The position numbers were made by a program, and so were the translations under genes. 60,720 nucleotides of DNA, taken from assembly GCA_022566515.1 (NCBI GenBank), contig JADFIT010000004.1:1-60720 (forward strand), given 5' to 3'. Below are positions 1-60,720 of the stretch, piece by piece. The DNA is from Gemmatimonadota bacterium (GTDB lineage: Bacteria > Gemmatimonadota > Gemmatimonadetes > Gemmatimonadales > GWC2-71-9). The stretch's first letter is position 1, and the number at the start of each line of letters is the position of its first letter. A model generated the notes under the pieces. The model did not search any database. It worked only from the letters and a program-made list of their open reading frames with translations, and had not been told where the DNA came from.

Positions 1-200
1 TGGATCCAACGCCGGCGCCGTCGGCTGGTGTGGCGCGCAAGCCATCCCCGGGGGTGGGCCGTGCGGGCTCTATGGATCGGGATTGGCCGAGTTGCTGCGT
101 GCCTTCACCGCCTTTGACGGCGCTTACTTTCGGACTGCGTGCCGAGCCCGGGGAGACGGGAGCTGCAGGTGGAGCACGACACAAGAACGAGAGGCTTGAA

Positions 201-1382
201 ATGTCGCTGTTTTCAGGGATTGATCTGGATGCCGTTGGCCCTGCCCTCGCCGCCAACGACGTAGATGGATGGCTGCTGTTCGATTTTCACGGCATCAACC
301 CGATCGCGAAAAGGGTCATTGGATATGCAGGGATGGCAACCAGGCGGCTGTTTGTCTGGCTCCCGAAGGTTGGAACGCCGGTGGCGCTGGCGCACCGCAT
401 AGAGCTGCAGGGTATCGAGGGATTCCCGGGTGAAGTGCGGCCGTACGCCGCATGGCAGGAACTTCACCAACTCCTCGGGGAAGTTGTGAACGGAAAGAAA
501 TTGGCGATGGAAACCTCCCCGGACGATGCCGTCCCCTCCTTGGACCGGGTGCCGGCGGGTGTTGTGTCGCTGGTGGAGCGATTGGGCGGGACGGTGGTTT
601 CCTCGGCCGCCATGGTGTCGCTGTTTGCGGCGCGGTGGTCCACGGCAGAGCTGGAAGGGCACCGGGCGGCGGCCGAGACGCTGGCGGACATCGCGCGGCG
701 CACGATTCAGGATGTGGTGGGACGGGTTGGGGAGGCCCGCGAAGCGGGAGTGCAGCGAGAAGTGTTACAGGCGATGGAGAACGCCGGATTGACCACAGAC
801 CATCCGCCAATCGTGGCCTTCGGTTCGAACGCGGCGAATCCCCACTATGAGCCTTGCGACGGATCCGACTCCGAACTCAAGGAAGGCGAAGTGGTTCTCA
901 TCGATCTATGGGGTGGTAAGACCCTCCACACGGTCTTCGCGGATCAGACGTGGATGGGTTTCGCTGGTACTACGCCACCGGACGACGTTGTGCGTGCCTG
1001 GACCACCGCTCGCGATGCTCGCGACGCGGTTTTGCAGCACTTGGAGCGGGCCTTCGCCGAGGGCCGTCCGGTGACGGGGGCCGATCTGGACGACGTGGCG
1101 AGGGGCCACATCACGAAGCACGGGTACGGCGATGCCTTTGTGCATCGTACGGGCCACTCCATCGATATCGAGCTGCATGGATCGGGACCGAACCTGGACA
1201 ACTTCGAAACCAACGATGTGCGGCAGCTTCTGCCCGGCACCGGTTTTTCCATCGAGCCGGGCATCTACTTGCCGGGCCGTTTCGGCATCAGGACCGAGAT
1301 CAACGTCTACCTGCACGAAACTGGTCCCGAACCGACGCCGGTGGAGCGTCAGCAGGACCTGATTACGCAGCGGTCTTCCTAG
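201..1382 (+). CDS. Xaa-Pro peptidase family (M24) metallopeptidase
   Basis: Pita-bread metal ligand motifs ANPHY, LIDLW, ADQT, HRTGHSI, FSIEPGIY, IRTEIN. ATG at 201 follows GAGAGG; the longer GTG start at 30 is unlikely. Confidence 0.9.
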   Translation: MSLFSGIDLDAVGPALAANDVDGWLLFDFHGINPIAKRVIGYAGMATRRLFVWLPKVGTPVALAHRIELQGIEGFPGEVRPYAAWQELHQLLGEVVNGKKLAMETSPDDAVPSLDRVPAGVVSLVERLGGTVVSSAAMVSLFAARWSTAELEGHRAAAETLADIARRTIQDVVGRVGEAREAGVQREVLQAMENAGLTTDHPPIVAFGSNAANPHYEPCDGSDSELKEGEVVLIDLWGGKTLHTVFADQTWMGFAGTTPPDDVVRAWTTARDARDAVLQHLERAFAEGRPVTGADLDDVARGHITKHGYGDAFVHRTGHSIDIELHGSGPNLDNFETNDVRQLLPGTGFSIEPGIYLPGRFGIRTEINVYLHETGPEPTPVERQQDLITQRSS

Positions 1383-2271
1383 GCCAGGTAAACCACGCGA
1401 ACGCCACCAGGGCGGTCCACACCGCGGTTCCCGCGGCCACGTGCGTTACCCGCCAATGTGGCTGCAAGACACTCCACATCATGCCGGCAGCCACTGCCAC
1501 CTGGATCAGCGTGATGGCGAGCGCGGCGAGCGCTGCTCTTTTTACCGGCGGCGGGGTCTTTCGGCGAGTGACCCGAGCGGCGATGCCAATCAGGTGGAGC
1601 GTGAGCCCGTAGGCCACGAGCCTATGGAACCAGTGGATGTGGGCCAGCCCGCCATTCGATTCACTGGGGAATATCTCACCGCTGCAGAGGGGAAAACCGA
1701 GGCACGCACCAGCGGCCCCCAGGTTGGCGGTCAAGGCTCCCAAGAGCACGACGAGGCCCCCGAGGCCGAGGGCCACGGCGGCACTGCGCCACGTGGCCGG
1801 GTCGCCGGTCCACTGATTTTGGGCTTGGCGCTCTCCGGCCCGCAGCCCGACGACGATCAGCGCGGCCAGCATGGCCATCGCCGTGCCCAAGTGCAGGATG
1901 ACCACGGATGAAGGCAATTCCAGCCACACGGTGATTGCCCCGAGGAGTACCTGAATCACCAGCAGCGCCGCGGCGAGTGTCGCGGGGCGAAGCGGGCCGC
2001 CCCGGCCGCTCACGCCAGGGGTTTGTCTCTGCGTGTACGCCACAACAGCAAGGCCTACAACCAAGGCACTGACGCCGAGGGCCACCAGGCGATGCGCCCA
2101 CTCGATGAGCGTGGCCATATCGGAAAGCTGAGGGATGATCCGACCGTTACACAGCGGCCAGTCGTCACCACAGCCGAGTCCTGAACCGGAGATCCTAACC
2201 CATCCACCGAGAACGATGAGCAGGTAGGAGGCCCCACTCGCCACGAATGCGAGGAATCGTATGATTTGCAT
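1363..2271 (-). CDS. ctaA: Heme A synthase (COX15/CtaA family)
   Basis: About 8 TM helices, GLGCGDDWPLCNG, EWAHR, HLG, a second Cys pair ACLGFPLC, HWFHR. Start placed at ATG 2271. Confidence 0.88.
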   Translation of the reverse strand: MQIIRFLAFVASGASYLLIVLGGWVRISGSGLGCGDDWPLCNGRIIPQLSDMATLIEWAHRLVALGVSALVVGLAVVAYTQRQTPGVSGRGGPLRPATLAAALLVIQVLLGAITVWLELPSSVVILHLGTAMAMLAALIVVGLRAGERQAQNQWTGDPATWRSAAVALGLGGLVVLLGALTANLGAAGACLGFPLCSGEIFPSESNGGLAHIHWFHRLVAYGLTLHLIGIAARVTRRKTPPPVKRAALAALAITLIQVAVAAGMMWSVLQPHWRVTHVAAGTAVWTALVAFAWFTWPRKTAA

Positions 2272-2398
2272 GGCGCCAAGGATCGTCAACCTGCACTCGG
2301 CAGGCAACCGGCGCGGCCGGGACTAAGGATTTGGTTTCATCTGAGACCAATTGAACCGGCGGCCGGACGCTCCGAATCGTATCTTGTGGAGACGGAAA

Positions 2399-3271
2399 AT
2401 GAGTGGAGCGATGGCGATCAGAGAGCCGAACTGGGGGGAGTACGCTCAGCGGGCACTGGAAGAGGACTGTGCCGGTCAGGACGTCACTACGGCCTTGCTG
2501 GGTGAGCGTGCCGCACGGCCTGCGGCAGGGCGACTCCGTGCGGAAGGCAGCTTCGTGGTGGCGGGCCTTCCGTTGGTGGCTGCCGTGTTTCGGGAGCTGG
2601 AGGCGTCAACATCCGTCGAGCCGGTGGTTGCCGAAGGCGGCAGGGTCGCGGCAGGAGACAGTGTGGCGGTGGTTCGCGGGCCTGGTGGCGCACTGCTTTC
2701 GGGCGAACGTGTCGCCTTGAACTACCTCCAGCGACTCAGCGGGATCGCCAGCGTGACGCGTCGTGCAGTGGAAGCGGTGGCAGGAACCGGCGCGGTCATC
2801 ACGGACACGCGCAAGACGACGCCGGGACTCAGGGAACTGGAGAAATACGCGGTGCGTGTCGGTGGTGGTGAGAATCACCGGGCATCGCTGGCAGATGCGG
2901 TTCTCTGGAAGGACAACCATTGGGAACTGTTGGGGAATCGTGAAGGCCGAGGTCTGGCCGAGTTGTTACGCGGTGTGGCGGAAGGGGTGAGGGTGTGTGT
3001 TGAGGTGGAAGACGAGCAACAGCTCGATGCAGTACTGGACGCTGGTGTTGACTGGATTCTGGCGGACAATCAAACGCCGGAAACGATTGCCGCGTGGTCG
3101 CGACGCTGCGGACCTGAGGTCACCATAGAGGCTTCGGGCGGCATCATGCCCGACACCGCACGCCGGTATGCCGAGGCCGGTGCGCGGCGGATTTCGATCG
3201 GCGCTCTTACGTATGCTCCCGATATCGTTTCAATCAGCTTCGAAATCAGTCTCCTCAGGTCCTCACCTTGA
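2399..3271 (+). CDS. nadC: Nicotinate-nucleotide diphosphorylase (quinolinate phosphoribosyltransferase)
   Basis: ALEED..DVTT, ERVALNYLQRLSGIA, DTRKTTPGLR, KDNH, EVE, EASGG, ISIGALT. Confidence 0.95.
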   Translation: MSGAMAIREPNWGEYAQRALEEDCAGQDVTTALLGERAARPAAGRLRAEGSFVVAGLPLVAAVFRELEASTSVEPVVAEGGRVAAGDSVAVVRGPGGALLSGERVALNYLQRLSGIASVTRRAVEAVAGTGAVITDTRKTTPGLRELEKYAVRVGGGENHRASLADAVLWKDNHWELLGNREGRGLAELLRGVAEGVRVCVEVEDEQQLDAVLDAGVDWILADNQTPETIAAWSRRCGPEVTIEASGGIMPDTARRYAEAGARRISIGALTYAPDIVSISFEISLLRSSP

Positions 3272-4337
3272 TCATCAGCCAGAGCCCGGCGAAAGAGAAC
3301 AAGATATTGGGCATCCATGCAGCCCACACCGGTGGCAGCAACCCGCCGGTACCGATTCCCTGGGAGAGCTGCACCAACAGGAGGAACACGATCGTGGTGC
3401 CGAGGCCGACGCCGATGCCGAACGCGCCACTCACTCGTGGGGCGGTAACGGCGAGTGGCGCGCTGAAGAGGGCGATGATCAAGCATGTGAAGGGAATGGC
3501 GATCTTGAGTTCCTGTCCCACTCGAAGCTTCCTGCCATCTCCGCCCGAGCGTTCCAGCGCATCGATATACCGGCCCAGCTCCACGTAGTCCATCTCTTCG
3601 GGCCGTGCCGGCTCGGCGAGGAGCGCTGCGGGCTCTTCTGAAAAATCTCGCACGCGCATCGAGTCGAACTCGAACGTCAACGCTGTATGGCCGCCGGTGA
3701 GGATGCGAAAGCGCCCGCCGCGCAAAGTCCAACGCGCGAGGGAATCGGAGTAGGTTCCGCGGCGACTCTGGACGATCAGAGTTGGGTATTCCTCCCCGGT
3801 GCCCTCGCGCTCCATTTGAATGTCGCGCACCAGCCGCTGCGACTCGTCGATAGAAGAGATCACATAGACCCAACCCTCTTCGGCCCGGTACACGAAGTTG
3901 AACCGCCGAGAACCGGATTGCTGTTCGCGCTCGCCGAGCAGCTCCATTTGCTTTCGAGTAGCTGCCGGAGAGATCTCGCCGACGCCTAGTGCCAATCCGG
4001 TGGCGATGAGAGACGCCATCAGAATAGGGACGACGAGGCGGTAGAAGCTTTGTCCCGACGCTTTGGCCGCGCTCAATTCCGAATGGCGGCTGAATGCACT
4101 GATGGTGAAGACGGTGGCGAAGAGCACTGCCGCGGGAAGAACGAGGCTGAGGTTTGCGGGGAAGCTGAAGACATAACTCAGCGCCAACTCTGCCGGAGCA
4201 ATCCCTTGCAGCAGGTAGTCATTCATCTTCTCGGTGACATCAATGATGATCACGAACAAGGGGAAGCCGGCAGCAGTGGCCACGAAGATCTTGGTCCACT
4301 CCCACAGCAGGTAACGATCGAGCAACCCGAATTTCAC
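3255..4337 (-). CDS. lptG: LPS export ABC transporter permease LptG (LptF/LptG family)
   Basis: LLDRYL start, SELSAAKASGQS, KIAIPF, AWMPN. GTG at 4337 overlaps the lptF stop (GTGA). Confidence 0.88.
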   Translation of the reverse strand: MKFGLLDRYLLWEWTKIFVATAAGFPLFVIIIDVTEKMNDYLLQGIAPAELALSYVFSFPANLSLVLPAAVLFATVFTISAFSRHSELSAAKASGQSFYRLVVPILMASLIATGLALGVGEISPAATRKQMELLGEREQQSGSRRFNFVYRAEEGWVYVISSIDESQRLVRDIQMEREGTGEEYPTLIVQSRRGTYSDSLARWTLRGGRFRILTGGHTALTFEFDSMRVRDFSEEPAALLAEPARPEEMDYVELGRYIDALERSGGDGRKLRVGQELKIAIPFTCLIIALFSAPLAVTAPRVSGAFGIGVGLGTTIVFLLLVQLSQGIGTGGLLPPVWAAWMPNILFSFAGLWLMIKVRT

Positions 4338-5839
4338 GGGTCGTCCCGCCGGCGGGTCGGGAGTTTGGCGCGCATAGCGGCTAGGAGAGTACCGACGCCG
4401 CGAGCCGTGGTGGCTCTCCGGCGAATGTGGTGCAGCCCGGCGAGGCCCAACAGCCCGAACACGATATTCGGCGTCCACATCGCCAATGGAGCAGGCACGA
4501 CGAGCTGGTTGGCGAAAGACTCACCCGCAATGAGGCCGATATAATAAACGGTGAAGACACCGAGGCTCACACCGATAACGAGGCCCACACCCGCTCGTGG
4601 GAACCGAACCGCCACCGGCACGGCGACGATTACAAATATGAACGACGCTGCAGCCATAGCGTACTTCTTGTGTACTTCGACCAGATAATTCGCCGCACGG
4701 ATTCTCGCGCTGCGTGCGCGATCGCGGAGCGAGTGTGCGGATCGAATGTTCGGTGGACGGACTCCGCTGGTGTACACTATGCGGCCCGGTTCGCCGGTGT
4801 GCTCGTCCTCGACGGACGCCTCCGTGGTGGAGTCGGGGCCCTGCTCCTGTGCTTCCGCCGCCTTCGGGGCAAGCCATGCTGCGATGTCTTCTAACGCGCG
4901 GCAATAAACGGTCGGTCTGGATTCGAGTTCGCTCGAGTCGATCGGGATGGGTGCCAGGCCGACCAAGCCGCGTAAACCGTTCAGCTCAATACCGGCGGCG
5001 CGCCGCTCCGCAAAGCTCCCCTCTCGACGTGCCACGACGATCACCGAGTCCATCTCGCACACGCTCATTTCCCGATCACCCTTGAACCGATCGGCCTCGC
5101 TGCGTGAGAAGTTGCCGCCGATACCCTTGACGCGGATGATCTGGCGGCGGAAATCCATCACCTGGAATTGCCGCGGATCCTGGCGGTTCGACTCGTGCAT
5201 GGTGCCGTCGAACAGCGTAAGGTAGAGATCCCGCTGATCGGCGCCGAACCCCATCGTGCCGCTGTCTGCATAGATGGTCCGCTTCCTGGTTTGATTCGTG
5301 AGGTCGTAGATCGTAACATCGCGGAGCTGATAAGTCGCTCGGTTGATGCGGCTGGCTCGGAGGAAGAATCTATCACGCTGCACTTCATTGATGACCTGCT
5401 CCTCGAGCGAGAAAGTCGGCTTGGTTCGGGCGATATCGGTCAACAGGGTCTTGAGGCGGTGGTTGGATCGGGGCAGCACCTGGTCGCTGAAAAGAAACGC
5501 CACTACTGTCATGAAGACCCCGGCGACCAGCAGAGGACGCATCAGCTGCCCTATGGAAACTCCGCCGGCGTGCAACGCAGTGAGTTCGTTTTCCGCCGCC
5601 AGTCGGCTCACCACGTACAAGACGGCGACGAGAACGGCCATCGGCATGGTCATCGCGACCACAAACGGGACCGAAAGGGCGAATACCTCCACTATCACAG
5701 ACCAGGGCAAGCCCTTGCCCACGAGATCGGGAAGCCGTTTCGCAATCTGGTTCAGGATCATGATGCTCGTGCACGCCGACATGGCGAACACGAACGGAAC
5801 CAGGTGCTGCTTGAGGAGGTATTTGCTGAGTATCGTCAC
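4334..5839 (-). CDS. lptF: LPS export ABC transporter permease LptF (LptF/LptG family), enlarged periplasmic domain
   Basis: ILSKYLLK, MPMAVLVA, ENELTALHAGGVS, VEVHKKY, MWTPN; tandem with lptG. Confidence 0.88.
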   Translation of the reverse strand: MTILSKYLLKQHLVPFVFAMSACTSIMILNQIAKRLPDLVGKGLPWSVIVEVFALSVPFVVAMTMPMAVLVAVLYVVSRLAAENELTALHAGGVSIGQLMRPLLVAGVFMTVVAFLFSDQVLPRSNHRLKTLLTDIARTKPTFSLEEQVINEVQRDRFFLRASRINRATYQLRDVTIYDLTNQTRKRTIYADSGTMGFGADQRDLYLTLFDGTMHESNRQDPRQFQVMDFRRQIIRVKGIGGNFSRSEADRFKGDREMSVCEMDSVIVVARREGSFAERRAAGIELNGLRGLVGLAPIPIDSSELESRPTVYCRALEDIAAWLAPKAAEAQEQGPDSTTEASVEDEHTGEPGRIVYTSGVRPPNIRSAHSLRDRARSARIRAANYLVEVHKKYAMAAASFIFVIVAVPVAVRFPRAGVGLVIGVSLGVFTVYYIGLIAGESFANQLVVPAPLAMWTPNIVFGLLGLAGLHHIRRRATTARGVGTLLAAMRAKLPTRRRDDP

Positions 5840-5913
5840 TTGGTGAAATCGCGTAACTCTCTATATGTGAATGAATTGGGGCTCCGGTGAGGAGTCTCGC
5901 TTCCCTGCATAGT

Positions 5914-8900
5914 ATGGCTTACACCCCGTCCACGGCGAAAGTGTCGTGGCCGGTGGTGGTGCTGGGCCTGAGCCTGTTCTTGCCCGCCGGTGCCGGCGCC
6001 CAGATTGGCGGTACCGGCGTTCGCTTCTACCTGGTCACTGACACATTACAAGTACGACCGCCTCCGGCGCTACGGCTGGGGGGGCTGTGGGATCGCCGTT
6101 CCACGCCCCGGTTGGTGGCCCAGCTTTGGGCCGAGGAAACGCGGCGCCTCATCTCGCGCAACCGCGCTCTCCGCTTCAAGCTACGCCTGTTGAGCACTTT
6201 GGCCCCCTTGCCGGAAGACACCACCGGTGGAGGGGGGCAGCGGCCCGTCCCGCCGGTCGATCCGTCCGATGTGGTGCCCCCACCCACCTCCCTCGAGGCC
6301 CTGGCACGCTATGCGGATCTGAGCATCGAGCTGAACGCGCGGCTCGAAAGCCGAGTGGACCGCCTCCGCAATCTCAACTGTACGGCCCTCGACGCCTCCA
6401 ATCCCGCGTCTGGTTGTCAGGGAGGCTTCCCGACGCCGCTGCTGGACCAGGAATTTTCGCTTCGCGTGGGCGGGGTGATCGGCGACCGCCTCCACGTCAA
6501 CGTGGACTTCGACAGCCAACGCGAGTTCAGCGCAAACAACCGGATCAACGTGTGGTACCAGGGTCTCGAAGATGACATCCTGCGCCGGGTGGAGGTAGGG
6601 AACCTCGACTTTCGGCTACCCTCATCGCGATTCATCACATCGGCGATCCCCGCCAATTCGTTTGGGATCCAGGCCGAAGCTCAACTGGGACCAATGGAGT
6701 TCCGGTCCATCTTGGCGCAGCAGAAGGGGTCGTCTGTGAGAGTCCGAGTATTCACGGTGGGCGACGAGGCGACGCAGGTGATCGAACGGGAGTCGCGTGA
6801 CGTGGAGTTCGAGGACAGCCGGTTTTTCTTCATCGTGAACCCGCTGTTCCTGCCGGCGTACCCCAACGTAGATGTGTTGAACATCGTGCCCGAAGCGCTG
6901 CCGGTCGCGCTCCGGCTCGTCCAAGTCCGAGTCTATCGTCTCCGCGCGCAAAGCGGGCAGGTCGGCATCAACCCCAGCCTGCGGGGCATCGAAGCCGTGG
7001 CCCGGCGTGACGACAGTCCGCAGCGTGTCGGTCCCTTCTTTTGGGATCTCTTGATCGAGGGTCGGGATTACTACCTCGACCCGTCAGGCCTGTGGTTCGG
7101 GTTGCAGAATCGGGTGGGGCTAGACGAGTTCCTGGCTGTTTCTTATGTGACAGCTGCCGGAGACACCGTGGGCACTTTTCCGTCGGTGACGGGCCCGAGC
7201 GACACTTTGTTTCTGATTCACGAGCCGCGGCGCGGTCCGGAGGTTCCCACCTTCCTCCATGAGATGAGGAACTTCTATCGGATCGGTGGCGGCATCAGTC
7301 GAACGACGATCGATTTATCGCTCGTAGTGAACGATTCAGAACGTCCCTTGGATGGAGTGGGAACATATCTGGCACGGCTCGGCCTGGCCACGTCCACCGA
7401 TCCGAGCCAACTCGACGAGTTCAATCGCGTTTTCCCCCGCGAGCGGGACCCCGGTGGTGGCTCACCCCTGCGTGATCTCTTCGTCGTGTTTCCGCACCTA
7501 CAGCCTTTGGCCGACAGCTCACGCCTGCTGGAGGGCGAGCGCAACGACTCGATTTACCGCACACCCACGTTCCTGCGCAACACCGAGGGGCCTGCTCCGC
7601 GGTTTCGCTTCATTTGGGATTATCAGGCCGCGGGCTCCGGCGATCGATCGCGCCTGAACCTCGGCGCGCTGCAGATCCGGATCGGCAGCGAGCAAATCCG
7701 TATCGGGAATCGCGACCTCGTCCGCGGGCGGGATTACGAAATCTCCTATGACCTGGGTGCGGTGACGTTTCTCAATCCCGATTCTCTATTCACCGGTCCA
7801 ACACGCGTGCAAGTGCGCTTTGAACAGAATCAGTTGTTTGATGTCGCTCCGAGCAGCGTGTTCGGGTTTCAGGGTACCTACAATCTCGGCTCGCTGGGGC
7901 GCATCGACGCAACGACGCTGTTCCAGCAAGAGCGAACGATCTTCACGCGTCCTACCTTGGGCTTCGAGCCGCAAGCCATGTTCCTCGGCGGCCTCAGCAC
8001 GGAGCTGCGGTTTCGCGCCGATGGACTCACGCGCGCCCTCGACGCCCTTCCTCTGTTGAGCACAAACGTGCCCTCTACGCTCGAGATCAGCGGGGAGGTA
8101 GCCGTGTCCCGCCCCAACCCGAATCTTACCAGGCAGGCGTACCTGGAGGAGTTCGAGACTCAGTCGTCGACTGTCATAAGTCTCGGCGAGCAGAAGTTTC
8201 AGCTTGGTAGCCGTCCGGCGTCCGGAAGGGGGGTTCCGGCGACACACCTCTCCACACTCGGCGAATTCGATACCAACGACGCCGTGACGTTCGTGTGGCA
8301 AAACGCCATCGAGAAAAGCGACGGTGAGGTGTTTGAAGTCGGCCCCCAGGAGATCGACTCCAGCATAGTGCTGACGGGCGCGTCGCGGCCGAAGGAGACG
8401 CTTCTTTGGCTGACGCTCAAGCCGGATACGGTGGGAGGAGGTCCCGATCCTCTGACCGGCCGTGCGCGCTGGATCCGCCCGTCCACGCCGGGCCCGCGGT
8501 GGCGCAGCATCACGCAGCCGCTCGACCGTTCGGGTCTTGGCGTTGACCTGTCCCGTATTGAGTTTCTCGAGTTCTGGGCCTTGGAGGAAACGGGGCTCGG
8601 CAGGGCTCAAGAAGTCAACCTCGTGTTCGATTTCGGCACCGTGCTGGAGGATGCGGTAGCGTTTGGGCCCGATTCGTTCAGGGTCGTTGGCAACGACACG
8701 ATATTCTCGGGCTTTCAGCAGATCGGCGCCGCGGTGCTGGATTCGGAGAAGGATCCGTTCACCAACTTGTTCAACGCCTCAGTGAATGATGTTGGAATTC
8801 ACGGAGACCTGCTTCCGTCCATCCACAACATCAACACTGGGCAGGTGTTGACTGATTTCCCCATGTGCGAGCGCGTGTTCACCGGCGTGACGATCCCCGC

Positions 8901-11900
8901 TTTTCCCCGTGGTGATCTCAGCGCTCGGTGCACACGCAACAACGGATTCGTGGATTCAGAGGACCTCAACGGCGATAATCGGTTGGATCGCAGCATCGGG
9001 GTCACCCAGGAGGACGTCACGCGGTACGTGGTGCAACTCGGTGACCCTCGCTTCGTGGTTCGGGACGGTAGCGTGCTCCAGCCATCACAGGTCGACGGTA
9101 TTGCCCGACAGTGGAAGCTCTATCGCATTCCCTTCCGGCGGGACACGGTGCAGATCGGCTCTCCCGACTTGAGACGGATCCGCACGCTTCGGATTACAAT
9201 GGTGGCGCCCGCTCGTCCGGGTGACGAGAGGGAAGTGGCGGTGGCATTGGCCCGATTGACCCTGGTGGGGGCGCCGTGGCTGAAGCGGGCGGCGACGCCT
9301 ATCCTGGGTCTTGGCGGCCTGCAAGGAGAGTCGCACGGCGAAGTTATCGCGTCTGTCGTCTCGACGGCGGATGAAGATCTGGGGTACACTTCGCCGCCGG
9401 GCGTGATCGATGTCTCCGAACGCCGGGGTGCCGCTTTCGAGTTTGGCTCGCAGCAGATCAATGAGCGGTCGTTGCGCCTCATCGCGCGCGACCTGCGCGT
9501 GGGAGAGCGGGCCGAGGCGTTCTTGCGGTTTGCAGGCGCGGCGGACAAGAACTTTCTCCAATACAGGAGGCTGCGTGTGTGGGCCAGGGGGCGGGGATCC
9601 GGTTGGGAGGCCGGCGATCTCAACTTCTTCATCAAGGTCGGCAGTGACGAAGACAATTTCTATCTCTACACGACGCCGGCTCGCACGGTCGATTGGGAAC
9701 CCGAGGTGGTCGTGGATCTGGATCGCTGGCTCACACTACGGGAGGAGGTGGAGAACGCGTGGCTAGCCGGTGAGAATCCGTCTGGGTCTGTCGATTGTGG
9801 CGGTGGCGACCCGGAGGCGTTCGTGAGGTGCGATGGGCCGTACCTGATTCAGGTTAAGGATCCCGGTGTTCTACCGCCCAATCTGGCGCGCGTTTCGGAA
9901 ATTGCGGTCGGTATCTTGCGCGTAGGCCAATCCATTTTCATTCCCCAAGCGGAGTTGTGGGTGGACGACATCCGCCTGAGCGATGTGGTGGCCGACGTGG
10001 GTGTGGCTGGCGCGGTCGAGGCTCGCTTGACCGCCGCCGACTTTGCCGAAATCGATTTTTCATTCGTCAGTACCGACGATCGCTTCCGCACGATCGATCA
10101 GGCGCCTGACTATCGTGCAGATGCCCGAACACGCTTCGGCTCGACCGTGCGTATCGACAAATTGCTTCCCGAGTCGTGGGGGATGAGCATTCCCTTCTCC
10201 GTCCGATATCAGCGTCTTGCCACAGAGCCGTTCTTCGTTCGAAACAGTGACGTGCGGGCGCAATCGCTTACGAATCTTCGAACCCCCGGAAATTCGGTCA
10301 CTTCGTATCAAGTAGCCCTACGCCGAACGCGACGTGGCAACAGCTTCGCCGAGCGATTGTTGTTGGACCCGCTGTCGCTGGCGGCGACGCGCCTGAATGC
10401 GCGAAACGCCTCGGAGCTGAGCACGGCAGTGACGAAGAATCGCCAAGTCAGGGCTGAGTATGACAACCGCCCGGCGCCCGAGACAGTCTCGGCGGTGCCC
10501 GGCTTCTTGGTTCGGCTCGTGGAGCGGTTGCCCAGATGGGTGAGAGATAGTGAATTCGGCAAGGGGCTGCGAACGTCTAGAGTGCGATGGAATCCTTATC
10601 AAATACGCGTGAGGTCCGAACTCACCAACAACCTGACCGAGCGACGCACCTTCCGCATACCGGTGACGCTGCCGGACGATCAGTCGCGGGCGCCTCTGCG
10701 AAGCGTGGTTCATACCTGGCGTAACACGATAGGTGCAGACTTGCGTCCGTTTTCTTCGTTGGGGTTGCGTGTGGACTACGTTACGACTCGGGATTTGCAG
10801 GACTATGGTGATTCGACACAGATCGGAAGGTTAGTGAGCGACCATCGCGGCACTTTCGCCGGCAGGGATGTCGGCTTTGAGCGAGATCGCACGCTGTCAA
10901 CTCGCCTAACGACTACTCCAGTCATCAATAGCTGGTTGCGACCGAGGTTCAGTTTCTCCAGCAACTATGTATTCCATCGCGACCCCAACGGGCGTGTTGC
11001 CGTTCAGGTGGTAAGTGATTCGGGCACGACCTTTCGCATTCCGGAAGCCCTGTCCAACTCGAGAGATCGGGTCATGGGTGCGACGTTGGACTTACGCAGG
11101 CTGGTTGAAGTCGTTGCTGGAGCATCGAGTACTGTAGCACGCGTTTTCAGGGGGATTGTTCCAGCCGACGTTTCGTTCCGCACCACCAGAGGGTCTACCT
11201 TCGACCGCATACCGTTCGAGCCCACATTGCGGTATCAACTCGCCCTCGGGGGAGCGGATGAATTTCGGGAGCAAGAGGGCGTGCTTGCAACATCGGCCGT
11301 CGAGTCAAAGCAGTGGACGCTTGCCGGGGGATCCAGGCTCCCCTTGGGATTCGACCTGCGATTTGACTTTCGCCGGACGAAGGCGAACACGTGGGCGCGA
11401 CGAGGCGACCAACAGACACTAATCGAACAGAACTTTCGCCAGTGGCCGTCCGGTACGGTGTCGTGGGTGTTCACGCCACCGAGGGGTATGCGAAGCCTGT
11501 TGTCTAGTGTGACGGCCCGGGCGCGGTATCGCCGTACTGTGGCTTCCAGCTTCCAGCCGGGCGCACTCGGTTTACTGGGACAGGGAACCGAGGACGGCGG
11601 GAGCAGCGCCACGGGAGTGTTCACGGAAACCGTATCCACGAACTTCGCACCGACGGTTACGTTGACGTGGGCGGCAGGCGTGGTGAGCAGAGTCGAGTAT
11701 ACACGTTTTCAGAGCGACATGCTCACATCGGGTAGCCGCACCGTGAATGATGTGCAACGCTTGGGAGCGAGTCTCAATTTCTCAGTCAAAGCGCCTAGTT
11801 GGTTGGTTCGGCTCCCTAGTGAAATTCGCACGTCGGTCACGGCGAGTGCCACGGACGACAGCGTGTGCTTGCAGCGGAGCGGCAGTGCAGAGTGCGCTTC

Positions 11901-12084
11901 CGTATCTGAGAGCAGCCGGCGCCAGTTGGATTTCCGGCTGGACACCGCCTTTCCACCCAGCATGCGAGGCGGCGCAAGCTTCACCTACGTGCTGACCGAA
12001 GAACGGCACACGTCGAGCAAATTCTCACAAATAGTTTTCACGGTATTCTTGAACATAAACTTTTTGGCGAGTCAGGTGCGATGA
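5914..12084 (+). CDS. sprA: SprA/Sov-like very large outer-membrane protein (T9SS translocon family homologue)
   Basis: About 2,060 aa with a signal peptide ending AGA|Q. SprA-like segments: NVDFDSQREF..NRINVWYQGLEDDILRRVEVGN, GRDYEISY..G.VTF, SEDLNGDN, WKLYRIP, INERSLRL, ELWVDDIRLS. Ends in beta-strands. Start uncertain (5887 or 5914). Confidence 0.8.
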   Translation: MAYTPSTAKVSWPVVVLGLSLFLPAGAGAQIGGTGVRFYLVTDTLQVRPPPALRLGGLWDRRSTPRLVAQLWAEETRRLISRNRALRFKLRLLSTLAPLPEDTTGGGGQRPVPPVDPSDVVPPPTSLEALARYADLSIELNARLESRVDRLRNLNCTALDASNPASGCQGGFPTPLLDQEFSLRVGGVIGDRLHVNVDFDSQREFSANNRINVWYQGLEDDILRRVEVGNLDFRLPSSRFITSAIPANSFGIQAEAQLGPMEFRSILAQQKGSSVRVRVFTVGDEATQVIERESRDVEFEDSRFFFIVNPLFLPAYPNVDVLNIVPEALPVALRLVQVRVYRLRAQSGQVGINPSLRGIEAVARRDDSPQRVGPFFWDLLIEGRDYYLDPSGLWFGLQNRVGLDEFLAVSYVTAAGDTVGTFPSVTGPSDTLFLIHEPRRGPEVPTFLHEMRNFYRIGGGISRTTIDLSLVVNDSERPLDGVGTYLARLGLATSTDPSQLDEFNRVFPRERDPGGGSPLRDLFVVFPHLQPLADSSRLLEGERNDSIYRTPTFLRNTEGPAPRFRFIWDYQAAGSGDRSRLNLGALQIRIGSEQIRIGNRDLVRGRDYEISYDLGAVTFLNPDSLFTGPTRVQVRFEQNQLFDVAPSSVFGFQGTYNLGSLGRIDATTLFQQERTIFTRPTLGFEPQAMFLGGLSTELRFRADGLTRALDALPLLSTNVPSTLEISGEVAVSRPNPNLTRQAYLEEFETQSSTVISLGEQKFQLGSRPASGRGVPATHLSTLGEFDTNDAVTFVWQNAIEKSDGEVFEVGPQEIDSSIVLTGASRPKETLLWLTLKPDTVGGGPDPLTGRARWIRPSTPGPRWRSITQPLDRSGLGVDLSRIEFLEFWALEETGLGRAQEVNLVFDFGTVLEDAVAFGPDSFRVVGNDTIFSGFQQIGAAVLDSEKDPFTNLFNASVNDVGIHGDLLPSIHNINTGQVLTDFPMCERVFTGVTIPAFPRGDLSARCTRNNGFVDSEDLNGDNRLDRSIGVTQEDVTRYVVQLGDPRFVVRDGSVLQPSQVDGIARQWKLYRIPFRRDTVQIGSPDLRRIRTLRITMVAPARPGDEREVAVALARLTLVGAPWLKRAATPILGLGGLQGESHGEVIASVVSTADEDLGYTSPPGVIDVSERRGAAFEFGSQQINERSLRLIARDLRVGERAEAFLRFAGAADKNFLQYRRLRVWARGRGSGWEAGDLNFFIKVGSDEDNFYLYTTPARTVDWEPEVVVDLDRWLTLREEVENAWLAGENPSGSVDCGGGDPEAFVRCDGPYLIQVKDPGVLPPNLARVSEIAVGILRVGQSIFIPQAELWVDDIRLSDVVADVGVAGAVEARLTAADFAEIDFSFVSTDDRFRTIDQAPDYRADARTRFGSTVRIDKLLPESWGMSIPFSVRYQRLATEPFFVRNSDVRAQSLTNLRTPGNSVTSYQVALRRTRRGNSFAERLLLDPLSLAATRLNARNASELSTAVTKNRQVRAEYDNRPAPETVSAVPGFLVRLVERLPRWVRDSEFGKGLRTSRVRWNPYQIRVRSELTNNLTERRTFRIPVTLPDDQSRAPLRSVVHTWRNTIGADLRPFSSLGLRVDYVTTRDLQDYGDSTQIGRLVSDHRGTFAGRDVGFERDRTLSTRLTTTPVINSWLRPRFSFSSNYVFHRDPNGRVAVQVVSDSGTTFRIPEALSNSRDRVMGATLDLRRLVEVVAGASSTVARVFRGIVPADVSFRTTRGSTFDRIPFEPTLRYQLALGGADEFREQEGVLATSAVESKQWTLAGGSRLPLGFDLRFDFRRTKANTWARRGDQQTLIEQNFRQWPSGTVSWVFTPPRGMRSLLSSVTARARYRRTVASSFQPGALGLLGQGTEDGGSSATGVFTETVSTNFAPTVTLTWAAGVVSRVEYTRFQSDMLTSGSRTVNDVQRLGASLNFSVKAPSWLVRLPSEIRTSVTASATDDSVCLQRSGSAECASVSESSRRQLDFRLDTAFPPSMRGGASFTYVLTEERHTSSKFSQIVFTVFLNINFLASQVR

Positions 12085-12977
12085 TGAAGAATCTCTCTGC
12101 TACGATGACGGTTGGGTTGCTCCTGGCGTGTAGCAGCGGTGGTGAGGCCGCGCTGCAGTTCGATGGCGCCGTGGCGCTGTCGTACGTCGAGGCACAAATG
12201 AACTTCGGGAACCGGATTCCAAATACGGAAGCGCATAGACGCACCGGCGACTGGATACTCGCCCATCTGCAGTCGCGAGCCGATTCCACCGAGGTGCAAC
12301 AATTTACTCACGTGACGGCCGCCGGAGACACCCTCCACCTCAGAAACTTCATCGCCCGCTTTCGCCCGGACCTTGCTGAACGGATTCTGTTCCTGGCCCA
12401 CTGGGACACCCGGCCCGTCGCCGATAAGGACACCAATCTGGGCCGGCGAAGGCTGCCTACACCGGGCGCCAACGACGGCGGGTCTGGTGTCGCCATCTTG
12501 CTGGGAATAGCGGACGAGCTCGAGAAAGAGCCGCCGGCCTTCGGCGTCGATCTGTTGTTCGTAGACGGTGAAGATTACGGTGACTGGACGGCGAGAACCG
12601 ATGTGTTGCTGGGGTCGAAGTATTTCTCGGCCAATCTCCCCGAGGGCTATCAACCCCTCTATGCCGTGCTGTTCGACATGGTCGGTGACGCCGATTTACA
12701 GATTCCCAAGGAAGGCTATTCCGTTGACGGAGCGCCCGAAGTGGTCGATCGCATGTGGCAGAAGGCGCGAGACATTGGCTGGGGCAGCATCTTCCGCCAG
12801 GATGTCGGAAGCTGGGTGACGGACGATCACATCCCGCTCCAAGAGGCCGGAATCCGCGCGATCGACGTCATCGATTTCACCTACCCCCATCATCACACCA
12901 CCGACGACACCCTCGACAAGATCAGCGCTCGCAGCCTCGCGATAGTGGGCAGCGTTGCCCTCGCCCTCGTCCGCTGA
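12081..12977 (+). CDS. M28 family zinc enzyme, lipoprotein; glutaminyl-cyclase-like
   Basis: Lipobox LLAC; AHWDTRP, GANDGGSG, DGEDYG, DMVGD, TDDH, HHT. Overlaps the sprA stop (ATGA). Confidence 0.85.
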   Translation: MMKNLSATMTVGLLLACSSGGEAALQFDGAVALSYVEAQMNFGNRIPNTEAHRRTGDWILAHLQSRADSTEVQQFTHVTAAGDTLHLRNFIARFRPDLAERILFLAHWDTRPVADKDTNLGRRRLPTPGANDGGSGVAILLGIADELEKEPPAFGVDLLFVDGEDYGDWTARTDVLLGSKYFSANLPEGYQPLYAVLFDMVGDADLQIPKEGYSVDGAPEVVDRMWQKARDIGWGSIFRQDVGSWVTDDHIPLQEAGIRAIDVIDFTYPHHHTTDDTLDKISARSLAIVGSVALALVR

Positions 12978-13052
12978 GCGGTCGCAATAGAGCGATACAG
13001 CTCTTCAACGTTTTGATCATCCGAAGCGGGTTCTCTAGGCGACCTTGAACGC

Positions 13053-13673
13053 ATGGCCACCAGGGATGACACAAGGGCAGCCTTCCTGCTCCTCGCGCTG
13101 GCCCTAGCCGGTGCGTTTCTCCGATTCCTCGGACTGGGGGGGGAGAGTCCCGGAGAAATCGGGTACCGCGGCGGTGTAGGCGGACGCCCGGTCCTGGACT
13201 CGGTCGCGGCAGCCGCGGTGCGGCTTGCCCAGCCGCTGCGTCCCGGCGAGCGAGTAGATCTCGACCGGGCGAATGCCGTGGAGCTGTCCCGGCTCCCGCG
13301 TATCGGACCCGGCCTGTCGGCGCGGATCGTAGCGGATCGGGAGGTCCGGGGGCCGTTCGGATCGCTGGAGGAGGTCGCCCGCGTACCTGGAGTGGGTCCA
13401 TCCGTGGTGGAGGCGATCCGGCCCTTCAGCACGTTCTCCGGAGTTGTCAGATATGCAGATTCGCCAAGAAAAACGGTGCCAAAGGTGAGCTTGAACACAG
13501 CGACGGCTGCGGATCTGGAGCAACTTCCCGGGATCGGTCCGGTGAAGGCTTTGGCGATCGTGGAAGATCGGCGCCGCAACGGCCGCTACCGTACCATCGA
13601 GGATTTGAGTCGCGTGCGAGGCATTGGTCCGGCCACGATCGAGCGGCTGCGCAGCCTTGTCACCGTACGCTGA
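13053..13673 (+). CDS. comEA: ComEA family DNA-binding protein, N-terminal TM and two helix-hairpin-helix modules
   Basis: DLDRAN..ELSRLPRIGP..VPGVGP and LNTATAADLEQLPGIGP..VRGIGP. Confidence 0.88.
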   Translation: MATRDDTRAAFLLLALALAGAFLRFLGLGGESPGEIGYRGGVGGRPVLDSVAAAAVRLAQPLRPGERVDLDRANAVELSRLPRIGPGLSARIVADREVRGPFGSLEEVARVPGVGPSVVEAIRPFSTFSGVVRYADSPRKTVPKVSLNTATAADLEQLPGIGPVKALAIVEDRRRNGRYRTIEDLSRVRGIGPATIERLRSLVTVR

Positions 13674-13678
13674 TCAGC

Positions 13679-13706
13679 TTGACAGCGTAGGTGGGTCACG
13701 TACTTT
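13679..13706 (+). promoter_or_regulatory. Putative sigma70 promoter for pilB-pilT-pilC
   Basis: TTGACA (13679-84), 16 nt spacer, TACTTT (13701-06). Confidence 0.5.
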
Positions 13707-13770
13707 ACTACGTTGTTACATAAGGATTTAAGGTGCTTCCTACTCCTCATTTTCCTGCCTCCGAACCAAC

Positions 13771-15474
13771 ATGGTGACATCCGCTGTCAGCGGTTTGCGG
13801 ATAGGGGACTTGCTGGTCGGTGAAGGCCTGATCTCGCAGGAGCAGCTCGAGCAGGCGCTGATCGAGCAACGCAGTTCGGGTGCCCGGTTGGGTTACGTCT
13901 TGGTGAAGCTGGGCTTTGTTCTGGAGATCGAGATCACCAAGATGCTGGCCCGCCAGTATCACGTGCCGGCAGTCGACCTGTCGCGGTTTGAAGTAGACGA
14001 AAAGATCATCAAGCTTGTTCCATCCGATGTGGCTCTGAAGCATACGGTCTTGCCGCTGAAGCGGGACGGCCGCAGCCTGACCGTCGCCATGGCGGAGCCG
14101 GGCAACATGCAGATCGTCGACGATCTCAAGTTCATCACCCGGTGCGACATCGTACCGGTGATAGCGGGTGAGTACACACTGCGGACCGCGATAGAGAAAT
14201 ACTACGAGCAGACCGACGCGCAGCTGGCGAGTCTTCTCGAGGGTATGGAAGACGAGGATCTCGAGATCGTGGAGGAGGAGGAAGAGGAAGAAGCAGACTA
14301 CGCGATTGCGGATGATGCGCCGGTGGTGAAGCTCATCAACGGTCTTCTTACCGACGCTGTGCGGCGTGGGGCGAGTGACATCCACATCGAGCCGTTCGAG
14401 ACGGAGTTGCGTGTGCGATACCGTATCGACGGGGCGCTCCTGGAGGTGATGAAGCCGCCGCTCAAGTTGAAGGCGGCTCTCACCAGCCGTGTCAAGATCA
14501 TGTCCAACCTCAACATCGCCGAGCGCCGGGTGCCGCAGGACGGCCGGATCAAGATCAAAGTGGGTAAGCGAGTGATCGATTTCCGGGTCTCGACGTTGCC
14601 GGTGATCTTTGGTGAGAAGATCGTGATGCGGATTTTGGACAAGGGCAACCTGACGTTGGACCTGAAGACGTTCGGGTTCGAGCCCAAGGCCGAGAAGGAT
14701 CTCATGACCGCCATCTCGAATCCGTACGGGATGGTGCTGGTTACGGGGCCCACTGGTTCGGGGAAAACCACGACTCTGTATTCCGCTCTGTCGCAGGTGA
14801 ACACCATTGATGTCAACATCATGACCGCAGAGGATCCGGTGGAGTACAACATCCACGGGATCAATCAGGTCTTGGTGCGGAACGAGATTGGCATGACGTT
14901 TGCGGCGGCGCTGAGGGCGTTCCTGCGTCAGGATCCCAATATCATCATGGTTGGGGAGATCCGTGACCTCGAGACCGGTAGTATCGCGATCAAGGCGGCG
15001 TTGACTGGACACTTGGTGCTTTCCACGTTGCACACCAACGACGCGCCATCGACGATCACCCGGATGCTCGACATGGGCATCGAGCCGTTCAACGTCGCTA
15101 GTGCCGTGAACCTGATCGTGGCCCAGCGGCTGATTCGGCGCATCTGCAAGGATTGCAAGGCGGAGCATGAGTATACGTCCGATGAGTTGGCCGCTCTTGG
15201 GATGACGGATGGCGAGCTGGCGGAGATTACGTTCTACAAGGGCACGGGATGCTCGAGTTGCGGTGACACCGGGTATCGGGGCCGCGCCGGTCTGTACGAA
15301 GTCATGGCGCTCACGCCGGCTCTGCGGCGCATGATTTTGCAGGGCGGGTCTGCCGACGAGCTGAAGGAGAAGGCGATCGAGGAGGGCATGCTCACCCTCC
15401 GTATGGATGGTATAATGAAGCTTCGCAAAGGGATCACCACGCTCGAGGAAATCGTCAAAGAAACGGCGGGATAA
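13771..15474 (+). CDS. pilB: Type IVa pilus assembly ATPase PilB with N-terminal MshEN motif
   Basis: GPTGSGKTT, AEDPVE, LRQDPNIIMVGEIRD, TGHLVLSTLHTN, Zn-site CxxC pairs. Confidence 0.96.
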   Translation: MVTSAVSGLRIGDLLVGEGLISQEQLEQALIEQRSSGARLGYVLVKLGFVLEIEITKMLARQYHVPAVDLSRFEVDEKIIKLVPSDVALKHTVLPLKRDGRSLTVAMAEPGNMQIVDDLKFITRCDIVPVIAGEYTLRTAIEKYYEQTDAQLASLLEGMEDEDLEIVEEEEEEEADYAIADDAPVVKLINGLLTDAVRRGASDIHIEPFETELRVRYRIDGALLEVMKPPLKLKAALTSRVKIMSNLNIAERRVPQDGRIKIKVGKRVIDFRVSTLPVIFGEKIVMRILDKGNLTLDLKTFGFEPKAEKDLMTAISNPYGMVLVTGPTGSGKTTTLYSALSQVNTIDVNIMTAEDPVEYNIHGINQVLVRNEIGMTFAAALRAFLRQDPNIIMVGEIRDLETGSIAIKAALTGHLVLSTLHTNDAPSTITRMLDMGIEPFNVASAVNLIVAQRLIRRICKDCKAEHEYTSDELAALGMTDGELAEITFYKGTGCSSCGDTGYRGRAGLYEVMALTPALRRMILQGGSADELKEKAIEEGMLTLRMDGIMKLRKGITTLEEIVKETAG

Positions 15475-15478
15475 CTGA

Positions 15479-16633
15479 ATGACTGAAGCAGCGGCGCCGG
15501 CGCAACAAGAAAAGAGGCTCAACCTCCGCGTCTTGCTAGAGGAGATGATCCAGCGTGGTGCGTCGGATCTGCACATTACGGCGGGCGAAAACCCCAAACT
15601 TCGGGTGGACGGTGACATCGTCAGCTCGAATGAATGGGTGAAGCCGCTCACGGCGAAGGAGACGCTTCAGGTAGCGTATTCGGTGCTGACCGAAGACCAG
15701 AAGAAGCGGTTCGAGAACGATGACGAGCTGGATTTTTCATTCGGCATTCAGGATCTGTCCCGGTTTCGAGGCAATTGCTTCAAGCAACGTGGCTGCACCG
15801 CCATCGTGATTCGGCAGATTCCCATTCAGATCAGGACATTCGAGGATCTGGGACTATCGCCGGTGCTGGCCGAGCTGTCGAAGAGACCTCGGGGGCTGGT
15901 GCTGGTCACCGGGCCTACTGGTTCGGGTAAATCGACGACTCTCGCCGCCATGATCGACCGCATCAACCGTGAGCGGCGCGGCCACATCATTACGGTAGAA
16001 GATCCGATAGAGTTCGTGCACCGGCACCAAAAGTGCATCATCAACCAACGTGAGATTGGGACGGATACGAAATCATTCGCCACCGCATTGAAGTACGCGC
16101 TTCGCCAGGATCCGGACGTCGTTCTGATCGGTGAGATGCGCGATCAGGAAACGATCCAGGCTGCTCTGACCATTGCGGAGACCGGACACTTGGCTTTCGC
16201 CACCCTACACACCAACTCGGCGGCGGAATCGATCAATCGAATCATCGACGTTTTTCCTTCGCACCAGCAGTCGCAAGTTCGTGGACAACTAGCGTTCGTA
16301 TTGGAAGGCGTCGTTACACAAATACTGCTCCAGAAGGCATCGGGCAGAGGGCGCGTCATGGCTGCGGAGATCATGATCTGCACGCCGGCCATTCGAGCGC
16401 TCATTCGTGATGACAAAGTGCATCAAATTGTGTCGCAGATGCAGGCCGGGAGGAAATACGGCATGGTGACATTGACGGATGCGCTGTACACTCTGTACAT
16501 GCAACGCGAAATAACCATAGAGGAAGCGTTGCGCGTGGTGCCGGACCAGAATGAGTTCCTACGTGCAATCGGGGAGCCGATGCCAGGAAGCCCCTTGGCC
16601 GGCAAACAACGATCGGCCGCGGGCCGGCGCTAG
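15479..16633 (+). CDS. pilT: Type IV pilus retraction ATPase PilT
   Basis: GPTGSGKST, EDPIEF, LRQDPDV, AETGHL, AIRALIRD (AIRNLIRE-like). Confidence 0.96.
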   Translation: MTEAAAPAQQEKRLNLRVLLEEMIQRGASDLHITAGENPKLRVDGDIVSSNEWVKPLTAKETLQVAYSVLTEDQKKRFENDDELDFSFGIQDLSRFRGNCFKQRGCTAIVIRQIPIQIRTFEDLGLSPVLAELSKRPRGLVLVTGPTGSGKSTTLAAMIDRINRERRGHIITVEDPIEFVHRHQKCIINQREIGTDTKSFATALKYALRQDPDVVLIGEMRDQETIQAALTIAETGHLAFATLHTNSAAESINRIIDVFPSHQQSQVRGQLAFVLEGVVTQILLQKASGRGRVMAAEIMICTPAIRALIRDDKVHQIVSQMQAGRKYGMVTLTDALYTLYMQREITIEEALRVVPDQNEFLRAIGEPMPGSPLAGKQRSAAGRR

Positions 16634-16654
16634 AGAGGTTAGGAGAGCAATCTT

Positions 16655-17848
16655 ATGCCCCTATTCGAGTACACTGCTCAGACGGTAGGCGGTGAGGAGC
16701 AGACCGCGACCATCGACCTGCCTACCAAGGATGATGTCATGGCCCACCTTCGCCAAAAGCGACTGCGGGTGGTTCGGGTACGCGAGGCGAAGAAGGCGAA
16801 GCGCAAGACAAAGGTCCCGACTCGCGACGTTGTGATCTTTACTCGGCAATTTGCCACGATGATCAACGCCGGGCTGCCGCTGGTACAGGCCCTGGATATC
16901 TTGGCCCGGCAAACGGATAACAAGGCGCTCGCCGATGTGACCAAGCAGGTGGTGTACGACGTAGAGTCGGGTAACACGCTGGCCGACGCGTTGTCGAAGC
17001 ACAAGAACGCGTTCACCGACCTCTTCGTCAACATGGTAGCTGCCGGTGAAGCGGGTGGTATTCTCGACACGATTCTCCTGCGCCTCGCCGTGTTCCTCGA
17101 AAAGAACGACGCCATCATCCGCAAGGTAAAGGGCGCCATGGTCTACCCTGCCGTGATTTTCTCCGTGGCGGGGATAGCGATAGTCATCCTGTTGATATTC
17201 GTCATTCCGACTTTCCAGGTGATGTTTGCCCAGGTAAATATGGAGCTGCCGATTCCAACGAAAATCGTGATTGGGATGAGCGACTTCTTGCAGAAGTTTT
17301 GGTGGGCTCTCGGAGGTGGGGGCTTCGCCTTCGTGTGGCTCCTTAAGAAGTGGTACGCCACCGATGGCGGGCACCTCTTCCTCGACAGGATGATGCTGAA
17401 TGCGCCGGTGCTGGGCGACTTGCTTCGCAAATCGGCCGTGTCGCGGTTTACCCGAACCCTCGGCACGCTCATTTCGTCCGGGGTTTCCATTCTCGAAGGA
17501 CTGGAGATTACCGCGCGCACAGCCGGGAACCGGGTGATTCACGACGCCGTCATGCAATCACGTGGGTCGATTGCAGGAGGTGAAACGATCGCCGATCCGC
17601 TCACTAAGTCGGGCGTTTTCCCGCCGATGGTGACCTCCATGATCGCCGTCGGTGAGGCAACAGGCGGGCTGGACGAGATGTTGACCAAGATCGCGGACTT
17701 TTATGACGACGAAGTCGATGCCGCCGTCGGCACGCTCCTATCGCTCATGGAGCCGATCATGATCGTGGTGCTCGGCGTCGTGGTGGGTGGGATGATCGTC
17801 GCCATGTACCTACCGATCTTCAACATGATCGGGTCGGTAGAGGGGTAA
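16655..17848 (+). CDS. pilC: Type IV pilus platform protein PilC (T2SS F family)
   Basis: FTRQFATMINAGLP, AGEAGGILD, GAMVYP, GEATGGLDEML, AMYLPIF. Confidence 0.96.
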   Translation: MPLFEYTAQTVGGEEQTATIDLPTKDDVMAHLRQKRLRVVRVREAKKAKRKTKVPTRDVVIFTRQFATMINAGLPLVQALDILARQTDNKALADVTKQVVYDVESGNTLADALSKHKNAFTDLFVNMVAAGEAGGILDTILLRLAVFLEKNDAIIRKVKGAMVYPAVIFSVAGIAIVILLIFVIPTFQVMFAQVNMELPIPTKIVIGMSDFLQKFWWALGGGGFAFVWLLKKWYATDGGHLFLDRMMLNAPVLGDLLRKSAVSRFTRTLGTLISSGVSILEGLEITARTAGNRVIHDAVMQSRGSIAGGETIADPLTKSGVFPPMVTSMIAVGEATGGLDEMLTKIADFYDDEVDAAVGTLLSLMEPIMIVVLGVVVGGMIVAMYLPIFNMIGSVEG

Positions 17849-17855
17849 GCGCTAG

Positions 17856-17980
17856 ATAAGGAAATACTGCCACGGATTGATCTTTTGAGCACGGATTTAT
17901 TCGGGAAGGGCCCTGTTTGCAGGCTCTTTCACGGAACCATCCGTGTCCAAAGAAGATCATCCGTGGCAGTATTCCCTTAT
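17856..17980. repeat. Imperfect palindrome of about 125 bp (REP/MITE-like) between convergent pilC and lysAC
   Basis: Left arm ATAAGGAAATACTGCCACGGAT..GATCTT..CACGGAT matches the reverse complement of right arm ATCCGTG..AAGATC.ATCCGTGGCAGTATTCCCTTAT; an inner hairpin lies between them. Confidence 0.8.
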
Positions 17981-18003
17981 ATGTGGCAGTCGTTCCTTAC
18001 ATA

Positions 18004-20595
18004 TCAGATCACTACCTCTTCCGCCGGCTCCCGCAGGTTGTAACGCGAACTCATCGTGTACCCGTACGCCCCGGTGTTTGCGATCAAGAGCACATCGCCC
18101 TCCTCCGTTGGCGGGAGGAGATGATCTACCCCGAGCCGGTCACCGGTCTCGCAGATCGGCCCCACGACGCTCACGACCTCCGTCGCCTTCTGGTCGAGGC
18201 GCGACAGGTTGACGATCCGATGGTAGGCACCGTACAGAGCGGGTCGTATCAAGGAGTTCATCCCAGTGTTCACCCCGATATAGCGAACATCTCCCTTGCC
18301 TTTGATCTGCGTCACTCTGGTCAACAACACACCGCTTCGTGCTACCAGGAATCGACCGGGCTCGAGCCAAATGGAAAGCGACGGATTCGCAGCCTTCAGC
18401 GGGGCCAGGCTGGCGTCGATCGCCTGAAGATCGAGGGCCGACTGGTCGGGCCGCTCGGGAACCCCGAGACCACCACCAAGATTCAAGGTCGCTACATTCG
18501 GGAACTGTTCCGCGACCCGGGCCAGCAAGGCTCCGGTGTTGCTCCAATGAGTCGGCGACAGAATTCCGCTTCCCGAATGAGCGTGTAAGCCCACGATTCG
18601 TGCGCCCGCTGCCTCAGCGAGTCGGCGAAACTCTCCAAGCTCGGTCAACGGGACCCCGAACTTCGACTGCGATCCCGCCGTGTGGACCTTTTCGTGGTGG
18701 CCGTGCCCCTGCCCCGGATCTATCCGCAAGAAGATCTCTCGGTCGCGAAACAAGTCGGGCCAGCAGAGGAGGGGATGGAGATTGTCCAACGTGACCCAAA
18801 CGCCGAGTCGGAGCGCGAAAGCATACTCGTCCTGCGGAGCGAAGTTGGGTGTGAAGAGAATGTCGCGTGGATCGATGTCAGGAAACAGCGATAACACCAG
18901 TTCGACCTCGGCGCGCGAGACGCACTCCAAGCCTAGGCCTGAGTTACGGATACACTCGAGTATTCGCGGATTGGAGTTGGCTTTCATCGCATAAAACACA
19001 CGGTCCACGGCCTCCATCCGTTTCACCTGAGCGACGGCCTCGTAGACGGTTGCGACGTCGTAGACATATGCCGAGGGCCGATCGTCGACAACGGCCAGCA
19101 GCGAATCCCGCTTGCTGTGCCACCAGGGCACATCGGCGATCTCGTCGGTCGCCGGTGATCCTCCCTGCAATTGTTCCCAGGTAGGACCAAACGCTGCGTT
19201 GGGCGCCCGAGTCCGCATCATGAGAGCGTGCAGCCGCTCAACGAGACGGTTTGCGCTCGCTTCCTCCACCACGAACGTGAGGTTGAGGTCGCTGGCCGCC
19301 TGGGTAACGAGATGGACTTGCTGCTCCTGAAAGACCTCCAAGGCGGGACCGAGCTGATGCAGAATCGCGCGAATGTGGCGACCTACGAGGCTCACCGCGG
19401 CGCACGGCGCGATCACCCGAGCCTTGCATATGGCGTTGAGGTCTTCGAGGAGTCCGCCGAGTGAAGTGGAGTCGAGACCGTTGGCGTCGGCGTCCAACGA
19501 AACCGTGACGGTGGTCTCCGATGTCGCAACCAGGTCGATGGAAATTTCGTGGTTCGCAAAGCACCGGAACGCTTCGGCTAGGAACCCCACTTGTTGCCAC
19601 ATGCCGAGGGTCTCCATGGTAACCAGCACCGTTTCACGCTTGACCGAGATCGCCTTCACGCTAGGCGTACCCTCGTCTGCCAAAGCGCAAATCATGGTAC
19701 CCACTTGCTGAGGGTGAGCAATGCTGCGGATATGGATCGGGATGCCGTGCGCACGTACGGTGGGGATGCAGCGGGCATGCAGCACGGCGCTTCCGGTGGT
19801 CGCGATTTCCTGAGCTTCAGCGTAGTCGAGAGTGCGCAGGAGGCGGGCCGATGGGACGATTCGCGGGTCCGCGCTGAACATCCCCGGGACGTCGGTCCAA
19901 ATCTCCAGTAGTTGCGCCTGGAGTTTGACAGCGAAGTAAGCGGCAGATGTGTCGGAGCCTCCCCGGCCCAAGAGCACGGTTTCGCCACTAGAGTCGTGGG
20001 CGATGAACCCTTGCGTGATGATCGTACCGTGTGTCTCCGAGAAGAGCTTGCAGAGCTTCGGATCGGGCTCGCTGGCACACTCTGCCGAGAGAATGCGTGA
20101 ACCGGACGGCGCATCCCTTCTGTCCTGGGTCGTCAGCACTGTTCGCGCATCCACCCATGTGACTTGCTGGCCTTGGGTTCTCAGGTAAGCTGCCCCGAGC
20201 AACGTCGCCATGAGCTCACCGGTGGCCAGGACCCTGGCCTGTAATCGAGGAGAGTACTCTCCCACCAGTGAGATGCCGGCAGCCAATCTGCCGAGTTCGC
20301 TCAAGAGGAGGTCGAGTGACTCGGCGAAGGGTATGTCCAACTCGGCGGCGAGCACTTCGTGTTGGTCTCGAATCGCTCGAGCGATCGGCTCGTGGCTACC
20401 GCCGGTGGCCGCCTTCAGCAGGGCTTCGAGTTGATCAGACACTCCGCTGAGAGCGGAGCATACCACGACGGGACGTGCACCTTCGTCAATTCGTTTCCCA
20501 ACCACCTCGGCGATGGTGCGCCACGCGGGCGCGGACGATACGCTGGTACCGCCGAACTTCATGACCACCCACGGGGATTTTTCTGGAAGGTGCAT
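18004..20595 (-). CDS. lysAC: Bifunctional aspartate kinase / diaminopimelate decarboxylase
   Basis: N-terminal VMKFGGTSV, LGRGGSDTSA, WTDVPG and ACT domains; C-terminal YAMKAN (PLP Lys), HAHSGSG, NLGGG, EPGRF, GPICETGD, GAYG. Start placed at ATG 20595. Confidence 0.94.
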   Translation of the reverse strand: MHLPEKSPWVVMKFGGTSVSSAPAWRTIAEVVGKRIDEGARPVVVCSALSGVSDQLEALLKAATGGSHEPIARAIRDQHEVLAAELDIPFAESLDLLLSELGRLAAGISLVGEYSPRLQARVLATGELMATLLGAAYLRTQGQQVTWVDARTVLTTQDRRDAPSGSRILSAECASEPDPKLCKLFSETHGTIITQGFIAHDSSGETVLLGRGGSDTSAAYFAVKLQAQLLEIWTDVPGMFSADPRIVPSARLLRTLDYAEAQEIATTGSAVLHARCIPTVRAHGIPIHIRSIAHPQQVGTMICALADEGTPSVKAISVKRETVLVTMETLGMWQQVGFLAEAFRCFANHEISIDLVATSETTVTVSLDADANGLDSTSLGGLLEDLNAICKARVIAPCAAVSLVGRHIRAILHQLGPALEVFQEQQVHLVTQAASDLNLTFVVEEASANRLVERLHALMMRTRAPNAAFGPTWEQLQGGSPATDEIADVPWWHSKRDSLLAVVDDRPSAYVYDVATVYEAVAQVKRMEAVDRVFYAMKANSNPRILECIRNSGLGLECVSRAEVELVLSLFPDIDPRDILFTPNFAPQDEYAFALRLGVWVTLDNLHPLLCWPDLFRDREIFLRIDPGQGHGHHEKVHTAGSQSKFGVPLTELGEFRRLAEAAGARIVGLHAHSGSGILSPTHWSNTGALLARVAEQFPNVATLNLGGGLGVPERPDQSALDLQAIDASLAPLKAANPSLSIWLEPGRFLVARSGVLLTRVTQIKGKGDVRYIGVNTGMNSLIRPALYGAYHRIVNLSRLDQKATEVVSVVGPICETGDRLGVDHLLPPTEEGDVLLIANTGAYGYTMSSRYNLREPAEEVVI

Positions 20596-20658
20596 AGCGG
20601 AGGAAGATATCGTGGGTGAGCATTCGCTGCGAGACACGCACGGGGAGTGGGGAGTTTC

Positions 20659-20765
20659 TCAAAGTCCCAACCAGTAATTCACCTTTACGCTGAAGATGTT
20701 GTCCGCCACCGCGTCGCCGAACAGCGAGTCAAATTCCCGCAGGACATCGAAACTCGCGTTTCGAA
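20659..20765 (-). pseudogene. Orphan 3' gene remnant resembling an outer-membrane protein C-terminus (DUF5916-like)
   Basis: Reads ..RNASFDVLREFDSLFGDAVADNIFSVKVNYWLGL*. Further upstream the frame is merely antisense to pilS. Family assignment is from recollection. Confidence 0.5.
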
Positions 20766-20812
20766 TCTGACCTACTGTTGCGTTTTGCGAGAGTGGCGCC
20801 AATACTGAGGCT

Positions 20813-22519
20813 ATGACAGCCCCACATACTCTTGCAAAGGGCCAGAGCGGAGCGGCGGGATCGGGGCCCAAGATTCCCACGTCGTCGGCGCTGCTGAAGT
20901 GGGTGTATTTGGGACGGCTCAGCGTGGCCACGGCGATTTTCGTCGCGTTTTCTTTCTACTTCACCGAACACCCGCCGGCCCAGTTTTTCATCATCACGTT
21001 GGCCCTGGTCTTGAGCCTGGTGTTCACGGGGGCTTCGTTCTTTCACACGCATGTCCGGGGTGTCGTACCGACTCCCACCTTCCTTTACATGCAGACGCTG
21101 TTCGATCTGGGTTTGGTCACAGCGGTGGTCCATGTGACCGGAGGAGCGAACAGCGACTTTGCGTCCCTCTACATCCTGGTCATAGCGGTGAGTGCGGTAA
21201 CCATGCCCATCGCCTCCGGCTTGCTGGTGACGATTCTCGCCGCCGTCCTATACATCGCGGATGTTTTGTTCGGACTGTACTTCGGGGATGTGGAGGGCCC
21301 GGTACAGCTTTCGGTGTCGCTCTGGTTCCAAGTGGGTGTTTTTGTCTTGGTGGCGCTCGCTGTCAGCTATCTCGCGAGCCGGGTCCGGGTGGTTGGGGCG
21401 GCCAGGACCGTGCTGGAGCAAGAGGTGAAGCGGCTCCGCCTCGAGGCGCCGGACATCCTGCGCCAACTCGTCACCGGGGTGGTCACCGTTGGCGGAGACG
21501 GGAGCCTGGCGTTCGCGAACCCGGCGGCGGAGCAGTTGCTTGGGTTCCAGAGTGAACGATATCTGGGCCTGCCGTTTCTCGGTTTCCTCGAGAACGTGTC
21601 GGAGGAGCTTGCCAAGGGGATCGTGATGGCACAACGCGATCGCCGCCGCCGCATGCGTCTGAACGGATCCGTGGTCTCCGACGGGCGCACGTTTCCCATA
21701 GGCGTCACCACGACGCTACACGAAACAGAGGGTGAGGAGCCCGCATCGGTCACGGCGATTTTCACGGACATTTCGGATCAGGTCCGCCTCCAGGAGTTGA
21801 ATCGGCGCACGGAGCGGTTGGAGGCGGTGGCGGAGCTGTCTGCATCGCTGGCGCACGAGATCAAAAATCCACTGGCGTCCATACGTTCTTCGGTGGAGCA
21901 GTTGGGAAAGTCAGCATATGCCGACGAAGACGATCAATTGCTCGCCGAGCTGATAATTCGCGAAAGCGATCGCTTGAGCAGGCTGCTGACCGATTTCTTG
22001 GATTTTTCGCGGCTCCAGGTGGGGGAGCCGCAGCCTGTACATATGGCAGCCGTTGCCGAGGCGGCGGTAGCCGTGGTGCGCGAACACCCCGATTGTCCTC
22101 CGGACGCGGATCTTACGATCGAGGGGCATTGTGCTCCGATTATAGGAGACGAGGACTTGCTGCACCGCGTCGTGGTGAATCTGCTGTTGAATGCAATGCA
22201 GGCCTCAGGAGGAAAGGCTTCGGTCAAGCTGGTGTTACGAGATGTGGAGGCCTCCGATGTGCCGGGTGGGGCGTTGCGAGAGCCCTGCATTCTCCTCGAG
22301 GTGTCGGACACCGGACCGGGGATTCCTCCGGAGTTGCGCGAGAAGCTCTTCGATCCGTTTGTGACGGGTCGCGACGGGGGCACGGGTCTCGGCCTTTCCA
22401 TCGTGCAACGTGCGGTGGTGGCGCACAGGGGATTGATCTTTGTGGATACGGAAACCGGCAAAGGCACCACGTTCAGCATATACTTGCCCCGCGCTAGACG
22501 GAAGGAGGTTGCGGCATGA
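20813..22519 (+). CDS. pilS: Sensor histidine kinase PilS (TM-PAS-HisKA-HATPase)
   Basis: About 6 TM helices, LAHEIKNPL, NLLLNAMQA, DTGPG, GTGLGLSI; lies in the pil locus. Confidence 0.9.
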   Translation: MTAPHTLAKGQSGAAGSGPKIPTSSALLKWVYLGRLSVATAIFVAFSFYFTEHPPAQFFIITLALVLSLVFTGASFFHTHVRGVVPTPTFLYMQTLFDLGLVTAVVHVTGGANSDFASLYILVIAVSAVTMPIASGLLVTILAAVLYIADVLFGLYFGDVEGPVQLSVSLWFQVGVFVLVALAVSYLASRVRVVGAARTVLEQEVKRLRLEAPDILRQLVTGVVTVGGDGSLAFANPAAEQLLGFQSERYLGLPFLGFLENVSEELAKGIVMAQRDRRRRMRLNGSVVSDGRTFPIGVTTTLHETEGEEPASVTAIFTDISDQVRLQELNRRTERLEAVAELSASLAHEIKNPLASIRSSVEQLGKSAYADEDDQLLAELIIRESDRLSRLLTDFLDFSRLQVGEPQPVHMAAVAEAAVAVVREHPDCPPDADLTIEGHCAPIIGDEDLLHRVVVNLLLNAMQASGGKASVKLVLRDVEASDVPGGALREPCILLEVSDTGPGIPPELREKLFDPFVTGRDGGTGLGLSIVQRAVVAHRGLIFVDTETGKGTTFSIYLPRARRKEVAA

Positions 22520-23889
22520 ACGAACGCCGACCGTCGATTCTCGTCATTGACGACGAGTCGGGCATCCTCGAGACCTTACGCATCCTGCTCAAGAAATCAG
22601 GATTTGACGTGAGCACGGCCCAGGGGGGAAGTAGCGCCCTAGAGGCGATCCAGGCCGGATCTGCGGACGTCGTGTTGACAGATGTGCGGATGCCTCAAAT
22701 CGGCGGCTTGGACATTCTTCACGCGGCGCACAAGCAGGATCCTGAGACGCCGGTCATCTTGATGACTGCGCAAGCGTCCCTGCAAACGGCGATTCAGGCT
22801 GTAAACGATGGCGCCTTCTATTACATCCAGAAGCCGTTTTCCAATGACGACATGGTGGCGATCTGCCGGCGTGCCGCGGAATACCGCGAGTTGCGGTTCG
22901 AGAACAAGCATCTCAAGAGCGAAATTCGCCGCCGCGACCGCTCCGTGGCCGCAAAGCCGCTCGGCAAGGCGCCCTGTTTCGTGGAGGTGATGAAACTCGC
23001 CGAACAAGTCGCGCCGACGGATTCGACGGTGTTGATCCAGGGCGAGAGCGGAACCGGGAAGGAGGTTATAGCCAGGTACATCCACGAGCTATCGCACCGC
23101 AGTGAGGGGCCGTTCTTGTCGATCAACTGCGGCGCACTGCCCGAGGGCCTATTGGAGTCAGAGCTGTTTGGCCACGTCAAGGGTTCGTTTACCGGAGCCA
23201 TAAGAGACAAGGAGGGGCTGTTCACGGCGGCCCGGGGCGGGAGTTTCTTCTTGGATGAAATCGGCGAGACCACCCCTGCGACACAAGTCAAGCTGCTTCG
23301 TGTGCTGCAAGAGCGCGAGGTTCTTCCGGTAGGCGGTACGGAACCGCTTCGGGTTGATGTAAGGGTGATAGCGGCGACGAACCGCGACCTCGATGAGGAG
23401 ATCCGGAGAGGACGATTTCGGTCTGACTTGTTTTACCGCCTCAATGTTTTCTCCCTTTACCTTCCGAAGCTGAGCGACCGGCGCGAGGACATACCACTCC
23501 TGGCGGAGGCGTCCCTCGAGCGCATCGGTAGAGAGCGGGATCATGGGGCTCCGGTCATGTCGCAGGACGTGCTCGACGCGATCATGGTGTACGAGTGGCC
23601 CGGTAACGTGCGAGAGTTGGAGAACGCCTTGGAGCACGCCGCCATCCTGACACGTGGGCCGGAGATCAACTTGGACGCTCTGCCCAAGCGGATCACGGCA
23701 CCCAAGGCTCAACCGCTGGTGGACGATCGTCCGGCAGCCAATCCGACCCTCGAAGTGATCGAGCAAGCGTATATCACGTGGGTGCTGCAGGCAGAGGGTG
23801 GCAACAAGACACGCACTGCTGAGGTGTTGGGCATCGATCCGTCTACGTTGTACCGCAAGCTCGCACGGTATGACTCAACCCAGGAATAG
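22516..23889 (+). CDS. pilR: Sigma54-dependent response regulator PilR
   Basis: Receiver (IDDE, LTDVRMP, KPF), GESGTGKE, GSFTGA, Fis-type HTH; coupled to pilS. Confidence 0.9.
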   Translation: MNERRPSILVIDDESGILETLRILLKKSGFDVSTAQGGSSALEAIQAGSADVVLTDVRMPQIGGLDILHAAHKQDPETPVILMTAQASLQTAIQAVNDGAFYYIQKPFSNDDMVAICRRAAEYRELRFENKHLKSEIRRRDRSVAAKPLGKAPCFVEVMKLAEQVAPTDSTVLIQGESGTGKEVIARYIHELSHRSEGPFLSINCGALPEGLLESELFGHVKGSFTGAIRDKEGLFTAARGGSFFLDEIGETTPATQVKLLRVLQEREVLPVGGTEPLRVDVRVIAATNRDLDEEIRRGRFRSDLFYRLNVFSLYLPKLSDRREDIPLLAEASLERIGRERDHGAPVMSQDVLDAIMVYEWPGNVRELENALEHAAILTRGPEINLDALPKRITAPKAQPLVDDRPAANPTLEVIEQAYITWVLQAEGGNKTRTAEVLGIDPSTLYRKLARYDSTQE

Positions 23890-24598
23890 CTCGCCGGTCT
23901 CTCAGGACGCCGTCGGAGCTGCCACGCTCGAGCGGATGGCAGAAGCTCCGGCGTTCAATCGCTGGATGTTCGATCGTCTTGCGGGATGGATCGGGTCTCG
24001 AGTTCTCGAGATAGGCTCCGGGATCGGCAACATGTCTCAGTTCTTCATCGATCGGGATCAAGTGGTTCTGACGGATACGGAATCGGCGTACCGGCTCGTG
24101 TTGCAGGAAAAGTTCGGCGCCCGCGGAAACGTCGCTGTCGTTGCCCTTTCCTTGCCTCATGTGCCCGGCGAGTTGTCCGGCCGACGTTTCGACACGATCG
24201 TCTGCTTGAACGTTCTGGAGCATATCGATGACGACATCGGGTCGCTCGAGGCGATGTATAGCCTCTTGGAGCCTGCCGGCAAGTTGGTGTTGCTGGTGCC
24301 GGCGTTTCCGGGGCTCTACGGTTCGCTGGACCGAGCGCTCGGTCACTATCGTCGCTATACCAGAAAGCTGCTGCGCGCCCGGTACGCGAAAGTCGGCTTT
24401 GCCATGCGCCGCCTCGAGTACTTCAACTTGGCCGGCATGCCAGGATGGTGGATCACTGGACGCCTACTGCGGCGTGATCTTATTCCCACAGGATCGCTCG
24501 CGCTGTATGACAGCTTGGTACCGCTGTTCCGATGGGAGAAGTTCCTGCCGCTCCGTGTTGGGCAATCCCTGATCGCGATTGGAGAGCGTCCGTCATGA
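23870..24598 (+). CDS. Class I SAM-dependent methyltransferase
   Basis: VLEIGSGIG, FDTIVCLNVLEHI, LLVPA..D..LGHYRRY. Confidence 0.88.
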   Translation: MTQPRNSSPVSQDAVGAATLERMAEAPAFNRWMFDRLAGWIGSRVLEIGSGIGNMSQFFIDRDQVVLTDTESAYRLVLQEKFGARGNVAVVALSLPHVPGELSGRRFDTIVCLNVLEHIDDDIGSLEAMYSLLEPAGKLVLLVPAFPGLYGSLDRALGHYRRYTRKLLRARYAKVGFAMRRLEYFNLAGMPGWWITGRLLRRDLIPTGSLALYDSLVPLFRWEKFLPLRVGQSLIAIGERPS

Positions 24599-25329
24599 GC
24601 ATACCGTCCGATTGGAATGACATCGTCGTTTCCGCCATCGTGCCGGTATACAACGAAGCGACTACTGTAAAGGCGGTCGTCGAGCGCCTGCATGAGGTCC
24701 CGCTCCACGTAGAGATTGTTGCGATCAACGACGGTTCGAGTGACGGGACGGGCAAGGTGTTGGACGCCCTGCGCGAACAGGGTCTGATCGACAAAGTGAT
24801 CCACCACCCCAAGAACAAAGGCAAGGGAGCGGCGGTGCGGGCCGGCATCGATGCGGCTACCGGTCACGTGATCGTGGTTCAGGATGCGGATTTGGAGTAC
24901 GACCCCACCGACCTTCCGACGTTGCTCGATCCGATCCGCTTGGACAAGGCCGACGCGGTGTACGGCTCCCGTTTCCACGGCGGCCCGCGAAGGGTCTTGT
25001 TCTTCTGGCACTCGATTGGAAATCGGTTTCTCACACTGCTGTCGAACATGCTGACGGACCTCAATCTGAGCGACATGGAAACGTGCTACAAGATGGTGCG
25101 TGCCGACCTGATGAAGTCGCTCCCGCTCGTGTCGAACCGATTCGGCATCGAGGTAGAGGTGACAGCTCGGCTCGCCCAGGCGGGGGCGAGAATCTGGGAG
25201 CTTCCCATCAGCTATTCGGGGCGCACTTACGCCGAAGGCAAGAAGATCGACTGGCGCGACGGCGTGGCGGCGTTCTGGCACATTCTCCGCTTCAACCTCC
25301 TTCCTCCAAGACGTAAGCGGGCTCGGTGA
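24595..25329 (+). CDS. GT2 glycosyltransferase, polyprenol-phosphate sugar synthase (DPM1-like)
   Basis: IVPVYNE, NDGSSDGT, NKGKGAA, QDADLEY, YGSRF, DMETCYK. Confidence 0.9.
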   Translation: MSIPSDWNDIVVSAIVPVYNEATTVKAVVERLHEVPLHVEIVAINDGSSDGTGKVLDALREQGLIDKVIHHPKNKGKGAAVRAGIDAATGHVIVVQDADLEYDPTDLPTLLDPIRLDKADAVYGSRFHGGPRRVLFFWHSIGNRFLTLLSNMLTDLNLSDMETCYKMVRADLMKSLPLVSNRFGIEVEVTARLAQAGARIWELPISYSGRTYAEGKKIDWRDGVAAFWHILRFNLLPPRRKRAR

Positions 25330-27176
25330 CGGCGGCGCTCGCCCCCGACTCCGGGCGGCGCATGGTCATCATGGCGACGCTCGCGGCTGCGGCGACCGCC
25401 GTGCTCGTTGCTCTTCCTTCGATCGTCAACGGATTCGTGTACGACGACGTGTGGATAGTTCAGGACAGAGATGTCGTGCATTCCCTGCATCCCCTGGGCG
25501 AGCTGCTGGCGGCGCCGTTCTGGCCTGAGGCGCGCGGTGGATACATGTGGCGCCCGACGACACTCTTCGCATTTGCCGGTCAGTGGGTCGTGGGTGGAGG
25601 GAGCCCGGCGGTATTCCATGCGGTCAGCGTAGTACTCTACGGAATGGTGTCCGGGTTGGTCGCCCTTCTGGGTGCGTGGCTGTTCGCGCCGATGGTTGGG
25701 TTGCTCGCCGGGATACTGTTCGCCGTCCACCCCGTCCACGTGGAGGTAACGGCCAACGTCGTGGGTCAGGCGGAACTGCTGGCAGCGCTGGGCTACCTCG
25801 TAGCGCTGGTGGCGGCGTGGGAGCGGAGCGGATCCTCCGACAGGGGAAGGCGATCGGTATTGCTGGTGGCCGTCGTCGCCGGCGTGGCGTTCGGATTGGG
25901 GGCCAAGGAACACGTCGTTACGATTCCTGCGGCTCTGCTCGCAGTCTGGTGGCGGCGCGGTACCCGCGACGGCGAAGGGTTCGCGGCCGTCGCTCGACGC
26001 GAGTGGCCCGCGTTGATCGCAGCGACGGTCGTGATCGTGGGGTATCTCGCGCTTCGGGCGCGGTTTGCGCATTCTGCGATGGCCGCGGGAGACCTGGGGC
26101 CTGGATTGGACCACACCTCCATGTTCGACCGGGCAGTGATCATGCTTCCGGTGTCGCTCGAGTGGCTACGGCTGCTGTTTCTACCGTTCCAACTCTCGGC
26201 GGACTATTCCCCGCAGCACCTGGTGCCCGACCGATCGTTCGGGCTGATGCACGCCGCTGCCGCCATGACGTGGCTTGCGGTGGCCGTGGGGGCGTGGAGG
26301 CGGCGGGACCGATGGCCCGCGGCTTTCGTCGGCGTGGTCATGTTCGCCGCGACGATCTCGGTCGTCTCCAACGTCATTGTCCCGTTGGAAGTGTTGCTGG
26401 CCGAACGGCTGTTGTTTCTTCCGTCCGTGGGCTGGGCGTTGGCCATCGGTGGCTTCTTCGGCGCCGCTCGATTCCGCGACGCATCGGTCCGGAGGCGCAT
26501 CGCAATGGTGGCTGCCGCGATGGTTGTGCTCGCGTTTGCGGCACGGAGCGTGGGACGCGCCGGCGTTTGGCGCACCAACGAGACGTTCTTTCGTCAACTC
26601 CTCCACGACGCGCCCGACTCGTTTCGGGCCCACTGGGCTATTGGCGCCATGGCGTTCGAACGCGGGGACAGCGCCATCGGCGAGCGCGAGATGCTTACCG
26701 CGGTAAGGCTGTATCCGGACAATGTGGATTTGCTGCATGATCTCGGGGTGTTGTACGCGTCTACCGACCGATACCAACCCGCGATTCCACTCCTCGAGCG
26801 TGCGGTCCTGATCGACTCCACCGCAGTCGGGACCGCGCTGTCGCTCGCGCTGGCATTGGGGCGAACCGAACGGTATCCGGACGCCCTGGTGGTCCTCGAT
26901 GCCATGACGCGGCTTCACGGAGAGACAAACGCAACATTGGTCGTTCGAGGCGACGTGTTGTCGCAGTCCGGCGATGCGGCAGGGGCGCTCGCGCAATTCG
27001 AAGAACTCACCAGGCGGGCGCCCGACTCATGGCGATATCGAATCCTGGCCGCGCAAGCTTCTGCTCGGGCTGGGCGCTGCGACGTGGCAAGGGCCCAAGT
27101 GGACACCGCACGCCAATTGGCCGTAGCGACGGGGCAGAGCCTGCCCACCCTGGACGATCCCGGGCTTTGCCGGTAA
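25326..27176 (+). CDS. TMTC-like GT-C membrane glycosyltransferase with C-terminal TPRs (copy 1)
   Basis: NGFVYDD, WRP, LFAVHPVHVEVTANVVG, AKE, LSADYS, AERLLFLPSVG, WRTN, then TPR-like helices. Confidence 0.82.
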   Translation: MTAALAPDSGRRMVIMATLAAAATAVLVALPSIVNGFVYDDVWIVQDRDVVHSLHPLGELLAAPFWPEARGGYMWRPTTLFAFAGQWVVGGGSPAVFHAVSVVLYGMVSGLVALLGAWLFAPMVGLLAGILFAVHPVHVEVTANVVGQAELLAALGYLVALVAAWERSGSSDRGRRSVLLVAVVAGVAFGLGAKEHVVTIPAALLAVWWRRGTRDGEGFAAVARREWPALIAATVVIVGYLALRARFAHSAMAAGDLGPGLDHTSMFDRAVIMLPVSLEWLRLLFLPFQLSADYSPQHLVPDRSFGLMHAAAAMTWLAVAVGAWRRRDRWPAAFVGVVMFAATISVVSNVIVPLEVLLAERLLFLPSVGWALAIGGFFGAARFRDASVRRRIAMVAAAMVVLAFAARSVGRAGVWRTNETFFRQLLHDAPDSFRAHWAIGAMAFERGDSAIGEREMLTAVRLYPDNVDLLHDLGVLYASTDRYQPAIPLLERAVLIDSTAVGTALSLALALGRTERYPDALVVLDAMTRLHGETNATLVVRGDVLSQSGDAAGALAQFEELTRRAPDSWRYRILAAQASARAGRCDVARAQVDTARQLAVATGQSLPTLDDPGLCR

Positions 27177-27200
27177 CGGCGTGTCGAGTGAGGGCGTGAG

Positions 27201-28700
27201 GTGAGCCGGGATCGCGGCCATCACGAGTTCTGGCCAGGACTGCTCGCCCTCGGCGTATTCGCGGTGTCACTGTGGGCCCAGCCCAGCGCTCTCGTCGGAG
27301 TGTTCTACGACGACGGGATCTATGTCGTCCTCGCGAAGGCGCTCGCCGAAGGCGAAGGGTATCGCTATCTGCACCTACCCGGTGCGCCACCCGGGGTGCA
27401 CTACCCCATACTCTACCCGGCCGTACTGAGCCTCCTGTGGCGCATGTGGCCGGCGTTTCCGCAAAATGTTGCGCTGTTCCAACTGTTCGATTCGGCGGCC
27501 CTCGCCGTGGCAGCCGGATTGATCGCGAAGCACGCCCGTCGTTGGGATATTTCTCCCGTCGTACAATACGTATCGCTCCCCCTCGCGTTCGTCGCGTTTC
27601 CCCTTCTTACCATCGTGGGCGTCCGGTTTTCCGAGCCACTGTTTCTGGCGCTGTTGGCGGGCGCCCTGGTCTTGGCCGACCGGGAAGAGGTGAGTGGGGC
27701 GAGGGGTGCCGCCGCCGGCCTGCTCGCGGGACTGGCCGCCCTCACTCGAAGCATCGGTATCGCCGCCGTTGCAAGCATTCCGCTGGCGCTATGGTTGGGC
27801 GGTAAGCGAAAACCGGCAGTGGCGGCGCTCATTGGCTCAGTGGCGCTCCTCGGGCCGTGGGTGATTTGGCTTTTCTTGCACGGCGATGCCGTCGATTCGC
27901 GGATCGCCTCGAATTACGGGACGTATCTGGCTGCGGCCGGCCAAACGGGCCTGCTCGGGATTCTGGCGGGGCTCGACTTCCGGGTGTTCGCGCCATTGGC
28001 CAGGCTCACCCTGCCGGCGGTGCCGCCGGTGATTTGGCTCGCTCTGGCGGGGCTTCTGGCCGCCGCGGTCGTGTGGGGCGCGGTGGTGGTGGCGCCGCGG
28101 GTTCCGGTGTTCGTCACAACGCTGGGGTTGTATCTGGCCATCGTGACGGTCTGGCCCTTTGCCCCGGATCGCTTTGTGTGGATCGTCTTGCCGTGGTTGG
28201 CCATGCTCGCGGTCGTAGGATCGATGGCTGCCTGGCGCAAAGGTTCGTGGACGCGCTGGCCTGTCGTGCTGCTGGCGCTGGCCGTCTTGGTGGGATATCC
28301 GAGGAGGGAGGCCGTGTCCCTTTGGCACAGGCAGTTCGCCGCCACGGCGGAGGGAATCACCGCCCCGTTCAGCGTGTTGGTGCCCGCCATCATTGCGGAG
28401 TTGGAGCCGAGCGCCGTCGTGGCGAGCGAGGACGAAGCGCTCGTCTATTTGTACACCGGCCGCCATTCGGTGCCGAGCTACCTGTTCCGCTGGAGCGGTC
28501 GCTCCACCACGCCCCTCTCCCGCGACAGCACGGTGCAGTTCTACTGTGACACAGGCGTGACCCATCTTGCCCTCTCCGGCCCCGCCGCTCCTGCGGCTCC
28601 CCTCGTCGACGAGCTGACCCAGGATTCGGATTCCACCCTCAGTCTGTTGTTCCGAGTCACCAACGGTCCCGCACTCTACGAATTCCGATGTCCGGACTGA
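27201..28700 (+). CDS. GT-C fold membrane glycosyltransferase (ArnT/PMT-like)
   Basis: FYDDGIY..LAKALAEG.GY, HYPILYP, SEPLF, LTRSIG; many TM helices. Confidence 0.7.
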   Translation: MSRDRGHHEFWPGLLALGVFAVSLWAQPSALVGVFYDDGIYVVLAKALAEGEGYRYLHLPGAPPGVHYPILYPAVLSLLWRMWPAFPQNVALFQLFDSAALAVAAGLIAKHARRWDISPVVQYVSLPLAFVAFPLLTIVGVRFSEPLFLALLAGALVLADREEVSGARGAAAGLLAGLAALTRSIGIAAVASIPLALWLGGKRKPAVAALIGSVALLGPWVIWLFLHGDAVDSRIASNYGTYLAAAGQTGLLGILAGLDFRVFAPLARLTLPAVPPVIWLALAGLLAAAVVWGAVVVAPRVPVFVTTLGLYLAIVTVWPFAPDRFVWIVLPWLAMLAVVGSMAAWRKGSWTRWPVVLLALAVLVGYPRREAVSLWHRQFAATAEGITAPFSVLVPAIIAELEPSAVVASEDEALVYLYTGRHSVPSYLFRWSGRSTTPLSRDSTVQFYCDTGVTHLALSGPAAPAAPLVDELTQDSDSTLSLLFRVTNGPALYEFRCPD

Positions 28701-30544
28701 GCCATCGTCGAGCGGCATTCGTCGCCGGTGTCGTCGCGTGCCTGGTGTTTGCCAATGCTTCGCGCAACGGATGGGCGGTCGACGACATCCCGGTAGTGCG
28801 GGACAACCCTGCGGCGCACTCGATCGGGGCGGCCTTGGATGCCGCCTTTTCCCCCTACCGGCCCGCGACTCTCGACGAGTCCTCGTCGGGTCTCTACCGG
28901 CCGGCTGCAGTCGTCTCGTACGCCGTGGATTGGACGGTGTCCGGCGGGCGACCGTGGTGGTTTCACGTCGTAAACGTGTTGCTGCACGGGCTCGTGACCG
29001 CCTTGGTTGTGGTGGTCGCCGGGGCGTGGCTCCTGCCGGTGGGGGCCTTGGGGGCGGGATTGCTGTTCGCCATACATCCGGTTCATGTCGAGGCCGTGGC
29101 AAACGTCGTGGGCCGGGCCGAGATCCTGGCAGCGTTGGGGTTGCTCACGGCGGTGCTGACGGCGCGCCGTTATCGCCGGGCCGCTCACAGAGGAACGGCT
29201 CGCCTGTGGTTCTTGGCGACGATGGCGGCGGTCGCGTTTGCCCTGCTTTCAAAAGAAAACGCCGTGGTTGCCGTGGTCTTCCTGGCGCTGGACCACTTGC
29301 TGGATGAGGAGCCTTCGCACCGGCCCATGGCAGAGTTGTACATCGCGGTGGTCGGTCTGACGGTGGGGTGGTTCTTCCTGTGGCGCGCCGTCGCCGGTGC
29401 GTACGTCACGGCAACCGTCGCCTTTAACTTCCGTGGCCTCTCGGCTGGCGGACGTATCGCCACGATGTTGCCGGTGCAATTGGACGTCGTCCGTCTGCTG
29501 ACTTGGCCGCTGCAACTCTCCCACGATTACAGCCCTCAGGTCGTTCCCCAGCGCACGGCGTTTGGTGTGCTGGCCCTGCTGGGGTTGATGACGTCGGGGG
29601 CTGTGCTGGTGCTTGGCGCCGCATGCGTGAGGCGGGCGCCGGCTATCGCCTTCGGGATTCTCGCCGCTGTGGCGATATATGCACCCACTTCGAACCTGGT
29701 GTTCGGTTCCGGCATCGCGTTGGCCGAGCGGAATCTGTATTTGGCTGTCCTAGCCCCGGCGCTCGTGGCGGGTTGGTTGACCCTATGTCCTCTATGTCTC
29801 CGGCACAGACCGGTGATGATCTTGGCGGCAGCCGCATTGGCGATGGTGTATGTGGGACGCACCGTAACGCGGACGCCGCTTTGGAGGGACACACAAACAG
29901 TCGTCATCGAGGGAGCGATTCAGCATCCCGAAAGCTACGCCACCCGAATTTGGGTTGGCGGCCTCAGCGCATTGGCGGGCCATTCCGCGAGCGCGCTGGC
30001 GGAATACTTGATAGCAGTCGAGTTGTTCGATCGCGATCCGCTGATCGCCATGGTCAGTGTTCCTCTGGCGCTCGCGATGGGTCGCCACCGGGTTGCCATC
30101 GATGAGGCACGACGGGCCTACGATCTAGACCCGGACCATCCGGCGTTCGTCGGCCTGCTGATTGACACCTACAGAGCGAGGGGCGACAGCGACTCCGCAA
30201 AGGCCGTGGCGCGCACCATGATAGCGGCGGCACCGCGGTCGCGTAGCCACGCGCAGATCTATTTGAATTTTCTCGAGGCCTACGGTGCCCCGGCATGGCA
30301 GGTGAGTTTGGCGCAATTGCGTCTCGACTGGCTCAACTTCCGGCTCCAGGCGGCGTCGCGCAGCATCGACTCGCTGCCCAACGTGATGGCGAGCCAAGTC
30401 CTGGATCAGGAATGGTGTCTCGAGTTGGAGACCTTGTGGCCCGGTATCCGCGCGCTGCGCCCATCCGTGGCCGACAGCTTGGCAGAATTAGTCGAATCGG
30501 CCCGCCTCCAGTGCGACCTGCCGGGAGATCCCGTCGATGGCTGA
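28688..30544 (+). CDS. TMTC-like GT-C membrane glycosyltransferase with TPR-like C-terminus (copy 2)
   Basis: NGWAVDD, LYRP, FHVVNVLLH, LFAIHPVHVEAVANVVGRAE, SKE, LSHDYS, AERNLYL. Confidence 0.82.
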   Translation: MSGLSHRRAAFVAGVVACLVFANASRNGWAVDDIPVVRDNPAAHSIGAALDAAFSPYRPATLDESSSGLYRPAAVVSYAVDWTVSGGRPWWFHVVNVLLHGLVTALVVVVAGAWLLPVGALGAGLLFAIHPVHVEAVANVVGRAEILAALGLLTAVLTARRYRRAAHRGTARLWFLATMAAVAFALLSKENAVVAVVFLALDHLLDEEPSHRPMAELYIAVVGLTVGWFFLWRAVAGAYVTATVAFNFRGLSAGGRIATMLPVQLDVVRLLTWPLQLSHDYSPQVVPQRTAFGVLALLGLMTSGAVLVLGAACVRRAPAIAFGILAAVAIYAPTSNLVFGSGIALAERNLYLAVLAPALVAGWLTLCPLCLRHRPVMILAAAALAMVYVGRTVTRTPLWRDTQTVVIEGAIQHPESYATRIWVGGLSALAGHSASALAEYLIAVELFDRDPLIAMVSVPLALAMGRHRVAIDEARRAYDLDPDHPAFVGLLIDTYRARGDSDSAKAVARTMIAAAPRSRSHAQIYLNFLEAYGAPAWQVSLAQLRLDWLNFRLQAASRSIDSLPNVMASQVLDQEWCLELETLWPGIRALRPSVADSLAELVESARLQCDLPGDPVDG

Positions 30545-30635
30545 GGGGTCCCCATGGACCAGCACCCGACAGGCTTAGAGATTAGATAACCTCCGAACGA
30601 AAGCCGAAGCTATGGCTGTGGCCGGCAGGGGTGGT

Positions 30636-30667
30636 ATTGCGAGTGTCCGCACGCCTTGCAAAATGAG
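30636..30667 (+). promoter_or_regulatory. Candidate PilR enhancer (UAS) upstream of pilin 1
   Basis: ATTGCG-N14-TTGCAAAATGAG, shared with the pilin 2 upstream region at nearly the same spacing. Confidence 0.55.
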
Positions 30668-30758
30668 TGCCGAGGATCACCTGGCGAGGGCGACTCCGCT
30701 CCGTTTGGCGCAGGCTAACCCTTTGTGGTAAAAGCGATTGCGGGGTTTTTGCTCAGCC

Positions 30759-30774
30759 GGGCACGGAGATTGCA
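30759..30774 (+). promoter_or_regulatory. Sigma54 (-24/-12) promoter of pilin 1
   Basis: GGGCACG-GAGA-TTGCA with exact GG-N10-GC spacing. Confidence 0.8.
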
Positions 30775-30853
30775 ATTGGGTCATTCACCGTTTCTGTTTT
30801 GAGCTAGCAGATAGTTTGGTTTTCGAGGTCTTGCCCCCTAAGGAGGAAGTTTC

Positions 30854-31231
30854 ATGTTGAATCGTAAGGGTTTCACCCTGATCGAGCTGCTGATCGTCGT
30901 GGTGATCATCGGTATTCTGGCCGCCATCGCGATCCCGAAGTTCTCCAACACCAAAGAGAAGGCCTATATCGCGGCCATGAAGTCGGATCTTCGCAATCTG
31001 GTAACCGCGCAGGAATCGTATTTCGCCGACACAGACCTGTATGGTGCTGTGGCTAACTTGGCGACCTACTACAATGCCTCTGCCGGTGTAACGGTTGTGG
31101 CGACCCCGACTGCGGGAATCTCCCACAGGGCTACCGCGACCCACAGCGGCACCATTCAGACGTGCGCCATCTACATCAACGAAGCCTTCGCAGCTCCTGC
31201 GACGTCCGAAGGCGCACCTGGCTGCGCGTAA
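30854..31231 (+). CDS. pilA: Type IVa major pilin
   Basis: Class III signal MLNRKG|FTLIELL, C-terminal Cys pair, strong RBS AGGAGG, own promoter and terminator. Confidence 0.93.
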   Translation: MLNRKGFTLIELLIVVVIIGILAAIAIPKFSNTKEKAYIAAMKSDLRNLVTAQESYFADTDLYGAVANLATYYNASAGVTVVATPTAGISHRATATHSGTIQTCAIYINEAFAAPATSEGAPGCA

Positions 31232-31263
31232 TGGCTGACTAGGAGGAGAGGAGTTGGTTCTTG

Positions 31264-31300
31264 GAGGCGGTGCGGGTTCAAATCTGCACCGCCTCTTTCT
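31264..31300 (+). terminator. Intrinsic terminator after pilin 1
   Basis: GAGGCGGTGC..GCACCGCCTC stem followed by TTTCT. Confidence 0.75.
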
Positions 31301-31400
31301 CCTCATTCCAGAGTCTCTATGTCGCCTGCCGCGATGGACTCGCAGCACTTTGGCAAATTCTCCGTTTCAACCTCTTCCCCCCTAGCCGCAAGCGCACCCC

Positions 31401-33374
31401 GTGAGTGAAGCCTTCGCGTCAATTCTCTGGCGCGTTATCGGTCTCGCCGTAATCCTTTTTTCCATCTTGCCAATAGCCGGATGGGTCGGGGCCCCAGACT
31501 CGGGACCGATCTGGCGGCCGAACATGAGCGCGTGGCTCATTGGGTGTTTCGTGGTTGCCGTGGTCGGGTGTTTGGCTGGGCGCTTGGGTGGAAAGGTCCG
31601 GGTCGAGGCGCCGCGGATTCCCGACTCGGTCTACAAGTTGGCTCCCCCCCTACTCGCTGTAGTGCTCGCTGGTTTGTCCGCTCTTGCGATGCAAGACGCC
31701 TTCGCGGGCAACCCGCACCTCATAGACGAAATGGCCCAGCTCTTTCAAGGCAAAGTGTTCGCCAGCGGCCGGCTCGCCGCACCAGTTCCAAGCCCGCCGG
31801 ACTTCTTTTTGATTACGCAAACTTTTGTGGTGGGCGATGGCTGGGTTTCGCAGTATCCACCGGGTCAGGCTCTACTATTTGCACTTGGGTTCAACCTGCA
31901 CGCAGAGTGGCTGGTGAATCCACTGCTGGGTGGTGTGGGGGTGTTGCTGGTCTTCTCCATCGCCAGTGGCCTTTATGACCGTACCACCGGTCTCGTCGCT
32001 GCTCTGCTTTGGGCGGGTTCTTCTTGGGTGCTGTTCATGTCAGCCACGTACATGAATCACGTGGGTGCCACGACATTCGCACTGGCCGCATGGGCCTCTA
32101 TATGGTGCCCGAAAGAACTCAAACGATGGCACCTTGTGGGGGCCGGATTCTTTCTTGCTGCCGCAGCAGCAACAAGGCCGCTGGACGCAGTTGCCGCTTC
32201 TCTGCCCATCTGTGTGTGGCTGCTGACTCGGCGCCGTATGACTGCGATCGGCTGGGTAGCAGTCGGCACGGTGCCCGTGATGGCGGCCTGGGGTTTCATG
32301 AATTGGAAACTCTTCGGCAACCCGGCCACCATGGGATACTCCGCCCTGTACGGCTCGGAGTTGAGCCTGGGATTTCACACCGATCCCTGGGGACGGGAAT
32401 ACACACCGCTGGTGGCATTGAGCAACATGGCAGTAGCCGTGCGACGACTCAGCATTCACCTCTTCGAGTGGCCGATTCCCGCCCTGCTGCCGGTCGCGGC
32501 ATGGGGTCTGCTCGCGTCCAAGAAAAGGCAGGGCGACTTGGTGCTGGCCTTGGGGGTCATGGCCGGCCCGGCGCTGTATTTCTTTTACTGGCATTCGGGT
32601 TTTTATCCCGGCCCTCGCTTCTACTACATCTCCGCGCCTTTTCTGGTCATGGCGACGGCGCGGGCCTGGGCCTGGGCCTGGGGGCATTGGGGTGGGAGCA
32701 GGCGCTTCGGATTGCGATGGGATGTCTCCCTCACCGCCATGGCCGCCGTGGTGTTGTTGTGGGGTTGGGTGAGCCTCTCTCCAGGGCGTTGGGACTTTTA
32801 CAAGTCGCAACTGGTCTCACTCAAGCTCCACCCCGAGCGCCAGCTGAAAGAACAGAGTGTTAGCCAGGCCCTGGTATTGGTTCCGGAAAGCTGGGGAAGC
32901 CGAATAGTCACCAGTCTATGGGGCCTTGGGGCCTCACCCCCGCTGGTAGAAAGGGCGTACAACAGGATCGACGCATGCGATCTTCACACGTTCGTGCAAC
33001 GGGCACGTCAATCGGGGATCGTCGGTCCGGCGCTTTCAGATAGTCTGCGTGAGCTTTTGGCGGCGAGTGATCTTCAAGCCAGCCCTCTGATGGACTGGCC
33101 GGATCCCTCCCTCCGTTTGCGCCAGCGCGCTACGATGCCGGAAAGCTGTAAGATCGAGCTGGAAAGGGACCTTCAGGGATTTACCTTGTACGGTCACCTG
33201 GGCTGGCGGAACCGCATCGGGCTGGATTCGGGACTCGTCTTCGCCCGGGACCTCTATGAGAGAAACACCGAACTCCTGGCCCGGTACGAAGGGTGGCAGG
33301 TCTGGCGCTATGCCCCTCCGCTTGACGATCCGGAGGGAACCCCGGTACTCACCCTAATTAGGGATCGGAGCTGA
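31401..33374 (+). CDS. GT-C fold membrane glycosyltransferase (ArnT/PMT-like) between the two pilins
   Basis: HLIDEMAQLFQ, SQYPPG, MSATYMNH, TRPLD, GPRFY; more than 10 TM helices. Confidence 0.7.
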   Translation: MSEAFASILWRVIGLAVILFSILPIAGWVGAPDSGPIWRPNMSAWLIGCFVVAVVGCLAGRLGGKVRVEAPRIPDSVYKLAPPLLAVVLAGLSALAMQDAFAGNPHLIDEMAQLFQGKVFASGRLAAPVPSPPDFFLITQTFVVGDGWVSQYPPGQALLFALGFNLHAEWLVNPLLGGVGVLLVFSIASGLYDRTTGLVAALLWAGSSWVLFMSATYMNHVGATTFALAAWASIWCPKELKRWHLVGAGFFLAAAAATRPLDAVAASLPICVWLLTRRRMTAIGWVAVGTVPVMAAWGFMNWKLFGNPATMGYSALYGSELSLGFHTDPWGREYTPLVALSNMAVAVRRLSIHLFEWPIPALLPVAAWGLLASKKRQGDLVLALGVMAGPALYFFYWHSGFYPGPRFYYISAPFLVMATARAWAWAWGHWGGSRRFGLRWDVSLTAMAAVVLLWGWVSLSPGRWDFYKSQLVSLKLHPERQLKEQSVSQALVLVPESWGSRIVTSLWGLGASPPLVERAYNRIDACDLHTFVQRARQSGIVGPALSDSLRELLAASDLQASPLMDWPDPSLRLRQRATMPESCKIELERDLQGFTLYGHLGWRNRIGLDSGLVFARDLYERNTELLARYEGWQVWRYAPPLDDPEGTPVLTLIRDRS

Positions 33375-33390
33375 GAATCCTGAATTGGGG

Positions 33391-33422
33391 ATTGCGTCCA
33401 GCGGAATCATTTGCAAGATGAG
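33391..33422 (+). promoter_or_regulatory. Candidate PilR enhancer (UAS) upstream of pilin 2
   Basis: ATTGCG-N14-TTGCAAGATGAG. Confidence 0.55.
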
Positions 33423-33512
33423 CGTTTCTGAACTGCCACAGGAGTTTGGTTTTGCTGTGGCTGATGTCTGTAAATTGGTGCTATATATATGTTTATATTG
33501 TTTTGAGCACAC

Positions 33513-33527
33513 GGGCACGGAGTTTGC
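33513..33527 (+). promoter_or_regulatory. Sigma54 (-24/-12) promoter of pilin 2
   Basis: GGGCACG-GAGT-TTGC with exact GG-N10-GC spacing; one mismatch to the pilin 1 promoter core. Confidence 0.8.
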
Positions 33528-33695
33528 GGAATTGTCACCACGTTATCAAACTGCATGAAGCAACGTCAGGTGTAAGCATGTCGTGGCGAGGCCGGTTCTG
33601 CAACGTAGCCTAGCAGGCAGCTCTTCTGGCCCCGGGCGAGCGACATTGCTATTTTGGATCACCTGCTGATCGGCTAGACACTGGCTGGGGGTGCT

Positions 33696-34085
33696 ATGCA
33701 CACCGATGACCGAGGCTTTACACTCATCGAAGTGCTCATCGTGACGGTGATCATTGGGATTCTGGCGGCGGTCGCGATCCCAAAATTGGCCAAGAGCAAA
33801 GAAAAGGCTCACCTTGCGGCGATGACGTCGGATTTGCGGAATCTGGCTACTGCGCAGGAGGCCTACCACTACGATCAGGCCACCTACTATGACGGCGCCG
33901 TGCCCTCCGCCAAGCTCGCCTACGGTGTCTCGTCAGGGGTCTCAGTGACGCTTTCCAGCGTGACGGGCGCCGGCTGGGCGGCGGTGACCAAGCACACCAA
34001 TACCCTCAAGACCTGTGCCATTTTTATGGGTGGTGCTGCGCCGCCGCCGCCTGCGGTTACAGACGCGCAAGTGAGGTGCTCGTGA
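33696..34085 (+). CDS. Second type IVa pilin (paralogue of pilin 1)
   Basis: RG|FTLIEVL, SDLRNL.TAQE.Y, TCAI..C-terminal Cys. Confidence 0.92.
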   Translation: MHTDDRGFTLIEVLIVTVIIGILAAVAIPKLAKSKEKAHLAAMTSDLRNLATAQEAYHYDQATYYDGAVPSAKLAYGVSSGVSVTLSSVTGAGWAAVTKHTNTLKTCAIFMGGAAPPPPAVTDAQVRCS

Positions 34086-34293
34086 ATGTTGGTGGGTGGA
34101 GCATGCTTCCCAGGTAGATCTGCCCGTCGCTGCCATATTTCCGATCCTTCCCACACGGCCCTGCCGAGCCGTCTCGGCAGCCCTCCACACAGCGGATTGA
34201 CCACCGAAATGAATCGCCACTAGCCGCGTTGCCAGGGTGACGGCGGCCCCGCCGGAGTCTCATACGTTGCCCTAAGCGACGTATCGGAGGGCT

Positions 34294-34653
34294 ATGGCCG
34301 GGTCGGAAAAAACCGGGAGGTGCGGTTTCACGGTTGTCGAGACGATGGTGGCGGTGACGCTGCTGGCAGTCGGCGTGCTGGCGCTGGCCTCGACGTTGGC
34401 GTTCATCACGCGCATGATCGGCGAGGGTGCCAAGTATGGTATGGTGGCGGCGGTCGGGAGGGGAACTCTGGAATCGCTGTTGCCCATCGCCTGCGACGGC
34501 GGGGCCCACGGCGACACTGCAATCGGCGCGCTCGTGGTGGTGTGGACGGTGAATCGTGTCGCCGGCATGTCTGAGCTGAGGGTGTCGGTTGCGGCACCAG
34601 CCGCGACCTCCCGCATAGACAGCTTCGCCACCGCCCGTGCGTGCGCCAGGTGA
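34294..34653 (+). CDS. Minor pilin, PilV-like
   Basis: G|FTVVETMVAVTLLAVGVLALA. Confidence 0.75.
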   Translation: MAGSEKTGRCGFTVVETMVAVTLLAVGVLALASTLAFITRMIGEGAKYGMVAAVGRGTLESLLPIACDGGAHGDTAIGALVVVWTVNRVAGMSELRVSVAAPAATSRIDSFATARACAR

Positions 34654-35504
34654 GGCGCTGCGGTTTTACGCTGACGGAGCTTCTGGTTGCCCTCGTTCTA
34701 GGGGCGGCGGTTGCGGCAGCGGCCCTGAGTGTCTTGGTGGTGAGTCAGCGGGTGTACGGTCGTCAGGTGAGTCTGGCGGACGCCAGTGCCACCGCCAGGG
34801 CGGCCACGGCGATCTTGATCTCTGAGCTTCGCGGCCTCGACGCGTCGGCTGCGTCGGGGAGCGACCTGCTTCGCGTCACCCCCGCCTCGCTGACCTACCG
34901 AGCCCTACGCAGCCTATACACAACGTGCAAGGTAGCGGACCTCGCTCGGTCGACCATCGTGCTCCATGCAGACTTCTTGGGAGTCCGGCCGTTGGACCCG
35001 GGAGTTGATTCGTTGCTCCTCTTTGCCGACGGCGATCCCACGGTGTCGGAGGACGATCGCTGGATCCACGCCGATATCCGGGAGATCATCCCGGGCCCGA
35101 TCTGTCCGGACGGTCGTCCCGGGATCACCGTGCATCTCGCGGGCGTATCAAAGCGGAATCTGGAGAGAGTGGGCATCGGGGCTCCCGTCCGAGGAGCGGC
35201 CCTCTGGGAGATGAAGGGCTACCGGGCCGCCAACGGGCAGTGGTGGGTGGGCATGCGTCGCTATCGCAAATCTACGGGTCGCTGGCCTTCCATCCAGCCG
35301 GTTCTCGGACCTATCGCGCCGGGCGGCCTGCGGTTTGGGTACTACGACGCCAGCGGGGTTCCCACGCAAGTGGCCAGCCGGATTGCCAGCATAGTTCTCG
35401 AGCTGGCCACGCCCGGGGGCGACGGGTCGGCTCCCCATTGGGCCGTCGCCCCCGAGAGATCTCTGACGCTCCGTGTGGCCTTGCGGAGTTCCCTCCCCCG
35501 CTAA
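34641..35504 (+). CDS. Minor pilin, PilW-like
   Basis: G|FTLTELLVAL, ISELR, GLRFGYYD, C-terminal VALR. Confidence 0.75.
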   Translation: MRQVRRCGFTLTELLVALVLGAAVAAAALSVLVVSQRVYGRQVSLADASATARAATAILISELRGLDASAASGSDLLRVTPASLTYRALRSLYTTCKVADLARSTIVLHADFLGVRPLDPGVDSLLLFADGDPTVSEDDRWIHADIREIIPGPICPDGRPGITVHLAGVSKRNLERVGIGAPVRGAALWEMKGYRAANGQWWVGMRRYRKSTGRWPSIQPVLGPIAPGGLRFGYYDASGVPTQVASRIASIVLELATPGGDGSAPHWAVAPERSLTLRVALRSSLPR

Positions 35505-36559
35505 TGCCTGGTGCCTCTGGGGCCCCGTTGGGGCACTCACGGGACCCGCGTTGCGAGGGGCTTGCACTGCCCATGGTGGTCTTCGTGCTGATGGTGCTGG
35601 GAGGCCTGGTGGCCGCTGCGTTTTATCTGGGTGTGGCGGAGCGTCGAGCCGGCCTGGCAACATTGGCGCTGCAAGAGGCATTGGGGACGGCCGAGACTGG
35701 AGTTCTGGAGCAGCTGGCCGGATGGGACGTGGTGCGGTACAACTCCATGCCCGTTGGGAGTTCGGTTGGCGACACTGTCAGGAGGCCGTCCGGCGAGGTC
35801 GAGGTTACCACTCGGGTCGAGCGTCTGAGCGAGGCCCTTTTCCTCCTCGCGTCTACCGGATGGAGCGGGAGCGGTGCAACGGTGCAGGTAGGGCTTTTGG
35901 TCCGCCTCCAGCCGCCTCCCATGGCCCCGTCTGCGCCGCTCATGGCCAGCGGCCCGGTGTCGGTCGGACCTCTGGCCGAGGTGTGGTGGTCTCAGGCCGA
36001 CTGGACCAAAGGGGGGTGTACGTCACGGCGCTGGTCAGGGGCCGGCACCAAATTCGGCGGTGGCAATCAGCCGACCGGCGACCTCGAGGACTTCGCTCAA
36101 TGGGCCAGGCGAGCCACCAAGGTGGTGACGCCCGGGCGCTATGCGAGCATAGGACCGGCCGGCGGCAAGGCTGGTTGTACTACCGAAGCCCCAGAGAATT
36201 GGGGCGATCCAACCGGTGTGTCTGCCTGCCGGGACTACCGGCCGGTCGTTCTCGTGCCTGGCGACTTGACGGTGGTGGGTGGCTTTGGACAGGGTGTGCT
36301 TCTCGTCGAGGGGGATCTGACTGTGCGTGGCAGCTTCGCGTTCGAGGGGCTCGTCCTGGTTGGCGGGAGCTTTCGTTCTACCGGTGGGGCCGGCCGGATC
36401 GTCGGGTCCGTTCAGGCGGGCCTCCTCGGCGAGGGAGGCATTTGGCTTGGTGGCAGGGCGAGGGTGGTGCACTCCCGATGCACTCTGGACCGGGCTGCGC
36501 TGGCTGCAGGCCGGGCGGTTCCTCTCGGCTCACGCAGTTGGCTGTACGGGATCAAGTGA
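35504..36559 (+). CDS. Minor pilin, PilX-like
   Basis: G|LALPMVVFVLMVL (no Glu5), AETG, GQGVLLVEGDL..F.GLVLVGG. ATG overlaps the previous TAA. Confidence 0.7.
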   Translation: MPGASGAPLGHSRDPRCEGLALPMVVFVLMVLGGLVAAAFYLGVAERRAGLATLALQEALGTAETGVLEQLAGWDVVRYNSMPVGSSVGDTVRRPSGEVEVTTRVERLSEALFLLASTGWSGSGATVQVGLLVRLQPPPMAPSAPLMASGPVSVGPLAEVWWSQADWTKGGCTSRRWSGAGTKFGGGNQPTGDLEDFAQWARRATKVVTPGRYASIGPAGGKAGCTTEAPENWGDPTGVSACRDYRPVVLVPGDLTVVGGFGQGVLLVEGDLTVRGSFAFEGLVLVGGSFRSTGGAGRIVGSVQAGLLGEGGIWLGGRARVVHSRCTLDRAALAAGRAVPLGSRSWLYGIK

Positions 36560-36613
36560 CGTAAGTCACTGCCCAAAAGGCACTTGTGGCGACGGTTTAA
36601 AGTATCTTGGAGC

Positions 36614-36642
36614 TTGACAAAAAATCCGGGTCCTAATACTGT
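36614..36642 (+). promoter_or_regulatory. Putative sigma70 promoter for pilMNOPQ
   Basis: TTGACA-N17-TACTGT. Confidence 0.5.
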
Positions 36643-36686
36643 AGGAGCCCCGCACCGCCACTTATCTCCTTACGCTGTGGGAACAT

Positions 36687-37724
36687 ATGGCACTTTTCGG
36701 GCTTGGACGAAGGCGATCGACGGTAGGGCTAGACATTGGCAGCGGGCTCATCAAGGTCGTGGTCATAGACCACAGCAGCGGTGAGCCTGAGCTGACCCGT
36801 GTTGCGACGACGCCTGTTTTGGCCGATGCCATCGTAGAGGGAGAGGTGATGGACCATGCGGTGGTGGCCGAAGCGATCAGGGGTTTGTTTACCGGCATCA
36901 AGCAAAAGCGTGTGGTGGTTGCCGTGGGCGGTCGAGACGTGATCGTCAAGAAGATTCAAGTCGACCGCATGAAGGAAGGCGATGCTGCGGAGGTGGTGCG
37001 GTGGGAAGCGCAACAGCACGTTCCCTTCGACATTGAGGGTGTGGAGCTGGACTTCCAGGTGCTCGATCCCGACGGCGACGGGCTGCAGATGGATGTACTG
37101 CTAGTAGCGGCAAAGCGCGAGCTGGTGGAGACCAAGGTTACGCTGCTGGCGGATGCCGGCTTGCAGCCGGAAAAGGTGGATGTGGACGCGTTCGCTCTGC
37201 ACAATGCGTTTGAACTGAGCTATCCGGAGGCGATGGAGGGCGTTGCCGCGCTGGTCAACATCGGCCACGAAGTCAGCAACATAAACATCCTTCAGGATGG
37301 CATACCTCTGCTGAGCAGAGATCTGAGCATAGGGACTCGAAAGTTCAGGGAGGATTTGCAGCGTGATTTGGGAATGTCGTCGGAGGATGCGGAAGCGATC
37401 CTGAGTGCTGGAGAGCCTCGCCCCGAACTGGCCCAGTACGTTACCACCCGCGGCGACGAGATTGCCGTGGGGGTGGAGCGAGCGGCCGCGTTTCTTCAGG
37501 CGGCCTCTCGGGAAGCGTCGGGGATTCAGCAGATGTACATCTCGGGCGGCGGCGCGCGAATTCACGGAATGGCCGATGCGTTGAACAGCCGTTTGGGAAT
37601 ACCTGTCGAGGTGGCCAACCCGTTGCAGCGGCTGCGGGTGAGGGAAGGCGTGTTCGATACAATGGAAGTGGATCGGGTTGCTCCTCTGCTGATGCAGAGC
37701 ATCGGCCTGGCCCTCCGGACGTGA
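36687..37724 (+). CDS. pilM: Type IV pilus assembly protein PilM
   Basis: VGLDIGS, WEAQQHVPF, LLVAAK, NIGH, ISGGGA, IGLALR. Confidence 0.95.
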   Translation: MALFGLGRRRSTVGLDIGSGLIKVVVIDHSSGEPELTRVATTPVLADAIVEGEVMDHAVVAEAIRGLFTGIKQKRVVVAVGGRDVIVKKIQVDRMKEGDAAEVVRWEAQQHVPFDIEGVELDFQVLDPDGDGLQMDVLLVAAKRELVETKVTLLADAGLQPEKVDVDAFALHNAFELSYPEAMEGVAALVNIGHEVSNINILQDGIPLLSRDLSIGTRKFREDLQRDLGMSSEDAEAILSAGEPRPELAQYVTTRGDEIAVGVERAAAFLQAASREASGIQQMYISGGGARIHGMADALNSRLGIPVEVANPLQRLRVREGVFDTMEVDRVAPLLMQSIGLALRT

Positions 37725-37743
37725 GTCGGGAGATACGGCGGTT

Positions 37744-38430
37744 ATGAAGATCGAGATCAATCTCCTTCCCGGGGCAAGGAAGAAGACCGGTGGAGCAGGG
37801 CTGTCGCTGCCCGATTTTGGCGATCTCGTAGCGCGGGTTAAAGATCCGCTGCTTATCGGTGCCCTCGCTGCGTGGGTTGTTGGCCTCTCCGCGATGGGGT
37901 GGATGTGGTACACGCAAACGAGCGCGCTCAGTGCCATGGAGCCGCAACTTCTGGAGGCACAAAATGCGGCGCGCCGGTTCGGGCAGATCATAGCCGAAAA
38001 GGAGCGGCAGACGGTCTTGCGGGACTCTCTCGTTATCGAACTGGATGCCATCCGAGAAATCGATGGCGACAGGTTCGTGTGGCCGCACATTATGGAGGAA
38101 GTAACCAAGGCGCTTCCGGAATTCACCTGGATTGTGGCCCTGGATGGCATCACGGTTCAGGACCAGGTGCTCGAAGATGGAACGATCATTCCGGCGCCCG
38201 TACAGTTCACCATCGACGGTCGCACATCCAACATTCAGTCGTATACGCGGTTCATGACGCGGTTGCAGGATTCGCCGTGGTTTCGGAATGTCGGCAGCAG
38301 CGGCACCAATACGGTTGTCGAGAACGGGCGGACCGTGAGGGCGTTTCAGATCACGGCAACCTTTCAGGTGGCGGACTCGGCGTTCATACGCACGTTGTCG
38401 GTCGCCGAGATGTTTATCGAGGGGGGCTGA
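37744..38430 (+). CDS. pilN: Type IV pilus assembly protein PilN
   Basis: IEINLLP, single TM, coiled coil, LP..TW, LQDSPWF. Confidence 0.92.
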   Translation: MKIEINLLPGARKKTGGAGLSLPDFGDLVARVKDPLLIGALAAWVVGLSAMGWMWYTQTSALSAMEPQLLEAQNAARRFGQIIAEKERQTVLRDSLVIELDAIREIDGDRFVWPHIMEEVTKALPEFTWIVALDGITVQDQVLEDGTIIPAPVQFTIDGRTSNIQSYTRFMTRLQDSPWFRNVGSSGTNTVVENGRTVRAFQITATFQVADSAFIRTLSVAEMFIEGG

Positions 38431-38431
38431 G

Positions 38432-39049
38432 ATGGCGTTGCCACAAAAGGAGAGGATCCAGCTCCTGGGGCTCTTGATCGCGGTGGGGGTGGGTATGCCG
38501 ATCGCGGCTTGGGTCTATTGGCGCACTCCAAAAGCAGAGGAAGTACGGCAGATCCAGTTCCAGATCGACTCGCTGCAGGCCAGGATCGATACGGCGCGGG
38601 CGGACCTGGAGCGGGGCACGGTCGCGTCGCTCAGAGCAACGGTTGCGCAGTACGGGGAGGCTCTCAGCGTGATGCGCGAACTCGTTCCGGCCCAACACGA
38701 GGTGGTGGGTCTCATCGACAGCGTGGCGAGCCGGGCTCAGCTCCGTGGTGTGGCGCTCCTCAGTATCAACTCGTTGCCCAATGAAACCGAGCCTCCGTTT
38801 CAGGTGATTCGCAATCAGGTCACCGTGTTGGGTCCCTATGACGAGATCGGCGAGTTCTTATCCGACATAGCTTCCCTTCGGCGAGTGATGGTACCCTACA
38901 GCGTGTCGCTGCAGGTAGCTACTGCCAACGACCTTCGGGGCCTGTTGGTCGAGGAGGGGCGCACCTACCTGCGGTCCACATTCAATATCAGAACTTTTGT
39001 GAAGGCTTCCGCCGACACACTCGGAGACGGTAGCGGTGGGACGACCTAA
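38432..39049 (+). CDS. pilO: Type IV pilus assembly protein PilO
   Basis: TM plus coiled coil, LVP..EV..L, GPYDEIGEFL..IASL.R; operon position. Confidence 0.9.
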   Translation: MALPQKERIQLLGLLIAVGVGMPIAAWVYWRTPKAEEVRQIQFQIDSLQARIDTARADLERGTVASLRATVAQYGEALSVMRELVPAQHEVVGLIDSVASRAQLRGVALLSINSLPNETEPPFQVIRNQVTVLGPYDEIGEFLSDIASLRRVMVPYSVSLQVATANDLRGLLVEEGRTYLRSTFNIRTFVKASADTLGDGSGGTT

Positions 39050-39512
39050 TATGTTTGGTTTGCCTGGCTTGATTGCCCTTGTCGTCGCGTGCGGCGGTGG
39101 AGATATAGAGCCCCCGCCGGGTGCAGGCGAGATTCCCGGGTCCTTAGCCGAGGATACGACACAGGCTGTCGAAGCCCCGCGGATCGAGCTCTCCCGTGAA
39201 GTGTTTGCCTATCGTGGAGGCAGTCGCGATCCGTTTCGCTCTCTTGTGGAGAGCGGGTTCGAGCTCCGCCCGTTTATCGAGGACCTCCGTTTGACCTCGG
39301 TCATTTACGACGAACGGTATCCCGAAAGAAGTGTGGCCGTTCTCCAGGACATGAGCCAGGCAATACGGTACAACGTCCGCGTGGACGATGAATTCGGCCG
39401 GCTTCGGGTGGCCGCAATACGCAAATACGAAGTGGTGCTCACAATTGAAGAGTTTGGCGTACCGCGTCAGGTAGTGATATCGCTCCGGCGTCGCCAGGAG
39501 GGTAATCCATGA
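39036..39512 (+). CDS. pilP: PilP-like lipoprotein
   Basis: Lipobox VVAC, RDPF motif; lies between pilO and pilQ. Confidence 0.75.
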   Translation: MGRPNMFGLPGLIALVVACGGGDIEPPPGAGEIPGSLAEDTTQAVEAPRIELSREVFAYRGGSRDPFRSLVESGFELRPFIEDLRLTSVIYDERYPERSVAVLQDMSQAIRYNVRVDDEFGRLRVAAIRKYEVVLTIEEFGVPRQVVISLRRRQEGNP

Positions 39513-41320
39513 AGCACTCTTGGGTATTAGCTGCAGTTGGACTGGGTATGGCGACACCGCTGCCCGTAGCCAACGGTCCTGGTGATGTGACCGCGATCAG
39601 TGTCTTGCCGAGTTTGGGAAGCGTGGTTGTAGTGGTGGACGTGCAGGGAGCAGTCAACGTGAAAGATTTCACGCTCAGCAATCCCGCGCGGCTGGTGGTG
39701 GACGTCGAGGGGGCGAGACTCAAAATACCGGGCGTGTTGTACGACGGCGCGATTCGGGGCGGGATAGTGCACATCCGTTATGCGCAGTTCCGGCCGGACG
39801 TGGTGCGCATAGTCCTCGAGTTGGAATCCCTGAGGGATTATCAGCTCGAGTACGTGGACGACACGATCCGCATCTCCTTCAACACCGATCACCAGTTTTC
39901 CGCATGGTCGTCTGGAACGTTGCCACGGACGCCGGTTGAGACCGCCAGTGTGTTGCCGGTGAGCGATGGCTTCGCTGAAACACGTGCGGTGTTGCAGCAA
40001 TCCGTCCAAGATCGAATCACGGTAACGTGGGACTCGGCCAGTATCGCGGACGTCATGGCTGCGTTCGCCGAGTTCAGCGGGCGTTCGATTCTCCTGGGCC
40101 GTAACGTGAACGCGGTGATTTGGGCGGAGATCAAGGATCAGCCGTGGGATGTAGCCCTCAGGGAGATTCTCGACATCAACGGTCTCCAGGCTCAAGAGGA
40201 CGAGCAAACGGGCATGATCCGGATTGTAAACCCCATCGAGGTTGCGGCACGGGATTCGCTCCAGCCAAGGCAAACCGTGATCATGTCGCTGAACTTCAAG
40301 CGGGCGTCGGGCATCGCTGATGTCCTTAGGCAGACAATTGGAGGGCGCGGAACGGTCGTCGCTGACTCGTTGACGAACCAGATTATCATAACGGACATCC
40401 AGAGCCGGCTCGAAGAAGACACGATACTGGTTAGGCAGCTGGATATTCCAACGCCGCAAGTTGTTATTCATGCCAAGCTGATCTTTGTCGACCGAACGGA
40501 CATTGAACAGTTAGGGGTACGCTATGACCTCGGGAACGACCAACAGTTCTTCAACAGGTTGGTGCAGCGGCCGGATCCCAGCACGCTGGTTGGCGTAGAC
40601 ACCGACGGCGACGGCATAAACGATGCTCTCATTGCCGAAGAGACATTCCCCAAAAATATCAACATCATCGACCTCGGCGGTAATTCGCTCGCGGCCATAG
40701 GAAATGCAGGCGCCCAGCTCCCGAGTTCTGCACTCGAATTAATTTTTTCGACTGCGATTGGGAATTTCAATCTCACCGCGTTCGTTGAAGCGTTGCAAGA
40801 AGTGCAGTTGGCCGACTTGCAGGCGGAGCCTCTCATCACGACGGCGGATAACACCCAAGCGGAGATTCTCGTTGGCGAGCGCACGCCGATCCGCGTAATC
40901 GACGCTGGTACTCAGGGTGCAGTAGGTGGGCCGGTCGCGCCGGTGGCAACCATCCGTTTCGAGGAGACCGGGATTCGACTCCGTGTCACACCGCACGTCA
41001 CCAATGCCGGGCAGGTGTTGATGCGGATCCACGTTGAAAACTCCTCGATTCGCGAAGCGCCGTCTGACATCGGCTTCACCCTGCAAACACAAGAGACCGA
41101 CAACGAAATTCTGGTCAACGACGGCGAAACCATGGTCATTGCCGGACTTACTGTGACTCAAGTCACGGTGGCCAAGAGCGGAATCCCTTTTCTTGTAGAC
41201 CTACCGATACTGGGACGGATCTTCGGGTTCACCTCGCGACGTGAGCAACGGCGCGATCTGCTGATTCTGGTGACGCCCACTATCGTGTATAACCAGGCTA
41301 CCGAACTAATTGGCCGGTAG
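39509..41320 (+). CDS. pilQ: Type IV pilus secretin PilQ with AMIN domain
   Basis: NPARLVVD..VRIVLEL (AMIN), DQPWDVAL, LDIPTPQVVI, GIPFLVDLPILGRIF, LLILVTP. Confidence 0.94.
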   Translation: MKHSWVLAAVGLGMATPLPVANGPGDVTAISVLPSLGSVVVVVDVQGAVNVKDFTLSNPARLVVDVEGARLKIPGVLYDGAIRGGIVHIRYAQFRPDVVRIVLELESLRDYQLEYVDDTIRISFNTDHQFSAWSSGTLPRTPVETASVLPVSDGFAETRAVLQQSVQDRITVTWDSASIADVMAAFAEFSGRSILLGRNVNAVIWAEIKDQPWDVALREILDINGLQAQEDEQTGMIRIVNPIEVAARDSLQPRQTVIMSLNFKRASGIADVLRQTIGGRGTVVADSLTNQIIITDIQSRLEEDTILVRQLDIPTPQVVIHAKLIFVDRTDIEQLGVRYDLGNDQQFFNRLVQRPDPSTLVGVDTDGDGINDALIAEETFPKNINIIDLGGNSLAAIGNAGAQLPSSALELIFSTAIGNFNLTAFVEALQEVQLADLQAEPLITTADNTQAEILVGERTPIRVIDAGTQGAVGGPVAPVATIRFEETGIRLRVTPHVTNAGQVLMRIHVENSSIREAPSDIGFTLQTQETDNEILVNDGETMVIAGLTVTQVTVAKSGIPFLVDLPILGRIFGFTSRREQRRDLLILVTPTIVYNQATELIGR

Positions 41321-41362
41321 CTGGCAAAAACACGACAGCACTGGACTTTTTGGGGAACCGCT

Positions 41363-42613
41363 ATGCAGCAACGCTACATAACGCGAGTACTACTCGCTTG
41401 CCTTTTTACGGTCGTCTGGTGGGGCTGTAACGAAAACACCGGTGTGGCAACCGTAGACCCGAACCCGCCCACGGTTAGCATCTCGCTGGCGGATACCCTC
41501 GTCAACGTCAACCGGGGCCTCCAATTCACCGTCAGTGCAAGCGACAACATCTCGCTTTTGACCGTTGGATGGAGCGTGACGGGCGCCGCAACTTTCGACA
41601 CCGTCGTCACCTTTACCGAAACCACAACGAGTTTTTCCAGCGACGTTACGATTACCCAGTTCACCAGTGGTTCCTTTGAGATTACTGCCACCGCCACGGA
41701 TGCATCGGGCAACGAGGCCACGCCCGACACCGCAACCGCGAGAGTCTTCGATCTTCAATTAGCCACGTTCGTCTTGCCCGATCCAGCCGGAGCGATCCAA
41801 GCGGTGCGTGTGGGCGACAGCGTGCGCGTGCAACTGCAGGCAACCAACTCTGACGGCCTGGGCAAGATCACGTTCGATGGCGTCGCGTTCCGCGGTAGCG
41901 CGGTGCTCGGTACCGCCACGGTGGTCCAGCGATTTGAAACAAAAGTTGTGGACGACCTCGTTGGCGTGACGGACACTTTGATCATCCGCGACCTGCTTGC
42001 GACACCGGGAAACGACATCGCTGAGCTTGTGACCCTGCGGGCGATGGTGGAGGACGCGCGAGGGAACGTCGACACGGCGTTCGTCCAGATCCAGCTGACC
42101 GTTGGCCCGGCCCTGACCGTGACGAGTCCGGCAGACAGCGCACAGGTCGCCCCGGGGTTCAACTTGGGCGTCGAAATCCTCGCCGAAGGCGGCTTGCTGG
42201 CCGAGGTCGGCTTCTTCACGAGTGGAGCCTTGACGGCGGGCGACACGAGCTTCTTCGCCATCGGATCGCAACCCGACACGACCTCCGAGAGCTTTACCCT
42301 ATCGATACCCGCCGGGACCTCCCCGGGGTTCTTGACGTTGTTCCCCGTGGGTCGTGACTCTGCTGGAAACCCGGGGACGGGGTTGCCGATCACGATTGAG
42401 ATTGTGGCCGTGGGCGGTGGGGGCACCGATCCGGATCCCCCGCTGATTCTCGACAGCCTCGAGCTTCGCGTCGAGGTGGACGACGACATCCTGGTCAAGG
42501 GTACGGACCTCGGCGGCATCACCCGTCTCGGATACATCGTCACCAACCTGTCCGGCACGGTGGTGAGTGGTGACTCGACGACTTCGTTGGAACCAACACC
42601 AACGAGCAGGTGA
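41363..42613 (+). CDS. Lipoprotein with tandem Ig-like domains; probable 5' part of a frameshifted gene
   Basis: Signal peptide ending WWGC; Thr/Val-rich beta repeats ending TATDASGN, VEDARGN, GRDSAGN. Confidence 0.75.
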   Translation: MQQRYITRVLLACLFTVVWWGCNENTGVATVDPNPPTVSISLADTLVNVNRGLQFTVSASDNISLLTVGWSVTGAATFDTVVTFTETTTSFSSDVTITQFTSGSFEITATATDASGNEATPDTATARVFDLQLATFVLPDPAGAIQAVRVGDSVRVQLQATNSDGLGKITFDGVAFRGSAVLGTATVVQRFETKVVDDLVGVTDTLIIRDLLATPGNDIAELVTLRAMVEDARGNVDTAFVQIQLTVGPALTVTSPADSAQVAPGFNLGVEILAEGGLLAEVGFFTSGALTAGDTSFFAIGSQPDTTSESFTLSIPAGTSPGFLTLFPVGRDSAGNPGTGLPITIEIVAVGGGGTDPDPPLILDSLELRVEVDDDILVKGTDLGGITRLGYIVTNLSGTVVSGDSTTSLEPTPTSR

Positions 42614-44223
42614 CGTTCGCCATGCGGCTCGATACCGTCGTGTCGACGTTCCCGACGCAGCTCATCGTCACTACGTTCGGGTTAGACGGAGCGAGCAATC
42701 GAGGCGCCAATTCGTTCGACGGCACCACGGCGATAGCGGCGCCGGGTCAGGCAGACACCATCACCGTGGTGGCCGGCATTACGAAGGAGCTGCCCACCGG
42801 CGGGTTGGTGGCCGACGGCATCGTGAACCGCAACCTGGGTGTGGCGGGGGAGGTCTACCTCACGAACTGGGAGCAGGATCAACTCGAAGTCTTCGACATC
42901 GCCACGCGGTCCTTCGGGACTCCGATTCCCATCGGTTCGAGGCCCTGGGGTATTGCCCTCTGGCCGGTGGATACCCTCGGAGCCAACGCCAACATCGTAA
43001 TGGTCGCCAACTCGGGCGGTACAAACATCTCCATCGTGGACATGGTTGGCCGGATCGAGACCCGCCGGCACGCGCTGCCCAACTTTATCATCGAGACCGT
43101 GGAGACCGAGATCGATCCCGACGACGGTCGCATCGTGCCGAAGGTCGTGCAGTACGATTTGTCGGATCGTCCGCAATACATCGGCGCAACGTGCCGGCCC
43201 ACGACCGGCTCCACCATCTGCGCGGCGGACAGCATCTACGCGGTGTACTCCACCACGCCGACGCCCGGCCAGACGCCCCCGTTCCAGGACCTTGGAACGC
43301 TGCGGTGGGAGAATCTGACGGCCGGAACGCCGCAGTCACACTTCTTCTGGGAGCACGCGGTGGCTCCGGCTTCGGCCGACGCCGACACCTTGCGGGTGGT
43401 CGCCGAGCGGGCAGGCGTGTTCGAGACGCTGCTGTTCGCGGAGCAGCGCCGCACCGTCGACCTGCAATCGCTGGGCTTCCGGGACACGACGTTCGTGCGG
43501 AATTCCGGCAACTTCACACACACGTTCATTGGTGAAGGCGGCGGCAGTGGGGACTTTTTTGCCCGGGTCATGTCTTACGACGGCAACGTTCCCATCAGGG
43601 AGGTCTTTACCACGTTGATCCAGATCGACACGACCGTGGTGTTCGACTCCATTGCATTTCCCGTGGTGGATACGATCATAACGATCGATACTGTGGCGAC
43701 CGTCTTCGGGCCTACCATTATCGACGATGGCATCTCGCCAGGATTCCAGGTTCGAGACTTCATCGCCAACACGGCGGTTTCGATACGGTCCATCGGGACC
43801 AACTTCAACGGACAGACGAATCTCGTCCGCGCGGACTCCATCTACGTGCTCAACAGCTCGTTGCGCCTGACCGGAATAGTGCAAACACCGAGTGGCTCGA
43901 ATTTCGGGATGGATCTGAACTTCGACCACAACTTCAGCGCGGACGCTCGAGGCACGGCCGTCCCGGGTGACTCGGACAATCGACTCGTGTTTGTCGCGAC
44001 CGACAATCAAGAAATCGTCGCCTACGACACCTGGAACTTCGGTGAGGTCGCCAGCATCCCCATTAGGGACCCGATCATCGGACCGCTGCGGGTGGCCAGG
44101 CTACCGAGCGGGGAGCAGTTCCTGGTCGGCGTCACGGCCCGCGGAGTGGTCACGATAACCTTGCCGGCCATCTCGAACTCCTTCCTCTCGCCTCCGCGCC
44201 TGTGGAACAACCGCGATCGGTGA
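42610..44223 (+). CDS. Beta-propeller (YncE-like) surface protein; probable 3' part of the same frameshifted gene
   Basis: VYLTN..LEVFD, IPIGSRPWGIAL, VMVANSGGTNISIVD. No signal peptide of its own; frame open from 42574. Confidence 0.7.
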   Translation: MTFAMRLDTVVSTFPTQLIVTTFGLDGASNRGANSFDGTTAIAAPGQADTITVVAGITKELPTGGLVADGIVNRNLGVAGEVYLTNWEQDQLEVFDIATRSFGTPIPIGSRPWGIALWPVDTLGANANIVMVANSGGTNISIVDMVGRIETRRHALPNFIIETVETEIDPDDGRIVPKVVQYDLSDRPQYIGATCRPTTGSTICAADSIYAVYSTTPTPGQTPPFQDLGTLRWENLTAGTPQSHFFWEHAVAPASADADTLRVVAERAGVFETLLFAEQRRTVDLQSLGFRDTTFVRNSGNFTHTFIGEGGGSGDFFARVMSYDGNVPIREVFTTLIQIDTTVVFDSIAFPVVDTIITIDTVATVFGPTIIDDGISPGFQVRDFIANTAVSIRSIGTNFNGQTNLVRADSIYVLNSSLRLTGIVQTPSGSNFGMDLNFDHNFSADARGTAVPGDSDNRLVFVATDNQEIVAYDTWNFGEVASIPIRDPIIGPLRVARLPSGEQFLVGVTARGVVTITLPAISNSFLSPPRLWNNRDR

Positions 44224-44244
44224 GAGCCGTAGGAAGGTGAGCGA

Positions 44245-44278
44245 ACGACGAAGCCCGGTACCGCCCGGGCTTTGTCGT
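44245..44278 (+). terminator. Hairpin, probable terminator closing the pilMNOPQ-lipoprotein unit
   Basis: ACGACGAAGCCCGG / CCGGGCTTTGTCGT, 14-bp stem; weak U tract. Confidence 0.55.
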
Positions 44279-44356
44279 GAGAGGACTATTCCTTGCATTC
44301 GTCCCACACTGGTTCTTACTTTTTAGCTCTTACTTTTGAGTTCGCACGAGGAACGA

Positions 44357-45577
44357 GTGATTCGATTTACAACGGCGGGGGAGTCTCACGGCAAGGGACT
44401 CGTGGCGATCCTCGAGGGGATCCCGGCGGGACTGCCGCTCGTGGTCGACGACGTCAACCACGACCTGCGACGTCGCATGCAGGGGTATGGACGCGGCGCC
44501 CGGATGAAGATCGAGGCCGATGCGGTGGAGTTCATCAGCGGTGTGCGCGCCGGCGAAACCCTGGGCTCACCGATCGCGTTGCACATCGCGAACAAGGACT
44601 GGGACAACTGGGTCGACGTAATGGCCTCCGAACCCGACACCGACCCGGACGCCCGCCGCCGCCGCCGACTCGTGCGGCCCCGGCCCGGGCATGCAGACCT
44701 GGTGGGCGTTCTCAAATACGACAGGGCCGACGCCCGCGACATCCTCGAGCGGGCGAGCGCTCGCGAAACCGCCGCCCGGGTGGCGTGCGGCGCGGTGTGC
44801 CGGAAGCTTCTGTCACACTTCGACGTCGAGATCGGGAGCCATGTAGTCGCGTTGGGTTCGGTGAGGGCAAACGTTCCCGACCCGCTGCCCACACCGCTCA
44901 ACGACGCGGCCGACCGGTCACCAACGCGCTGCCTCGACCAGCAGGCTACCGAGGCCATGATACGGGAAATCGATGCCGCAAAGAAGGACGGCGATACGCT
45001 CGGCGGAATAGTGGAAGTGATCGCCCGGGGCGTGGTTGTCGGCTTGGGATCGCACGTGTCGTGGGATCGGAAGCTGGATGGCCGGCTCGCCGCGGCCCTC
45101 ATGTCGATTCCAGCCGCCAAGGGTGTTGAGATCGGGCTCGGCTTCGAGGTGGCTCGACGTCGCGGATCGGAAGCCCACGACGAGATCGGATGGGATGGCC
45201 CGGCGAGCAGCGGCGGCGTGCTCCGCTCCTCCAACCGGGCCGGCGGAGTGGAGGGGGGAATCACCACCGGCCAGCCCCTGGTGATGCGAGTCGCGAAGAA
45301 GCCCATCTCGACGCTCATGCGCCCCCTCGACACGATCAATATCGAGACCGGCGAGACTGCCAAGGCCCAGTCCGAGCGGTCGGACGTGACGGCGGTGCCG
45401 GCGATCGGCGTGATAGCCGAAGCCATGGTGGCGATTGTGTTGGCGGATGCGATGCTGGAGAAATTCGGCGGCGACACACTCGACGACCTGCGCCAGGCCT
45501 ACGACGCCTACCTCAGGCGGCTGAAGAGACGCTGGGACGAGCTACGGGGTGTGGGTGGGGCCGGCGGTGCGGAGTGA
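44357..45577 (+). CDS. aroC: Chorismate synthase
   Basis: TAGESHG, RPRPGHAD, ERASARETA, GGVEGGIT, RSD. Confidence 0.97.
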   Translation: MIRFTTAGESHGKGLVAILEGIPAGLPLVVDDVNHDLRRRMQGYGRGARMKIEADAVEFISGVRAGETLGSPIALHIANKDWDNWVDVMASEPDTDPDARRRRRLVRPRPGHADLVGVLKYDRADARDILERASARETAARVACGAVCRKLLSHFDVEIGSHVVALGSVRANVPDPLPTPLNDAADRSPTRCLDQQATEAMIREIDAAKKDGDTLGGIVEVIARGVVVGLGSHVSWDRKLDGRLAAALMSIPAAKGVEIGLGFEVARRRGSEAHDEIGWDGPASSGGVLRSSNRAGGVEGGITTGQPLVMRVAKKPISTLMRPLDTINIETGETAKAQSERSDVTAVPAIGVIAEAMVAIVLADAMLEKFGGDTLDDLRQAYDAYLRRLKRRWDELRGVGGAGGAE

Positions 45578-46101
45578 AGGGCGGACACGTGATCTTGGTA
45601 GGCTTGCCGGGGGCTGGGAAGACAACGGTGGGCCGGCTCGTGGCCGAACGGCTGGGAGTGCGCTTCGCCGATGTGGACGCTCTTATAGAGGAAAGGATTG
45701 GGCTCCCGATTCCGAGGATCTTCTCGGACAGAGGGGAAGAGTCGTTTCGGGAGTATGAGCGCGACATAGTGGCAGAGCTGGTGGCGAGCGATCGTCCCCG
45801 GGTGATCGCTCCAGGCGGCGGGTGGGCAGCTCAGCCTCAGAGCCTCGATTCGGTGGCGGGCCGGGCCCTGACGGTCTATCTCGAGACTACGCCAGCCACA
45901 GCAGCCGTACGGGCCCGGAATGGTGTCCTGAGGCCACTTCTGGGGGCCGATGAGGGAGCGTATGAGGGTCGGATCACGGAACTGCACCGGACGCGGCAGC
46001 GCTACTATTCGGGGTGCGACCTCTCGGTGAGCACGGATGGCCGGACTCCAGTGGAGGTAGCCCAGGAGGTGGTCGAACTTGCGCGAAGCCACGGAGGGTG
46101 A
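45574..46101 (+). CDS. aroK: Shikimate kinase
   Basis: GLPGAGKTT, D.D, GEESFR..E, PGGG, RPLL. GTG overlaps the aroC stop. Confidence 0.93.
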   Translation: MKGGHVILVGLPGAGKTTVGRLVAERLGVRFADVDALIEERIGLPIPRIFSDRGEESFREYERDIVAELVASDRPRVIAPGGGWAAQPQSLDSVAGRALTVYLETTPATAAVRARNGVLRPLLGADEGAYEGRITELHRTRQRYYSGCDLSVSTDGRTPVEVAQEVVELARSHGG

Positions 46102-46341
46102 TAATAATGCGCCCCCGGGTGGACGGATGACGCCCTGGGTTATTGCAGATAAGATGTTGCAATTAAAAGACTTACAAGAGCGGCCTAGACGGGAGTTCGG
46201 TTCCCTCTAGGCCGTCGGGCCTTGAGAAGGCGACGACAGCCACGTAGGACGCAGCCTCCGTTGACGGCGTGTTGAGGGCGGCATGTAATCGATGGCTCGA
46301 TCCTCCTCAGGCCTCTCGGAGCTGGAGACGCGAAGGTAGGT

Positions 46342-48603
46342 ATGGCCAAAACAAAGGGCTCGCTGGTGGTGGTGGAATCGCCGGCAAAGGCAAGAACGAT
46401 CGGGAAATATCTCGGGAAGGGTTACACGGTGAAGGCCACCGTGGGTCACCTGAGGGATTTGCCCCAGCGCGAGCTCGGTGTCGACATCGAGAACGGCTTT
46501 GCGCCCAAGTACGTCACCATTCGGGGCAAGGGTAAGATGCTGGCCGAGCTGAAGAAAGTGGCCAAGCGCTCGACCAATATCTACCTGGCGACCGACCCCG
46601 ACAGGGAGGGTGAGGCGATTGCCTGGCACGTCGCCGACCAGCTAGGGGCTGGATCGAAGATTCATCGGGTGCTGTTCCACGAGATCACGAAGGAAGCGGT
46701 GGCGCAGGCGATGAAGAACCCGATTCCGATCGACAGGCGAAAGGTCGACGCCCAGGTGGCGCGGCGGATCTTGGACAGGCTCGTCGGATACAAGGCGAGT
46801 CCGCTGTTGTGGAAATCGGTGAAGACCGGACTGTCGGCCGGCCGGGTTCAGACGGTTGCCCTGCGGATACTGGTGGAGCGGGAAGCCGAAATAGAGAAGT
46901 TCAAGCCGAAGGAGTATTGGTCGATCGAGGCGGAGCTGACGGCCAAGAAGAAGAAATTCATTGCCAAGCTCCACAAGATCGACGGTGCGAATCCAGAGCT
47001 GAAATCGGAGCAGGCGGCCAGGGTCGTCGTGGATGCCGTGAGCGACGCACCGTTCGTGGTGTCCAAGGTTCTGAGGCGCGAGCGCCGCAAGAGGCCGGCG
47101 GCGCCGTTCATCACGAGCACCATGCAGCAGGAGGCGTCCAAGCGCTTGGGGTTCTCGGCCCAACGCACGATGCGTACGGCCCAGCAGCTCTACGAGGGCA
47201 TTGAAGTGGGGGCTGAAGGGGCTGTCGGTCTCATCACGTACATGCGGACGGACTCCACCAGGGTGGCTAGCGTGGCCATCGACCACGTGCGCGAGTTCAT
47301 CGCGAACAGCTACGACGCGCCGTACCTGCCGGCAAAACCCAACACGTACAAGGCCAAAAACGTCCGTGCGCAGGATGCACACGAGGCGATCCGTCCTACC
47401 GGTGTCGAGCGCAAGCCGGACGTCATCAAAGGAGCGCTCACGAGTGATCAATACAAGCTGTACCGTCTCATCTGGCAGCGGTTCGTAGCCTCACAGATGA
47501 CTCCTCTGGTGTACGACACCACGACGATCGATTTCGAGATCGACAAGTACTTGTTCCGGGCCACCGGATCGCTGGTGAAATTCGACGGCTTTCAGGTGCT
47601 CTATCGGGAGTCGAAGGAGGTGGAGGAGGGGCAGGACCCAGAGGATATTGCCCCGGTGCCCGCTCTCGAGAAGGGCGAAAGTGTGGACCTGCTTGGCGTA
47701 ACGCCGCACCAGCATTTCACCGAACCTCCGCCGCGTTTCAGCGAGGCGAGCCTGGTCAAGGAGCTCGAGCGCCTGGGGATTGGGAGGCCGAGTACGTACA
47801 GCACCATCATCTCGACGTTGCGTAACCGCGCCTATGTCAACGTCACCGACCGCCGCTTTACTCCAACCGAGCTCGGCAAGACGGTGGCGAAGGTCATGGT
47901 GAGCCGGTTTCCGGACATATTCAACGTCCAGTTCACCTCCGGAATGGAGGAGGAACTGGACAAGATCGAGGAAGGGAAGCTTGGCTGGCAGGAGGTGCTG
48001 AGGGATTTCTACGAACCGTTCTCCAAGAATCTCGAGAACATCGACGTGGAGGCGATGATCCGAGAGGCGCACGACCTGGAGGGTTTGGAGGATGAGCGCT
48101 GCGAAAAGTGCGGCAGCAAGTTGACCGTGAAGAGCGGTCGCTTCGGCCCATTCATAGCGTGCACCAACTATCCCGACTGCAAGTACACGCGCCCCATCAA
48201 GAAGGACCGTCCGCCGGATCGCCCGACGGACGAGAAGTGCCAGGAGTGTGGGTCGCCAATGGTCATCAAGACCGGCCGTTACGGTGAGTTCCTGGCGTGC
48301 ACGACGTACCCGGATTGCCAGCACACGCGGCCCGTGCCGCTGGGAGTAAAATGTCCGCTCTGTGAGGTGGGTGACCTTACGCAGCGTCGCACGAGACGGG
48401 GAAGGGTGTTCTACGGTTGTGCGCGCTACCCGGATTGCGAGTATTCGACTTGGTACGAGCCCCTGCCGGAAACGTGTCGGAAGTGCGAGAAAGTGGGTGT
48501 CGAGAAGCGCTCAACGAAAGCGCGCGGTGAGTATCGCCGATGCATGCACTGTGAACACGAATCCGACGTGGAGGAGCCAGCAGCGGCCGGCGCAGAATCG
48601 TGA
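46342..48603 (+). CDS. topA: DNA topoisomerase I with C-terminal zinc ribbons
   Basis: VESPAKA, DPDREGE, SAGRVQ, ITYMRTD, AHEAIRP, GRPSTY, C4 repeats. Confidence 0.98.
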   Translation: MAKTKGSLVVVESPAKARTIGKYLGKGYTVKATVGHLRDLPQRELGVDIENGFAPKYVTIRGKGKMLAELKKVAKRSTNIYLATDPDREGEAIAWHVADQLGAGSKIHRVLFHEITKEAVAQAMKNPIPIDRRKVDAQVARRILDRLVGYKASPLLWKSVKTGLSAGRVQTVALRILVEREAEIEKFKPKEYWSIEAELTAKKKKFIAKLHKIDGANPELKSEQAARVVVDAVSDAPFVVSKVLRRERRKRPAAPFITSTMQQEASKRLGFSAQRTMRTAQQLYEGIEVGAEGAVGLITYMRTDSTRVASVAIDHVREFIANSYDAPYLPAKPNTYKAKNVRAQDAHEAIRPTGVERKPDVIKGALTSDQYKLYRLIWQRFVASQMTPLVYDTTTIDFEIDKYLFRATGSLVKFDGFQVLYRESKEVEEGQDPEDIAPVPALEKGESVDLLGVTPHQHFTEPPPRFSEASLVKELERLGIGRPSTYSTIISTLRNRAYVNVTDRRFTPTELGKTVAKVMVSRFPDIFNVQFTSGMEEELDKIEEGKLGWQEVLRDFYEPFSKNLENIDVEAMIREAHDLEGLEDERCEKCGSKLTVKSGRFGPFIACTNYPDCKYTRPIKKDRPPDRPTDEKCQECGSPMVIKTGRYGEFLACTTYPDCQHTRPVPLGVKCPLCEVGDLTQRRTRRGRVFYGCARYPDCEYSTWYEPLPETCRKCEKVGVEKRSTKARGEYRRCMHCEHESDVEEPAAAGAES

Positions 48604-49913
48604 AGGCCGCGGTAGTAGGTGGCGGCCTTGCCGGGTGTGAGGCGGCATGGGTGCTCGCCGAGTTGGGCGTCAAGGTCACGTTGTACGAGATGCGACCGAA
48701 GGTCAAGAGTCCTGCTCATCAGACCGATAGTCTCGCCGAATTGGTCTGCACCAACTCCTTCAAGTCAACCGATACGAGCAACGCTCATGGGCTGTTGAAG
48801 GCGGAGCTTCGCCTTCTGGGCAGCTTGCTGTTGGTGACCGCGGATGAGGTGCGGGTCCCGGCAGGGTCGGCCCTCGCGGTGGACCGGGTCTTGTTCGCCC
48901 GGTTGGTCACCGAGCGGGTCAAATCACATCGCAACATCGAAGTGGTGTGCGAGGAGGTCACGTCCCTGCCCTCTCCCGGCATCATCGCTACGGGCCCGCT
49001 CACGTCCGATCGCCTTGCCGCCGTCGTTCAGGAGCGACTCGGCGTCGCCCATCTGGCGTTCTTCGATGCGATTGCCCCGATTGTGGCGGCAGATTCCCTC
49101 GACCACGATGTGCTCTACCGCATGTCTCGCTACGGGAAGGGTGGAGGTGACGACTACCTCAACGCGCCCTTCGACCGAGAACGCTATTATGGGTTTGTGC
49201 AGGCTTTGGTGGCTGCTGAGCAGTACGAAGGACACAATTTCGACAAGGTTCCGTATTTCGAAGGCTGCCTGCCCGTCGAGGAGATGGCCCGGCGAGGACC
49301 CGACACGCTGAGGTTCGGGCCGATGAAGCCGGTTGGCCTCCCGGATCCCCACACGGGAAGGGAACCCTACGCGGTGGTGCAGCTTCGGTCAGAGGATCGG
49401 GCGGGCCAGATGTGGAACCTCGTCGGCTTTCAAACCCGATTGAGGACGGGCGCGCAGGGGAAAGTGTTCCGCATGATCCCGGGGTTGGAGAGGGCGGAAA
49501 TGCTTCGCTGGGGCAGTATCCACCGGAACACGTATCTGAACTCGCCGGCGGTGCTCTCGCCGCATCTGTCCGCGCTCGACGATCCACAGCTGCTGTTCGC
49601 CGGCCAGCTCGTTGGGGTCGAGGGATACACCGAGTCACTCGGCACCGGCATCCTGTGTGGAATCAACCTAGGGCGTATCCTTGGAGGCGATGATCCGGTG
49701 TTGCCTCCGGAGGAGACCATGCTGGGAAGCTTGCTGCGGTACGTCCATGGCGCCGATCAGAAGAGTTTTCAGCCCATGAATGCCAATTTCGGTCTGTTGC
49801 CGCCGTTGCCGCACCGGGTTCGTGATAAGAGAAAGAAGCGGGAGGCGCTGGCCTCGCGCTCTCTCGATGCGATGTCGGGATTTGTGGCGCGGTTGAGCCG
49901 CGTACCGGCGTGA
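48600..49913 (+). CDS. trmFO: Folate/FAD-dependent tRNA m5U54 methyltransferase
   Basis: GGGLAGCEAA, ELVCTNS, FEGCLP, FGPMKPVG, HRNTY, GVEGY, PMNANFG. Confidence 0.96.
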   Translation: MKAAVVGGGLAGCEAAWVLAELGVKVTLYEMRPKVKSPAHQTDSLAELVCTNSFKSTDTSNAHGLLKAELRLLGSLLLVTADEVRVPAGSALAVDRVLFARLVTERVKSHRNIEVVCEEVTSLPSPGIIATGPLTSDRLAAVVQERLGVAHLAFFDAIAPIVAADSLDHDVLYRMSRYGKGGGDDYLNAPFDRERYYGFVQALVAAEQYEGHNFDKVPYFEGCLPVEEMARRGPDTLRFGPMKPVGLPDPHTGREPYAVVQLRSEDRAGQMWNLVGFQTRLRTGAQGKVFRMIPGLERAEMLRWGSIHRNTYLNSPAVLSPHLSALDDPQLLFAGQLVGVEGYTESLGTGILCGINLGRILGGDDPVLPPEETMLGSLLRYVHGADQKSFQPMNANFGLLPPLPHRVRDKRKKREALASRSLDAMSGFVARLSRVPA

Positions 49914-50866
49914 GCGACGGGAAGTCGCACGCGAGCACGATGCGGTGCCCCGAGCGTGAGAGCTTTCTGTCGTATCTCACTCACGAGCGGAACGACTCGC
50001 CGCACACTGTCAAGGCGTATCAGCGTGACCTCGACGTATTTCAATCGTTTTGCGACGAGTATTTCGGCGGCGCTTCCGAGTGGACATGGCAGGCAGTCGA
50101 TCGGTTGACCGTACGAAGCTTCATGGGAGAGTTGGGGCGCCGCGGTCTCACGAAACGATCTGTTTCGCGTGCGGTATCGGCGCTGCGGACGTTTTACCGG
50201 TTCCTCAACGAGCGGTTTGACGTGGCCGGCAATCCCGTTGCGGGCATACGGCTGCCGAAAGCGGAGCAACGACTGCCGGCCGTGCTCGATCGCCGGCAGG
50301 TCGAGGAGGTATTCCTTCTGGCGGAGCGATGGGCGTCTGAGAACGACTTCGCCGGCGTGCGGGATCTCACCATACTGGAGTTTTTCTACAGCACCGGGAT
50401 GCGCCTTGCCGAGCTGGCCGGCATCAACCTTGCGGACGTCGACATCGTGAGCGAGCAGGTGAAGGTGCGCGGCAAGGGTCGCAAGGAACGATTGCTTCCC
50501 CTGGGAAGCTTTGCAGTCGCTGCGCTGCGGAGATACCTGCCGGTGCGCGAGGAGCGGCTGGCGGGCCGCAGGAAAGGTGGGCGCGGTGAGCCGGCGGTGT
50601 TTCTCGCGGTACGCGGTACGCGGCTGTCGCCCCGCGGCGTGCAGTACGTGGTGCGGAAATTCTTCGACGCCATCGGTGGGAATGCCGGCCTCAAGGTGCA
50701 CAGCCTACGACACAGCTTTGCCACGCATCTGCTCGACGCCGGTGCCGACCTCCGGGCGGTCCAGGAATTGCTCGGACATGCCTCGCTGAGCACGACACAG
50801 GTGTATACTCATACTAGTGTGAAGCGGTTGAAAAAAGTGTACGAGCAGGCGCATCCGAGAGCCTGA
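49910..50866 (+). CDS. xerC: Tyrosine recombinase XerC
   Basis: [44 protein letters not shown]; conserved neighbourhood. Confidence 0.92.
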
Positions 50867-50891
50867 GACCCAGAACTCGAGACCTGATAAC

Positions 50892-51434
50892 ATGATTCCT
50901 GGTCAAATCAGTCACGCCACGACGATTCTGTGCGTCCGCCGCGACGGAAAGACCTCCATGGGCGGCGACGGGCAGGTCACAGTCGGCGAGACGATCATGA
51001 AGGCCAAGGCCAACAAGATCCGGTCGGTCGCTGACGGCAAAGTCTTGGCGGGTTTTGCCGGTGCCGCCGCCGACGCCTTTACGCTCTTCGAGCGGTTCGA
51101 GGAGAAGCTGAAGCGATATCCGGAGAACCTGCCCCGGGCAGCCGTGGAGCTGGCCAAGGACTGGCGCAGCGACCGGGTATTGCGACGGCTCGAGGCCTTG
51201 CTGGCGCTGGCAGACCGGGACCATAGCTTCCTGGTAAGTGGCAGCGGAGAACTGATCGAGCCGGATGATGGAGTCTTGGCGATCGGCTCGGGGGGAAATT
51301 ATGCACTGGCCGCGGCGAGAGCACTCCTGCGGCACTCTGATTTCTCGGCTCACGAAATCGTGGACAAGAGCTTGCACGTCGCAGGCGAGATTTGCGTTTA
51401 TACGAATGACCATCTGACGATTATGGATATCTGA
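50892..51434 (+). CDS. hslV: ATP-dependent protease subunit HslV
   Basis: TTIL, GDGQVT, GFAG..ADAFTL, AIGSGG. Confidence 0.97.
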
Positions 51435-51482
51435 CCGGGGCGCGGAACGCGGACTCGGTAGGTTGGTGAAGCAAGTTCATAT

Positions 51483-53033
51483 ATGACTGATTCGACAAAA
51501 CAGACTCAACCCGTGGTTTCCGCGGCCGAAAAGAGTTCGCCGGAATCGCCGCAGCCATGGCTCGAGGAGCTTACTCCGCGGCAGATCGTCGCCGAGTTGG
51601 ACCGTTACATCGTGGGCCAGGATGCGGCAAAGAAGGCCGTTGCCATCGCGGTGCGTAACCGTTGGCGTAGAGCCCAGGCGCCGGAGGAAATCCGCGACGA
51701 GATCCTCCCGAACAACATCATCTTGATCGGGCCAACGGGTGTTGGGAAAACAGAAATCGCCCGGCGGCTGGCACGTCTGTCCGGTGCTCCGTTCATCAAG
51801 GTGGAGGCGTCGAAATTCACCGAAGTCGGCTACGTCGGTCGAGATGTCGAGTCGATGGTCCGTGATCTCGTGGACAACGCCGTCAACATGGTACGCAGCG
51901 AGCGGGAGGACGAAGTGTTCCCCACCGCAGAGGACCGCGTGGAGGAGCGAATACTGGATCTGTTGTTGCCCCCCCCGCTTCCCGCGCCTTCCCCGCCCCC
52001 GGCGGCGACCGGCACTCCAACGGATCCTGTAGAGGATGGTGGCAGCTCCGACGTGAGACCTCTGTTCGTGGTTTCATCCGGTGGGGAAATCGAGGCGCAA
52101 GAGCACCCAAAGCAAAAGGAAGAGATCGCCGGCGCCGAGATGGCCAGGTACAAGCGAACGCGCGATAAGCTCAGGGTACTGCTTCGGGACGGCAAGCTGG
52201 AAGACCGGGAGATCGAAGTGGAAGTCACACAACCAGGGTTCCAGATACTCGACTTCATGCAGCAGCCGCAGGGAATGGAGGGACCCGATATCAACCTCGG
52301 CGAGATGCTGCAGGACATGTTGCCCAAGAGGACCAAGACCCGCGTGGTGCATGTCTCAGAGGCTCGACGTATTCTGCTGGACGATGAACTCAAGAAACTC
52401 GTCGAGATGGAGGATGTGGTCAACGAAGCACTCGACCGAGTAGAGAATCATGGCGTGATTTTCATCGATGAGCTCGACAAGGTGGTGGGGGAGCGCTCCC
52501 AGACGGGACCGGACATTTCGCGGGAGGGGGTGCAGCGCGATCTCCTGCCGATCGTCGAGGGTTCGACCGTCCAGACTCGACACGGCTACGTTCGTACGGA
52601 CCACATTCTCTTTATCGCCGCCGGTGCCTTCCACGTCTCAAAGATCTCAGATATGATTCCGGAGATGCAAGGACGGTTTCCCATACGCGTCGAACTGAAG
52701 ACGCTGACGCAGGCCGACTTCGTCCGTATCATGACTGAACCGGAGAATGCCCTGACCAAACAATATCAGGCGCTCTGTGCCTCGGAGGGCGCGGAGTTGG
52801 AGTTTACCGATAGCGGTATCGAAGAGATCGCGCGGATTGCAACCGAGGTCAACGATCGCCTCGAGAATATCGGGGCGCGCCGCCTCCACACCGTCATGAC
52901 TACACTGCTGGATGACGTGTTGTTCAATTTGCCTGACATTCCGAACAAGAAGATCGTGTTCGACGCACCAGAGGTTCGTGAGCGGCTCATGAAAATCGTC
53001 GAAGACCAGGACCTCAGGAACTACATCCTCTGA
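51483..53033 (+). CDS. hslU: ATP-dependent protease ATPase HslU
   Basis: [43 protein letters not shown]-terminal YIL. Confidence 0.97.
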
Positions 53034-53039
53034 TCCTCC

Positions 53040-53068
53040 TTTACACGCCCCTCTCCCGCTGCTAGACT
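53040..53068 (+). promoter_or_regulatory. Putative sigma70 promoter for argF-gcvT
   Basis: TTTACA-N17-TAGACT with an extended TG. Confidence 0.4.
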
Positions 53069-53111
53069 CTCCCTCCGAACCTGTCATTTTGACCCTCCAC
53101 AACAGCGGGGT

Positions 53112-54011
53112 ATGCCGAAACGGGACTTTCTGGCGGTCACCGATCTCTCAAAAGCAGAAATCCTGGAGCTGTTTCGGGTTGCGCGGGAGCTGAAGTCAGA
53201 CGAGAAAGCGGCGAAGCCACTCGCTGGCAAGACGCTGGCGATGATCTTTGCCAAGAGCAGCACGCGGACCCGTATTTCCTTCGAGTCGGGGATGTACCAG
53301 CTCGGCGGGCACGCGCTGTTCCTGTCGAGCCGTGACCTCCAGCTGGGGAGAGGCGAGCCGATCAAGGATACCGCCAGGGTCATGTCGCGCTACGTCGACG
53401 GTATCATGATCCGGACCTTCGCGCACAGCGACGTGGAGGAGCTGGCGGAGCACGCCACTGTTCCGGTCATCAATGGCCTCACAGACCTGTTGCACCCGTG
53501 CCAGGTCCTCGCGGATATGTTCACGATCGAAGAGGCGCTCGGTGGTTTGGAGGATCGGGTCGTCGCGTGGGTGGGCGATGGGAACAACATGGCCAACTCT
53601 TGGCTGAACGCGGCGGCAACGGTGAAGTTTGAGTTACGGCTGGCGTGTCCCAAGGGTTACGAACCGAACCGCGAAATCCTCGAGACCGCCATGGGAAAAA
53701 CCCGTATACAGATCACGGAAGATCCGGAAGAAGCCGTCAGGGGAGCCCATGTGGTGAACACCGACGTATGGGCTTCGATGGGTCAGGAAGACGAGTCGGA
53801 GGTTCGGGCTGAAGCGTTCGAGGGCTACGTGATTGACAGGAAGTTGATGCGATTGGCCGATGAGGACGCCATTTTTCTCCACTGTCTTCCCGCCCACCGT
53901 GGTGAGGAAGTCGAAGCGGAGGTGTTTGAGGGTCCGCAATCGCGGGTCTTCGATCAGGCCGAGAACCGACTCCATGTTCAGAAGGCGTTGCTGGTAAAAC
54001 TCTTGGGGTGA
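53112..54011 (+). CDS. argF: Ornithine carbamoyltransferase
   Basis: STRTR, HPCQ, DVWASMG, HCLP, AENR. Confidence 0.97.
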   Translation: MPKRDFLAVTDLSKAEILELFRVARELKSDEKAAKPLAGKTLAMIFAKSSTRTRISFESGMYQLGGHALFLSSRDLQLGRGEPIKDTARVMSRYVDGIMIRTFAHSDVEELAEHATVPVINGLTDLLHPCQVLADMFTIEEALGGLEDRVVAWVGDGNNMANSWLNAAATVKFELRLACPKGYEPNREILETAMGKTRIQITEDPEEAVRGAHVVNTDVWASMGQEDESEVRAEAFEGYVIDRKLMRLADEDAIFLHCLPAHRGEEVEAEVFEGPQSRVFDQAENRLHVQKALLVKLLG

Positions 54012-54024
54012 AAGGGAGCGACCA

Positions 54025-55128
54025 ATGAGTGGGAAACGAACACCGTTCTACAATCTTCACGTCTCGTTGAACGCGAAGATGGCAGACTTCGTCGGCTTCC
54101 AAATGCCGATTCAGTATCCCACCGGTATTACGAAGGAACACGAGATCGTGCGCACCGGTGTCGGCGTGTTCGATGTGTCGCATATGGGAGAGTTCGAGAT
54201 CACCGGTCCGGACCGTAACGCCTTCGCCAACCGGGTAACGTGCAATGACGTCGGCGCGCTGAGGGACGGACAGGCGCAGTACTCCGCCTTGCTCGCCGAA
54301 AACGGAACTTTTATTGATGACTGCCTCGTCTATCGGTTTGATGACAAGATCATGATGGTCGTGAACGCAGCCAATATCGAAAAGGATTGGAAATTGCTCG
54401 TTCTGAAAAAGGCTGGCATCAACGTTCGGCTGCGCAACATCAGCGATGACGTTGCGTTGCTTGCCGTCCAAGGTCCCAAGAGCGAAGAGCTGGTTCAATC
54501 CCTGACCAAGATGAACCTGTCGCGCATCAAGTACTACCACTTTGAAACAGGCAAGGTTGGTGGCGTGGACTGCTTCATCTCCCGCACCGGTTACACGGGT
54601 GAAGACGGCTTCGAGCTGTACTTTCGACCCGCAGATGCCGAGGTGATGGGAAATACGCTGATCGGCCACGGCCGGGGGGAGCCGGTAGGGCTTGGCGCCA
54701 GAGATTCCCTGCGACTGGAAGCCGGCTATCCGCTCTACGGGAACGACATCGACGATACGGTCAACCCCTATGAGGCCGGCCTCGGGTGGATCGTGAAGCT
54801 GGATAAAGGCGCTCCGTTTACGGGCCGCACCGCCCTCGAAGCGGTGAAACGCGGAGACGTGAAGCGCAAGCTCGTCGGATTCAAGGTGCCCGAGAAAGGC
54901 TCCATCCCTCGCCATGGCTACGACGTGTACCTCAAGGGTACCAAGGTAGATACAGTCCGTAGCGGTGGCTTCGGACCCTCGGTGGGTGGAGCCATCGGTA
55001 CGACCTACTTACCGACCCATTCCGTCGATCCCGGAACCGAGATCGAAATCGATTGCCGCGGCACCAAGGTCAAAGCCGAGGTGGTGAAGATGCCGTTCTA
55101 CAAGGGCGGGAGTGTCAAGAAAAGCTAA
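54025..55128 (+). CDS. gcvT: Glycine cleavage aminomethyltransferase
   Basis: FDVSHMG, SRTGYTGEDGFE, ARDSLRLEAG.PLYG. Confidence 0.97.
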   Translation: MSGKRTPFYNLHVSLNAKMADFVGFQMPIQYPTGITKEHEIVRTGVGVFDVSHMGEFEITGPDRNAFANRVTCNDVGALRDGQAQYSALLAENGTFIDDCLVYRFDDKIMMVVNAANIEKDWKLLVLKKAGINVRLRNISDDVALLAVQGPKSEELVQSLTKMNLSRIKYYHFETGKVGGVDCFISRTGYTGEDGFELYFRPADAEVMGNTLIGHGRGEPVGLGARDSLRLEAGYPLYGNDIDDTVNPYEAGLGWIVKLDKGAPFTGRTALEAVKRGDVKRKLVGFKVPEKGSIPRHGYDVYLKGTKVDTVRSGGFGPSVGGAIGTTYLPTHSVDPGTEIEIDCRGTKVKAEVVKMPFYKGGSVKKS

Positions 55129-55152
55129 CTCGGCGCGAAGAGCGGGGAAGTA

Positions 55153-55638
55153 ATGGCGGTGCGACTTGCCGTACTCACCATCTCCGACCTCGGCGCGGCT
55201 GGGGAACGGGCAGATACGTCGGGAGATTCGATCGTTGCGTGGGCCGGCGAGAACGGTTTTGAGGTGGCCGCAAGGGAACTGGTTCCCGACGAAAGCGACC
55301 GCATCGCCGGACATCTGTGCCGCTGGGCGGACGATGGAACCGCCGATCTCATAATCACAACCGGCGGCACCGGGTTCGGCCCGAGAGATGTCACGCCCGA
55401 GGCCACTCGGGCCGTGATAGATAGAGACGCGCCCGGAATTTCCGAAGCCATCCGGGCCGCCGGCTACGCCAAAAACCCGCGCGCCGCCTTGTCGCGCGGC
55501 GTCGCCGGTACGAGAGGCGCCGCGCTCATCGTCAACTTGCCGGGCAGCCCGGCCGGAGTGAGAGACGGTCTCGCGGTTCTCGGCCCCCTCGTCGAGCACG
55601 CCGTGAAACTGCTCACCAGCCAGCCAACGGATCACTGA
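55153..55638 (+). CDS. MogA/MoaB family molybdenum cofactor biosynthesis protein
   Basis: LTISD, DTSG, TTGGTG..PRDVTPEAT, LSR, NLPGSP. Confidence 0.92.
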   Translation: MAVRLAVLTISDLGAAGERADTSGDSIVAWAGENGFEVAARELVPDESDRIAGHLCRWADDGTADLIITTGGTGFGPRDVTPEATRAVIDRDAPGISEAIRAAGYAKNPRAALSRGVAGTRGAALIVNLPGSPAGVRDGLAVLGPLVEHAVKLLTSQPTDH

Positions 55639-57179
55639 TGGCCGATACGATTCTCCTCACGATGGACGATCTCGAAACAGCGGTGCGTGTCAACGCCACC
55701 TTCGAGGCGGACGGCGAGAAGACCGTGCTGGTCTCGGCCATGGACGACATACCCGCCGCCGTGAAGGGCGCAAATCCCGACATCATCATCCTGACGGGCG
55801 CGCTGCACGAACGGCCGGCGCGGGCGTTGATCCAGTTGGCAAGAGTCCGCTCTACATCCACACTAGGCCTGCTCGAGGAGACGGAGCCCGATGCTCGGAA
55901 GATAGCGTTGGAACTGGGCCTCACCGGTTGGCTCGTCAAACCGGTGGACGGGCAACACGTCATGGCAACCGCCCGACGCCTGATGGAGCGGCGGCGCCTT
56001 CAGGAACGCACCGGCATCTTGGGAGAGAGTCCCGCCGTGCAGGAAATGCTCGTCAAGATCGAGCAAATGGCACCCGTGTCATCCACCGTGCTCATCGAGG
56101 GAGAATCGGGTACGGGCAAGGAACTCGCCGCGCACGCACTCCATGAACTCTCCAATAGAAGGGATCAGCCCTTCATCGCCGTGAACTGCTCCGCGTTGCC
56201 GGAGACCTTGCTCGAGTCCGAGCTTTTCGGACATGAAAAAGGTGCGTTCACGGGTGCGGCAGAACGCCGGCTCGGACGTTTCGAGCTCGCCCATAGGGGT
56301 ACGCTCTTCCTCGATGAAGTGGGCGACATGTCTCCCGCGACGCAAGTGAAACTGCTGCGCGTGTTGGAGAACCATTCCTTCTTCCGTGTAGGGGGGTCTG
56401 AGGCGATCCACGCCGATGTCCGCGTCGTGGTAGCGACGAACCGCAGGCTCAAAGAAGTGGTTGCGATGGGTGAGTTTCGCGAAGACCTGTTCTTCCGCAT
56501 CAACGTGCTGTCGATCTATCTGCCGCCGCTACGGGAGCGTCGCGGCGACATCCCCCTTCTGGTGCGTCACTTCGTCAAAGAGTTCAGCGAAGAACATAAT
56601 AGGCCCTTCCGTGGCATCACTCCCGAGGCAATGCAGTTGCTCGTCAGCGCGCACTGGCCCGGTAACGTGCGTCAGTTGCGCAATCTGATCGAGTCGATGG
56701 TCGTGCTTGCCCCCGGACAAGAGATTCGGGCCACGGACATCCCGTCGGACATACGCGAAGAGGGCACGAGATTGCTACCGATGCGCATGCCTGGTGGGGC
56801 ACCGAAGACGGCGGGTAGGGAATTGGAGTTCATCTTTCGCAGCCTCATGGACCTGAAGTTGAAGATGGAGGAACTCAGTCGCCGAATGGACCAGCATGCG
56901 TCACGTGGTGTCGAGGCGATCGAGGTGGGAGGTGGCAGCCCGTTTCGGTCGGCAGAGCCCGTCGCCGCCATCGACCTCTCAGGCTTTCCCCAAGCCGACG
57001 AGACAGACTTGGCCGAACCGGTGCTGTATCAACCCGGAATGACGATGGCAGATGCGGAAAAGGCCACCATTGAGGGGGCCCTGCGTGAGAACGCCGGAAA
57101 CCGCCGCAAAGCCGCCGAAACGCTGGGGATAGGCGAACGGACCCTTTACAGGAAAATCAAGGAGTACGGGTTGGCGTGA
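55638..57179 (+). CDS. Sigma54-dependent activator with degenerate (pseudo) receiver domain
   Basis: GESGTGKE, GAFTGA, LDEVG, WPGNVR, Fis HTH. Receiver keeps DD and KP but has Thr at the phospho-Asp position (PDIIILT). Confidence 0.9.
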   Translation: MADTILLTMDDLETAVRVNATFEADGEKTVLVSAMDDIPAAVKGANPDIIILTGALHERPARALIQLARVRSTSTLGLLEETEPDARKIALELGLTGWLVKPVDGQHVMATARRLMERRRLQERTGILGESPAVQEMLVKIEQMAPVSSTVLIEGESGTGKELAAHALHELSNRRDQPFIAVNCSALPETLLESELFGHEKGAFTGAAERRLGRFELAHRGTLFLDEVGDMSPATQVKLLRVLENHSFFRVGGSEAIHADVRVVVATNRRLKEVVAMGEFREDLFFRINVLSIYLPPLRERRGDIPLLVRHFVKEFSEEHNRPFRGITPEAMQLLVSAHWPGNVRQLRNLIESMVVLAPGQEIRATDIPSDIREEGTRLLPMRMPGGAPKTAGRELEFIFRSLMDLKLKMEELSRRMDQHASRGVEAIEVGGGSPFRSAEPVAAIDLSGFPQADETDLAEPVLYQPGMTMADAEKATIEGALRENAGNRRKAAETLGIGERTLYRKIKEYGLA

Positions 57180-57195
57180 GAGGCGAAGAAACCCA

Positions 57196-57224
57196 TTGAC
57201 ACTCGGGGTGGGCCACACCATGAT
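57196..57224 (+). promoter_or_regulatory. Putative sigma70 promoter upstream of the diguanylate cyclase
   Basis: TTGACA-N17-CATGAT. Confidence 0.5.
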
Positions 57225-57240
57225 TGGCGCAGCCCTTGCA
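57225..57240 (+). promoter_or_regulatory. Sigma54 promoter upstream of the diguanylate cyclase
   Basis: TGGCGCA-GCCC-TTGCA with exact GG-N10-GC spacing. Confidence 0.65.
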
Positions 57241-57277
57241 GCAATGGTGATCGCCGCTACAGCAGCGGAATAAACGC

Positions 57278-58957
57278 GTGCAGTTCGAAATCAACTCGGA
57301 TAAATGTGTGGCCTGCCTCGCGTGTGTCCGGGCGTGTCCGGCCGGGGCGGTGGCGGTGGAGGAAACGGACGTTGAGATCATCGACGACGCGTGCATTCAA
57401 TGCGGGGCGTGCGTTCCCGCGTGTCCGCACGACGCCATTGACGTTCGGGGAGACTTTAGCCGAGCGCTGGAGTTGGCCGTCGCGGGCGACGCCATACTGA
57501 TTCTGAGCGTCGAGGCCGAGATCCACTTCTACCCCCACACGCCGGAACAGATGGTGAACGCGTGCTATCGCGCGGGTTTCGGTATTGTCTACCGCGGTGT
57601 CTTGGGCGACGAGTTGGTGGCGGAAGGCTATCAGAGGCTTTGGGAAAAGGGTGGTTGGGGAACGATGATCCGGTCCAGTTGTCCGGTCGTCGTCGAAACC
57701 GTTCGGCGCGAATATCCCGACCTCGTTCCCTATTTGGCTCCTGTTCAAACCCCTGTGCAGGCAGAGGCCGGTTACATTCGGGCTAAACACGGGTCCGATG
57801 TGAAGGTGGTCTACGCCGGCGTCTGTATCACCGAGGGGGGTGAGGCGGTGGATGCGGCCATTACGCTGCATGAACTCGATGAACTGCTTCGCACCCGCCG
57901 GGTGGACGTGGCGAAGGAGGCACCGTTCTTCGACCGGATCCCCGAAGAGCGGAGGCGCCACATCAGTGCGGCGGGTGGGTTGCCCCTGCGGGTGCTGCAG
58001 GAGGAGCGCCACTCCAGCCGCCGATTCCGGAAGCTGCGGGGGCTGGGCCATCTGCCCATGATCGCTCGGGCGGTCACGGTGGACGAGATCGACCTGGGGT
58101 TTGTGGACCTGCTGCCTTGTGAGGGGTGTCTGGACCACCCCCTCCTGGGGCCAGCCGAGGAGTTGTACTACCGGAGGAAGGTGCAGGCGTCTCTGGAGCC
58201 ACCCCGGAGCCCGGAGCCGGTTTTGGAGCCCGACATCGAGGTGGACGTACGGGCCAAGTTCGAAGCGGCGGTCAACGGGCGGGAGAGCGTTGGTGAGGAG
58301 CAGATCGCCGCTGTCATCCAGCGGATCGGGACTGCTCCAGGTGGGCACCATTGGGACTGTGGCGCCTGTGGATTCGGCACCTGCCGCGAGTTCGCCGTGT
58401 CTCAGGTCAAGGGGCGGGCCGACCTCCGGCAATGCCCGCCATATCAGGAGCGAAAGGCTCGGCAAGCCCAGGAGGAGGCCGCGGTGGACGAGCTGACGGG
58501 GCTCGCCACTTTCCGAGTGTTGCGGGACAGTCTGCAGCAGGAGGTGGCGCGAGCGCGCCGGACTGAGGTCTCGTTTGCCGTGCTGTTCATTGATCTGGAC
58601 AACTTCAAAAACGTCAACGACCGGTACGGCCATGAAGAGGGCAACGAGGTGCTGAAGTTGGCGGCCGGGGTCATGGGGAGGACGGTGCGGGGTACTGATA
58701 TGGCGGCCCGCTATGGCGGTGATGAGTTCGTAGTCTTGCTCATCGGGACCGACCTGCATGGCGCCCAGAAGGTGGGGGAGCAGATCCGCCATGCGGTCGA
58801 GATGGCCGGCACGCGAGCCGGATATCCGGCGGGGATGGTGACGGTGTCGATCGGGGCTGCCCAATTCGACCTCAAGGACGACGACCCAGAGGTTCTGCAG
58901 CTTGCGGACAGGTCTTTGTACGAAGCCAAGGGTTCGGGCGGCAACCGGGTTATCTGA
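57278..58957 (+). CDS. Diguanylate cyclase fused to 2x[4Fe-4S] ferredoxin, [FeFe]-hydrogenase-like and Cys-rich FeS domains
   Basis: CVACLACVRACP, CIQCGACVPACP; RSSCPVV, GVC, PCEGC; DCGACGFGTC..CP; DELTGL, DLDNFK.VND.YGH, RGTD, RYGGDEF. Confidence 0.9.
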   Translation: MQFEINSDKCVACLACVRACPAGAVAVEETDVEIIDDACIQCGACVPACPHDAIDVRGDFSRALELAVAGDAILILSVEAEIHFYPHTPEQMVNACYRAGFGIVYRGVLGDELVAEGYQRLWEKGGWGTMIRSSCPVVVETVRREYPDLVPYLAPVQTPVQAEAGYIRAKHGSDVKVVYAGVCITEGGEAVDAAITLHELDELLRTRRVDVAKEAPFFDRIPEERRRHISAAGGLPLRVLQEERHSSRRFRKLRGLGHLPMIARAVTVDEIDLGFVDLLPCEGCLDHPLLGPAEELYYRRKVQASLEPPRSPEPVLEPDIEVDVRAKFEAAVNGRESVGEEQIAAVIQRIGTAPGGHHWDCGACGFGTCREFAVSQVKGRADLRQCPPYQERKARQAQEEAAVDELTGLATFRVLRDSLQQEVARARRTEVSFAVLFIDLDNFKNVNDRYGHEEGNEVLKLAAGVMGRTVRGTDMAARYGGDEFVVLLIGTDLHGAQKVGEQIRHAVEMAGTRAGYPAGMVTVSIGAAQFDLKDDDPEVLQLADRSLYEAKGSGGNRVI

Positions 58958-58997
58958 CCAATTGAACGATGGAAGCATCCAGCCAAGTGGGAGAGAC

Positions 58998-59747
58998 GTG
59001 AAAGCCAAGAAAGACGATCCCGAGCAGGCATCGGCAGGCGAAGCGCAGGTTCCCCTTCGCAAGGCTCAGAGCGAGGCTCAGGCCGATCCTTGGGGGATAA
59101 GGCGGGCGGAGGTGTTGCTGGCCAGCCTCACGGGGGTGCTTTCTGCCAGGGTCGTGACGACACCGACCGGAGAGATTACGGAGGTCCACATACTGACGGA
59201 GGCCGGCCTCACGCCGAAGCAGACGGTGCGCAACGTCGAGAGCGCTCTGCTGGCCCAGCTCGGGATCAAGCTCGATCACCGGAAGATCAGCGTGGCGCAG
59301 ACTGCCGATGTCCTGCCCCTCGAGGCGATGGAAGACCGGGCGGTTCTGGAGAGGGCTAGAAGGCGGGGGGTCGTGTTCCGTAGGGTGGAGGTGACTCCGA
59401 CGAGCACTCAGCATAGGGTGACCGTCACCGTCACCATGGAGCGGGACGGGGAAGAGCTGGTGGCCCAGCAGGAGGCTGGGGACGCCGCCAAGATGCGCCT
59501 GGTGGCGGCCGCCCGGGCGTCTGTATCGATCTTGGACATCATGGTTGCCGGCGGTACCATCGACCTGGCCGGGGCTCAGCTCGTCGAGGCCTTCGACACC
59601 CGTTTGGCGTTCGTTGGGATCCACGTGCTGCAAGGCCGTGATGCCAGGCTACATGTGGGGACGTGTGAGGTGAAGGGGAGCGTGGAGCAGGCAGGGGCCC
59701 TGGCCGTCCTCGACGCGACCAACCGCTGGCTCACCTCGATGCTGTAG
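58998..59747 (+). CDS. Hypothetical cytoplasmic protein
   Basis: Clean ORF with GGGAGAG RBS before GTG 58998; motif-like EVHIL..PKQTVRNVESAL..LDHRKISVAQ and AVLDATNR. Confidence 0.8.
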   Translation: MKAKKDDPEQASAGEAQVPLRKAQSEAQADPWGIRRAEVLLASLTGVLSARVVTTPTGEITEVHILTEAGLTPKQTVRNVESALLAQLGIKLDHRKISVAQTADVLPLEAMEDRAVLERARRRGVVFRRVEVTPTSTQHRVTVTVTMERDGEELVAQQEAGDAAKMRLVAAARASVSILDIMVAGGTIDLAGAQLVEAFDTRLAFVGIHVLQGRDARLHVGTCEVKGSVEQAGALAVLDATNRWLTSML

Positions 59748-59764
59748 CGAAGCTGGACAGCGGT

Positions 59765-59793
59765 TTGACAAAAACGCCATAACTTCCCACATT
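59765..59793 (+). promoter_or_regulatory. Putative sigma70 promoter for the leader / small peptide / sensor unit
   Basis: TTGACA-N17-CACATT. Confidence 0.45.
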
Positions 59794-59796
59794 GGT

Positions 59797-59822
59797 CACC
59801 CCTTACGCGAGGGGTGTTTTCT
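59797..59822 (+). terminator. Intrinsic terminator after the hypothetical gene
   Basis: CACCCCT-tacgcg-AGGGGTG followed by TTTTCT. Confidence 0.55.
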
Positions 59823-59838
59823 AACTACAAGAGTCACA

Positions 59839-60048
59839 GCGTCTTAGCCATCTTCGGGAATGGTTGCGGCGCCTTCAGCGTCTTTACCCTTCTTGAGAAC
59901 AAGGATACTTAAGGAAAAGGGGGTGCCCCGGTTCGGAGTTACCAGCAATAGCGTAGCGGAGCGAATCCAGCTGTAGGAGCGAAGCGTCAGGGTGTGCCGT
60001 AGCGAGGCATGCCACTTCTCGAAACGCCTAGAGGCATGTGAGGAGGTG
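59839..60048 (+). ncRNA. Candidate structured 5' leader RNA (family unknown)
   Basis: Several consecutive stems, including a cUUCGg hairpin and an anti-Shine-Dalgarno pairing. Confidence 0.3.
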
Positions 60049-60054
60049 ACGCTC

Positions 60055-60114
60055 GTGGATTCGATCATTGAGTTCTTGTGCCGTTTGTTTTTGCACGGTA
60101 CCGTTTCCTGGTAA
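60055..60114 (+). CDS. Putative 19-aa peptide MDSIIEFLCRLFLHGTVSW
   Basis: AGGAGGT 7 nt upstream of GTG; TAA at 60112-14; too short for the supplied ORF track. Confidence 0.6.
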   Translation: MDSIIEFLCRLFLHGTVSW

Positions 60115-60147
60115 GCTTCACCGGGGTTTTCTCCCTCTCCCCAAAAC

Positions 60148-60720
60148 GTGAAAATCCGGCCGCCGAGCATCAATTTCTACGTCTTCGCGATGTGTGGTAT
60201 TGCAGCATTCCTGTTGCTGCAAGCCGAGTGGCTGGTGTCGGGAGAACTGTTAAGCGCAGCTGCAACGGTATTGCTCATTGCGGTGGTCTCTGAGGCGGGA
60301 TCAGTTCGACTTGGCCTTGGCACCACCACGAGTTCAATCGCTTTCATTCCATTCTTCGCCGCCATAGTGTTGGTGGGCCCGGCCTGGGCGATGGCTGTTG
60401 GTGGTTTGACGCTATTCATTTCTAGTTTCCTGTTCAAACGAAAGCCCCTCGTGAAGGTGGCGTTCAATACTGCCAAGGAGGTTGTCGCAGTTGGTGCCAG
60501 CGGGGGCATCTACGTATTGCTCGGGGGTGTTCCGTCGCTGGGTGAATTCGCGCCGGCGATCCCTGCGTTCGCTGCGGCGGCGTTGATCTACTTCCCGCTC
60601 GACCAAGGCCTCCCGGCTATTGCAATTGCCCTCAGCACGAAAACGCGGCTGCGGGAAGCTTGGGGTCGGCTGGCTACTGGTCATCAGCTTTTGGATCTGG
60701 GCGCCAGCGCTGTAGCGTTG
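60148..60720 (+). CDS. Polytopic membrane sensor N-terminus (MASE9-like; possibly an HD-GYP or GGDEF protein), truncated by the window edge
   Basis: Open frame from GTG 60148 to the end: ..SSIAFIPFFAAIVLVGP..KRKPLVKVAFNTA..IYVLLGG..; at least 5 TM helices; output domain not in the window. Confidence 0.7.
   Translation, partial: MKIRPPSINFYVFAMCGIAAFLLLQAEWLVSGELLSAAATVLLIAVVSEAGSVRLGLGTTTSSIAFIPFFAAIVLVGPAWAMAVGGLTLFISSFLFKRKPLVKVAFNTAKEVVAVGASGGIYVLLGGVPSLGEFAPAIPAFAAAALIYFPLDQGLPAIAIALSTKTRLREAWGRLATGHQLLDLGASAVAL

Follow-up and report, generated by a model that had tools for sequence, protein, structure and literature searches.

Why would a bacterium place an open reading frame of 19 codons, with a Shine-Dalgarno (SD) sequence of its own, directly in front of a membrane sensor gene that has none? 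The question arises near the right end of the window, by which we mean the whole stretch analysed, 60,720 nucleotides long, which is the entire contig C60 of a 95%-complete Gemmatimonadota genome (G000). We favour, at a probability of roughly 0.6, the reading that the peptide is a membrane-associated, allele-specific partner (ligand or regulatory subunit) of the MASE9 domain of that sensor, tuning its HD-GYP phosphodiesterase, and that it is made from an mRNA switch that couples peptide to sensor. The module is real and undescribed in the literature searched, which did not extend to subscription papers and in which no description of the peptide, its leader, the upstream protein or DUF5317 was found; its mechanism is what we infer. 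Its parts, all on the forward strand, are as follows.

58998-59747, forward: upstream gene, 249 aa, no Pfam family; N-terminal alpha/beta domain and predicted C-terminal LeuA/CimA-type regulatory domain
59797-59816, forward: putative terminator, a hairpin followed by TTTT, after the upstream gene
59918-59932, forward: 5' arm of P0, a long-range stem enclosing leader and peptide ORF
59949-60004, forward: six (G/U/A)AGCG pentamers, starting at 59949, 59954, 59959, 59977, 59982 and 60000
59983-60053, forward: three-way junction (P1, P2, P3) hiding the peptide SD
60041-60047, forward: SD AGGAGGT of the peptide
60055-60114, forward: peptide gene, 19 aa, GTG start; amphipathic helix and variable five-residue tail ending in Trp
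60120-60136, forward: 3' arm of P0, immediately before the SD-less start of the sensor
60148-60720, forward: 5' part of the gene for a predicted MASE9-HD-GYP c-di-GMP phosphodiesterase, cut by the contig end inside MASE9

Is the small ORF a gene at all? The SD lies 7 nt before a start codon at 60055, from which 19 codons, MDSIIEFLCRLFLHGTVSW, run to a TAA stop at 60112-60114. The first-pass annotation had read this arrangement of SD, spacing and ORF at 60041-60114, as well as the polytopic gene 33 nt past the peptide stop, which starts with GTG at 60148 and lacks an SD; both readings are borne out, the one detail to add being that the peptide starts with GTG, not ATG. The peptide had also been called amphipathic, and it is so to a moderate degree, with a mean hydrophobic-moment z of 1.24 against shuffles and a z above 1 in 18 of 29 peptides. 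NCBIfam has no name for any of the four peptides submitted, and a scan of 59700-60250 found no sigma-70-like promoter. Small ORFs of 15-32 aa behind an SD number 195 in the genome, and 11 of these have Trp as one of their last two residues. Taken singly, the feature is thus not rare, and the case rests on comparison.

A sensor search matched in 34 of the 61 genomes of the order, and 31 sensor-bearing Gemmatimonadota loci were compared, 30 of them with upstream DNA present. An SD-led hydrophobic ORF of 19-28 aa directly precedes the sensor in 29 of these 30. Such equivalent ORFs at orthologous loci were one of the things that the first-pass annotation had asked for, and their conservation rules out a chance origin. 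The lone exception (L023) has a frameshifted peptide together with a stop codon within the sensor, a joint breakage that we count for the peptide-sensor pairing and that could be a sequencing error. Trp is the last or second-last residue in 28 of the 29 peptides, and Tyr ends the other. The conserved G..W terminus proposed at first thus holds for its Trp and fails for its Gly: G-x-x-x-W occurs in only 13 of 29, and Asp or Glu replaces the Gly in about 10. Loci anchored on the upstream gene show more of the same arrangement, many ended by contig edges; among the loci listed, three copies of the upstream gene lack leader, peptide and sensor all together. Three distant MASE9 paralogues of the order have no peptide in front. 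As a separate observation, two MASE9-like genes of about 670-700 aa (L217, G051:C9; L218, G013:C94) immediately follow a gene that by eye looks like trpA, with neither peptide nor leader, a possible hint that this type of domain senses something linked to Trp or indole.

What does the peptide gene precede? The 191-aa fragment of the sensor in the window scores 17.7 bits against MASE9 (PF20972), under the cut-off of 24.3, because the contig end cuts it. A full-length relative that is 90% identical (P0002) scores 27.9 bits, over the same cut-off, and carries an HD_5 domain with all five HD-GYP motifs (metal and GYP) intact; full-length relatives of the sensor are MASE9 plus HD-GYP proteins. The MASE9-like domain named in the first reading is thereby confirmed, and by homology the downstream gene encodes a MASE9-HD-GYP phosphodiesterase predicted to hydrolyse c-di-GMP. 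Contig C149 of the same genome opens inside a second sensor allele, 92% identical over 268 nt, with HD-GYP present, and this second allele probably explains the assembly break at the end of the window.

Few c-di-GMP enzymes have a known input, and MASE9 counts as an orphan sensor. Galperin and Chou inferred that MASE9 binds its ligand within the membrane and named no ligand (bioRxiv 10.1101/2021.11.05.467447); in the accessible text of that MASE9-defining preprint the words "peptide" and "upstream" do not occur. Described examples of the architecture are TM1467 of Thermotoga maritima and HdgA of Streptomyces venezuelae (bioRxiv 10.1101/2021.11.05.467447; PMC6205966). HdgA is membrane-bound and weakly expressed and gave no mutant phenotype, and its authors suggested that the activating signal or signals were missing (PMC6205966). 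The sensor studied here shares with these phosphodiesterases the architecture, the intact HD-GYP motifs and a ligand proposed to bind within the membrane; it differs in its surroundings, since the accessible parts of the descriptions make no mention of a peptide, leader RNA, upstream protein or DUF5317.

The module extends well beyond the Gemmatimonadota. Scanning GTDB with the upstream protein gave 518 relatives, and the best 80 loci of these were kept, mostly from Bacillota and also from Armatimonadota, Chloroflexota and Coriobacteriales. The peptide is present in 72 of these 80 (66 by script and 6 by inspection), and four of the remaining loci are cut or gapped. The other-phylum peptides resemble signal peptides, with a cationic N-region, a hydrophobic core and a short tail. 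Lys or Arg in residues 2-6 averages 1.7 in them versus 0.1 in our lineage, and a lipobox-like [LVIA][AS][AGS]G occurs in 65 of 73 versus 3 of 28. In eight Armatimonadota loci (L112, L113, L117, L119, L121, L124, L131 and L136), the peptides have 38-45 aa, with a Pro-rich tail after the signal-like core, and two HD-GYP genes follow the peptide where the locus extends far enough. Selection, which the first-pass annotation had proposed to measure, proves to be purifying on the peptide body: across 19 Desulfosporosinus loci pN/pS is 0.17 for the peptide body and 0.48 for the tail, while in our own lineage it is only about 0.6, from 3-4 sequences with saturated sites.

Sensor-anchored samples from Bacillota and Actinomycetota (the best 30 of each list) contain MASE9 genes without a peptide in front, 5 of 30 and 12 of 30, respectively; MASE9 therefore does not need the peptide in cis. 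Tandem duplicate peptide genes before a single sensor were seen at L194, L204 and L214. At L212 (G372:C22) the sensor is preceded by a degenerate peptide, the upstream gene survives as a remnant and the AGCG repeats are missing, the parts having been lost together.

If the peptide addresses the sensor, which part of it does so? Between two genomes of the same genus as ours, the upstream protein is 85% identical and HD-GYP 87-88%, whereas MASE9 is only 55% identical and is the hypervariable island of the sensor. With HD-GYP distance held fixed, the distance between peptide tails follows that between MASE9 domains in 18 Gemmatimonadota loci (r 0.47, p 0.0005; 7 own-order loci with doubtful starts left out) and in 24 loci of the Desulfosporosinus group (r 0.25, p 0.009); in 82 monoderm loci the relation is slight (r 0.09). 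Tail distance does not track HD-GYP distance (r -0.16 and -0.12 in the first two groups). The tail classes F[KR]W (6 members) and H[KR][LI] (3) form starred clades in the MASE9 tree. A tree of the upstream protein with 24 rows rejects both as clades (p-AU 0.025 and 0.016), and with the HD-GYP tree both remain acceptable (p-AU 0.23); L067, L081, L082 and L097, whose sensors are cut or mis-started, were left out, the classes were defined with a tree already in view, and related loci do not count as independent. The tail also physically adjoins the start of MASE9, and linkage alone gives co-inheritance. For these reasons the comparisons show a shared cassette of tail and MASE9, not to proven co-adaptation. 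A further allele comes from contigs of four RNA-library runs in two marine-sediment studies: among the matches listed, its tail has three first-position changes (T16S, V17I and S18T) and its MASE9 is divergent. These contigs span the whole stretch and cannot show transcription or its level.

Complex prediction of peptide with sensor, also proposed in the first reading, gave weak support through a homologous pair and not through the pair in the window. The natural, Trp-ended, 30-aa homologue from L186 (Actinomycetota) scored 0.38 with its own MASE9, where the best of three controls reached 0.02; contact agreement was at least 62%, partner pLDDT at least 60, and the alignment held about 100 rows for each partner. 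Of 157 solved pairs 116 reach the mark, and of 215 mismatched pairs 2; scores of 0.60 or below account for only 18 of those solved pairs and for both mismatches, so that the modelled L186 complex weakly supports pairing in the family, not for the window's own copy. The peptide-receptor pair put forward by the first-pass annotation thus stands as a candidate, favoured by its conservation across phyla, by purifying selection on the body of the peptide, by tails that follow MASE9 but not HD-GYP and, weakly, by this complex score.

On the preferred reading, the helix would place the peptide in or on the inner membrane, and the last five residues, Trp-ended in this lineage, would carry the specificity that MASE9 reads. 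The peptide would thereby set the activity of the attached HD-GYP c-di-GMP phosphodiesterase, in whichever direction. Tail and MASE9 would vary as a cassette, like the variable core of agr. In the agr system (AgrD, AgrB, AgrC) a small amphipathic precursor is encoded beside a polytopic receptor, and a variable cassette lies between conserved flanks. Our module shares the amphipathic precursor beside a polytopic receptor and, with the linkage caveat, the hypervariable cassette of peptide tail and sensor. There is no homology, however: the predicted output here is c-di-GMP hydrolysis by HD-GYP, not the histidine kinase AgrC; the peptide lacks a ring-forming Cys or Ser and usually a follower peptide; and control would pass through a structured mRNA leader. 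AgrB (PF04647) was not found in G000, in a search whose control genomes also all fell under the cut-off and gave no positive control, and neither was the C39 peptidase of ABC exporters for double-glycine leaders (PF03412), which matches in 7 of 14 controls. MgrB and SafA are small hydrophobic proteins that act in the membrane on a signalling enzyme, PhoQ. Here, the target would be an HD-GYP enzyme, the tail would be allele-specific, and the peptide is encoded on the same mRNA, inside an RNA switch.

That RNA and the upstream LeuA-domain protein were overlooked in the first reading. P1 (59983-59989/60047-60053) joins the last tandem AGCG to the spacer between SD and start, P2 (59991-59998/60006-60013) exposes a further AGCG in its loop, GUAGCGA, and P3 (60015-60021/60039-60045) pairs with the SD itself. 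The fifth pentamer overlaps the 5' strand of P1 and the sixth sits in the P2 loop. Leaders of 170 nt carry a mean of 4.8 pentamers in 28 Gemmatimonadota loci versus 0.29 inside the sensor gene; the figure is 3.6 per leader in other phyla and 2.3 in Actinomycetota. When the junction is fitted to 28 sequences, 87.8% of cells are paired and slid controls reach 36-50%. Two-sided changes occur in 10 of 18 pairs, 7 of them in P2, and none of 500 shuffles scored as high, with the structure derived from one member and a shuffle that ignores relatedness. P1 is nearly invariant in our lineage, where one pair shows a two-sided change, and within Gemmatimonadota or Actinomycetota cognate arms of P1 pair barely better than non-cognate ones. 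From the raw alignment, RNAalifold returned P2 and P3 but not P1 as defined here, and 59930-60160 does not stand out in local fold energy (z -1.44); the claim of a structured RNA therefore rests on covariation. In the four RNA-library runs, a fold-back joint links 59962 to 60064, with 59962-59969 complementary to 60056-60063, a weak hint at folded RNA and possibly a library artefact. Rfam gave no match at E up to 1 in the window at 58900-60720, and none at gathering score in 20 other loci.

The outer stem, P0, encloses leader and peptide ORF alike. Its core at 59926-59932 has pair probabilities of 0.86-1.0; z is below -2 in 18 of 27 loci, and in 18 of 27 the cognate 3' arm comes among the top 3 of 27, that of the window reaching only rank 14. 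A strict Watson-Crick P0 of at least 8 bp is present in 68 of 73 other-phylum loci against 30% for non-cognate arms, and is weak in our lineage (12 of 26 against 21%). An AAAGGA-like purine run lies just 5' of P0, at 59905-59915 and in relatives; P0 would bring it beside the SD-less sensor start, possibly as a split ribosome-binding site. Short intergenic GGGAGCG repeats followed by complementary units (for example on C33, C68, C174, C221 and C228) are unrelated to the leader.

Could the ORF then be mainly a cis-acting upstream ORF, whose translation unfolds P0 and starts the sensor while the peptide itself is incidental or acts on nothing beyond the ribosome or translocon? The first-pass annotation had named a translational leader as its alternative, and much in the RNA agrees with it. 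The whole ORF lies within the conserved RNA domain, the 3' arm covers the initiation region of the sensor, and an SD-like 4-mer precedes only 5 of 27 sensors in Gemmatimonadota. A covariance model of the leader matches in 47 of 61 genomes (once in 45, twice in 2), always at this locus, which is consistent with control in cis. Such a role, however, leaves unexplained both the conserved hydrophobic helix under purifying selection and a tail that tracks MASE9; peptide genes, sometimes in tandem, occur at loci without the AGCG leader (L191, L194, L204 and L210), and 48 of 73 other-phylum sensors have an SD-like 4-mer of their own. As a sufficient account we consider this rather unlikely. The two roles are not exclusive, and since the ORF lies inside a conserved structured RNA and the sensor is usually SD-less, translational coupling probably acts alongside the peptide's role. 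In the combined scheme, folding of the peptide SD would gate expression, P1 would be opened by an AGCG-binding protein and P0 by a ribosome that finishes at the peptide stop, freeing the SD-less start of the sensor and so coupling sensor to peptide. An AGCG regulon was also considered and rejected, the leader being essentially single-copy per genome and its core pattern occurring once in G000.

Do the terminal Trp codon and the repeats instead betray a Trp-sensing attenuator, with ribosomes stalling at that codon or a TRAP-like protein bound to (G/U)AG-NN repeats? In TRAP and HutP attenuation the protein recognises tandem NAG triplets at a 5-nt period, and our leader is similar in having such triplets at that period, overlapping a helix that hides an SD. 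Of the 29 peptides of the order, 28 have Trp last or second-last; in the window, a hairpin and its T run overlap the peptide stop; and distant MASE9-like paralogues lie behind a trpA-like gene in two genomes. Yet 28 of 73 other-phylum peptides lack Trp in their last five residues and keep the same leader; Trp is not universal, which argues against a leader that senses it. Only 12 of 29 loci have a T-rich run after the stop, and the hairpin of the window competes with P0. TRAP (PF02081) was not found in the genome, where the best E of 0.155 is under the cut-off that the Bacillus subtilis control passes. The repeat, moreover, is AGCG in 3-6 copies, one of them in a hairpin loop, with one site per genome, and the candidate binder has a LeuA-type regulatory domain. 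A Trp-sensing leader is thus unlikely, to a high degree.

A small hydrophobic ORF with a hidden SD and long-range pairing also recalls the hok, aapA and fst mRNAs, in which case the peptide would be a type I toxin-like membrane peptide, silenced by 5'-3' pairing and merely linked to the sensor. Its single copy, fixed between two conserved genes across phyla, is at odds with this, as are the lack of a charged C-terminal tail, the co-variation of the tail with MASE9 and the lack of an Rfam match, and we regard a toxin as very improbable.

For the preferred partner of MASE9, which protein would open the switch? The upstream gene adjoins the peptide in 27 of the 29 peptide loci, the other two being cut. 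Its product has a well-scored AlphaFold model (pLDDT 89.8), whose C-terminal part matches LeuA by Foldseek (E 2.4e-6) and 3f6g (VIA) with Z 9.4 and rmsd 3.1 over 109 aligned residues; judging from the model, this part has the LeuA/CimA regulatory-domain fold, and ligand binding is predicted only. The N-domain, 70 residues of alpha/beta structure, has conserved His, Lys and Arg. Its matches, tied at Z about 7.7-9.1, are to CDF C-terminal domains, acyl-CoA ligase subdomains and the BolA-like YrbA. Structure comparison gave this domain no clear RNA-binding fold, and its consensus lacks the GxxG of the KH loop. The family profile found nothing meaningful among PDB sequences, Pfam LeuA_dimer matches only 1 of 87 members, and an Atlas search with the family returned unnamed clusters only.

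Among 19 chosen genomes, all 11 with an AGCG leader encode the upstream protein, often divergently beside the locus. Where the repeats are absent (8 loci), the protein is absent from 6 genomes, four of which look like close kin and for which assembly completeness is not established; of the other two genomes, the first has it beside a second locus that bears the AGCG repeats, and in the second it adjoins a leader with GAGAT repeats instead. From gene content, co-occurrence of the protein with the AGCG leader is suggestive, and we infer that it is most likely the binder of the repeats. In the leader before position 1266 of L160 (G133:C28), P0 and the adjacent upstream gene are kept and GAGAT/GAGAG repeats replace AGCG, a candidate natural specificity variant. 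Two shorter paralogues in our genome (L060 and L061; G000:C170 and C221) consist of the C-terminal LeuA-like domain only, with no leader or peptide behind them.

How might the signal-peptide-like precursors of other phyla mature? A DUF5317 gene lies downstream in 51 of the best 80 other-phylum loci. DUF5317 was found neither in this genome, which has one ordinary LspA, nor in its 60 relatives, which together make up the 61 genomes of the order. DUF5317 and the cationic, lipobox-like precursor thus go together, our lineage being a variant without either. The family has two invariant Asp (D146 and D164) and two Asn, whose spacing we take to be LspA-like. Its model (pLDDT 95.1) places the LspA structures 5dir and 6ryp at ranks 2-3 with Z 5.3 and 5.2, tied with unrelated helical proteins (for 5dir, rmsd 3.1 over 93 aligned residues); Foldseek gave no match at E 0.001, and the profile found nothing meaningful among PDB sequences. 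The predicted peptidase function is a lead. The likeness to lipoprotein signal peptides lies in the cationic N-region and lipobox-like motif of the monoderm peptides; these differ in having no Cys after the box, the fold match of DUF5317 is weak and tied, and the gene was found in none of the 61 genomes of our order. MASE9 and DUF5317 profiles both match in the control genomes of Thermus thermophilus and T. maritima.

Taken at its widest, the module could be an undescribed multi-phylum form of peptide signalling with a c-di-GMP phosphodiesterase as receptor in place of a kinase or transcription factor: a pherotype-like tail would be read by MASE9 within the membrane, DUF5317 would release it as a dedicated aspartic peptidase in monoderms, it would be left uncut or cut otherwise in this diderm lineage, and an RNA-binding switch protein of a new, ligand-regulated class, joining a small alpha/beta domain to a LeuA-type domain for amino acids, would open the AGCG mRNA structure. 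This extended version is tentative, and in its entirety more doubtful than probable. New here are the diderm variant without DUF5317, the link of the AGCG repeats to the upstream protein and the co-variation of tail and MASE9. MASE9 gains a concrete, synthesizable candidate ligand with predicted allele specificity; two uncharacterised families, the upstream LeuA-domain protein and DUF5317, gain testable roles, together with an RNA motif absent from Rfam. With MASE9 matches in T. thermophilus and T. maritima and a known member in S. venezuelae (HdgA), tests are open to laboratory strains. If true, gating of a phosphodiesterase by a peptide in a mostly uncultured diderm phylum would extend peptide signalling past kinases and cytoplasmic regulators.

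The neighbourhood holds further genes of note. Right upstream of the module, 57278-58957 encodes a fusion of ferredoxin, Fe-hydrogenase large-subunit-like, FeS and GGDEF parts, a probable redox-sensing diguanylate cyclase. In all five relatives scanned for it, among L142-L147, a convergent gene for a STAND-type ATPase with TPR repeats, some with BTAD, follows the sensor, and in our genome an ORF of the same size and position lies at 1140-4448 of L148 (G000:C149).
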